Source: Octopus vulgaris | Lineage: Eukaryota | Reading direction: 5' to 3' | DNA length: 64,000 bases | Assembly: GCA_951406725.2 (NCBI GenBank) | Contig: OX597829.1 | Span: 35,960,001-36,024,000 of the forward strand | Shown: piece by piece, positions 1 through 64,000 of the stretch | Position numbering within the stretch: the first letter of the stretch is position 1 | Layout: the number at the start of each line of letters is the position of its first letter | Translations under genes and position numbers: made by a program | The notes under the pieces: model-generated | The model's input: only the letters and a program-made list of their open reading frames with translations | What the model was told of the DNA's origin: nothing | Databases searched by the model: none

Positions 1-250
1 CTTGAGCAAAACACTTTATTTCACGTTGCTCCAGTTCACTCAGCTGTAGAAATGAGTTGCGACGTCACAGGTGCCAAGCTGTATCGACCTTTGTCTTTCC
101 CTTGGATAACACTGGTGGCTAAAAGAAGGGAGGCCGGTATGCATGGGTGACTGCTGGTTTTCCATAAACAACCTTGCCCGGACTTGTGCCTGGGAGGGTA
201 ACTTTCTAGGTGCAATCATGACCGAAGGGGGTTTCAGCCCTCTACTGATC
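1..250 (+). mobile_element. tRNA-derived SINE, family D (head outside the window)
   Basis: CTTGAGCAAAACACTTTATTTCACGTTGCTCCAGTTCACTCAGCTGTAGAAATGAGT matches the body of the complete minus-strand SINE at 52993-53232 but continues into a different tail. Confidence 0.6.
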
Positions 251-674
251 ATATTATGTACATTTGTAGTGACTTTACGTAAGTCTCCTTTTGACTAAAT
301 CATATACCCACTAGAAACTATAAAATCATACATACAATAACACCTGTAACATTACACCTTATAAAATCTCTTCGATCCGAATAATTTTAACTGCCCTCAC
401 TACTTTCATACCTATTACCCTCTCTTTTCGGGTTACCTTTATCTTTTCCTTGCCTCAAATTTTAATCCTATCTCTTTATATGCAGGTCATATGTATTTCT
501 TATTATTTTCTATAAATTCTTATTTTGTTTTCTTATTTTGACATCCTTACTTATTAACCTCTTATCCCTTATAAGTTATTTTTCTTGTTCTTAGGGCTCT
601 GCGAGATATCTATACTATATCCGTATAAACGTATAAATATTTTGTGTTTGTGTATATATGCATATATGTACATT

Positions 675-721
<47 letters not shown>

Positions 722-1039
722 ATTTGTATGCATTTTTACACTCTTCTGATTCATAGCTTAAAATTAATAGATAGCATGTAAATCTTTCCAGTTATTCTAT
801 ATGTAAATGTCTTAAGCAGTCTTTATAGAAATCACCTAATAAGTAATTAAAACAGTACATGAATGAATATTAAACTGATTCAATGTAATCTTCCTTTTGA
901 ATGTTTATAATTGATATATACATACCTTTTACCTATATTGGTTATAATATCATTTTTGAAATTCTTAAATTTTATTTTATATACCATAACAGTATTGCTT
1001 ATCACCCATAGTGCCCCTAAATAAAATTTCCTCTGTATT

Positions 1040-1590
1040 AACATCTTAGGTTTCTTAACGTCTTGTCCCTTTAAAGGGTAATTAATATCATGATTTAAAG
1101 TCTACTCCTAGCCTGCCTCTTTTATAGACACTTACTTATATGCGACTGACTACGCCTTATTTCTTCCCTGGATGTATATGGAAAAGGGATGCATATGATA
1201 ATATTTATGACCATACCTAACCATGAGCTGTCAATCCACTCTTGTCCTTTATTCAAAATAGACTCAGTTTTCTAGTCTTAGGTTTATTAGTTGACAAAGA
1301 GACAAGTAAATTAGAAATCAATTACATTTACAACCCTATGACCCACTATGCATCATGCGATTCTTAGAAGTTGTAGTCTTTTTTTAGCTACAATAGTGAC
1401 AACATGAATTTCTTCCATTTTCTTGCTCTGTTAAAATATATAAGAAAAAATATCCCTACTTGATATCCTGCTGCTTATTTTGATTTTATTCACCTTACTT
1501 CGAGCTGTGCGAATAAAATACAGGGCTGAGATGGTGCTTCAATTTAAGATGCACTTGAAGAAGAAACAGCTGTAATTTTACCCTCCCTAC
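1040..1590 (+). mobile_element. Highly decayed Penelope-like element 3' region (possible)
   Basis: Broken translations SCPFKG* and LRSCSLFLA recall the PLE Cys motifs; 1470-1525 recurs at about 38727-38795; ends in a decayed hammerhead-like GAAACAGCTGTA (1563-1574). Confidence 0.3.
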
Positions 1591-1610
1591 ATCATATATA
1601 TATACACACA

Positions 1611-1850
1611 CTCTATTAATAAAGCTGTAAAGACATCGTAAAAATTGTTACTCAGAGTTTCATGTACCCCTTCGTCGGAAAGTTTTGGTCCTACGAAAAC
1701 TGTGATCCAAAATTACGATGAACAGGAACGTGAAACTCTGAGTAACAGTTTTTGTGATGTCTTTGCTGCTTTATTAATAGAGCATATTACTCTACCTCCA
1801 GTATTCGAGTATTGTTTTTTCCAACTTGTTTCACATTTGTGTTAACACTG
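1611..1850 (+). mobile_element. PLE-like terminal fragment with an inverted partial copy, each arm with a decayed hammerhead motif
   Basis: 1611-1688 is the diverged reverse complement of 1707-1782; the arms contain CGATGA or CCGACGA ... GAAACTCTGAGTA. Confidence 0.5.
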
Positions 1851-1859
1851 GTGTATATA

Positions 1860-2226
1860 CAGGCTGATTCAAAAGTCCCCATACATAGGAAAAATTGATA
1901 TTTTTATAAGAAACAGTTTATAAGATCCCCTAGATCCCCTGATCTGAGCCCTCTTAATTTCTGTCTTTGGGGACATTTGAAAGGCATGGGGTATCGCGGA
2001 AAGATAAAAGACATAAATCATTTGAAGGAACGTATCACCAACTCATTTGCAGAAGTATCACCAGATGTACTTTTAGGAGTTCACAATGAGTGGAGCAAAT
2101 GTATTGCAATGTGTATTCAAAACAATGGTAACCATATAGAACCTCTTAAAGGAAAAAAAAACTGTTCTTATAAACTGTTTCTTATAAAAAGATAAATTGT
2201 TCCTATGTATGTCGACTTTTGAATCA

Positions 2227-2231
<5 letters not shown>
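1860..2231 (+). mobile_element. Internally deleted Tc1/mariner-superfamily DNA transposon
   Basis: About 65-bp TIRs (CAGGCTGATTCAAAAGTCCCCATACATAGGAA... / ...TTCCTATGTATGTCGACTTTTGAATCAACTTA), TA flanks, transposase C-terminus PRSPDLSPLNFCLWGHLK...CIQNNGNHIE. Confidence 0.9.
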
Positions 2232-2277
<46 letters not shown>

Positions 2278-2295
2278 CTGTGATGTGTGTGTGTG

Positions 2296-2329
<34 letters not shown>

Positions 2330-2348
2330 CGCGTGTGTGTCTGTATGG

Positions 2349-3118
2349 TTGTAGGCATCCGTCGGTCTCAAGAAGTCATGGATCTGCGCCCAAAGAAATC
2401 GTGTCAGCTGCTGATGGCGCGACAGCGTCTTTTGTGACTATACAGGCCCACACGGGAGTGGCAGTTACGCATACAGCGACTGCATTTGAAGGAGCTCTCT
2501 GTCGGTGCTGCTTATTTTCCGTCGATTGCAATTTTCTCTGATGGTGAGTACCAGTTTTTTTTCCGCTCTCTTCATCTCTTCATTCTCTTTCGGGGTATTT
2601 GTCTCCATTGTGGGCAACCTCCTCACATCTTAAGACGTCCAGCTCAAGCGAATTCATATCTTTCTTACAGACATCTATGAAACGAAGATGATGTCCTCAT
2701 GCTCTGTGCCGGTAGCCAAATCCCCATTCTGGAGGTCTTTTGCAATCCTTCCGTCTAGCATGCGATGAACATGACCGAGTCAGCGCAACGACGCCGCAGG
2801 AGCAAGAGGTGTATGCTGGATATCATGGCTCGTTTGAGGACTTAGGTGTTCTTGATGTGGTCGGTGTCCAAGATGCATCATGATGAAAGACGTTGTAACG
2901 GCGCTCCTGCCTAGACTAGAAGTTCCACGTCTGACTGCCATAAAGTAGTGTACTAAGAACGCATACCTTATAGACAACAATCTTGGTGTTTGCAGCCAGT
3001 ATTTTTCCCACACACTCTCTTTGTGATCCTGGTAAATGTGGAGGATGATTGTCCGATTCGCCCTTTGATCCCAGGGTCCAGGGAGGTCATCAGCGATGGT
3101 AGAGCCGTGATAGGTGAT
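2349..3118 (-). mobile_element. RTE-clade LINE, 5'-truncated and frameshifted ORF 3' end
   Basis: Minus-strand fragments TYHGSTIADDL, RIGQSSSTF, CVLSTLLYGSQTW, LGHVHRMLDGRIAK, terminal zinc knuckle FKCSRCMRNCHSRVGLYSHKRRC, short 3' UTR ending GAGACCGACGGATGCCTACA. Confidence 0.9.
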
Positions 3119-3127
3119 GTATATATA

Positions 3128-3895
3128 TCAAGTCATCCCATAAGTAATGTCTGAACATGTATAAACGCTTTAACAGTATTTTAGAATGTCTAATGGCATC
3201 AAGCCATATATGTATGTATTTGGACATATTTAAACCAATTACATTTCATTTTCTAGTATAATCTGATTGAGATTTCACTAATTATAGCTCTTCAGACACA
3301 AAAGTATCTAAGGGGCATTTGAGGCACATAATGCTTTATAAGTTTAAAAAAGGGAACTCTGCAGCTGAAGCTATTCGAAATATTCACTCGCTTATGGAAA
3401 AGAGTGCCTGAGTGAAAGAACTTTCAGAAGATGGTTTGTGAATTTCAGAAAGGGAAATTTCAGGATTAAAGAAGAGGCTCGAACAGGACATGCGATTGAG
3501 TTTGATGAAAAGTTCCTTTTGGCAGATTTTGTAAAAGATGATGCAGTTTCAGCTGAAGAATTAGCAAGCAAGCTTCGTTCAAGCCATACAACTGTATATA
3601 TCCTTCTTTTATCCACCTTATTCCTCAGGCCTTGCTCCTTCAGATTACCTTTTGTTAATGCATCATTTAGATGCATTAAACCTCAATACAACTGAGGAAG
3701 TCGAAACCGGCATTTCAGAGATCTTCTCTTTGAAACCAACAGTTTTTTCTCTAATGGGATGAAAAAGCTTACGAGTTGATGGAAAAATGGTATAGTGATG
3801 GAAGCAATAATGACGACTAAGTTTCATTAAAATGTAAGATTTGGTCACTTGTTTTCCTTATTTAAAATCCGGACATTACTTATGGAATGACCTGA
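3128..3895 (+). mobile_element. Internally deleted mariner (DD34D) transposon
   Basis: TIRs TCAAGTCATCCCATAAGTAATGTCTGA / TCCGGACATTACTTATGGAATGACCTGA with TA flanks; N-terminal HLRHIMLYKFKKGNSAAEA...RTFRRWFVNFRKGNF joined to YPPYSSGLAPSDYLL (the HPPYSPDLAPSD motif). Confidence 0.92.
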
Positions 3896-3931
3896 TATAT
3901 ATATATGTATGTGTGTGTGTGTGCGTATATG

Positions 3932-4017
<86 letters not shown>

Positions 4018-4120
4018 CATATATATATGCATATATATACATACATATATATATATACACCTATATATATATATGTATATAATTTTATATGTATATGTAT
4101 ATATATATATATGACACATA

Positions 4121-4548
4121 TCCTTTTACCTTTTCCTTTTACTTGTTTCAGTCATTTGACTGAAGCCATGCTGGAGCACCGCCTTTAGTCGAGCAAATCA
4201 ACCCCAGGACTTATTCTTTGTAAGACTAGTACTTACACTATCGGTCTTTGGCCGAACCGCTAAGTTACGGGGATGTTAACACAACAGCATCGGTTGTCAA
4301 GCGATATTGGGGAACAAATAGAGATACACAAATATATAAACACACACACACACACACACACATACACACATATATATATATACATATACGACGGGCTTCT
4401 TCTAGTTTCCATCTACCAAATCCACTCACAAGTATTTGGGCAGCCCGGGACTATAGTAGAAGACACTTGCCTAAGGTGCCACGCAGCGGGACTGATCCCA
4501 GGACCATGTGGTTGGTAAGCAAGCTACTCACCACACAGCTACTCCTGC
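4121..4548 (-). mobile_element. tRNA-derived SINE family A, full length
   Basis: Minus-strand head with pol III A and B boxes (family consensus TGGCTGTGTGG and GGTTCAGTCCC), internal (TA)n(TG)n, tail GGCGGTGCTCCAGCATGG..CAGTCAAATGACTGAAACAAGTAAAAG; many copies in the window. Confidence 0.9.
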
Positions 4549-4619
4549 ATAGATATATATATATATATATATGATATATATCTACAAGTATATATAAATA
4601 TACATGATACATGAGTATA

Positions 4620-4678
<59 letters not shown>

Positions 4679-4784
4679 ATACATCTATTTTAGTGTGCCA
4701 TTGTATTTCCCCACCACCACCACCACCACCACCACGTGACAATCGGGTTTGGGTCTTTATATCCCTTTAACTGAGTGCTTCGGC

Positions 4785-4920
4785 TTAAGATACCGATAGA
4801 ATAAGTTGCAGGCTTGAAATAAAAATCGAGTACTCCGGTCGATTTGTTGGACTAAATGTTTTCTAAGGTGATACCCCAGCATGGCAACAGTCCAATGACT
4901 GAAACCAATAACAAATGAAA
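4785..4920 (+). mobile_element. SINE family A 3' fragment
   Basis: ACCGATAGAATAAG...CCCCAGCATGGCAACAGTCCAATGACTGAAAC. Confidence 0.7.
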
Positions 4921-5489
4921 GAAGATATGCTTTATTAAACACACAGATACGTTCAGGTTTTATTTTATTTTTCTTTCAATTAGTGTATACAAAAAAAAAA
5001 AAAACATTCAAATCAATTCTTAAAAATTGAGTCTGTGAAAGTCTAGAGACGCTGCATATGGATTTTGGAATTTTATTGTTCGAAACCAACTGTAAAACGT
5101 TAACAAGAAAATATGAAAAATAAAGAAGGTAAATTAGAAACATAGTCATATTTCAATGTAGCATGCATAAAAGAAAAGTTGTTTTATATATACGAACATA
5201 TACACACGCCAAATACACATACACATATATAAACATAGATTCATGGAGAGAGGGAAATAGAAATAGTGTAAGTCAAAGATATGTTTGTATATGTCGGTGT
5301 GAGAGTGTAAATATGTGCGTATATGTAGAGATATAGGCGTTTTTGTATGTCTATATATATATGTGTGTGTGCATGCATATATATATATATATGTTTGTAT
5401 ATATATGCATGTATATATATGTATGTATATATATACATACATACGCACATATACATATATACACATACACACACACACGCGCGCATATA

Positions 5490-5839
5490 TGTGGTTAGGG
5501 CAGCGGACTCGCGGTCACAGGATCGCGGTTTCGATTCCCAGACCGGGCGATGTGAGAGTCTATTGAGCTCCAGCAGAGGGTGGTGGCGAACCCTGCAGTA
5601 CTGTTTCACCACAACTTTCTCTCACTCTTTCTTTCTGTTGTACCTGTATTTCAAAGGGGCCAGCCTTGTCACACCCTGTGTCACGCAAAATCTCCCCGAG
5701 AATTACGGTCGGGGTACACGTGTGTGTGTGCAGGGGGGGGGGTGCTCAGCCACTTGCACGTTAATTTCACGAGCAGGCTGTTCTGTTGATCGGATCAACT
5801 GGAACCCTCGTCGTGGTAAGCAGTGGAGTGTCACGACGA

Positions 5840-5842
<3 letters not shown>
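5490..5842 (+). mobile_element. tRNA-derived SINE family C (tail alpha)
   Basis: Head GTGGTTAGGGCAGCGGACTCGCGGTC...GGTTTCGATTCCC; a second copy lies on the minus strand at 57952-58340; ends in (CGA)n. Confidence 0.85.
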
Positions 5843-5892
<50 letters not shown>

Positions 5893-5931
5893 AATATGTG
5901 TGTGTGTGTATATATATACATATATACATAC

Positions 5932-6034
<103 letters not shown>

Positions 6035-6049
6035 AAGATATACACATAC

Positions 6050-6129
6050 AAATATCTGCGTCACAATGTATAGCAATCTTTCTAAACGTCTCACATCGGA
6101 AATTAAATATATTCCTGTATGAAGTATAG
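6050..6129 (-). CDS. Candidate internal exon (unverified)
   Basis: Acceptor TTTTTTCGTTCTTTTTTCAG, donor GTATGT, open frame YTSYRNIFNFRCETFRKIAIHCDADI. Confidence 0.22.
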
Positions 6130-7461
6130 CTGAAAAAAGAACGAAAAAAAAAAATCTGCGATATTTTGCACAGATATTAATTTTGCGTTTATACTAATTT
6201 TTATTGTCAAACCAAATATTGAAATTTGATATTAAATCTTCAAAATCTATTGCCAGAAATACTGTATTGAAATGTATAAATTGTTTTATTCACTGCGCCG
6301 TATCACTATTTTGACTAGGAGGAAAACAATATTGTGCTTCTTTTTAAGTGTAAATAGGAATATGTGAGTTTCATTTATTTCCCAAGACTATTGAAATGAA
6401 ATGGTTTAAACTCCGCAATCTAAAGTATATCAGCACCGATGAATTATATCTTACTTTATAACGCTCCCATATGCGTTATTGCTAATATTGATTTTTTCTA
6501 ACTAGGCACGGAGCCAAGATTTTGTAAACGAGGTAGATATAGAAGAATTTATACATCGTTATCGTTTTAAATATTTTTGGCAATTTATATGTCGGAGGAA
6601 TGTAAAGACGATCCCCCATTATATATGTACTCAGGTCCGTGAGGAAAATTAGTGAATACTAAATATGTTTTTATACCGACAATCTACCCTCTCACTTTGA
6701 TTGCACAAATATTGGTGGAAGTAATCGTAAGATATCAGCTACACAAAAATAAATTTCTTTCATCTCCTCGGTAGCCACCAGTACAACACTGAAACTCTAA
6801 ATAGCACATCAGTAGTTTCAAGACTTTAAGAACTTTTTAATGGATCAAAGCTGTCACGTATTTGGCGTGAATAGATTCAATAGAGGGTATTCTTACAAAC
6901 TTCATTATATTCTCGAGCTGAAATATTTCTAAAACTATATTTACGGTACTCTGTTTAGCACTTAGACTAGATTTCACTACATACGAACGAACAATACAAC
7001 AAATTTAAGTCGATGAAATACTGCAGAGAGGGTATATCCCCATCCAGTGTTCATTAGTATGTTGGAATCGTAGACTCAACTCAACCCAAACAGACGTCTA
7101 AAATAACTTACGTACACAAACAATATCATTATTCGAGGTCACTATACACGGTGTTTTTTTTTTTTTTCTCTAAAATGACTTTTAATTACAAGACTTTAGA
7201 ATTTCACGTATATTCACATGCGCGTATCTGTGAATGTTTGCATGGAGGGGTGCATTTATTTACCTATGATTTTGACTGAAAGGCACTTTACATTCTTTGC
7301 TCTTAGAGTTTTTAAGTAATAGTTTCAATTTTCGCTTTATATCGAATATCCTTGTATTCGAATATGCATATTTGCCTCATATTCTATTTTTCTTGTTCTT
7401 CGCCACAATTCGTCTTAATAACAATGATCAGTCGAAAGACTAGTCTTTGCGTTAACAGTCC

Positions 7462-7554
7462 ATGTCTAGAAATTTTCTCATTTTTCTTCTTGTTTTGAAT
7501 CCGATCGTCAGTACTCCAGCAGTTTCTATGTTGCTGACACTGCCAAATTCAGCA
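7462..7554 (+). CDS. Candidate first coding exon with a signal-peptide-like product (unverified)
   Basis: ATG...MSRNFLIFLLVLNPIVSTPAVSMLLTLPNSA directly followed by a GTAAGT donor (phase 0), in the longest repeat-poor block (6100-7700). Confidence 0.28.
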
Positions 7555-7913
7555 GTAAGTGTCGAAATTGTGATGATATTCGGTCGATAACTCGCAAACG
7601 GTAGAGAATGTTTGCTCCATTTAAGTTATATTTCTTTTTTGTTCTTTGTGATTTGTTTTCCTCTTAATTATTTTCATCTCCTCATAATGCCCCCTCTCTT
7701 ACTTCATAGACAGACACACACATACATATAATTTGTGAGCGCGTGCGAGTGTATGTATGTTTGTTTGTTCCCCTTGATGTATATCACTGAAAATAATGCA
7801 AGTTACATTCGCACAAAACCTACTTATAAAGATTGAATCTGAATATTAAAGACTCTCACTTGGTTATCAATTTATCTCAGTCAAGCGGGGCTTAAGGCAG
7901 TGTGTGAATTTAT

Positions 7914-8010
<97 letters not shown>

Positions 8011-8504
8011 AATGAGTAAATATTCAAAATGAATACTCATAAAAATGTTGTTATTATTATTATCATTAGCGGCAAATCAAAATAATTGATAATAACAATA
8101 ACATTAGTGGCAGCAAGCATTAGACAGCTATACAATAAATTCTTAATTATATAAGAGGGTACAGGAAGCACCAGCTTGCTCGAGAGAGGAAGTAAAACCC
8201 CCCAACTTACTCACTAATCTCACTGAAAATATGTAACGGACCAACAGAAATCGGGAAATGAGTGGAATATAACATATTTTCTCAGCTAAAAAGCCATTGA
8301 ATAAGGTAATAGATATACCTGGATCATGATTTCAAATTCTAGCTAAAGCCTTAATTCTCATCAATAGGTCTGGCTGTACTTAAAATGAAAAGTTCATTTC
8401 GCCTATTAGTAATCCTTTACGCCTTGAATAGTCCCGTACCAAATTTAAAACATATGTGTGTGTGTGCGTGTGTGTGTATGTAAGTATGTATGTATATATG
8501 TATG

Positions 8505-8808
8505 TTGTTTGTTCCTTCTCGAGCTACGCCTGGCTCATAAGGGCCGGTTTCCCGGTTCCTTTGGCGTATAGGTTCCCCACCTGGACGGGACGCCGGTCCG
8601 TCGCAAGTGAGCTGCAAGATGCAGGAGGAAAGAGTGAGAGAAAGTTGTGGCAAAAGTGTCAGCAGAAGTTCGCCATTACTTTCTGCCGGAGCCGCGTGGA
8701 GCTTAGATGTTTCGCTCATAAACACACACATCGCTCGGTCTGAGATTCGAACCTGCGATACCTCGACCGCGAGTCCGCTGCTCTAACCACTAGGCCATGT
8801 GCCTCCAC
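8505..8808 (-). mobile_element. tRNA-derived SINE, family C head and body with tail beta
   Basis: Minus strand GGCACATGGCCTAGTGGTTAGAGCAGCGGACTCGCGGTC...GGTTCGAATCTC, then GGACCGGCGTCCCGTCCAGG...GGGAAACCGGCCCTTATGAGCCAGG. Confidence 0.85.
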
Positions 8809-8912
8809 ATATATGTATGTATGTATATACAATACGGAGCAAATAACTCACGAGAAAAATATTCAAGAAAATATAAATCCTTCAGCTATATGTATATACA
8901 TTTATATACATA

Positions 8913-9425
8913 CTAGCAGTATCGCCCGGCGTTGCTCGGGTTTGTAAGGGAAATAACTATAAAAGCATTTTTAGAGAGTTACTTCCCTTATAGATGCCAA
9001 TTCGGGCTTTCTTAGCCATTTCTGTTTTGGTGTCTTCAAGCCATGAAGTCGTTGTTCTAAAAGAACGCTGGTCTCCTTGACAACGCTTTATGACGTTGAT
9101 TTCCTTACACTCCCTTCCCCACAGCTTCACGAGGGAGGGAAGAAGGGGGAGAAGCAAACAGGTGCAGGTGTGACCATGAACGCCAACTCCGCCGCCATCG
9201 ACACACGAAAAATTATGCATTAAAATGGAATAAAAAATTATGTTAAATTATTTTTAAAATCGTAGACTCATCGTAGACGCGCGCTAATACTCAGACGGGC
9301 TCGATATGAATCACGACTATAAGATACCCGAATTTGGTTAAACTGCACCGCAAAATGTGGGAGTAGTTAGGAATCTAAATCGAAGGGGACAGACACTCAC
9401 ACAACTACAGTTTTATATATATAGA
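8913..9425 (-). mobile_element. Complete non-autonomous Helitron (513 bp)
   Basis: Minus strand starts TCTATATATATAAAAC and ends with hairpin CCCGAGCAACGCCGGG + CGATACTG + CTAG; inserted between A and T with no TSD. Confidence 0.92.
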
Positions 9426-9426
9426 T

Positions 9427-9772
9427 AGGCGTGGCTGTGTGATAAGGAACTTACTTCCCAAACACATTGTTTCGGATTCAGTCCCACTGCATGGCACCTC
9501 GGGCAAGTGTCTCCCATTATAGCCTCCGGCCAACCAAGGCCTTGTTAGGGGATTTGGTATATATGGCTATGTATATTGTTTTTGTGTATCTGTGTCTGTT
9601 CCCCCTCCATCGCTTGACAGCCGATGTTAGTGTGTTTACGTCCCCGTAACTTAGCAATTCGGTAAAAGAGGCCTATAGAATAAGGCTTACAAAGAATAAG
9701 TCCTAGAGTCGCTGTGTTCGACTAAAGGCGGTACGCCAGCATGGTCGCACTCAAAAACCCTGAAACAACTAA
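9427..9772 (+). mobile_element. SINE family A
   Basis: GGCGTGGCTGTGTGATAAGG...GGATTCAGTCCC...CCAGCATGGTCGCA. Confidence 0.85.
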
Positions 9773-9773
9773 A

Positions 9774-9806
<33 letters not shown>

Positions 9807-9973
9807 TGTATACATGTGTGTGTATTTGTATATATAATGAACGTATGTATCATCTGATTAATCATATTTATACTAAGTTCCTGATAACTACTTCATAATA
9901 CCTTCCTCAAAGCATTAACAACCGTTTGTCTAATATTTTAATATGCATTATGTACGTATTTGATAGTGGTTAT

Positions 9974-9995
9974 AATGATGATAATGATGATGGTG

Positions 9996-10045
<50 letters not shown>

Positions 10046-10250
10046 GTGATGATGGTGGTGGTGGTGCTGGTGGTGGTGGTGGTGTTGATGATGATGATAG
10101 TGGTGGTGGTGATGATGATTGTAGTAGTGGTTGTAGTGGTGGTGGTTTACGGTGGGGTTAGTGGTATGATGGCCGTGGTAGTGGTAGTGGTAGTGGTAGT
10201 AGTAGTGGTGATGACGATGATGGTGATTGTAGTGCTGGTGGCAGTTGGTG
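9974..10250. repeat. Compound (GAT)n/(GGT)n/(GTA)n trinucleotide repeat
   Basis: Read directly; explains the poly-M/V and poly-H ORFs. Confidence 0.95.
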
Positions 10251-10500
10251 TTTATAGAGTGTTTCGTCTTCTCCGTACGAAACTTATAATTTACGATCGT
10301 TACCGTCATTACATACTATCGACATCCATAAGTCGACAAATATCTATTAATACAATCACACGTATTAATATCTGTGTAGATAGCATATTAAACATGCTTT
10401 TCAGTAATTCAACAAATGGGTCATATCAGCATGACTTTGCATTGATAGCCATAGATTGTACTAAAATAGGTTTAATAATTCAAATATATCTATGTATCTA

Positions 10501-10588
<88 letters not shown>

Positions 10589-10589
10589 A

Positions 10590-10704
<115 letters not shown>

Positions 10705-10744
10705 AATCTATCTATCTGTCTGTCTGTCTATCTACATTCATCTA

Positions 10745-11120
10745 TTCTTTTATTCTTTTACTTGCTTCAGTCATTTGACTGCGCCCATGCTGGAGAACCA
10801 CCTTTAGCCGAACAGATCGACCCCAGGATTTATTCTTTGTAAGCCTAGAACTTATTCTATCGGTGTCTTTTGTCGAACCGCTAGATTACAGGGACACGCC
10901 AACATCGGTGTCAAACAATGGTGTGGGGACAAAAATAGACACACACACACACACACACACACGATTGACTTATTTCAGTTTCGTCTACCAAGTCCACTCA
11001 CAGGGCTTTGGTCGGCCCAAGACTATAGTAGAAGACAATTGCTCAAGGTGTCACGCAATGGGACTGAACCCGGAACCATGTTGTTGGGAATGAAGCTTCT
11101 TACCACACACACACTCCTGC
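10745..11120 (-). mobile_element. SINE family A
   Basis: Aligns over its full length to 4121-4548. Confidence 0.9.
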
Positions 11121-11284
11121 ATTTATATATATTTTTTTTATTTGTGGCTGGGGAATCATTCTCTTTTAATGCCTAATTAATTTAACACACTCACCAGTCT
11201 TATTTCCACTCATTTACATTCAAAAACGATATATATATATATATATACATATATATATGCATATATAAATACACACACACACAC

Positions 11285-11366
<82 letters not shown>

Positions 11367-11368
11367 TA

Positions 11369-11571
11369 TGTGACCTCGTGTGTACCGTTGGCGATTTTTT
11401 TCCTCTGTCTTCCCTTCTCTGGATCTTTCCTTCTCCTATGTTTCCGACGAAGATCTCTGCTCGAAACGTTAAACCCTCCTTCTTTCTTTCCTGAGCGTCC
11501 AATAATACTATATTTGTACCACGTCCTCGCGTTGTTGTGTTTTTTTTGTGCTTTCTTGTTTTGATTAACTT
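11369..11571 (+). mobile_element. About 200-bp hammerhead-bearing PLE-like element F1
   Basis: TGTGACCTCGTG...GTTT-CCGACGA-AGATCTCTGCTC-GAAACGTT-AAAC...ATTAACT, flanked by (TA)n; 7 copies in the window. Confidence 0.75.
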
Positions 11572-11662
11572 TATATATATGTATATATATATAACTTAGA
11601 ATAACTTAGAAAGGTTTTGGCCAGTAATGGCCCAGGCCATGTCTAATTTAAAAGCACCACCT

Positions 11663-11713
<51 letters not shown>

Positions 11714-11746
11714 ATATGTTACAATTATTCAATACTCAAGATAAAA

Positions 11747-11801
<55 letters not shown>

Positions 11802-11895
11802 GTATACATATAGATATATAATCTATATGTATTTATATAGTCTAATTATATAAATATATATACATGCATCTCTGTCTGTCAGTCTGTATCTTTCT

Positions 11896-12041
11896 GTGGT
11901 AAGAAACTTGCTTTCCAGCCATATGATTCCGGGTTCAGTCCCACTACGTGACACGTTGGACAAGTGCCTACTACTATAGGCTCGGGCCGACCACAGCCTT
12001 GTGAGTGGATTTGGTAGACGGAATCTGAAATAAGTCCGTCG

Positions 12042-12042
<1 letters not shown>
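11896..12042 (+). mobile_element. SINE family A 5' half
   Basis: GTGGTAAGAAACTTGC...GGGTTCAGTCCC...GGATTTGGTAGACGG. Confidence 0.8.
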
Positions 12043-12097
<55 letters not shown>

Positions 12098-12139
12098 CTG
12101 AAATTTTCCTCCGGTAATTTAGATTTCGTAATTATTGTT

Positions 12140-12297
<158 letters not shown>

Positions 12298-13408
12298 TAC
12301 AAATATCTAGTTAATCACAAAAATATTAAAAAATTTTCCATCTATCTTATTAGTTGTTCTGAGTAACTAACTGTATGAAACCGCACATGAATCACCGTAG
12401 AAAATAAGAAAAGTATAATTGAAAATTTATTGTAAATTATGACAAATTTATTAATATGTGAATTGCATATAAATATCATTTAAAGTGACTTATTTGTATC
12501 CTCTTTCTCAAGGTTGCAGAAAAGAAGAAAAAAAGGAATGAAACAGAGGAAATTATTTTTTTCCTTAGAAAAAGAAAACAGGTTTGGTTTTCTATTTCTT
12601 ATAATGAAACTTGTCCAGGAATAGCAAAATAAAACTATGTCACATTTACGATTAGCGGTGCTTCCATCATGGAAGGGACTGTAAACACGAAATAAACAAA
12701 AGTTACTCTATTTTCTATATGCTCATACAAAACAACTATGTCCAATTTTATATATGAATTTACATATCTGTAAACACCAAACATGACACTAAACATATTA
12801 TACAAAGGTAGGCAACCGTTTTAAGAATGGAGTATGCAGAAGTTTGTTGATTGAATCATAAAGTTACATAATTTTTGAGAGCTGACCCATTATTTGTCGA
12901 CAATTTTAGTGAGATATTGATAGACCTGGCTAAACATAGACATACCATTGCAATAATTTTTTTTGTACAGTTAATCGAATCGTGAATGTGTATGTCTATA
13001 TGTGTGTATAAATACACACATTTATATATACACAAACTATTTTGAATACATGAAAGTATGTGCTACAAGTATCAATATTTAAATCAATTTATACATGTAT
13101 CAAATCAACGTGTGTAAGGTCAATGGAGACACTTTTTTTCACTCAGTTTACCCTTCCTTCTGTTTACTGTCCTCATCCCATTTTGTAGAACAGTGTAGGC
13201 TCGAAATGTCAACCATTTCATCCATTTTACCTCAGGATAGAACTAATACATTTTGCTTGATGTTCCCTCTCTGTCTATCTTATACTTTTTATATTTGTAT
13301 CTTTTTGAACTATGTATACGTATGCGTGTTTGTGAGTGTGTGTGCGTGTATGTATGCGTGTGTGTATCTACATATTTATATATATATATGTTTCTATATG
13401 TGTGTATA

Positions 13409-13467
<59 letters not shown>

Positions 13468-13493
13468 GTATGTATATATAGTATATACACATA

Positions 13494-13882
13494 TACTCTT
13501 TTTACTCTTTTACTTGTTTCAGTCATTTGACTGCAGCCATGCTGGAGCACCGCCTTTTAATCGAGCAATTCGACCCCGGGTAAGCCCAGTACTTATTCTA
13601 TCGGTCTCTTTTGCCGAACCGCTAAGTAACGGGGACATAAACACACCAGCATCGGTTGTCAAGCAATGTTAGGGGGACAAACACAGACACACAAACACAC
13701 ACACATACATACATATATATACATATATACGACGAGCTTCTTTCAGTTTCCGTCTAACAAATCCACTCACAAGGCTTTGGTCGGCCCGAGGCTATAGTAG
13801 AAGACACTTGCCCAAGGTGCAACGCAGTGTGACAGAACCCGGAACCATGTGGTTGGTAAACAAGCTACTTACCACACAGCCA
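13494..13882 (-). mobile_element. SINE family A (low divergence)
   Basis: Near-consensus copy with a repeated TAAAAGAG tail. Confidence 0.92.
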
Positions 13883-13888
13883 TATTTT

Positions 13889-13949
<61 letters not shown>

Positions 13950-13960
13950 GTATAATCATG

Positions 13961-14170
13961 TATATGGTGCTGAAAAGTTGCTAACTTTAAGGATATCGCG
14001 AAAGGCCTTGTTGCAGGCCCAACATTCCGAGTCCTTTTACAGGGCTTAGAAAACCTGGAGGACTGCTGCAACAAGTGTGTCAATCTGAGACGGGATTATG
14101 TTGAATAAAATCATAATAAACGGATCCCCCTCTATTTCCTTTTACCCTAAGCTTTTTATCATCACTTCAT
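13961..14170 (+). mobile_element. Small decayed mariner derivative
   Basis: Encodes a mariner-type C-terminus QGLENLEDCCNKCVNLRRDYVE*; weak TIR remnants GGTGCTGAAAAGTT / CTTTTTATCATCAC. Confidence 0.6.
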
Positions 14171-14191
14171 ATCCTCCTATTTATATATATA

Positions 14192-14632
14192 TTCTCTCCT
14201 TTTACCTGTTTCAGTAATTTTACTGTGGCCATGATGGAGCACCGCCTTTAGTCAAACAAATCGCCCCCAAGACATTTGTAAACCTAGTACATATTTCAAC
14301 GGGTTCTTTTCAACAGGTTCTTTGCCGAACCGCTAAGTTACAGTGACGTAAACACACCGACATCGGTTGTTAAGCGATAGTGGGAGTACAAACACAGACA
14401 CACAAACAAATACGCACACAGACACACATACACACACATACACACACACATATACACGAGAGCTTTATTTCAGTTTCCGTCTACGAAATCCACTCACAAG
14501 GCTTTAATCGGCCTATGGCTATTGTAGAAGACACTTGCCAAAGGTGCTACGTAGAGGGACTGAACCCGAAATCATGTGATTGGAAAGCAAGCTTCTTACT
14601 ATACAGCCACGCCAGGCCTATACTTAACACAT
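14192..14632 (-). mobile_element. SINE family A
   Basis: Aligns to 4121-4548. Confidence 0.88.
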
Positions 14633-14647
14633 ACCCACGCTTGCGCC

Positions 14648-14746
<99 letters not shown>

Positions 14747-14798
14747 ATATATATACATATATCTATGTGTGTGTATACATGTGGATTATTGGCGATGA

Positions 14799-14973
14799 TT
14801 TTTCCCCCGTCTTCCTTTTCTCTTGGACTTTCTTCTGTCTCCTATTTCTGAAGAAGAGCTTTGCTCGAAACGTTAAACAACCTTTCTTTCCTTCCCTGGT
14901 TGTCTTTTAATACTTTGCATGTACCACGTCCTAGTGTTCTTGTTATTTGGGATTAATTTCTATACATACAAAC

Positions 14974-15053
<80 letters not shown>

Positions 15054-15223
15054 GTTTGTATGTATAGAAATTAATCCCAAATAACAAGAACACTAGGACG
15101 TGGTACATGCAAAGTATTAAAAGACAACCAGGGAAGGAAAGAAAGGTTGTTTAACGTTTCGAGCAAAGCTCTTCTTCAGATATAGGAGACAGAAGAAAGT
15201 CCAAGAGAAAAGGAAGACGGGGA

Positions 15224-15227
<4 letters not shown>
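14799..15227. repeat. Fold-back palindrome of two F1-type elements around (TA)n
   Basis: 14799-14986 is the near-perfect reverse complement of 15041-15227; each arm has CTGAAGA-AGAGCTTTGCTC-GAAACGTT. Confidence 0.93.
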
Positions 15228-15320
<93 letters not shown>

Positions 15321-15359
15321 GTATATATATATATATTATATACATATATATATATACTT

Positions 15360-15417
<58 letters not shown>

Positions 15418-15470
15418 CATATATATATATTATTGATTTATATATATATATATCATATCATATATGTATA

Positions 15471-15566
<96 letters not shown>

Positions 15567-15860
15567 GTAAAAACTTACTGTGAACAATATGTATATTTCT
15601 TCGTTTGCCCAATTGAACTAATATATATGTTTGTATTTATTCATACACATATAATGTTGAGTCGACACTTGAGAGTCGAGTTATGCAATCAACGTGAAAT
15701 CAAAGTGAAATATGTAACTATAAGGACGTAAGTTTTTTTATGTATTTGCAAGCCAGACAAAGTTAGATACTTTCATTTTAAATATAAACTTGAAGAAACG
15801 TTTCTGTTTCTGGACAACAAACTTTGATATTGAGCTTCTCAAAAGCAAACAGGTGAATAC

Positions 15861-15898
15861 TTGTCGAAGGGTCCTCCATGTCGTTTGGCAATTATCTG
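15861..15898 (-). CDS. Candidate 38-nt internal exon (unverified)
   Basis: Acceptor TTTTATTTTTTCTATTTTTCAG, frame QIIAKRHGGPFD, weak donor GTATTC. Confidence 0.22.
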
Positions 15899-16088
15899 CT
15901 GAAAAATAGAAAAAATAAAAGTACTACGTGATTCATACATGATGATAAGGAAAAACGGAATTACGTAAAAGTATTGTTTTATCTTTATAATTGTTGGTTA
16001 GCAAACAATATTCAATTTTTACACAATTATATATATGTGCGTGCATACATGTATTTAACTATGTCTCTCTCTCTCTCTCTTTCCCACT

Positions 16089-16129
<41 letters not shown>

Positions 16130-16313
16130 CTCTTTCTCTATGTATGTATGAATGAATATATGCATGTAGGTAAATATGTATACATATGTATATATATATA
16201 TATTCATCCATATAAACGACTTTTTCTATTCCTGAGCGTTATACCAATACATCTGTTTGTTTTGTACACCACCTGGCTTCGTCTTTTGTTTTTTCGTAAA
16301 CTCTCCCTATATA

Positions 16314-16397
<84 letters not shown>

Positions 16398-16400
<3 letters not shown>

Positions 16401-16628
16401 CTTTACTACCCACAAGGGGCTAAACATAGAGGGGGACAAACAAAGACAGACAAAGGGATTAAGTCGATTACATCGACCCCAGTGCGAAACTGGTACTTAA
16501 TTTATCGACCCCGAAAGGATGAAAGGCAAAGTCGACCTCGGCGGAATTTGAACTCAGAATGTAACGACAGACGAAATAAGGCTACGCATTTCGCCCGGCG
16601 TGCTAACGTTTCTGCCAGCTCGCCGCCT
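16398..16628 (-). mobile_element. tRNA-derived SINE family B
   Basis: Minus strand GGCGGCGAGCTGGCAGAAACGTTAGC...GAGTTCAAATTCC...GCCTTTCATCCTTTCGGGGTCGATAAATTAAGTACCAG. Confidence 0.9.
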
Positions 16629-16785
16629 TTATATATATGAATATATTTATATGCATATATATACTTATATATATATGGATGAATATATATATATATGTAT
16701 GTGTGTGTGTATATATATATATACATATATATATTTATATATTTATATATTTATATATTTATATATATATATATATATATATATT

Positions 16786-16824
<39 letters not shown>

Positions 16825-17100
16825 CACACATATATAAATATATAAATATATATATGTATATATATATATACACACACACATACATACATATATATATATA
16901 TTCATCCATATATATAAGTATATATATGCATATAAATATATTCATATATATATTTATATATATATATAAATATATATATTTTTATATATATATTTATATG
17001 CATATATATACATATATATATATATGGATGAATATATATATACATGTATGTATGTGTGTGTGTATATATATATACATATATATATATATTTATATATTTA

Positions 17101-17185
<85 letters not shown>

Positions 17186-17189
<4 letters not shown>

Positions 17190-17348
17190 TAAACATGAGG
17201 ACGTGGAACAAATATAGTATTATTGGACGTTCAGAAAAGAAGGAGGGTTTAATGTTTCGAGCGGAGCTCTTCGTCGGAAACATAGGAGAAGGAAAGATCC
17301 AGAGAAGGGAAGACAGAGGGAAAAAATCGCCAACGGTACACAAACGGC
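17186..17348 (-). mobile_element. F1 hammerhead element (internal deletion)
   Basis: Reverse complement of 11369-11571, (TA)n flank. Confidence 0.8.
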
Positions 17349-17447
17349 ATGTTTATATATATTTGGATGGATATGTGTGTGTGTGTCTGTGTGTGTGTGT
17401 ACATTAGATATAAGATGTATAATATAATAAATAGCTTTATGATATGT

Positions 17448-17485
<38 letters not shown>

Positions 17486-17525
17486 GTATATATTAATATA
17501 CATTTCAATATATGTTATATATATA

Positions 17526-17579
<54 letters not shown>

Positions 17580-17703
17580 TATATATAAATATATATAGAT
17601 ATATCAATATATATGAGATATTAACTTAATATATATGTATGCATGTATATTCCTATAATTTGTGTGTGTGTGTGTTATACACTTACAAGCTTATATTATA
17701 TAG

Positions 17704-17770
<67 letters not shown>

Positions 17771-18057
17771 TACATATACACTATACATCAACTATGTATA
17801 CGCATATATATTCATGCATATGTGTATATGTGTATGGGTATGTACATGCGTGTGTGTATTAATCTTTCGTTTTACTTTCAGTTATAACGAATATAAAGTT
17901 ACATTAATTTGATGTGTTGTTCCACACTTCTGAAGAGAGTAGAAATGTATTATTCTTAAGGAAGAATACTATTCATAATGACTTACATTTTTCGGCCAGC
18001 TAAGCTATCGTAAATGTATATATATATATATCCATACGCACACTCATAGATAGATAA

Positions 18058-18162
<105 letters not shown>

Positions 18163-18163
18163 C

Positions 18164-18296
<133 letters not shown>

Positions 18297-18695
18297 CACA
18301 CACACACACGCGCACGCATACACACACACACACACACACACACTCAAATACGTACATATGTACACATCTGTGTATATCTGTCTTCGTTGTTCTTGTGTTA
18401 GGGATTTGAAGTAGATTCCTTCTTTTTTTATTTAATTTCATATCCTAAAGCATGGTATAAATGGAAGCATTGTAAACGACAAATACGAATGAAGCTGGGC
18501 AGAGAATAACCAATAGAAGGACAGCATTCAGCAAGCTGTGTGGAGAATGCGATAAACGACCAGTGTGGAAGCTGATTCACTGAAGACACTTCCTCCACTA
18601 GACAGAGGCTAGGCTCAATGGAATTTAATTAAAAAAATGGATATTATAATTTCTTTCCTTCACACCAGACCCAGACATCTGCGGAGGTGCCTCTC

Positions 18696-18742
<47 letters not shown>

Positions 18743-18994
18743 AGTGTGTATAGGCTGTAGGTTGTGCGCGCGTAGTTTTGCGTTGAGTAATATTTACTGA
18801 TATCTGTGTAGGTGTGTTTGTGTGTGTGTGTGCGTGTTTGACTCTAAAGTGGTTTGTCAATATATAGATGTATGTGTGTGTGTGCTATTTATGAAATTGT
18901 TTCTTTTGTTTGTCTATATATAATATGTATATATATGTATATATATATGTGTGTACGTGTGTGTGTGTGTGTATATTTGTGTGAGAGAGAGTAT

Positions 18995-19037
<43 letters not shown>

Positions 19038-19274
19038 ATCATATATATGGTTGCGTGTGTGTGTATGTGTGTGTGCGCGCACATTTATGCATACACATAT
19101 CCATACACATGCACACATATATACCTATATGTCCCTCTGCTAATTCGTGTTTGAGTGTACGCGTATATGAACGGGTTGTTGAAAGATTGTTTGTAAATGT
19201 GTGTATTTTCGTATGTGTGTATGTGTTTACTTGTCACAGAGAGGAAAAGAGAGGATGAGAGAGAAGGTACACAC

Positions 19275-19378
19275 ATTGACTTTATCTTCGTAGTACAAAG
19301 CTATATCAATTGTTGCCTTATAGAAAAGATACATCCGAATTTGCGCCCCAGTTTGGCCATAAATGCGAGATTGTAAAC
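19275..19378 (-). CDS. Candidate internal exon (unverified)
   Basis: Acceptor TTTGTTTTCCAACAG, open frame GLQSRIYGQTGAQIRMYLFYKATIDIALYYEDKVN, donor GTGTGT. Confidence 0.28.
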
Positions 19379-19550
19379 CTGTTGGAAAACAAAGCATATA
19401 AAAAATAATATGCATACGAAATAATATTTTTCGACAAGAACATTTTTATTATAGTTGTTTTGACTTTATACTCTACGTGATATTGTTCTTCAGCCCTTAT
19501 TCACTACAAGTCTACCCTAACTCATTTAGCCTTGAGGTATTAGGAAATTA

Positions 19551-19780
19551 GGCGGCGAGCTTGCAGAAACGTTAGCACGCCGGGCGAAATGCTAAGCGGC
19601 ATTTCGTCTGCCGCTATGTTCTGAGTTCAAATTCCGCCGAGGTCGACTTTGACTTTCATCCTTTCGGGGTCGATTAAATAAGTACCAGGTGCGCACTGGG
19701 GTTGATATAATCAACTTAATCCGTTTGTCTGTCCTTGTTTGTCCCCTCTGTGTGTAGCCCCTTGTGGGTCGTAAAGAAAT
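19551..19780 (+). mobile_element. SINE family B, full length with 16-bp TSD
   Basis: AGGTATTAGGAAATTA at 19535-19550 and 19781-19796. Confidence 0.95.
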
Positions 19781-19946
19781 AGGTATTAGGAAATTATTTG
19801 AGGAGATGATGCCATCGAATGCTTGATGCTGGTATCATTCTTATTTGGTTCTTAACTCTATTATATTAAATATATACAAATACACATAGAGACAGAGAAA
19901 CAAACACTAACACATATATTGATATGAAATAACTTTACATCGATAG

Positions 19947-20026
<80 letters not shown>

Positions 20027-20109
20027 AGCATATATGTATACATATGTATACATACACAAGTGCATATATATATATATACACATATTTCTTTTTTTTCTTT
20101 TTCCGTCTT

Positions 20110-20327
20110 TTTTACTTCAGTCATCTTACTGCGGCCATGCTGGAGCACCGCTTTTAGGACTTATTCTTTGTGAGCCTAGTACTTATTCTATCGACAATTT
20201 TTGCCGAACCGTTAGGTTTCGGAAACATAAACACGCCAAAATCGGTATCAAGCGATGGTAGTGGTGGTGGCGGTGGTGGGGACAAACACAGACACACAAA
20301 TACATACATACATACATACATACACAC

Positions 20328-20388
<61 letters not shown>

Positions 20389-20389
20389 G

Positions 20390-20424
<35 letters not shown>

Positions 20425-20585
20425 GACGGGTTTCTTTCAGTTTCCGTCTACAAAATCCACTCACAATGCTTAAATCGGCCCTAGACTATAGCAGAAGACA
20501 CTCAACCAAGAGGCCACGCAGTGGGACTCAACCGGGAACTATGTGGTTGGTAAGTAATCTACTTACCACACACCCGCTCCTGCCC

Positions 20586-20586
<1 letters not shown>
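20110..20586 (-). mobile_element. SINE family A with expanded internal microsatellite
   Basis: The two halves of the consensus are separated by about 120 bp of (TA)/(TATG)n. Confidence 0.88.
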
Positions 20587-20633
<47 letters not shown>

Positions 20634-20985
20634 CATGTGTGTATGTACATTTGTGTGCATATATATATCAAATACAATATACAACCGAAACATCTATTAA
20701 TAATTACACGTTACTTTAAACAACATATTTATGAAATACGCCAACAATTTTTCAGGCTCAGTTTGCGCGTGTGCATGTATACATAATATACATACAAACA
20801 TATTGGTGCAAGAATAGTTGTGTAATTTAGGAAATCACCTTGCAACCAAATGGTTACGATCACTTCGTAGCACATTCGGCACGTATGCTTTACCGTAATT
20901 CACGGGTCGACCAACGTCTTGTAAATGGATTTGATAGAGGGAAACTGTGCAGATTCCCGTCATATGTATGTATATTATATATATA

Positions 20986-21019
<34 letters not shown>

Positions 21020-21055
21020 CGTGCGTGTGTGTGTGTATATATATGTATTATATAT

Positions 21056-21558
21056 ATCCTTAAATCCTTAAAAATGTTTTAGCCCGAAGGCGGCGGCCAT
21101 GCTGGGGCACCACCGCTGAATGAGTTACACTAATATGTGAATCCATCTCTGATACGTGGCACTTAATCAACAAGGGAGTTCGATGCTACTGCCCGCATCT
21201 GCGTCTCCTGTCTTGAGGTAGGTTCATCTGGGACTCCCGACAAGAAGAGATCCAGTTTAGTTTTAAAGAAACCCACATCCACACCATGTAAGTCTCTCAG
21301 GCATTTAGGGAGGATGTTAAAGAGCTGTGGTCCTCTGAAACCCAAGCTGTTGCAGTATCTGGACCTGTATTTTGATGGTGATGTTGGAATCTTTGACACC
21401 ATGCAGTGGCGCCCCGTTCTGCGGTTGGGGTAACTTTGAATGCCAAAGTTTGGGACAAGACCCTCCAGGATTTTCCAGATGTATATCACCGCATATCTCT
21501 CCCGCCTCCGCTCTAGGGAGAAGAGGTTTAATACCTTCAGTCTTTCCCAGTTGCTGAT
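21056..21558 (-). mobile_element. CR1-group LINE 3' end (ORF2 C-terminus plus 3' UTR)
   Basis: WERLKVLNLFSLERRRERYAVIYIWKILEGLVPN...GPQLFNILPKCLR...FKTKLDLFLSGVPDEP; the UTR ends GGTGCCCCAGCATGGCCGC...(TTTAAGGA)2. Confidence 0.9.
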
Positions 21559-21683
21559 ATGTATGTATGTATGTGTATCTATCTACGTATACACACACAC
21601 ACATATATATATATATATACATACATACATACATACATACATACATACATACACACACACATATATACATATATGTTTATACA

Positions 21684-21790
<107 letters not shown>

Positions 21791-22244
21791 TTGCAAACTG
21801 CTTGTTGATTGTGCGTTTACATAGTAAAGGCTTCGGCTATTAACCATGTTACTTTCGTTGTTGTTGAAGAGGCTTTGTTAGATATAAAGATGGGTGCAGT
21901 GTTGTTGGTCGTACTGCTGAGGGAGCTCAGCTATTGATATATCCGTCATGGAAATCCTACGGGGAATAGTAGTTGAAATTATAACCTAAAAATGTATCGC
22001 TATATCCCTCAAAATACGCAGTTTAATGCATACCTACTTGCATTACTACAACTACTAAGACTATATATTTGTATATCAGTAGGATACAATAACTATTTCT
22101 GCAAAATAGTACATATTTCCTTTAGCAGTATTAGAATGGATGAAAACTCGTCTTTGCCTGTATTCGAACTCAAAACGTAATAGACTTAACTTAATAAATC
22201 GAATATTTTAAACCTACTTCCAGTCGATTGACCCGACAATATTG

Positions 22245-22445
22245 GTTTCAAATTTTAGCACAAGGCCAGCAATTTCGGAGGAGGGGTAAATCAATTACAT
22301 TGACCCCCCAATGCTTGAGTGTGGTACTTATTTTATCAACCCCGAAAGGATGAAGGCAAAGTCGACCTCGGCAGAATTTTAACTCTGGACGAAATGCCAC
22401 TAAGCGTTTCGCCCGGCGAGCTAACGATTCTATCAGCTCGCCGTC
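22245..22445 (-). mobile_element. SINE family B (alternative tail); further fragments at 22570-22700 and 22790-22920 on +
   Basis: CCCGAAAGGATGAAGGCAAAGTCGACCTCGGCAGAATT. Confidence 0.8.
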
Positions 22446-23165
22446 TTTAATGCATCCGATAATAATAATGGCAGTAATTTCGTCGATCTTGAAGGGTATG
22501 AAATGAAAATAAGATCAATTGCTATTCAATTTAGTATCTGTTAGTGTTAACATATTATCAAATCTAACCTGAAATTCCGCCCAAATCGACTTTGCCTTTC
22601 ATCCCTTAAGGTCGAGAAGAGAAGCACTAGGGTCGATGCAATCGAATCCTCCCCTCCCACTAAAATTACATGCCCTGTGCAAAAATTTGGAACAATTATT
22701 AATATGCTTGCAGACTATGTGATTTGTCAGAATTGTAAAGTGCCAAGAGAGTATCTTCTGTCATTTGTTACGTGTTTTTACATTCAAAGTTTAAATCTAG
22801 CCGAGGTCAAATTTTTCTCTCCTTCTGATGTCAATAAAATAAAGTAGCAGTCATATATTGAAATCAAATTTAATCGACACATTCCACCTTCAAATTTCTG
22901 GCTTGTGCGGATATTTGAGATAATTATTATGAGCACACAAAATATAGCGAACAAATGTTAAAACGTCAGAGAAGAATCACAAGTTTTATACTAAATGGAC
23001 ATCATTAAAAGATGAGATATCTAAGGAAGTATTCATCTGATGCTTGGAGGCTCTGTCCTCGAATTAAAGAGGTGGTGGACATCTCCGACGCTCATGATAA
23101 TTTAGGTAATTGGAAACTGTACTAAGTGCATGTTGCATGTAACTGCGAGTACGCGTTGAGTGATG

Positions 23166-23206
<41 letters not shown>

Positions 23207-23600
23207 GCATCTGATTGAGTCATTGATTAATTGCCAGCCATAGATTTACTTATGAACAACTTTAATACTTATACAATTGTTTATAATATGGATGTCTGAA
23301 TTGCCTTACTGTATATTTGCGATCTTATTCCAAACATATATACTCTAGATATTTACATTTGCGACCATGCTTGAGCACTGTTTTGAAAAATATTTGGTCG
23401 AATGAATCGCCTCCAGTACTTTTAAAGCTTGATACTTGCTCTTTCGGTCTCTTCACGAAATGCTAAATTACAGGAACGTCAACACTATAACACCGGTTGC
23501 CAAACGAAGATGATGCTGCGTCAAATACAGACAGAATAACACACACATACACACATGAACATGATCACACACATACACACACGCACATAAACACACACAT

Positions 23601-23657
<57 letters not shown>

Positions 23658-23929
23658 CACTCATGTTAGCTCGTCAGGCTTAGTGGACTTTCGTCCGTGC
23701 GTGGAAGTGTGTACGCTGGGGTGCGTATATATGTGTGTATGTATGTGTACACGTGCATATTGTATTGCATATATGATTTATGTTTGAAGTGTTGCGCATT
23801 CGAGTTCATGTTTGTGTATAAAATATGTATATAAAATATATAAAATATATATATATTTGTGTGTGTGCGTGTGTGTGTGTGTCTGTGTGTGTTTGTATAG
23901 TCATACAACTTTCCATACATCTAGGTGTG

Positions 23930-24620
23930 TTGTTAATTGCATAAATCTAAAAGTCTATTTAGGTACTGGAATTGCAGTCGCCACATAAATGTTCCATATA
24001 TGCCTTCCTCTACTCAGCTCTTTATGATATTGATTTCGTGTGACCAAGTGTCTTCTACACTAAAACGTGTTTTGTTTTGTTGTCCCAAACTGCAATGTTT
24101 GACTGCTTGCATTTTAATTTCGTTGCTATTTCTATTCCTAGGTTACACCAATGTATATTTGGTTCACTGTTCTCTATATTATTCATCTATATTTGATGTA
24201 CTACTATCTTCTTTCTGTCTTTTCCAGATGTTTACCTAGCATACCAAACTTTTTGGGTAGTTTCTTTCTGGAAGACATTCTATCATATTTGGTAGTCATA
24301 TGGTTAATGACCTAATTTTTTTCTTTACATGTTCCTAGATCTGTAGTGAGTTGATGCTTTCTGTCTTTTTTTAATTATATAGAGGAATCCCCTATATTTT
24401 AGTGTTATAAACTTGTCAGTACTATGTGCCAGACAAGTAGAATGGGTTATTGTCTATATTTTAGATTTTCTTATGATCCGAGATTCAAATATACCAATCC
24501 TGATTGAAAATCATATCCACCAACTTGATATCTCCATTGACATTGAAATATACCGTACCATCGAATAGATTCGGACTTTCTTTATAATCCCTTCATTATG
24601 TAGTTTTCTTACCCCCTATC
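23930..24620 (-). mobile_element. Decayed Penelope-like GIY-YIG endonuclease remnant (possible)
   Basis: Minus-strand EGIYG / LCGDCNS across a frameshift resembles the PLE GxYxIxCxxC..YIG motif; many stops. Confidence 0.3.
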
Positions 24621-24759
24621 TTTTTCTCTCATCTCCCTCTTTCTAGTTTTATCTTTTGCCTAACCTCCAGTGGATTTATACCTATATAAAAGGGTATGTC
24701 TGTGCGAGAAAGATATGAGAGCATTCGCAAATTTTTCTCTAAAGTAGATACAGTATACT

Positions 24760-24846
<87 letters not shown>

Positions 24847-25286
24847 GTAAATTCACATATATATATATATATAAAATCAAATAAACAGGAATGTTTCACC
24901 AAAAAGGAGAATATCAAGTGTCACTAAACGCGAGTAGGGTGTTAAGAAACACCTACATTGCTAGAAATAAAAGCTAAACCGTTCTAATGATGTAATTCAC
25001 GTACATCGCTGAAAATATATACAGTAACAAGGTCTATAATCGTACGAAAAGCACTGATCGGCACTTGTCGGACGATTATCGTCCCGGCTAGTCTATGTTT
25101 GAATAAATGTACGTTAACTACAGCAATGTAGGTGATTCCTAATACTCTAAGTACGTATATATGCATATATATACTATATATTTGTATATATGCATACGTA
25201 TATATGTGTGTGTATATATGCTTGTATATATACGCATACATGTGCATATATATCTATATACGAATGTATATATATATATATATAGT

Positions 25287-25332
<46 letters not shown>

Positions 25333-25619
25333 TGTATGTGCGTACGTGCGTGAGTGTATGTGTGTGCGTGTGTGCGACATATACTTATCCTGTCCCATTA
25401 AAGAAAAAACACCTTTAAAAGCACTTCCAAGCTGTTTCAATTTTACTTTTTACCTATCTATAACCTTTGATTCGTATGGATCTTCAAAAACTTTCAAATT
25501 CATGTGTGTGTATGTGCCTGTGTGCGCCTGTACATGCGCACGCGTGAGTAGGCCCATGTGTATGTATGTATATTTGTACGTGTGAATGTAACCATATGTA
25601 TATATATATGTATGTATGC

Positions 25620-25668
<49 letters not shown>

Positions 25669-25883
25669 TATGAATACACACATAGAAACGTAAATATGCG
25701 CATGTGTAAATAAAGGGGGTGATGAGTGTACGCGTGCGTGCTTACGTGTATCTGTATGGAAAGGTAATCTCAGTTGAGGCATATATTATGTTATAATTAT
25801 TGAAATCAATTATAGTAGGCGATCCAAATTGGAATGTAGACACACACAAACACACACAAACAGACACACATAGACGCATACAC

Positions 25884-25963
<80 letters not shown>

Positions 25964-26455
25964 CATTTACATGAATATAAAAACATCTCTATCTTGACCT
26001 AGTAAGGAAAGCATGTATGAACAATTTTTTCTCGACTGAGTCAGAAGCTCGATCTGTCAGCAAAGGAAATGTATGATACTATATGCAAATCAGAATAATT
26101 GAATGCTATATGTATGTATATAGGTATATATATATATGCTTATATATGTATATATGTACATATATGTATATATGTATATATATATGCATGTATATATGTA
26201 TATATATGTATGTATATATATGTATATATGTATAAATATGTATGTATATATATATGTATGTATATATATATATGTATATATATATGTATGTATATATATA
26301 TATGTATATATAAATATATATGCATATATATGTATATATGTAAATATATGTGTATATATATATGTATGTAAATATATGTATATATATATGTATATATATA
26401 TGTATATATGTATAAATATGTATGTATATATATATGTTTGTATATGTATATATGT

Positions 26456-26497
<42 letters not shown>

Positions 26498-26627
26498 TAT
26501 GTATGTACACAAATAGAGAAACGCACTCACGCACCCACCGCACACATACACACACACGCACACATACATACACACACACACACTCACATTTCTGCGTGGT
26601 CGCATCAAATGACTGAAACATATAAAA

Positions 26628-26674
<47 letters not shown>

Positions 26675-27039
26675 GGTTTAGTGATGTTTCTTAAGTGTTA
26701 ATGCTCAGGACTCACGGACTTGAGACACTCTGTTACTTCTGCTAAATATGTATGAATGTATGTATGTATGTGTATATATATATATACATATATAATATAC
26801 ATACTTACATATATGTATATATATATATATATATATATGTTTGTGAAGTGGTCATAGATGTGTGACGAAAGAACATACACGGTGTGTCTGTGTGTGTTTG
26901 TGTTCGTGTTTCTCTGTGTGTACGTGTATACATGTAGGTATGTATGGACGGACGAATGCATATGCATATATACATATACGTGCATATATAAATATGTTTT
27001 ACATATGTGTGTAAGAATGTACTTGCATTCTCTTATATT

Positions 27040-27541
27040 CTTGTTCTTTCACTTCTTTCAGTCATTAGACTTCAGCCATGCCGGGGCACCGCACAGAAGA
27101 ATTTTGGTGGAATGAATCAAGCCCATTACATTTCTTTTCCTTTTAAGCCTGGTACTTATTCCATCGGTCCATTTACTAAACCGCTAAGTTACGGGGTTGT
27201 AAATAAACCAACACGTGTGGTCAGGCGGTGGTGGTGGTGGTGGGAAAAACACAAAGATAAACACAAACACACTCGCATATATATGTTTGTGTGTGTATGT
27301 GTGTGTATGTGTGTATGTATGTAAGTGTGTGTGTATGTGTGAGTATGTGTGTATGTATGTAAGTGTGTGTGTGTGTGTATGTGTGTTCTCTCAGTTTCCG
27401 TTCACCAGATCCACTCACAAGATTTTGATCGGCCCGTGGCAATAGTAGAGGACACTTACAGATAATGCCGTGGAGTTGATCTGAACACAGAAGCATATGG
27501 CTGGGAAGCAAGATTCTTACCACACAGCCACGCCTGCGCCT
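27040..27541 (-). mobile_element. SINE family A (further fragments at 23360-23530, 27570-27740, 28295-28350, 33620-33745, 57270-57590, 59505-59690)
   Basis: Ends with the reverse complement of the head, CCACACAGCCACGCCTGCGCCT. Confidence 0.85.
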
Positions 27542-27919
27542 ATATACCATTTTTTTTAGATACTTTTCTCAGCCATTTGACTGCAGCAGCGCTGGGGCAT
27601 GTTCTTGAAGATATTTAGTTGAACAAATCAAGCCCTGGACTGTTTTGTTTAAAGGCTGGTATTCATTATATCGATCACTTAAACCGAACCGCTACGTTAC
27701 GGGAATATAATCATACCAACACTGGTTGAGGGTCGGTGTTTCGAGGATCCTCACAGATACAAAGACACATACACATAGATACATACGTGTGTGTGTGTTT
27801 GTGTGTGCCCGTGCATGTGTATGTGTATGAATATGAATATGAATATACGTCTATATATTTGAGTGTATACATAAGTGTTTGCACACACACATACACTTGC
27901 ACGCTTATATATAGATGCA

Positions 27920-28026
<107 letters not shown>

Positions 28027-28160
28027 ATAAAGATAAATTAATTATAGAGGTTTCATTGACAATCCAATAATTTATTTATATTACAATATTACATTAAATT
28101 CTATGAGTATAATATATAACTTAACATAATATTATTTAAATAATTATAAAGACCGTAAAA

Positions 28161-28235
28161 GGCCAACAAATTGTTTCGACTTATATACATTTTTTCTCCT
28201 ATCACAGTTCCATTATATAGGTCACTTCAGGGTCC
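28161..28235 (-). ncRNA. Type-I hammerhead-like motif (decayed core)
   Basis: GGACC-CUGAAGU-GAC[CUAUAUA...UAUAUAA]GUC-GAAA-CAAUUUG-UU-GGCC. Confidence 0.5.
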
Positions 28236-28352
28236 TTGGTTTAGAGAGACGAAATCCCGTGTCAAAGGACCGCTTGATTGTAAAAATATTCATTCTTTTA
28301 TTCTTTTACTTGTTTCAGTCATATGACTGCGGCCATGCTAAAGCACCGTCTG

Positions 28353-28405
<53 letters not shown>

Positions 28406-28536
28406 ATTATATATTAGATAATAAATCGTATGGTATATACCTGGTAGCTTACGGGTAAAACGCGTTCAGTTTCACTGTTTGTTGTATATGAGATTAATGT
28501 GAGACACGAAAGATGGAAGATACGAGAATGTTTATT

Positions 28537-28644
28537 AATCACGACAATTCTTTCGACCCAGCTAGCATCGATTCCTCACGGGTGGGATACTGAACAACTG
28601 GTTCAGGAGTATCCGTCGGTGTAGATGTATCTCTTCAGATGATT
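28537..28644 (-). ncRNA. Type-I hammerhead ribozyme motif with long stem II
   Basis: Stem I AAUCAU/GUGAUU, core CUGAAGA, stem II GAU...GUC with inner hairpin GGAUAC..CUGAAC..GUUCAG-UAUCC, then GAAA-GAAUUG-UC. Confidence 0.65.
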
Positions 28645-29051
28645 ACAAGATGTATCTTCGTTAAAATAACGACCGTTCCGTAAGATAACTTCTCTGTTTG
28701 TGTATTTATATATACAGTCACATAGAATAGTATATTCACATGTAGTTTTGTTTTATTGTATCATGCTTGTGGATTTATGAATATATGAATATGCATGTAG
28801 TAAATATAAATAGCTACTACATACATTATATATATATATATATATATATATATGCATATGTTAACTCTTATTTCTGGCAAGGTGGTACTTAGTGACTTTC
28901 TATTAATATTATTAATGAATTATAAAATTTTATTGGTTTTCCATATAACGCTATTTTTGATTCCTGGTCACGAATATTATTGTTGTTTTTGTTATTAACT
29001 GTTTATATATATTTACTGCTAATGATAATAATAAAAATAATAATAATAATA

Positions 29052-29400
29052 GCCATGAGTTGAGAAGGATTCTTTGGGGTTTGAATAATTCACCTCTGGA
29101 AACATGGGTGTTTCGTTCAACATCCTTAAACAACCCTTATTCAGGGACCTTTTGAGCGGGATGGGCTACTCAACCTGAAGAAAATTCTAACTGGGTCCCA
29201 CCTGCAAGGTCATGTGCTGTTTATCTTGATATGAGATCACCATGTCGCGCACATATGGTTGTGATGCATGTGCCTGGTGTACCCTTATCAGACGGGTAGT
29301 CATGATGGGTATACTGGGCTTTGTATATTTTACCCCAATGTCACTTTGATGGCATGCTCTGCTCGCACACTCAATAATAATAATAATAATAATAATAATG

Positions 29401-29471
<71 letters not shown>
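29052..29471 (+). mobile_element. Retroposon 3' fragment with (AAT)n tail, inserted in an (AAT)n tract
   Basis: A 320-bp GC-richer block begins right after AATAATAAT and ends CACTC(AAT)n, consistent with a TAA-repeat-targeting LINE 3' UTR (family inferred). Confidence 0.5.
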
Positions 29472-29474
29472 CGT

Positions 29475-29681
29475 TTCTATTATAGGCAAAAGCCGGACAC
29501 TTGGGAGAGGGGATAGTCGATTACATCGATCCTAGTGTTTCACTGGTACTTAATTTATCGACCCCGAAAGGATGAAATGTAAAGTCTATGTCGGCAGGAT
29601 TTGATCTCAGAACGTAGAGACATGCGTAATACCACCAAGTGTTTCGTCCAGCTAGTTAACAATTCTGCCAGCTTGCCGCCT
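29475..29681 (-). mobile_element. SINE family B (tail variant 2)
   Basis: GTCGATTACATCGA...GACCCCGAAAGGATGAAA...CTGCCAGCTTGCCGCC. Confidence 0.85.
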
Positions 29682-29685
29682 TAAG

Positions 29686-29776
<91 letters not shown>

Positions 29777-29791
29777 TAATAATAATCTATG

Positions 29792-29958
<167 letters not shown>

Positions 29959-30089
29959 ATATATATATATATATTGTTGTATTTAGGGATGGTCATGCTG
30001 CCAGTATGTAAAAACACATGCACTATATATTTGGCGTTAATTTGCTTCAGCTTTAATTATTTTCTACATTACTCTTAATCTTATTTCGG

Positions 30090-30146
<57 letters not shown>

Positions 30147-30242
30147 CATGCATGTATATATAACGGGTCATAACTATTAGTATATGCTCCTTCATTTCTA
30201 TGAAACTATCTATCTTTCTATATGTCTATTTATCTTTATATC

Positions 30243-30383
<141 letters not shown>

Positions 30384-30544
30384 ATGCATATATATATAAT
30401 ACTGGCAGACACAGGGACATACGTACAAACAAACATGCACACACTCAGGGACAAACACACATTCATATGTATGTGTGTGTCTGTGTTTCTTTATGCGTAT
30501 TTATATATGTATGTATATATGCATGTATGTATACAACATAAAAC

Positions 30545-30780
30545 TTCCTGTCGAAATTGCCGTATGAAACTGAAATACACAGTCGTGAAAGCTTGTGTAT
30601 GACCAGCCAAAGTTTGTGGTAATGCCAGTAGCTGAAATTTTTCCAATAAAAGAACTCGGTTTTCCTGTTTGAATTTTCTATTCCTTGGATAAGCTTCCTT
30701 CTCGTCGACCTAGAATTAAGCCCGTTCTGACAAGACTATACGGAAGCCTGGGGTCCAGTTGGAAAATAGTGATACGTAAA
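30545..30780 (+). mobile_element. Decayed RTE-like ORF fragment (possible)
   Basis: KLKYTVVKACV*PAKVCG resembles the RTE K..VYKACVRPAMLYG motif. Confidence 0.3.
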
Positions 30781-30830
30781 CACTACAATACAGACAGACA
30801 GACACAAACTAACACACGCGAAAACACACA

Positions 30831-31244
<414 letters not shown>

Positions 31245-31261
31245 ATGTATATATATATATA

Positions 31262-31315
<54 letters not shown>

Positions 31316-31449
31316 GTATATATATGCATATATATATATATATATGTATATATATCTTTATATATAGATAGTAAATATATAAGTACGTATATTTATATTT
31401 ATACATATGTATGTATGTATATATATATATACGTGTATATATATTAATG

Positions 31450-31489
<40 letters not shown>

Positions 31490-31869
31490 GGTTATAAAAT
31501 GAGATAGGGGTTGAAAATTCAACCCACCATGGGATAATATATATCCAATATACTGCTAGATAGGTACCCAACAAAATTGATACATAGATGTTAGAAATTG
31601 CCAAGCAATCAGTTCATCTATTGTATTAAATGGGTAAGGGTAATAATATTACCGTAAATTAATACTACAAAATTAGAGAATGGAGAAACATATTTAAATC
31701 AATAAAACATCAACTATCCGATGATACTCAATCCATACTTTAATACACCATTACATAGGAGTAAAGGCAATATATAAAATGAAATGAAATGAGATATACA
31801 GTAATAGTAAAAGTAAAAAGATAAAGAGATATAAGTAAAAAATTACAAATACAATATGCAAATAAATCA

Positions 31870-31980
31870 AAACTGACAGCTGTTTCGGCAGTGAGGACAG
31901 TCATACCTCATTTAACCTATAAGCCATAAAGGCAGGTATAAATGAGGCATAACAAAGATGCCCCACGGCCTCTTCAGAGA
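31870..31980 (-). ncRNA. Type-I hammerhead motif (inverted copy)
   Basis: Reverse complement of 32896-33010. Confidence 0.7.
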
Positions 31981-32187
31981 ATTAAATTAGATTTGTTATA
32001 ATAGTGAAAAATATTATATAATCATATACATATAAATATAAAAATATCTGAATTAGTAACATACTGATATTTAAAAATACATTTATATCTTAATTAAATA
32101 TTTTATAGAATGCATGGATGGTTCTTTTTTTGTTATTGAGGCTCAGTTATAATTTTGAAGGACTTAGTGTTAGCATGGTTGCTTCCC

Positions 32188-32224
<37 letters not shown>

Positions 32225-32522
32225 CTAAGTGTTAGCTGTTGCTTATGATTATGTATATGTACAAGTGTATGTATATACATATAACTATGTGTGTATGTGC
32301 GATTGATCTGTAGATGCGTGTGTGAATATTGGCGTTCCCTGACTAACCAACCGTATAATTTTCTTTTGTGATTTAAATTTCAAACCAATAGCCAATCGAA
32401 TTAATCTAAATTTTCTTTACCTAGTGGTCAGCATTTCTTAACTCATAGTTATTTCGATCTTGGAAGGATGGACTTGGTGATAACTTAACTGTATCTATTT
32501 TATTATTTTTTATTATTATTAC

Positions 32523-32556
<34 letters not shown>

Positions 32557-32895
32557 AGTAATTTTTATTAACTTTTATAGCTTTAGAATTTTATGAACTG
32601 TACCACGGATTTAATTATTATTATTTTTCATCTCCATATGTGTTAGCCCTTTTTTTATATAAAAAAAACTATTAGCTAAATATGTATGATATCGGTACTT
32701 ATTAATATTATATATACACTGTTATATATTTTGTTTTATTTTGTTCTGGCTACCTTCCTTTTTGTACAAATGTGTATTATATTATACAAGTGTAGCATTA
32801 TGATGTATAAGTTTTTATATTTTACTTTTTTATATTTTTATATTTATATGTATATGATTATATAATATTTTTCACTATTATAACAAATCTAATTT

Positions 32896-33010
32896 AATTC
32901 TCTGAAGAGGCCGTGGGGCATCTTTGTTAATGCCTCATTTATACCTGCCTTTATGGCTTATAGGTTAAATGAGGTATGACTGTCCTCACTGCCGAAACAG
33001 CTGTCAGTTT
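32896..33010 (+). ncRNA. Type-I hammerhead motif with a 79-nt stem-II extension
   Basis: CUGAAGA-GGC[79 nt including CCUCAUUUA/UAAAUGAGG]GCC-GAAA-CAGCUG-UC; palindromic stem III, GUC site, weak stem I. Confidence 0.7.
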
Positions 33011-33418
33011 TGATTTATTTGCATATTGTATTTGTAATTTTTTACTTATATCTCTTTATCTTTTTACTTTTACTATTACTGTATATCTCATTTCATTTCA
33101 TTTTATATATTGCCTTTACTCCTATGTAATGGTGTATTAAAGTATGGATTGAGTATCATCGGATAGTTGATGTTTTATTGATTTAAATATGTTTCTCCAT
33201 TCTCTAATTTTGTAGTATATATATGTATATATACATGTATATAAATATCTGTATATATATATATATACAGATATATACGTATATATATATGTATAAATAT
33301 ATATATATCTTTAAATATAGATAGTAAATATATATGTATACATATTTATATTTATACATATATATGTATGTATATATGTATATATAAATATATACATGTG
33401 TGGTATATATATATATAT

Positions 33419-33480
<62 letters not shown>

Positions 33481-34111
33481 GTATAAAAATAAAATTACGT
33501 GTATATATATTATATCATTTATCCTTTTTTTCGTTTGAGTTATTGAACTGTAGCCTTGCTGATGTACTTTTTTCAGGTGATTAGTCAAACTAATGAATAC
33601 CAAGTACAATTTAGTTTAGTAATCTTTAAGTACTTTTTTAATCTGTCACTTAATCTATCGCTGTTTTTTACTGAAACGTCTGGGCACGAAGAGTATCCAA
33701 CACCGGTTGTCAAAGGATAATGGGGGGACAAACAGATAGACACACATGTAGTTACATGCATGCATGCATGCAACCATTACATCCATCCACCCATACATAC
33801 ATACATATACACTCAGATAAATATATATATATATATATACATATATACATGCATCTATTTATATATGTTTGTATATATGTATGTATGTATACATGTATGT
33901 TTTTGAATATCTATATATATGAATATTCACAGGCATAATTTATCTTCGCATATATGTACCATAATTAAAAAGATTATCGACTGAAAGTATACATATAAAA
34001 ATTTCTATACATCTCGTTAAGAGACACACTTAGAAATTATATCAATCTTCCACTATGTGTATGTGTAGCATATGTATAAATTTGTGCAAACACATACTCC
34101 TACCCCTCCCT

Positions 34112-34161
<50 letters not shown>

Positions 34162-34461
34162 GGATACACGTACATTGCATCAATATATTTATACATACAT
34201 GCGCACATACATACAAGTATACGTCCATCCATGCATCCATCCCTTTATCCATCCATACCACCCCACACGCACACAAACACCCACACACACACACACAATG
34301 AGATATAAGTGTTCAGAAGAAAAATTGGGAATATTATTGAAATTAATTATTTTATACGTACGTCCTCGTTCTTAAATTTGACTATATACCTGTGTCTCTT
34401 TGTGTTTGTGAGTGTGCGTGTATGTGTCTATGTATGTGTCAGTACGTGGGTGTATGTATAT

Positions 34462-34502
<41 letters not shown>

Positions 34503-34784
34503 GAAAGAGAGAGAGAGAGAGAAAGAAAGACAGACAGACAGACATATATGCACAGATATAAAGTTGTATAACTACGCACACACACAGACGCACTCTGACA
34601 CATAAACACACCATCACGCGTATGTATTTAAATATATGTAAAATCTTAGACGTGCTCGTGAATATGAGATTCATGGAAGATTTTTTTAGCGAAACTTAGA
34701 ATAAATTTGTCATACATCTAATTGTGTTTATTTATTTATAGAAACGAAACCGTTGACGGGATCATTGTATAAATGTCTGTGTGC

Positions 34785-34823
<39 letters not shown>

Positions 34824-34860
34824 CAAACATACATACATATATATCTATATCCATATATAG

Positions 34861-34892
<32 letters not shown>

Positions 34893-35354
34893 CATATATA
34901 TATAGGTATATACATATATATAATTATATGTGTGTGTGTGCATATATGCAGACTTACACACACACAAACTCATATATAGGGTGTGATAAATGAATACTTG
35001 CGTATATTCTATACCGTGTGTTGTAACAAATTTTTGTAAATCGTCGTTAAAAATATATGCGTATATACATTTATGCGGTTTGTGTATGAATTTGAGCGCA
35101 CAGATATATGGTTACGAGCAAATTATTTTGATATTTAATGAGCAAAGTATTTTCATAAAATGTTTGATATATGGATTAATATAATTTTATGTAATTAATA
35201 TATTAAATACATTTAAAATAGGCTTCTACCTAAGCAAAAATTAATCAGCATATACTTGCTACAAATAATTTTTTTTTTATCAATTTCGTTTTGCGTGTGT
35301 GTGTATATACATACACATATATGTATATATAGATAGATACACACACACACACAT

Positions 35355-35422
<68 letters not shown>

Positions 35423-35461
35423 TCATTGTCAACATCATCATCCTAATCATTATCATAATCA

Positions 35462-35531
<70 letters not shown>

Positions 35532-35675
35532 AATTATTATTATTATTATAAATACGCACTAATTTCTATAGTTTACTATGTATAATTTTTTTCCGTCAGT
35601 AATATACAATTGATAGTATGATTGTATATGTATATTTACGCATATATATGTATGTACGTGTGTATGTGCATTTAT

Positions 35676-35782
<107 letters not shown>

Positions 35783-36024
35783 AATAAAATAGATGTACTG
35801 TGTATATATAAATTCTTGTGCTTAAAATACTTACACCCACACGCAAATGGAGAAAGCGAGATGGATAGATTTTGCATAAGATATATTCATTCTTTATTCT
35901 CAGTAGCTTTAACATTTTCTTAGAAATACAGAAATACAGAAACACCTAAACACATACATATATATCTGTGTGTGTGTATGTGTGTGTGTGTGTGTGTGCG
36001 TATGTGTGTACACACACAGACATA

Positions 36025-36845
36025 CACGTTGCGATTGATAAATTAAGGCTATTTCATATTTTTATTACACGCATGCGCATTTTTATGTTTCATTTTGTCG
36101 ACTACACAGCATAGTAGGGTCACTTGGGCACCGCCTGTGAGGAAAACAGCACCAATGCCTCAATTCGCCCTGTCACAAATTTGGGAGCGACATACAGTAC
36201 TGCTCCAATATGAACAATTCAGAGTGTTTCGGTGTCAAATTGAGGACATGTAACGAGAGAGATAAAAATCAAACATCCAGACAACATCATCGTGTTTGGA
36301 ATGATCACTAGTGGTGGCCACGTTCATCTTCTCACACGGTCTCAGACCTAACACGGAGGCTGACATCAAGCGACTGGAGGAGGTGGTGCTACCCAGGGTG
36401 AAGAGGGTGGCGAGTGGAAGACGCTGTGTCTGTCTGCACCATTCCAAACAAGCAGAAGAATACAGTTACGGCTGTCAGACAATTTCTGTGACCACATTAC
36501 TTCTAACATCTGGCTACCTAATTTCAACCGCTTTGATTATTACGTGTGGAGTGCAGTTGAGCGAGAGACCAACAAATTCCTTCTAACACCAAAGATAAAC
36601 TGAAGGGAAGGATGATGGCAGCATTCACCATCTTACACCAGGAGACCATCCAGAAAAATTGCAGGGGATTCCGAAGTCGTCTCGAGGCTGTGGTTGAAGT
36701 TGAAAGCAATTTTATTGAATAAATTTACTCCTTAGTATTTCAAGATATTTTTTTGTAATTTTGGCAAATATATCTGTAAAAATGAGATGTCAGTGTTTTT
36801 TTCATTTTTACGTAATTTAGACGACAGTTTATTCACCGCACCCTG
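36025..36845 (+). mobile_element. Deleted Tc1/mariner transposon (maT/DD37D-like)
   Basis: KHPDNIIVFG, FIFSHGLRPNTEADIKRLEEVVLP, FDYYVWSAVERETN, FRSRLEAVVEVESNFIE*; right end TTATTCACCGCACCCTG-TA; left TIR weak. Confidence 0.85.
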
Positions 36846-37446
36846 TATATATATATATATATGTGTTTGTGTGTGTGTGTGTGTGTGTCTGTATGTATGT
36901 ATACATGCACACATACACATGTGTGTGTATTTGCATACACACATACATAATGTAACCATTCTTGCTGTATGAAAAATAATTACGAAAGTGGGTGCTCACC
37001 TTCTTAATTTAGCGAAGGAAGTACTTTTAATTAATTAAAATTTCCATCATAATCGGGAAAAGCAATCATTGTCTTCAAGACTTAGTTTGGTCAGGAAATT
37101 CGTGGAATACAACCCCTAGAATTTAAGTTAAAATTAATTATGAGAATGTACTGTGAATTGAGTCCCTACTTTAGTATCATGGTGACAAAGCCTCGACAAG
37201 TTTCAGTTGTATTAGACCTTATCAAGCATGCTCCAGAATTTGTTGAATAGAAAATTGTATAGAATTTTTCTGAATGTACACACAATGCTGTTATAATTTA
37301 CTGAGCAGGATTGATTGAGAAATGCATGTGGAGAACTCCAAATTTATATAAATTAATAGTGCTATGTCGTTTTAGAAAAATGCTTGTTTTCTTTTTATAT
37401 GGTTGTTTGTTTTTTTTCTTATACTCATATACCTATTAGATTATTC

Positions 37447-37485
37447 TTCACTGTTGAGGTTTAAAAAGGCCGAAATATGTCACAC
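37447..37485 (+). ncRNA. Decayed minimal hammerhead-like motif
   Basis: CUGUUGA-GGUUU-AAAA-AGGCC-GAAA-UAUG-UC. Confidence 0.4.
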
Positions 37486-37749
37486 TTCTAACTTCATTTC
37501 TAAGTATCAGAGTCATTACTGTTCCACATTTTTGTTTATTAATTGTAGTTAACTTAAATTTCAGAAATCGTCTTCCGAGCCTATCTTGATTAGAAATATT
37601 CATTAAGATGATTGTATTTTCACACAATGGGTGTAATTGAAATTAAATAAAATTCACTTTGCTTACTACATTAATTTTAATACCAGCCAATGCATGCATA
37701 CATACAAACACACATACATACATACATATAGACATGCATGTATGTGCGA

Positions 37750-37786
<37 letters not shown>

Positions 37787-38570
37787 TATATACACGTGCA
37801 CACATATGGAGGATCTTCGCCATTCAAAAGCGTTTCAGTTGTTCAATCAACTGAATTACTCGCTCCTGATTTTTCATTCCAACGGATGAGTATTCCGCAG
37901 ACACATAAACCATTTCATCGATAGCGGGCAAGGTCATCTTAGCAGAATTTCTATGTATGGTGTGGTAAGGATGTACTAAGAGAATTTCTGTACACCTTCC
38001 GTTTATACAATTCCATTCACAATGTGTGGATCGACGCGAGGTCAAACAAAATGGAATTCGCAAATGTCACTGAATGAAATCCGACTCATGAGGGTCGAAG
38101 CCACGAGGCTCTGGATTTAATTATTTAGTTATACTGCGTATGTACATCTATACACGCAATCCCCCCATGCACACGAACAGACGCACACGCGCGCGCACAC
38201 ATTTGTATATACTTACATACGTTCTTATACATGTATATATGTTCTGAATTATGTGTGTGTAACGGATATATCTATAAATCTGCGCTCGAAAATATAAAAT
38301 ATATATGAAAAGAAATTATGTAATATAACGTGTTATATATTTTATATATACATACATACATACATATATATATATATACATAACATCTATCTATCTTTAG
38401 CTATGTATATATATATAGATATGTAGATATATATATATATATGTGCATAGCTAAAGATAGTTGTTATATAATATACACTTATGCATGTGTATATGTATAT
38501 ATGTACACAGACATATATATACATATATAAACACATATATATGCATATATAAACATATATATGTATGTAT

Positions 38571-38604
<34 letters not shown>

Positions 38605-38836
38605 TCATATGCGCACACACATATATATATATAATATATTTATATATATCAAAATAAGCAACAGAAGATCAAGTAATGATTGCATTGTTCAAATAAATGC
38701 AGCCTCTTGAAACAGTCGTACTGTATCACTACTTGATATCCTGTTGCTTACTTTGATTTATTCAGCTCACTTCGAGCTGTGCGGATAATACTGGACTGAC
38801 TTGAGTACCTAATTCAACTGAATCTCAACTATTTCC

Positions 38837-38914
<78 letters not shown>

Positions 38915-39149
38915 ATGATAGATATAGATATATATAGATATAGGTATGTATATATATTATAAATATTATATATATATATTATATATATGTATATATTATA
39001 TTATATATATTATATATATACATATATATATATTATATATATATATGTATATATATATTATATTATATATATTATATATATACATATATATATATATATT
39101 ATATTATATATATTATATATATTATATATATACATATATATAGAGAGAG

Positions 39150-39198
<49 letters not shown>

Positions 39199-39199
39199 T

Positions 39200-39261
<62 letters not shown>

Positions 39262-39482
39262 TGATAGATAGATAGATAATGTATAATATATGTATGAGTG
39301 CCGGTAAATGTGCTTATGGGATGATGTTATCTATAACGAATCCATGTCTTCGTTTTACTAAAGGAGAATTGAGTGGTTAGGAAACTCCCTTCGCTGCCCT
39401 GGATTCAGGCATTCGATTCCATGGCGTAGCGAAATTATAGCTGGTCATTTACCACATACTCTGGTAAAGGTGAATATTGGTG

Positions 39483-39562
39483 AATATAGTGTTATTGGAC
39501 GCTCAGGAAAGAAGGAAAGAAGGAGGCTTTAACGTTTCGAGCGGAGCTCATCGTCGGAAAAA
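39483..39562 (-). mobile_element. F1 element fragment
   Basis: TTGGACGCTCAGGAAAG...TTAACGTTTCGAGCGGAGCTCATCGTCGGAAA. Confidence 0.8.
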
Positions 39563-39649
39563 TATAGAGGACCTATACCTGTATCGACGTGTTTGCATTG
39601 TGCAATTCGTATATATATATATATATATATATATGCATGTACATATAGT

Positions 39650-39795
39650 TGAAGTTTAAAGAAAAACAAAAGATGAAGACAGGTGTGTAAACAGCAAGCA
39701 GGTGCATTAGTTGGACGCTTGGGAAAGTGAGAAAGTCTTTTACGTTTCAAGCCTGCGCTCTTCAACAGAAAGGAATAAGGGAAAATAAACAGAGA
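39650..39795 (-). mobile_element. F1-related element F2 with hammerhead variant (partial copy at 16215-16298 on +)
   Basis: 39737-39772 minus: CUUU-CUGUUGA-A-GAGC-GCAG-GCUU-GAAACGUA-AAAG. Confidence 0.65.
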
Positions 39796-39940
39796 CAACA
39801 TACACAACCGCGCGCACACACACTCACACACACACATACACATACAAACACACACACGGACACACACACACACACACACATACAAACACAAACACACGCA
39901 CACACACACACAAACATATATATATTTATATATAGAAATA

Positions 39941-39986
<46 letters not shown>

Positions 39987-40121
39987 TATATATGTAAGTT
40001 TTATGTGTGTGGCTAGGCTTCGGTCATTGGAGTGCCCTTTGTCGTTTGTGTATTCACTCGTGTGTGTGTATGTATATGTGCATGTATGTATATATGTATG
40101 ATTGCATGTACGTATATATAT

Positions 40122-40330
40122 AAAGTTATTCCAAACAAGAAAGCACAAAAAAAAAGACAACAACGCGAGGACGTGGAACAAATATAGTGTTATTGGACGC
40201 TCAGGAAAGAAGGAAAGAAGGATGGTTTAACGTTTCGAGCGGAGCTCTTCGTCGGAAACATAGGAGAAGGAAAGATCCAGAGAAGGGAAGACAGAAGAAA
40301 AAAATCGCCAACGGTACACACGAGGTCACA
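40122..40330 (-). mobile_element. F1 hammerhead element, full length
   Basis: 40225-40259 minus: GUUU-CCGACGA-A-GAGC-UCC-GCUC-GAAACGUU-AAAC. Confidence 0.8.
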
Positions 40331-40351
40331 TTTTGAAAATATATATATATA

Positions 40352-40398
<47 letters not shown>

Positions 40399-40525
40399 TG
40401 ACCGATCGACAGATAGATAGATTGATAGATAGATAGATAGATAGATAGATTGATAGATAGATAGAGAGATAGATGGATTGATGGATGGACGGACAGACGG
40501 GCAGACAGACTGATAGGTATGTAGG

Positions 40526-40629
<104 letters not shown>

Positions 40630-41795
40630 GGGTGTGATACAGAGGACAAAACAAACCTCTTATCGTGTTTAATCACATTTTCTTGTGGGGATTTTGTTCT
40701 TTCGTATTTCCCTGATATTCCACTAAGTCTAATAATGGGCGATAACATTCGGAAGTACATGAACATTTTAAGACATTTTGGACTTCCTCACTTGATAGTG
40801 GTAAATAGTCTCGTTTTAAACTAAGCAACAACAGAGTAAGGAAAACATAAGAAACGGAAAAAGAAAAAATCACCACTGGATTTAAAGTTGCATAACAGTT
40901 CAGTCATGGATACTTTAGGTGTGTGTTTCGTCTTCATGTGTAGATGTATTGATTTCATATAGTTCTTTTTCTGTTTTTGCTGGGTTTGTGTCTCAAAAAT
41001 TTGCTCTTTTATTTAGTCTTGTTGTGAAATTCTAAACGGAATAATACAATCATCAACAACTAGTTTTGTGTCATGGTACTGCAATGGTTTCTTGCTTAAT
41101 GTATAGTCAACCGATGAGAAAAATGTTGCACTTGAGTATCCACAGTAACTTTGGAGTTATGATGCGTACAGTTTTAATATTCAACTTGTTTGTTTTTATG
41201 TTAAATTGGTTGTTTCAAGTACTTTTGGTAGCTCGGAGGCTTATAATCTATAAAATCATTGTTCGTGATCTCATGCTACCAACAACAAGCAGGGCAAAAA
41301 CAAACCACTATACCGTCTAGAAATGTTAATAAACTTAGAAATATCATTCCTCAAACGGAGCAAAAACAACTACTGAGAAAATATGAAAAAAATAATGGCA
41401 AGGCTTAAATCCTACCAAATCTAGTCTAGTCTTTAAAAAATATCTAGCAGTAAAGCACTTCTATACACATATATCTACATGCAGGTATACATATATGTAT
41501 CTATGTATAAAAGTATTTGTATATATGTAACTGTTTGTGTCTGTGTTTGCGTGTCTGTGTGTCTATGTGTATGTGTATGCATGCATAGGTGTGTGTGGGT
41601 GGGGTTGTATGTATAATTGTGTATATATATATATATGTGTTTGTAAAGCTAAAAGTGCTGGAAAACAATAATCTGTATGTATTCATGAGATATTATTAAT
41701 GTATCAAACAGATAGGAAATTTTATACAAAAAGGGAGATTGGAATATATGAGCGTCTGCGAGATTGTGTATATACACACGCGCGCGCTCACCCAG

Positions 41796-41839
<44 letters not shown>

Positions 41840-41974
41840 GAGAGTGTGTGTGTGTGTGAATGTACATATGAGCATCTGAATATACTGTGTGTGCAATATC
41901 TGCCAAACATCTGTATGAGAAAAGAGTTATATATTAAACAAACATGATATTATGTATGCATGCTGCAATATTAC

Positions 41975-42012
41975 CTTTCTGAAGAGGTTTAATGAATCGA
42001 AACTCGCCAGAA
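41975..42012 (+). ncRNA. Decayed minimal hammerhead-like motif
   Basis: CUGAAGA-GGUUU-AAU-GAAUC-GAAACUCGCC (cleavage site degenerate). Confidence 0.35.
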
Positions 42013-42515
42013 AATATTATCGTATATACCAAAGGTCAAAGTCACCAAGTGCGCCTTATTTTCAGTACGGATGTAATTTTAAATGATTAGATATATTTGC
42101 TAGAATGGGACACATATTTAAGCAATCTTTTTAGCCGCGCCTTAATTGCTTGTTATTTATGTAGAACTCGCCCTGGAAAATTTTTGTTATATTCTAGATT
42201 GCCAAACCAATGACTGCAGTAATTTCCGTTTAGTCCGTACTAATACACAGAGAACATCAACAAGGCATATACATATTTTCTTTTTCAGTGTATAACTGGA
42301 CTATATCTAAATCAAGCCCAAATCGAGCCCAAATCTGATTTGCTGATGAGTTCGAAAAAGAAAGAAACATCTTCATTATATTCTTCAGACACATAGAATT
42401 CGTAGAGCACCTTTAATTTCATTGACTTTAATTTCCAAAACTTTTGACCGTTTGGACTACAGGAAAATATCCCACGCAGAAAAATATACCGAAACAAAAG
42501 CATTGATATGTATGT

Positions 42516-42612
<97 letters not shown>

Positions 42613-42670
42613 TGTATGTATGTATGTATGTATGTATGTATATATGTATATATATATAAATATATATATG

Positions 42671-42704
<34 letters not shown>

Positions 42705-42738
42705 TGTATGCATGCATGTATGTATGTATGTATATATG

Positions 42739-42844
<106 letters not shown>

Positions 42845-43040
42845 ATTTAGATAAATACATATAATTGGATTAGTGTGTTCAAATGTTGAGCAGAGCACCG
42901 GCACAGTTTAAGCTGCTACCTGTTGTCATCCATAGTTGTGACATACTTCTGTTGGATTTACCACAGGAATTTCGCAGTGGCACTTAGGGTAGTAGTATTA
43001 ATTTATAATAGGAAATGTATTTCGCATTAGTCTTTTATTA

Positions 43041-43086
43041 GGCATAGCATATGCTTCGACCCATCAGTCTGTGTCTCTTCAGGTAC
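43041..43086 (-). ncRNA. Decayed hammerhead-like motif
   Basis: CUGAAGA-GACAC...GGGUC-GAAG-CAUAUG-CU. Confidence 0.35.
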
Positions 43087-43635
43087 ATTAATAAAGAAGT
43101 CTCACTAGAGATTTTTTTGTGTCGGCTGGTTTCTTGTTGTATGCCCATCCAGTTCCACACCCAGACATGAGTCAACACATGATGTACCTAATAAAAGTCT
43201 AATACGAAATCCATCTTCTACTATTAATTAATACTATATATATATATATATATATATTCATGTATGCAGATAAATAAATAAATACATAGATATAGACATA
43301 TATGAATATAGATATACTCACGAATATCTATAAATATTATATATACGCACGCCCGCGCATATACATACATACATACATACATACATACATGCATGCATAT
43401 ATACATACATACATACATGCATACATACATACATACATACATATATGCATGCATGCATGCATACATACATACATACATACATACATACATAATACATACA
43501 TACATACATACATAATACATACATACATGCATATATACATGCATACGTACATACATACATACATACATACATACATACGTACATACATACATATATACAT
43601 ACATACATACATACATACATACATACATACATACA

Positions 43636-43669
<34 letters not shown>

Positions 43670-43687
43670 CATACATACATATATTAT

Positions 43688-44112
43688 ATCGAAGGGAAAT
43701 GGAAATTAAAAGACAATTTTACTTCCAGTGGCCTAGCGCGTAAAAAATTAGTCCAAAGACTAAGTGTTACTCATAAAATACAGTGTACATTTAAACACAC
43801 ACTAGGAGGAGCTGCGCATGCACAGTAGATTTGAAAAGAATAGCATATATAAAAAAGAGGCACATAATTGCTTGCCTCGTATTTATATATTTAAACTGAT
43901 GTGTACCTGTTGATAACGATTTCACCTAGCAAATTATCTTATTTGCTAAACTAAAATCAGAAACCAATTGGTCCAGGAAGCTAGATGGTAAATTCCTTTC
44001 GGGATTTTATCCCTAATTTTGTGGTTTTGGAACCTAGCTGTCCTTTCTAACGTGATGAATCCCATGAGTGGATTCCTCGTATGTGTTTAAATGTACACTG
44101 TATTTATGAGTA

Positions 44113-44113
<1 letters not shown>
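43688..44113 (+). mobile_element. PLE-like terminal element with a 32-bp inverted repeat and a hammerhead
   Basis: TTACTCATAAAATACAGTGTACATTTAAACACA (43767-43799) is inverted at 44082-44113; hammerhead at 43906-43977; microsatellite flanks. Confidence 0.6.
43906..43977 (+). ncRNA. Type-I hammerhead motif with a U3:A8 core
   Basis: CCUG-UUGAUAA-C-GAUUU..UAGCAAAU/AUUUGCUA..AAAUC-A-GAAA-CCAAUUGG-UC-CAGG. Confidence 0.6.
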
Positions 44114-44183
<70 letters not shown>

Positions 44184-44227
44184 CATACATGCATGTATAT
44201 ATATATATACACGCATATACATAAATA

Positions 44228-44792
44228 CGAGGTGTGATTAATAAGCTACCGGACTGTTGCCATAATAACGAAGTTAAAGCCGCTTGGCAAAAATTGACCT
44301 TGAATTCCGCTGTGCATGCGCACTAAGTTTTAACTTTCTAGCTTACTTCCGCTGTTTACAGCAGTACCTGAAAGAAAGTTATCAGAAGATGTGCAGGTTA
44401 GATACAGTTCAGTTTAATCCATCATCAATGAAGATTTGGGTATGAGACGCATGCCTGCCAAATTTGAGTCAAAAAGTCTCTTGACTTTCAGTTGCACAAG
44501 ATTCCCTTCACTGTGTCGAGAATGATGAAACATTTTTGAGAACTTTGCGTAGGCCTCTGAGCAGGTATCGCTAAGCTTTTGGCAAAATTTTATGCAGATT
44601 CTCTCCTCAGCTTTCTCTGTCGTTGTCAATGCGAGGATCACACGCTACACACCTTCATCCCAAGCACTGTTGTAAACAGCAGAAATTAGCTAGAATATTC
44701 AAACTTAGTGATCATGCACAGCGGAGCATGCATCTTTAGTCTGCATTCTTTAGCTTCTTTACAATGGCAACAATCTTATTCATCAGACCACG
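44228..44792. mobile_element. Rearranged mariner MITE with inverted ends of about 140 bp
   Basis: TA-CGAGGTGTGATTAATAAG... / ...CTTATTCATCAGACCACG-TA; minus strand EERICIKFCQKL, plus strand SIINEDLGMRRMPAKF. Confidence 0.85.
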
Positions 44793-44809
44793 TATGTATG
44801 TAAACATGC

Positions 44810-44879
<70 letters not shown>

Positions 44880-45604
44880 TATCGGCAGAATATCAAATAA
44901 CAGCAATATCGACTCATTCACCAACAGCCTATCACAGGAGAATCGCGATTGTAAAGGTGCCTCAGCAAGTGTATACCTGCATACATATCACATATAATAT
45001 AAATATGTATACACACACACACACACACACACATATATGTATATGTATATATATATATAATAAATTAATAAATAAATAAAACATATGTATATATACATAT
45101 GTCCTGTCTTTTACTGTTTATATTTTGTACTGTCGTTACTGTCCTGTTTTTGTTACCATTTTTACCCCTCCGAAAAAAAAATCTCAAATTTTATTTAATT
45201 TGATTTTCGCGGGAAGGGTTGTTTCATTAAAGTCATGTATCGCCTTGACCTTCGAAAGGTGGAGTAGATGAAACAAAGGCGACTGAAGAAGGGGAATTTT
45301 CCTTGTTTTGTATGTCCTGTACTCCATTTTTTCGTTGTTTAAGAAAAATGTCCATTTCCTTGGTTTTGCGTTTATGTTTTCGTTTCTCATTGCGTTCAAC
45401 GTTTTTTTGGTGTCCCGTACCCATATATGCATGTATATATACATGTAGATGTAGGTACGTACATATATGTATGTATATATGCATATGTTTTATTTATCTA
45501 TTACTTTATTATATGACGGAACGCACGCATCCATTTCTTAGTAAGATTGTTCTTCTCTCTATATATATATATGTATATATATATACATATTTATATTATA
45601 TACA

Positions 45605-45736
45605 CAGGTGTGGTTGTGGGGTAAGAAACTTGCTTTTCGACCTCGTGGTTCCGGGTTTAATCCTGTTGCATAGCACTTTGAGCCAACCAAAATCTTTTGA
45701 GTAGTTTTGGTAGACGGAAACTTAAAGACACCCGTC
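45605..45736 (+). mobile_element. SINE family A 5' fragment
   Basis: CAGGTGTGGTTGTGGGGTAAGAAACTTGC...TTGGTAGACGGAAAC. Confidence 0.7.
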
Positions 45737-45804
45737 ATATATATATACATATTTACATATATACATATAGAGAGAGAGAGAGGAGAGAGAGAAAGAGAGA
45801 GACA

Positions 45805-46486
45805 CTAGCAAAAGTAGCCGTTGTTGCCCGTGTTAAAGATAAGATTTCATTCAAAATTTTTATATATGAGATTTTGCTTGATAAGCATTATGATTAGTGA
45901 TTACATTACTGGCATAACAAATTCTATGAGATCAACAACAATGATATTTCAAATAGAAAACACATAAAAACAAGTTATGATAAATCTTTATATACAACAT
46001 TATGAAGTTTTTTCCAGTGGAGTATAAATGAAAAGTTTTTTTGAGCTTCCAGCACGTGAGCATTCAGCATAGAATTGTCCATGAGAGACGTAAGGATCCT
46101 ATAATCGCAAACCACTGTCCTTGCGATTTGTTGATGGACATTGCAAAACTTTGTCTAATTGGTAACTGTACTCTTTTAAACTGTACTGGTAAATCATCAG
46201 TTATTAATGGAATTCCTGTAATGAATATATTATCGTTTGCTCCAGATCCAGAAAGTATAGAAGATTCTATAACATGTGGCATCGTTTTGTTTACAATAAG
46301 TCTTATTCCACTGTAGGATTTTAGAGGAACTATATTTCTTGGAAATATTATAGGTGCTCCAATTTTAAATGAAGCTTATGAGGAGGTAAATCTGTTGGTT
46401 CCAGTGAGTTTAAAAGTTTAACTGGAGTTCTACTATTTCTAGTTGATCAACAACTGTGTCAAGAGAACTGTATGATTTGTAATTTC

Positions 46487-46487
<1 letters not shown>
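45805..46487 (-). mobile_element. Helitron 3' remnant with RepHel PIF1-helicase C-terminus (pseudogenised)
   Basis: LNSLEPTDLPPHKLHLKIGAPII...QFKRVQLPIRQSFAMSINKSQGQ...SHGQFY..CSR...NVVYKD; terminus CACGGGCAACAACGGCTACTTTTG-CTAG followed by T. Confidence 0.92.
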
Positions 46488-46517
<30 letters not shown>

Positions 46518-46520
<3 letters not shown>

Positions 46521-46922
46521 TTTTACTTGTTTCAGTCATTTGACTCCAGCGATGCTGGAGCACCGCCTTTAGTTCAACAAATCGCCCCTAGGACTTATTC
46601 TTTGTAAGCCTAGTTACTTATCCCATCGGTGTCTTTTGCCGAACCGCTAATTTACGGGTACGTACACACAACAGCATCGGTTGTCAAGCGGTGGTGGGGA
46701 GGGGGGACAAACACAGACACACAAGCATACACACACATACAAGCACACACACAGACACACACACACACATATATACACACACGACGGTCTTCTTCCAGTT
46801 TCCGTCTACCAGATCCACTCACAAGGCTATAGAAGATACTTGCCCAAGGTGCCACGCATTGGAATTGAACCCGGAACCATGTGGTTGGTAAGCAATTTGC
46901 TTACTATACAGCCACTCCTGCG

Positions 46923-46924
<2 letters not shown>
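46518..46924 (-). mobile_element. SINE family A
   Basis: Near-consensus copy. Confidence 0.92.
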
Positions 46925-46998
<74 letters not shown>

Positions 46999-47001
<3 letters not shown>

Positions 47002-47362
47002 TCTTTTACTTGTTTCAGCCATGCTGGAGCATAGCCTTGAAAGATTTTAGTCGGACATTTTGTCTCCAGGGGTTACTATTTTTAAGCTTAGTACTTATTC
47101 CATCCCCATCTTTTGTGGAACCGCTGAGTTACTGAAACTTAAATACACCAATATCAGTTGTTAAGCAGTGATAAAGGGACAAACACGAACACAGAATCAC
47201 ACTCATAAATATATACATATGTATATATACGATAGGCTTCTTTCAGTTTCCGTCTACCAAATCCACTCGCAAGGCTTTGGTGGACCCAAGGTTATAGTAA
47301 AACACACTTGCCCAAGGTGCCACGCAGTGGGACTGAATTCGGAGCCACGTGTTGGAGAAGCA
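46999..47362 (-). mobile_element. SINE family A
   Basis: Aligns to the other copies. Confidence 0.85.
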
Positions 47363-47390
47363 GAGTTCTTATTTGTATTATTAATAAACA

Positions 47391-47543
47391 GAGAGTTTAT
47401 GCAACTTTGTAGAATTGAGGGTGTCAATACATGTGGATAGCTGAACGTGTACAAAAGTTTGAATAGTTGAAGATGCGTAAATATTTGTATAATTCATAAT
47501 GCATGTAAGTTTGTATTATTGAGTCTTTATACAGGTTCATATA

Positions 47544-47626
<83 letters not shown>

Positions 47627-47820
47627 TAAAAAATTAATATCAATGATGTATATGTGTAGTGTTTATACAAGTCTGTATAGTTGATCGTGTATATAAATTT
47701 TTATCGTCATGAGAGTATATGAGCTGATATAATCGAGTGTGCATGTAAGTTTGTGTAGTCGACGGTGTATATAATTTTTCTATAGCCAAGAGTGTATATA
47801 AATTTCTGTAATTGAGGGTG
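47391..47820. repeat. Diverged 26-bp minisatellite split by a (TA)n(TG)n tract
   Basis: Units start at 47391, 47417, 47443, 47469, 47495, 47521 and at 47683, 47709, 47735, 47761, 47788, 47814; approximate consensus GAGNGTGTATATAAGTTTGTATAGTT. Confidence 0.85.
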
Positions 47821-47981
47821 TTATGCCAGTAATGTTAAAAGCACAATAATTATTAGGAAACAATTCGTATAAAAATTTTTTGAATGAAATCTCATGATTA
47901 TCTTTAACTCGGTGTGAAAATATAGGTCGGACATTAGCGTTATGTTATCAAAAAAAACAGTTAACGTTTATGATACTACTA

Positions 47982-48110
47982 TTTCTTTATTACCCACAAG
48001 GGGCTAAAGACAGAGGGGACAAACAAGGACAGACATAGGTATTAGGTCGATTACATCGACCCCAGTACGTAACTGGTACTTAATTTATCGACCCCGAAAG
48101 GATGAAAGGC
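47982..48110 (-). mobile_element. SINE family B 3' half
   Basis: TACCCACAAGGGGCTAAA...GACCCCGAAAGGATGAAAGGC, then an abrupt break. Confidence 0.88.
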
Positions 48111-48462
48111 ACTGACACGGCTCAAACAGTCAAGTCAGCAGCTCGGAAATCTAAGGGCCAGCCCAAGCAAACCGGCTTGCTTAGAGTGGAAAAAATGAAC
48201 TGTCGCATCAACGGCTCGTCACCAACTGCCGTATCAACTGGCCGACACCAACTGACTGCTATATGTTCACTCACTACTAGTTATAAACCTCCACAGAAAA
48301 AAAAAAAATAAAAAGTGCAGCATGCTTTAAAGTCACGTGACAAAAATGAATTATTTTACATTAGAATAATTTATTTACTTATTGATCTTGCAGAACAAGA
48401 GGACAGTATTTTTATCTCGTGTAGTACCATTTGAAATTATATTTAGATTATTCGTTCGTAAC

Positions 48463-48510
<48 letters not shown>

Positions 48511-48629
48511 TAATTAGGGTCCACCAAAGATTTGCTTTACCACATACCGAAGTTTAGAATAGCAGCCAGAGAACCTTACCTATTTCGTCTCGGTATGTGG
48601 TAAAGCAAATCTTTGCTGAACCCTAATTA
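48511..48629. repeat. 40-bp inverted repeat with a 39-nt spacer in a (TA)n-flanked insert
   Basis: TAATTAGGGTCCACCAAAGATTTGCTTTACCACATACCGA versus its reverse complement at 48590-48629 (2 mismatches). Confidence 0.92.
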
Positions 48630-48783
48630 TAATTACCGAGAAATGGTCCCTTTTCATGCCGAATTCTTCTTGGTGAAATTATTGATTACTAGTTAATTAA
48701 TTAATTTTACCCTTTGTTATTATTCTTATTATTGATAATATATATACATATATATATATACATACACACACACATACATATAT

Positions 48784-48823
<40 letters not shown>

Positions 48824-48959
48824 GTGTGGAGAATATCTGAGGTCCTTTTGGCTGGTATCACCAGTACCTTCACATTAAGTCAATTATCGAGGGAGAAAGG
48901 GATGAATACACCTGCCAACACACTAACAACAGCACGTCTCACACACATACTGAATTAAC

Positions 48960-49174
48960 TTCAATTTATTTTTCGTAAATAACCAAAATTATGTTGAATG
49001 AGGACTATCTCCTCTCCTTTAAAAGCATATAGGTCCAAATTTAAGGAAAACCTATATCTGAATCGAAGAACCTTTCATGCCAAGTTTAGACATGATTGGT
49101 TAACTGGTTTCTGTGTGCATTGGTAACAAACAGGCAAAATAAAAAATAAAAAGCAAGCAATTTTATATATTAGA
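48960..49174 (-). mobile_element. Helitron-like 5' end fragment
   Basis: Minus strand begins A-TCTAATATATAAAATTGC, like the element at 9425; no 3' CTAG end found. Confidence 0.45.
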
Positions 49175-49213
49175 TATATGTATATATTTATATATGTGTA
49201 TCTGTATCTGAAC

Positions 49214-49412
49214 ACCCGCCATCGCTTGACAGATGACGCTGGTGTGTTTACGTCTCCGGAACTTAGCGGATCAGCAAAAGAGACCGATAGAATAAGTACT
49301 AGTTTACAAAGAAAATAAGCTATGGAGACGATTTCTTGAACTAAAACTCTTTAAGACAGTACTCCAACGTGGCCGCTGTCAAATGACTGAAGCAAGTAAA
49401 AGAATAAAAGAA
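49214..49412 (+). mobile_element. SINE family A 3' half
   Basis: CATCGCTTGACA...GACCGATAGAATAAGTACTAG...GTCAAATGACTGAAGCAAGTAAAAGAATAAAAG. Confidence 0.85.
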
Positions 49413-49433
49413 TGTGACTGTATGTCTGTGTTT

Positions 49434-49545
<112 letters not shown>

Positions 49546-49912
49546 TATATCGATATGTTAGTATTATGTAGCATATCGATAGTGTTTAATTTACTTCTAA
49601 AAATTTCATTCTTTAAGAATTATGATTATTACAGAACTTGAAAAAGAGTGTCTGACTCTCTGTCGTGATCATTGACACAATCGAAGTCCACCGGTCAGCT
49701 GCTTATTAAAGTCTACGTCAAGGAGTTGCTTTTACCAGTTGCTGTGAGGTAAAAAAAAATCGATCGAATAAACAATTAATCGCCCCTTTGCTATTACTTT
49801 CTGAATCATACTGTATATTTATTACAGGTACTGAATAAAATACCCTATACATTTTAATTCATGGGCAATATGTCTTTGGGTATGTATACAAACACACACA
49901 CACACACACACT

Positions 49913-50012
<100 letters not shown>

Positions 50013-50384
50013 TACATACATACATACATATATACATACATATATACAAATACATACATATATATTTACATATATATATAGTATATATATTGTTTGTATG
50101 TATGAATGTATATATATATGTATGTTGTGGGCGCGTGCACGCGTGTACACGAACAGTTTATATAAGTATATACACGAACGTTTGAGGAGGTGCGTGCGTG
50201 TGTGTTGTGTTGCGTGTGTGTGTTGTGTGTATGTGCGTGTGCGTGTGTGTGCGTGTGTGTGTTGTGTGTATGTGCGTGTGCGTGTGTGTGTATGTTTCTG
50301 TGTGTGTTTGTGTGAGTGTATTGCGTAGGAATCGCTGTGTATTAAAAAAGCTTGTTAACAAGCAAACGGTTCCAAGACCATGAG

Positions 50385-50443
50385 CAAGCCGACCAAAGTC
50401 TTGTTAGTGCACTTGGCAGACAAAAACTGAATGAAAACCGTCG

Positions 50444-50525
<82 letters not shown>

Positions 50526-50729
50526 CGTGTACGTCTGTGTTTGTCCCCCGCAAAATCGCTTGACAATCGAAGATGGCGTGATTATGTACCCGTAACTTAG
50601 CGGTTCGGCAAAAAAAAATGATAGAATAAATACTACGCTTACGAAGAATAAGTCCTGGGGTCGATCTGCTTGACAAAAGGCGGTGCTCCAGCATGGTCGC
50701 AGTCAAATGACTGAAACAAATAAAAGAAT
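50385..50729 (+). mobile_element. SINE family A (5'-truncated)
   Basis: GCCGACCAAAG...(TA)n(TG)n...GGCGGTGCTCCAGCATGGTCGCAGTCAAATGACTGAAAC. Confidence 0.88.
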
Positions 50730-50959
50730 ATATATGTGTATATATATATATTATATATTCATATTATTTATATTCATTATATTATTTAATTTATATTATT
50801 TATAGTATTATACATATATATATATATGTGTGTGTGTGTGAGTGTGTGTGTGTGTGTGTACAGAGAGAGAGAGAGAGTGATAGATAGATAGATACATACA
50901 TACGTACATGCGCACATACATACATACTTACATAATACATACATACATACATACATACA

Positions 50960-50993
<34 letters not shown>

Positions 50994-51173
50994 AATAGAT
51001 ATTTCTGAATTTACGAGCTAGGACTCTATTAGAAGCCTACGAAACTTTAGTTGCATGGGTCCCGATTCAAACAGTTTAAAACTACAACAACAATAATGAT
51101 GATGATGATGATGATTCCTGTACAGGAACATGTACATATATACATGCATACATACATACGTACGTACATATAC

Positions 51174-51234
<61 letters not shown>

Positions 51235-51366
51235 CATATACTCACACACGCACACACATACACAGATACACGGACTTACAAATATGTGTTAAAATACTGA
51301 ATGGGTCAGTCGAGCTCCACTCCATTGACATATATGCTTTTATACACACACACACACATACACATA

Positions 51367-51398
<32 letters not shown>

Positions 51399-51577
51399 TA
51401 TGAAATTGAATACGGGAGGTGAATAGAGAGGGGTTAGAGATTGACAGGTCAGTATACAACGGAGTGGGGTAGTATTAAGTACTTTCGATAAGGAGAAGAA
51501 ATGAGAGGTGAGCACTTGTGTCAGGGTGGGGAGGCTATGTATACATGGGTGATAATACGAATTCATATGTACATCTG

Positions 51578-51617
<40 letters not shown>

Positions 51618-52034
51618 TATCATATATGTATATATGTGTATGTATGTGTGTATGTGTGTTAGTATGTATGTGTGTGTCTGTGTGTATGTATGAATGTATG
51701 TATATATGTATGTATTTATGTATGCAGAGAAATGTACGGCGAATAACATACGAGGAAGAAAGGAAAACAATGCATTTAATTGTACATGAAATAATGTAGT
51801 AGCCAAGAAGGGGTTCCGATATATTAGTATTGAATGATAAATAATAATAGTTACTGTGTAACACGAGAATTAAAATAAAAAGGATAATGCTTAACTGCAC
51901 TGAATTTATAGAATTTGTTTCCGCCATTTAAACATCATGCTGCCTTTCGCAACAAATGTAGACATTCAATTCTTAAAATCTTTTTATTAATTTTAAGATA
52001 CGTTTAAGACAAACATGTTTTATGCACATATATG

Positions 52035-52088
<54 letters not shown>

Positions 52089-52089
52089 C

Positions 52090-52149
<60 letters not shown>

Positions 52150-52389
52150 ATGTGTGTATATATATATGTATGTAAAAATGCAGGTACCTACATACATGAA
52201 TCTGTAAGTATATACTGAAAGAAACACACAAATTCACACGATAAAAATATCAATTTAAGATATATTAATATAACAAGTTATTCATGTACACAGGCAGGTA
52301 TATTAATAGTCGTAAACATAAAGATATACTATACAAATTCATGTGTGTGTGTATCTACATATTCATACGGATATTCGTATACATACCCA

Positions 52390-52420
<31 letters not shown>

Positions 52421-52446
52421 CACATCTATATCTATATATATATATG

Positions 52447-52498
<52 letters not shown>

Positions 52499-52575
52499 CA
52501 TATAAATATATATGCACGTATGTATTTGTATACAAATACATATACATATGTAAACTGTATATTAGTTTATATATG

Positions 52576-52645
<70 letters not shown>

Positions 52646-52939
52646 ATATATGTATATGTATATATATGAACTGTGTATTCGACTAATGCTCCGATCTCAA
52701 GCATTATATATTGAGTTCTAAACCAGGTAATTAGCGTTGCAATAGTTGAGTGAGACATATGTTTTCTATTTTATTATATTATATTATAAAAATATATATA
52801 TGAATATATATATAATATATAAACATGTATATATTATGAATATATATTACATGTATAAATCATATTATAGGCACACACATACACACATGTATGTATATCA
52901 TATATATTATAATGTAAGCGATATATTTTTATATAGATG

Positions 52940-52976
<37 letters not shown>

Positions 52977-52992
52977 GTATATAATATAAAAA

Positions 52993-53232
52993 ATGCGCCC
53001 TTTTGAAGCCTAGCCAGGCTCATGGGACCGGTTTCCCAGTTTCAATGGCATATGTGTTCCCCAGCTGGAGGAGACGCCAGTCCATTGCAGCTTTACTCAT
53101 TTTTGGTAGCTGAGTGGCAATGTGAAATGAATTGTTTTATTCAAGAACACAACGCGTCGCCCGGTCCAGGAATCGAAATCACAATCTTACGATCATGATG
53201 CTGACACCTTAACCACTAGGCCACGCGCCTTC
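52993..53232 (-). mobile_element. tRNA-derived SINE family D with tail beta (decayed plus-strand copy at 54433-54680)
   Basis: Minus strand GGCGCGTGGCCTAGTGGTTAAGG...GATTTCGATTCC...ACTCAGCTACCAAAAATGAGT...GGGAAACCGGTCCCATGAGCCTGG. Confidence 0.85.
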
Positions 53233-53488
53233 GTACACACATATATATATTTATATTTATATTTATATATATACATCCTTTAAATATACGTGTGTGTGTG
53301 CGTGAATGTATATATATACATATACACATCAGTTATATAACGATATTTTGAGGCTTTTAATGAGTATATGAGTATGTGCATCTGTGTGTGTACATATATT
53401 TCTGATCAGGTGAGTATCTGTGTGGTTGTGTATTCCTTATGATTTAGGAGAGGGCTACATTTATGGATGTATATTTAACGTATATACG

Positions 53489-53684
53489 AAGGCGTTAGCA
53501 CGCCGCGCGAAGTGCTTAGCGTTATTTCGTCTGTCTTTACCCTCTGAGTTCAAATTCCGCCGAGCAGGACCTTGCCTTTCATTCTTTCGGAGCCGATAAA
53601 TTAAGTACCAGCTGCGTAGCGTGGTCGATTTAATATATTGATCCCTTTCTAAAAAATTTTGGACCTTGTGTGCAGAGTAGAAAA
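53489..53684 (+). mobile_element. SINE family B, 5'-truncated, 20-bp TSD
   Basis: GTATATTTAACGT(A/G)TATACG at 53469-53488 and 53685-53704. Confidence 0.9.
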
Positions 53685-53816
53685 GTATATTTAACGTGTA
53701 TACGCCAATATGAATATAAAACCATGACTTTAGCACTTATATATATGTGTATGTATGTATCCAACTCTCTGTCTATATATCTATCTAGCTTCTTTTCTGT
53801 CTATCTATTTATTTAT

Positions 53817-53884
<68 letters not shown>

Positions 53885-53997
53885 ATATACACATGTGTGT
53901 GTATATGTACCTATATGCACATATAATATATGTATATATATATACATATATTATATGTTCATATAGGCACATATACACACACATATACATATGTATA

Positions 53998-54030
<33 letters not shown>

Positions 54031-54226
54031 TTATACATAGGAACACACACACAAACACATAAATATATATATATATCTACATTTGATGCATATATAAATA
54101 TACATATGCTTGTATGTATTCATTATTGTGTATATATTCATATGTATATGTTATAAGTCTCCATATACGTATGACATACAGAAATACACACATAACCACA
54201 TATATGTATATAGATAGATAGGTAGG

Positions 54227-54323
<97 letters not shown>

Positions 54324-54818
54324 TAGATAGATAGTTAGATAGATAGATAGATAGATAAGGAGTGAATGAGAGACAGGTAGATAGTGAGAGAGAGAGAGAG
54401 ATAGTGAGAGAGGGAGAGAGAGAAGGAACAAGAGAGCGCGGTGCGTGTTTATTGGTTAGGGATATTCCACTAAAGGCGGAAAAAATGTGGCCTCGATTCC
54501 TGGACCGAGTACTTATCGTGCTCTGCTCTTGTGTAAAGCACTCCATTTGACGTTGCTGTTGCCAACTCAGCCGGCAATGATGAGTGACTGTGCAACGGAT
54601 CGAGTACCGTTGAATAGGGAAATAAACGTATCACAGAATTCCGGAAATCAGCCTCATAATCCGATGGCTCGGAAAAGAACTTTGATCCTTGTTTTATATA
54701 TTATGTATTTACATATACATGCATATAATCACACACACACACACATACACCCGCACACACACACGCAAACACACATATATACTCACACACACATATACAA
54801 AATATATATATAACGTGA

Positions 54819-54862
<44 letters not shown>

Positions 54863-54889
54863 TATATGCATATATATATATATTTATGG

Positions 54890-54958
<69 letters not shown>

Positions 54959-55147
54959 CATACATATATATATATATGCATATGTATATATATTAACTAA
55001 AGTCAAATTCAATAAGGTATTTAGATACCACTTGCTATTATTAATAACGGTAATAATACTTTTTTCATTTAAATATATACATACATACATATATATATAT
55101 ATGTGTGTGTGTGAGTGTGTGTGTGAATATATATATATATACATACA

Positions 55148-55183
<36 letters not shown>

Positions 55184-55299
55184 TATCTATATATATATAT
55201 ATATATATGTATGCATATATATATATGTTCATACATACATACATACAAATATACATAAATTCATACATACATACGTACATACATACATACATGCATACA

Positions 55300-55333
<34 letters not shown>

Positions 55334-55426
55334 CATACATACATACATACATACATACATACATACATACATACATACATACATACATACATACATACAT
55401 GCATGCATGTATGTGCATATATATTT

Positions 55427-55750
55427 GCGCAGGAGTGACTGTGTGTTATGAAGCTAGCTTCTCCACCACATAGTTACGGATTCAGTCCCCGTGCGTGGCA
55501 CCTTGGCCTTTAATCTTCTACTATATTCTCGAGCCGACCAAAGCCTTGAGTGTGGATTTGGTAGACCACCATCGCTTGATAAGTGATGCTAACGTGTTTA
55601 CGCACCCCTAACTTAGCGGGCCGGCAAAAGATGGGTAGAATAAGTACTAGGCTAGGCTTATAAAGAATAAGTCCTGGCGTCGAATTTGTTCGAGTCAAGA
55701 TGGTACTCCAGCATAGTCGCTGTCAAATGGCTGAAACAAGTACAAGGATA
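55427..55750 (+). mobile_element. SINE family A lacking the internal microsatellite
   Basis: GCGCAGGAGTGACTGTGTG...GGATTTGGTAGAC joined directly to CACCATCGCTTGA. Confidence 0.85.
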
Positions 55751-56531
55751 ACAATATACACACGCGAGCGTGCACACACACACACAAAGACATACATATA
55801 CGAGATTCGAATCTAACAAACTTTTTATAAATGTTCCTATTCCACATTTACATTAATAGCAGACCAGTATAAACCAAATACGAAGGCATGTAGTTGTGAA
55901 GAGCAAGTTTTTAGCATTTCTTTAGATTGTAAGAAAATATTCAGAATTTTCTTTCAAAGTATTTTGCTTGTTCGAACTCAAATTCATTAAGAATATATAT
56001 CTGATGAATTTCTGTATATTAATACTGCATATGTACATCTAAATATATGAAGATATACACACATACACTCACATGCACGCAAATATGTATGTATATATTT
56101 GCGTATGTGTATTTATACATATGTATAATTACATGTGTGTGTGTGACTGTGTGTGTGGATATATATCAAATATATATATACATATATATATATACGTATA
56201 TGTATATATAAGTGTGTGTGTGTATACACATACACACACATATATATATATATATACACATATGTATGTATATATATACACATACACGTATATATATATA
56301 TATACTTATTTATATATACGCATATGTAAGTATAAGAACTGAAAGCGCTTGCACATCTATAAAAGCAAAACCCACACACAATTTGTTAAATCTTTTTCCA
56401 AATGCTATGGTCTTTCGACTTTTGAAAAAGGATTCTTTTCTCAATCTTGACTCTTTGAAAAAATCTTCTCTCCAAATATTATAACTGTATCAAAGAATTT
56501 CCCAAAAACTCCAAATATATATATATATAAG

Positions 56532-56773
56532 GTATACTAGCCATCTCAATATGGCTAAACACTAAGGGTGGGTGTTACTGTAGCTTTTAGCACCAGGAGA
56601 TCATCGTCTCCAGCTGGCTTTAGGCACACTTTCTGTGCCCTTATGGTATTTGCAAAAACCATAAGTGCATAGAAAGTGTGCCTAAAGCCAGCTGGAGACG
56701 ATGATCTCCTGGTGCTAAAAGCTACAGTAACACCCACCCTTAGTGTTTAGCCATATTGAGATGGCTAGTATAC
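56532..56773. repeat. 242-bp loopless palindrome
   Basis: Arms of 121 bp centred on TTTG/CAAA (56652/56653); 3 mismatches, all within 18 bp of the centre. Confidence 0.97.
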
Positions 56774-56825
56774 ATTACATTGTCGTTCAGTTACTGTTTA
56801 CATCTTGTTCAGAGATTTATTATTG

Positions 56826-56868
<43 letters not shown>

Positions 56869-56901
56869 GTTTATATGTATCTATCTATACATATATATAC
56901 G

Positions 56902-56946
<45 letters not shown>

Positions 56947-57693
56947 ATTTATATATATACATTCAAACGTACATACTATCAAACAAACAGACACACATAC
57001 GCAGACATACATAATATATATATATATTTATATATATAGATACACAGAAAACACGCATATGTACTATGTTTGATGAAGAAGAATATCGAATCGAATGGCT
57101 CCTTGTGTGAAATCTTATACACTATACGATTCATGATCCGGCATACCTGCAACACAATATAATATAACGAATATTGGAACGTTGGTTTAATCTTTTATCC
57201 GAAGACATATACACTCATAATAACTTCGCAATCATATATGTATATGTGCATGTGTATTGATCGTTTAGCTTTTATCTTTTACTTATTTTAGTACTATTTC
57301 TTTTTAAAGACTAGTACCGATTCTACTTTTCCAAGATGCTAGATTACGGGGACGCAAATACTAGGTTAGTTAGTTAAACAGAGCTTCTCAAGCGGTGACC
57401 GTGGGACAAACACACACCCTCACACTCTCATTCAGGCACATACACGCGCATATCTATGTATACAGCGGGCTTCTTTCATTTCCTATCTGCTAAATATGCA
57501 GATAAAGTTTTGGGCGGCCCAAGGTGGTACACAGTGACACTGCACGCCGCACCATGTGGTTCTGAAGCATGTCTATTACCACACAGCCACACATTCGTCT
57601 AGGCGTATGTAAATATAGGCGCGTGCGTGTGTGCATAGGTATATTCATATACATACATGCGTATATATATATGTATATATAAGTATATATATG

Positions 57694-57888
<195 letters not shown>

Positions 57889-57897
57889 CATACATAC

Positions 57898-57951
<54 letters not shown>

Positions 57952-57954
<3 letters not shown>

Positions 57955-58340
57955 TCGTCGTGGCACTCCACCGCTTACAACGACGAGGGTTCCAGCTGAT
58001 CCGATCAACAGAACAGCCTGCTCATGAAATTAACGTGTAAGTGGCTGAGCACTCCACACACACGTGTATCATTAACGTAGTTCTCGGGGGAGATTCAACG
58101 TGACACAGAGTGTGACAAGGATGGCCCTTTGAAATACAGGTACAACAGTAACAGGAAGAAAGAGTGAGAGGAATTCGTGGTGAAAGAGTACAGCAGTATT
58201 CGCCACAACCCACTGCCGAAGCCTCGAGGAGCTTCAGGTGTCTTTGCACTATTAACACTTACAATGCCCGGTCTGGGAAACGAAACCGCGATCCTGTAAC
58301 TACAAATCCGCTGCCCTTACCAACGGGATATTGCGCCTCC
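57952..58340 (-). mobile_element. SINE family C (tail alpha)
   Basis: Reverse complement of 5490-5842. Confidence 0.85.
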
Positions 58341-58350
58341 ACTTATACGT

Positions 58351-58400
<50 letters not shown>

Positions 58401-58401
<1 letters not shown>

Positions 58402-58615
58402 GTTAATCCAAACAAGAAAACACATAAACAAAAAAAAAAACACAACAACGCGAGGACGTGGAACAAATAAAGTATTATTGGACGCTCAGGAAAGAAGGGA
58501 AGAAGGAGGGTTTAACGTTTCGAGCGGAGCTCTTCGTCGGAAACATAGGAGAAGGAAAGATCCCGAGAAGGGAAGACAGAGGAAAAAAATCGCCAGTGAT
58601 ACTCACGAGGTCACA
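58401..58615 (-). mobile_element. F1 hammerhead element, full length
   Basis: Same boundaries as 11369-11571 and 40122-40330; (TA)n flanks. Confidence 0.8.
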
Positions 58616-59106
58616 TATATATATACATATATACACACATACATATGCATGCATGTATATACACATATATATATAGATATGTATATACGCATCTATATAT
58701 ATATCTACATGCATATAAGTATACATACACGCGTATATACACACATGGGATGTCAGTTGTGTGTGTGACAGTTGTAAGTGTTGTGTATGAGTGTATGATG
58801 TTCGTGACGATGCACAAATACGTGTTTCAATTTACCAATATTAACTGAAATTTGTCTCCCTTTACGTAACGTAATTTAACAATGAGATGATAAAATAAAT
58901 CGATGAGTACCAGGCAGAAATACGTACCTGGGATTTTTTGATTGAGAAAGCCCGCATGCTCACAGTCCACTACCAGAAAGTGGAATATGAATAAAATAAG
59001 ATAAAAATATTTACATTTGTATTCGTATGTATTATCCTGCTGTCTATAGATATATCTAGATGTATCTCTCTACCTTAATATATACATACACACACATGCA
59101 TACAAT

Positions 59107-59153
<47 letters not shown>

Positions 59154-59197
59154 GTATATACATACAAACATAGATACATGCATATATATATTCATAC

Positions 59198-59242
<45 letters not shown>

Positions 59243-59283
59243 TACACATACATATGTATATACATATGCATATTCATACATAT

Positions 59284-59352
<69 letters not shown>

Positions 59353-59417
59353 TACACATACATATGTATATACATATACATATTCATGCATATATACATA
59401 TATACATATATATATAC

Positions 59418-59505
<88 letters not shown>

Positions 59506-59722
59506 TTTAAACGTTTCCGTCATTAAATTGCAGCCATGATTGAGATCCGGAGGAGCTAATTTTTCTTAGCGTAGTACTTGTTCTAGCGATGTCTTTGCCG
59601 AACAGCTAGGCTACTGGCACATAAACACACCAGCATCAGTTCTCAAGCGATGGTGAGTGGACAAATAAAGACACAAAGATGCTCACAGATAAAGATTCAC
59701 ACACACACACACACACATACAT

Positions 59723-59762
<40 letters not shown>

Positions 59763-59798
59763 ACATATGTACATGCATCCTTATCTATGTATGCGTGC

Positions 59799-59833
<35 letters not shown>

Positions 59834-59937
59834 CAAATATATATATATATATGACAAACACAACGTGGCAAAGTTAGGTAGTTACCCAGCTAGCAAGGTT
59901 CACACACATACGCGCGCAAGTGACATGTGAATGTGTA

Positions 59938-59979
<42 letters not shown>

Positions 59980-60530
59980 TATGTATGTGTGTGCGTGCGT
60001 GTGTGTGTCTGTGTCTGTGCGGGTGTGTTTGTGCGCATGTGTGTGTTAGGTCCAGCTTATTCGCCCATGAAACTCTGGTCTATGTAAGTGTAAAATATAT
60101 GATCTTGAAATATTAATAATTACGAAATCGCCAAAAATGAAAGTAGAAAGAAAATATTGACCTTATTGCATATATGTAGTAAGGCAGATAATCATTAAAA
60201 TGTGGTCGGCGATATTGGAAAAGACATTTCTTTTATATCACATCTACAGTTTTTTTTATATATATTGCAGAAACAAGGCATTATTAAAATCATTGGCAAA
60301 TATATTCGTTTACTTTTGAAAAAGAAAAATTAGTGTACGATAAATTATGTTTATCAGTTGCTGATTTATATGAAAATTTGCAATCAATTATAAATAAGAT
60401 TAGTTTTAAGCTCCATAATAATTTTAGAATATATATATATATATGTATCTGGATGTATATATGTGGATGTAAGTATGTAGGTTTGAGAGTTTGCGAGGAT
60501 GCATGAAAGAGCATATGCTGGTGTGCGTGT

Positions 60531-60579
<49 letters not shown>

Positions 60580-60671
60580 TGCATACATATACATATATAT
60601 GTGTGTGTATGATATATAAGTGCGTATTGATGTACGCATGTATGTATACACACACATATGTGTGTGTGTGT

Positions 60672-60800
60672 GTTTTTTTCCAGATTATCTGCTCCTTCCT
60701 CCTTTTCGGTTTCTGACGAAGACACATGCTCGAAACGTCATTTCCATCCTTATTTTTCCATCTAAACCTTTCATTGAGCGTCATTTTAATACATCCACTA
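60672..60800 (+). mobile_element. F1-related element F3 with a canonical hammerhead core
   Basis: CUGACGA-AGACACAUGCUC-GAAACGUC (60713-60739); stems I and II decayed. Confidence 0.55.
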
Positions 60801-60959
60801 TATATCTCTAATTGTTTAAAAAAAATTTTCTTTTGTCTCTCAATCTCTGCTCTCTCTGCTCTCTCTTTCTATTTCTCTCTCTCTCTCTCTCTCTCAGTAT
60901 ATATATACGTATATCTGTGTGTATGTGTGAGTGTGTTCATGTCTGCGTATGTGTTTGTA

Positions 60960-61017
<58 letters not shown>

Positions 61018-61332
61018 CATGTACATACGCACACATTCGTATATCTACATACATGCATATGTATGTATGAAGGATGGATGGATGGATGGATGGATATACT
61101 TGATTCTAGTAGCAGAAAAATATTTGCTATGAAGAAATCTCCATAAAATATACGTTCATTCTGTCGGTGTTATTTTCATTTGCTTCAGGAATATTTAAGT
61201 ATTGGAATGCCAACGTACAGAAACACGCACTATTCATCAATAAACATTGTCTTTGTCGCTTATTCTCTGTCAATTACTGTTTTACTGTGTGTGTGAATGA
61301 GTGTATTTGTTTGTGCATGTATTTTTGTGAGC

Positions 61333-61451
<119 letters not shown>

Positions 61452-61551
61452 CATATATATATATATATATAAAATACGCATATGAAATATATATGTGTAT
61501 ATATACATATATGCATGTATATAAATAGATATATATACATAAATACATACA

Positions 61552-61587
<36 letters not shown>

Positions 61588-62198
61588 TGTGTGCGTGTGT
61601 GTTTGTGTAGTTACTGGCGGTTTCATGTATACATATATTCGTGCACGCATAAATACATTGACACTTTGACGATATGCTTTATATTTCTAATGAAGAAGTA
61701 AAAACGTACTCAATATACGTTACAAAAAATATGATTCTATCTATTCGGCTCATGCATCGTTGGGTTTTTTCAATTTCGTGAATATTCACTCAGTTATGTG
61801 GGTGTGATCGGTTATGTTCGTCAAATTTATGTTATCTATATATACGCATATCATTATTATTCTGTAGCTATACTTACTCTTATATATATATATATACATA
61901 TACTCATATATATACACAGATACACATATACTTATACCCGCACGCACACACTCACACATACTGATACATATACACATACATATATATATATATATACATA
62001 GATATATACATACATATACATACGTACACACACACACATACATATACATACGCACACACACACACACATACATATACATATACATATATATATATATATG
62101 TATGTACGTATGTATGTATGTATATATATATATATATATGTATGTATACATATTTATATATATATATATATATGAATATATATATATATATATACATA

Positions 62199-62239
<41 letters not shown>

Positions 62240-62740
62240 CTGTCGGTGGTGGAGAAAGTCTATTTCTGAGCTTTTGAATCATGTCGATAGAAAATTTTTG
62301 GCTTTATAAATAATGAATATACACTTATTTAATAGAAGCATATGTATGTGTGTAGTCTTCAAATTTTCTGAGTACATATATCGAATGATTCCAATTATTT
62401 AAGAAAGTTTTACCAATGAATATACATGCCATCTGATAGAGAGAGTATAAATTCATATATAATTAGGATTGCCGAATACAGGGCTAAAGATACAAATATG
62501 TGATTATAATTTGAAGCATTAGAATACATGACTAGTTTACTACTTTCTAGGAATATGCAGTGTTTGATCATAATGGCCATATTTGTCTGGCAGTAGGTGT
62601 GACGAACGCAAGTTGGAAGCAGGAACGAGGTGATTGCAGAGAAGAAAAGAATATATCACATATATGCACGAACGAGTGGTTTGAGGTGGCAGCAAAAGCG
62701 GTAGAAGAAATAACTAGATAATCGAAACTCGAGTAATAAA

Positions 62741-62778
<38 letters not shown>

Positions 62779-62895
62779 TTCGTACGCACATACTCACACA
62801 CACAATAAATATGTGTATATATACAATAATAAGCAGACACAGACGTATACAGGCATGTGCATTAATATATATGTATATATATATGTATATATATA

Positions 62896-62968
<73 letters not shown>

Positions 62969-63063
62969 GTATTTATATATATATATGTATATATATATAC
63001 ATATATATATATAGACATATATATATATATACATATATACATATACATACATACATACATACA

Positions 63064-63130
<67 letters not shown>

Positions 63131-63167
63131 GCACGTATATAAATATGTATGTATTCTTCTATTCGTT

Positions 63168-63718
<551 letters not shown>

Positions 63719-63731
63719 CATATATATATAC

Positions 63732-63785
<54 letters not shown>

Positions 63786-64000
63786 TCACATGCATACATA
63801 ACTATACATAAGAACAATATAAATATATTTATATGCGCATATGCATGTACGGATATCCATCCAACATTACATATGTATATGCATACATGAAAAAAATCTT
63901 CAGAATAATGACAATAATTACTGAACGGCCGAGTTTAACGCATGTAAATTAAGAAAAAAAAGGATATATAAACATGTATTGAGTTCTACTTCTATTTTTC

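What the first reader, a model, noticed from the sequence alone, without database searches (positions are those of the whole stretch)
11369..11571. F1: a fixed-boundary 200-bp mobile unit with an ultra-minimal variant hammerhead (CCGACGA core, loopless ACGU stem III)
Seen: 7 copies (11369, 14785, 15066, 17186, 39483, 40122, 58401). The three full copies share the same ends (TGTGACCTCGTG...AACT), lie in or next to (TA)n, have no ORF and no tRNA head, and carry a central 35-nt motif GUUU-CCGACGA-A-GAGC-UCC-GCUC-GAAACGUU-AAAC. Relatives show stem I covariation (GUUU/AAAC versus CUUU/AAAG at 39737), different stem II loops (UCC, UUU, GCAG), cores CUGAAGA, CUGUUGA and CUGACGA, and sites GUU, GUA and GUC. 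Inference: with no loop, stem III could only form between two copies (obligate dimer). The U4C core is shared by several copies, so it was amplified rather than decayed. This may be an undescribed retrozyme-like or solo pseudo-LTR family.
Basis: partly seen in the sequence, partly recalled or inferred. Interest (0 to 1): 0.75.

Follow-up and report, generated by a model that had tools for sequence, protein, structure and literature searches.

The report
Penelope-type repeat with weakened hammerhead
A roughly 205-base repeat scattered in TA microsatellites carries the known loop-less "minimal hammerhead" motif of Penelope-like jumping genes and is likely a protein-less Penelope end-piece; its one unusual trait is that most copies share a core change predicted to weaken self-cutting.

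Summary
The repeat is real. The window holds 5 close copies (3 full-length, same ends), 4 distant relatives with the motif and one more relative without it. The hammerhead descriptor hits 5 sites, against 0 in 200 shuffles. The 'ultra-minimal, loopless ACGU' build is not new: 29 of 56 representative Penelope (PLE) minimal hammerheads in Cervera & de la Pena 2014 have it, with dimer action already proposed. Length (~205 bp), (TA)n targets and solo occurrence match PLE pseudo-LTRs. No PLE ORF link could be shown. Corrections: only 2 copies carry the quoted 35-nt motif intact, and 11369 has a broken stem II. The 14785/15066 pair is one 428-bp palindrome of another subfamily. Covariation is not significant (30/500). 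What is new: in three public contig sets C4 makes up 72-78% of the laid depth and canonical U4 22-28%, far above CpG decay (1-7%). So C4 was amplified. No tandem junction was seen. Best reading: a non-autonomous PLE end-piece, likely copied from uncut RNA, whose ribozyme is likely weakened. Octopus host unverified. Interest 0.3.

The parts
11369..11570 (+). Subfamily A full unit A1, in (TA)n; hammerhead core starts 11444; stem II broken (GAUC/GCUC)
40124..40330 (-). Subfamily A full unit A2; 9 extra non-TA bases at the 5' junction
40225..40259 (-). Intact 35-nt min-hammerhead of A2 (stem I 4 bp, core CCGACGA + extra A, stem II 4 bp, palindromic ACGU, predicted cut after U17 = 40229, unit position 102 of 207)
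58401..58615 (-). Subfamily A full unit A3 with intact motif (core starts 58540), in (TA)n
17187..17342 (-). Subfamily A copy A4: different 5' end, internal 3' deletion, same 3' terminus, ACAU in place of ACGU
39483..39564 (-). Subfamily A fragment A5 (82 bp, cut on both sides, C4 core)
14789..14961 (+). Subfamily B copy, canonical core CUGAAGA, stem I 3 bp; left arm of palindrome 14800-15227
15066..15227 (-). Subfamily B inverted arm, 98.8% to the left arm; tail-to-tail across (TA)n; same event
39647..39800 (-). Distant relative C1, core CUGUUGA (A6U), stem I CUUU/AAAG, ends TTCAACT + TA
16213..16301 (+). 3' half of a C-type relative, without the hammerhead
60677..60827 (+). Distant relative D1, core CUGACGA, site GUC, stems I and II partly broken
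13139..13270 (+). Highly decayed relative E (nhmmer E = 8e-4); only the 3' half of the hammerhead is recognisable

Best explanation
The unit is a dispersed ~205-bp repeat with a minimal hammerhead motif, likely the pseudo-LTR (3' end) of a Penelope-like element that now spreads as a short protein-less copy, likely inserted into (TA)n by a Penelope RT/GIY-YIG protein acting in trans on RNA that the ribozyme has likely left uncut. Steps: (1) SHOWN: many near-identical dispersed copies, a shared 3' end at TA runs, no ORF, and a min-HHR motif in the middle. (2) INFERRED from PMC4209133, PMC8557442 and PMC11167929: a PLE protein nicks AT-rich DNA and reverse-transcribes from a fixed internal RNA site, which gives the fixed 3' end. 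(3) INFERRED: the shared 5' end is inherited from one or a few short master copies. Their upstream (TA)n may let the cDNA anneal to the target (TA)n, and other copies are 5'-shortened. (4) SHOWN as geometry, activity UNTESTED: stem III can form only between two copies, and the cut site lies at position 102 of 207, so cutting a solo transcript would halve the template. (5) SHOWN: the derived C4 core is the majority allele. INFERRED: C4 lowers cleavage and spread either neutrally (ribozyme dispensable) or with a small advantage. Odds: PLE pseudo-LTR origin about 0.8; mobilised as uncut RNA with a weak or idle ribozyme about 0.6.
For: The motif has every trait listed for PLE min-HHRs in PMC4209133: extra base between 9 and 10.1, G10.1-C11.1, palindromic 15.2-16.2, short stem I, U-rich flanks. 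29 of 56 representatives share loopless ACGU and 15 share the GUU site (counted by eye). That paper reports most motifs as single elements 'probably related to truncated PLEs'. pLTRs of 193-218 bp and solo pLTRs are described in PMC3846280. (TA)n is a known PLE target (PMC8557442). 4 of 5 subfamily-A 3' ends abut TA runs, while 23% of the window lies near such runs. The family is very abundant: 5,500, 18,753 and 11,771 contig pieces laid in three runs (totals include hits to the microsatellite flank). U4 is 26.9, 27.8 and 22.4% of depth, against 1.3-7.3% at six other CpG positions, and the partner change G5A is below the 4% listing limit. Three distant relatives (B, C, D) have U4, so C4 is derived. 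In a Poseidon PLE, hammerhead mutants insert normally and unprocessed RNA is the main substrate (PMC11167929). U4C lowers activity in vitro (PMC3088659). O. vulgaris has 30 recently active Penelope families (PMC13282606), relevant only if the host is an octopus.
Against: No PLE ORF was linked. 0 of 148 scanned window frames (147 of 245 candidates plus one added) hit an RT or GIY-YIG Pfam family, protein searches with unit frames found nothing, no genome is held, and loose ends at the 5' boundary were among 500 rows not shown. A shared 5' end in 3 of 5 copies is not what random 5' truncation gives and needs the extra master-copy step. Raw-read run X22, with the same organism label as the best holders, shows almost none of the unit (depth 1-2 in 1.9 Gb), so labels or host range are unclear. 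The U4/C4 shares are summed contig depths laid on a C4 reference and may be biased toward C4. A quarter of the family keeps U4 and most core positions vary by under 4%, which does not exclude a needed ribozyme. The U4C effect was measured in a viroid ribozyme, not in this one.
Confidence: 0.62

Rival explanations
1. Plain 5'-truncated 3' ends of an autonomous Penelope-like element that itself carries C4. The shared 5' end is a truncation hot spot or the natural pLTR border, with no separate non-autonomous family.
For: Most PLE insertions are 5'-truncated single repeats. Depth falls from the motif toward the 5' end, starting about 50 bases before it (40300-09 bin is 31-54% of the 40260-69 bin). 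2 of 5 close copies and all distant relatives are shorter at the 5' side.
Against: 3 of 5 copies start at the same base and none of the 11 pieces in the window extends into coding sequence. The decayed relative at 13139 also begins in the same 5' region after TA-rich DNA (by eye). The depth taper is partly an edge effect and cannot separate the two models.
Confidence: 0.22
2. Non-LTR retrozyme: tandem master arrays are transcribed, dimeric hammerheads cut out unit-length RNA, circles are made and retrotransposed; the dispersed copies are monomers.
For: The size fits 170-400 nt retrozymes (PMC7229834). Monomer-rich retrozyme families related to pLTRs are described (bioRxiv 10.64898/2026.07.22.740005). 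A fixed unit length is expected from a circle. One run guessed to be RNA holds it (X7), but may be DNA.
Against: None of 12 listed joints runs from the unit's one end back to the other (a junction across a long (TA)n could be missed). No head-to-tail pair in the window. The unit is not self-paired (MFE -24.9, z +1.16), unlike retrozyme circles. The hammerhead is the minimal PLE type with a weakening change, and stem II has only 0.24-0.33 predicted probability in the whole unit.
Confidence: 0.1
3. A SINE-like or other repeat unrelated to PLEs in which the hammerhead look is a leftover or chance.
For: No PLE ORF link was found; covariation is not significant; Rfam finds no hammerhead at gathering or E <= 10.
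Against: Descriptor hits 0 of 200 shuffles; the motif is the best-kept part across subfamilies 68-82% alike; there is no tRNA head, B box or TIR.
Confidence: 0.06

Closest known systems
Minimal hammerheads (min-HHR) in pseudo-LTRs of metazoan Penelope-like elements (Cervera & de la Pena 2014, PMC4209133)
   Same: Type I layout, no loop 3, palindromic 15.2-16.2 (ACGU), extra base after A9, G10.1-C11.1, 3-5 bp stem I, mostly single dispersed motifs, dimer needed. The Acropora Neptune example is equally small (4-bp stem II ending GCUC).
   Different: C at core position 4 in most copies (U in 56 of 56 listed representatives, partly because the descriptor required it); 3-nt loop II; no ORF-linked copy shown; no cephalopod among the 56.
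Solo pLTRs / 5'-truncated EN+ PLEs, (TA)n-targeting Neptune type (PMC3846280, PMC8557442)
   Same: About 200 bp, fixed 3' end, AT-microsatellite target with no discernible TSD, palindromic arrangements occur.
   Different: Shared 5' end in 3 of 5 copies; the palindrome here is tail-to-tail, not the usual head-to-head; clade not determined.
Non-LTR retrozymes (Cervera & de la Pena 2020, PMC7229834; Li et al. 2026 bioRxiv)
   Same: Short, non-coding, low GC, type I hammerhead, probably moved by PLE proteins, monomers common.
   Different: No tandem units seen, minimal rather than canonical hammerhead, weak self-pairing, no circles shown.
Natural U4C hammerhead variant of a viroid (cited in Perreault 2011, PMC3088659)
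   Same: Same core substitution.
   Different: There it is a rare variant in a canonical ribozyme with tertiary contacts; here it is the majority allele of a high-copy genomic repeat.

Membership tests
PLE-type minimal hammerhead (min-HHR) | Core CUGANGA ... GAAA-N-N-U-H with stems I and II | tested here: inconclusive
   Met in full by 14848 only. 40255, 58540 and 39557 meet it except U4C. 22-28% of the family's depth has U4.
PLE-type minimal hammerhead (min-HHR) | No loop 3; palindromic 15.2-16.2 | tested here: met
   ACGU in 8 of 9 aligned motifs
PLE-type minimal hammerhead (min-HHR) | Extra base between 9 and 10.1; G10.1-C11.1 pair | tested here: met
   Extra base in 9 of 9; pair GC in 8 and GU in 1
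PLE-type minimal hammerhead (min-HHR) | Compensatory changes in the stems | tested here: inconclusive
   1 of 8 pairs changes on both sides; 30/500 shuffles reach the covariation score
PLE-type minimal hammerhead (min-HHR) | Self-cleavage as a dimer | not testable with these tools
   Needs in vitro assay; the dimer hammerhead fold (-5.7 kcal/mol) is far from the cofold minimum (-22.5) in ViennaRNA
Penelope-like element (EN+) | RT + GIY-YIG ORF flanked by this repeat | tested here: inconclusive
   None in the window; no genome held; searches found nothing; 5' loose ends not shown
Penelope-like element (EN+) | Fixed 3' end, AT-rich or microsatellite target | tested here: met
   4 of 5 subfamily-A copies share the 3' end at TA runs
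Penelope-like element (EN+) | Optional 30-40 bp tail; partial tandems | tested here: inconclusive
   Not seen in the window copies; too few copies
Non-LTR retrozyme | Head-to-tail tandem repeats, each with a hammerhead | tested here: not met
   None in the window; none among 12 listed joints in 4 runs, with the caveat of (TA)n spacers
Non-LTR retrozyme | Highly self-paired unit RNA | tested here: not met
   z +1.16; 184 of 200 shuffles fold as well or better
Non-LTR retrozyme | Abundant circular RNA | not testable with these tools
   Only contigs of a run guessed to be RNA were available
tRNA-derived SINE | tRNA head with A/B boxes | tested here: not met
MITE / solo LTR | Terminal inverted repeats or TG...CA ends | tested here: not met
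   ends are TG...ACT

The most novel reading that the evidence does not exclude
A SINE-like, fixed-length Penelope parasite whose main subfamily rose to very high copy number because a U4C change switched its hammerhead down, so that full-length uncut RNA survives as template and host pre-mRNAs are spared. It would be a natural experiment showing selection against ribozyme activity in solo PLE units, and a class of hammerheads that CUGANGA descriptors miss.
Probability: 0.2. Interest if true: 0.55.

Novelty: new variant of a known kind. Interest (0 to 1): 0.3.

Why it matters
What PLE hammerheads do is open: they may process precursors or merely ride along (PMC8557442), and in vitro insertion does not need them (PMC11167929). 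A young family with C4 and U4 subfamilies side by side gives a ready comparison of copy number, age, genic position and cleavage rate. It also shows that surveys requiring CUGANGA would miss about three quarters of this family. The architecture itself is known, so the gain is modest.

Tried and rejected
Rfam: 0 hits at gathering in the window; 2 chance hits at E 3.5 and 5.2 in 40100-40350. Related loci with flanks: 0 in metagenome contigs, viral contigs and prokaryote genomes. ORF overlap with the unit, as in Poseidon: sense frame against longer proteins, none of 9 candidates; one antisense frame, none; another antisense frame against 1.84 billion representatives, 0. Host check with a LINE-like remnant at 21166-21555: 50 hits, almost all unnamed, no usable taxon. 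Copy number: summed contig depths are not copy numbers, so none is given; the raw-read run did not hold the family. Other CYGNNGA..GAAAC matches (3692, 7555, 30548, 41979, 42343, 53064, 1678) fail the descriptor and were dropped. CpG decay as the source of the U4/C4 mix was rejected. MITE, solo LTR and tRNA-SINE were rejected; Helitron was rejected by eye (no 5' TC, no CTRR with hairpin; recalled criteria). A conserved downstream UGAGCG can pair with the 3' arm of stem II (probability 0.57 and 0.33); this is noted as a possible off-switch, not shown. Earlier scan notes by sequence and by place: none. Lunse et al. 2017 is not held, so its variants could not be checked for U4C; it is known here only through PMC6765202. 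Repbase, Dfam, the O. vulgaris TE library on Zenodo, supplementary file 1 of PMC4209133 and the bioRxiv supplements were not visible and may already hold this family.

Full report
SETTING. The window is AT-rich animal-type DNA (GC 23-40%), with 20,047 of 64,000 bases masked as microsatellite. It holds many short repeats and one Pfam hit above its cut-off among 148 scanned frames, a mariner HTH. No genome is held.

OBSERVATION. BLAST and nhmmer give five subfamily-A copies (90-96% alike in aligned columns), a subfamily-B pair (76-82% to A) and distant relatives at 39647-39800, 60677-60827, 13139-13270 and 16213-16301. Three A copies share the first base, and four share the 3' end before TA runs. 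The quoted 35-nt motif is intact in 2 copies; the finding's own copy has a mismatch in stem II. The B pair is a single 428-bp palindrome that includes its 3' flank. It is therefore one event: fold-back at (TA)n, self-priming as discussed in PMC3846280, or an assembly artefact. The motif is beyond chance (5 hits against 0 in 200 shuffles), but covariation is thin (1 of 8 pairs; 30/500). If the octopus rate of 0.0036 per site per million years applies (quoted in PMC13282606), the full copies diverged about 6-10 million years ago.

WIDER DATA. 20 of 24 listed public runs, from 11 studies, hold the unit or part of it, under four coded organism labels plus two metatranscriptomes with small shares. 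Four of them were laid on 40080-40357 at 82% or more. Three contig sets cover the unit with thousands of pieces. The raw-read run X22 has depth 1-2 on the unit despite sharing label A, which counts against trusting the labels. At core position 4, U makes up 26.9, 27.8 and 22.4% of summed depth, while six other CpG positions vary by 1.3-7.3% and the partner change at G5 is not listed (below 4%). The subfamily-B changes at core position 7 and at the second loop-II base are not listed either, so the U4 share comes from A-like copies. There are thus real C4 and U4 subfamilies. Relatives B, C and D have U4, so C4 is derived and amplified. These shares are contig depths on a C4 reference, not read counts. 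None of the 12 listed joints links one end of the unit to the other. Depth tapers toward the 5' end, which mixes edge effect and 5' shortening. What lies upstream could not be read because those loose ends were not shown.

MECHANISM. The predicted cut lies at position 102 of 207. A solo transcript cut there would lose half the unit, so full-length solo copies need either an uncut template or a circle from tandem masters. Tandem masters were not seen, and the unit is poorly structured. In the one PLE studied with purified protein, reverse transcription starts at fixed internal sites, AT-rich DNA is cut, hammerhead mutants insert normally, uncut RNA is the main substrate, and cleavage needs the protein (PMC11167929). 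U4C lowers activity in vitro in a viroid ribozyme (PMC3088659). I therefore commit to a protein-less PLE end-piece copied in trans from uncut RNA, with a weak or idle ribozyme (0.62). The PLE link, the template and the effect of C4 are all inferred, not shown.

COMPARISON. Cervera & de la Pena 2014 defined a hammerhead without helix III or loop 3 that works only as a dimer, found thousands per genome mostly as single motifs, and measured low activity. In their Fig. S3, 29 of 56 have loopless ACGU, 15 have the GUU site, and all 56 have U4 (counted by eye; their descriptor required the canonical core). So this works like a PLE min-HHR in a pseudo-LTR. Membership in a PLE family is not shown, and two retrozyme features were tested and not met.

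NOVELTY. Searches for hammerhead + Penelope + octopus (5 papers, 4 listed), cephalopod + hammerhead ribozyme (4 papers, 2 listed), hammerhead + U4C (1 paper) and searches showed no description of this family or of a U4C-dominated genomic family. The library lacks most subscription papers, including Lunse 2017, and Repbase and Dfam could not be checked. Earlier scan notes report the same known kind in other genomes (unchecked).

PAPERS SEEN. PMC4209133: parts 1-3 of 4 and supplement file 2, parts 1-2 of 3. bioRxiv 10.64898/2026.07.22.740005: parts 1-3 of 5. PMC11167929: parts 1-2 of 4. PMC13282606: parts 1-2 of 3, supplement list only. PMC3088659: passages and section 8. PMC7229834: passages and section 14. 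PMC8557442, PMC6765202, PMC3846280, PMC8967140, PMC12602865: passages only (the last not used).

VERDICT. Real feature, known architecture, one modestly new trait (amplified U4C core in a short fixed-length unit). New variant of a known kind; interest 0.3.

Noticed in passing
window 14800-15227: 428-bp near-perfect palindrome: two subfamily-B copies tail-to-tail with their 3' flank mirrored around a (TA)n centre; fold-back insertion, local inverted duplication or assembly artefact.
   Followed up: partly
window 40192-40199 (-) and equivalents in relatives: A downstream UGAGCG motif is kept in subfamilies A, C and D and can pair with the 3' arm of stem II (predicted 0.33-0.57), a possible competing fold that keeps the ribozyme off.
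   Followed up: partly
window, 30 intervals such as 4145-4335, 10761-11140, 63510-63644: A cluster of 30 cross-matching ~150-350 bp repeat intervals, probably SINEs; ARAGORN finds no tRNA.
   Followed up: no
window 16399-16629, 19550-19782, 22281-22447, 22572-22645, 29507-29682, 47979-48111, 53493-53634: A second repeat family with 7 intervals.
   Followed up: no
window 5491-5841, 8622-8811, 57953-58345: A third repeat family, 3 copies up to ~390 bp.
   Followed up: no
window 21166-21555 (-): 130-aa frame with 50 unnamed homologues (best 68-76% identity); looks like the C-terminal end of a LINE ORF2 (recalled, no Pfam hit).
   Followed up: partly
window 3369-3692 (+) and 1899-2195 (+): Mariner/Tc1 transposase remnants; the first hits Pfam HTH_48 (E 3e-6), the second is recognised by eye only.
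   Followed up: no
window 46064-46375 (-): Frame resembling the C-terminal part of a PIF1-type helicase, as in Helitrons (by eye; no Pfam hit).
   Followed up: no
window 31665-32023 and 32856-33215: A ~360-bp local duplication; 30861-31214 also shows mirrored sequence around a (TA)n run.
   Followed up: no
run X22: Shares organism label A with the best holders but has almost no reads on the unit, so the label covers different organisms or is wrong for some runs.
   Followed up: no
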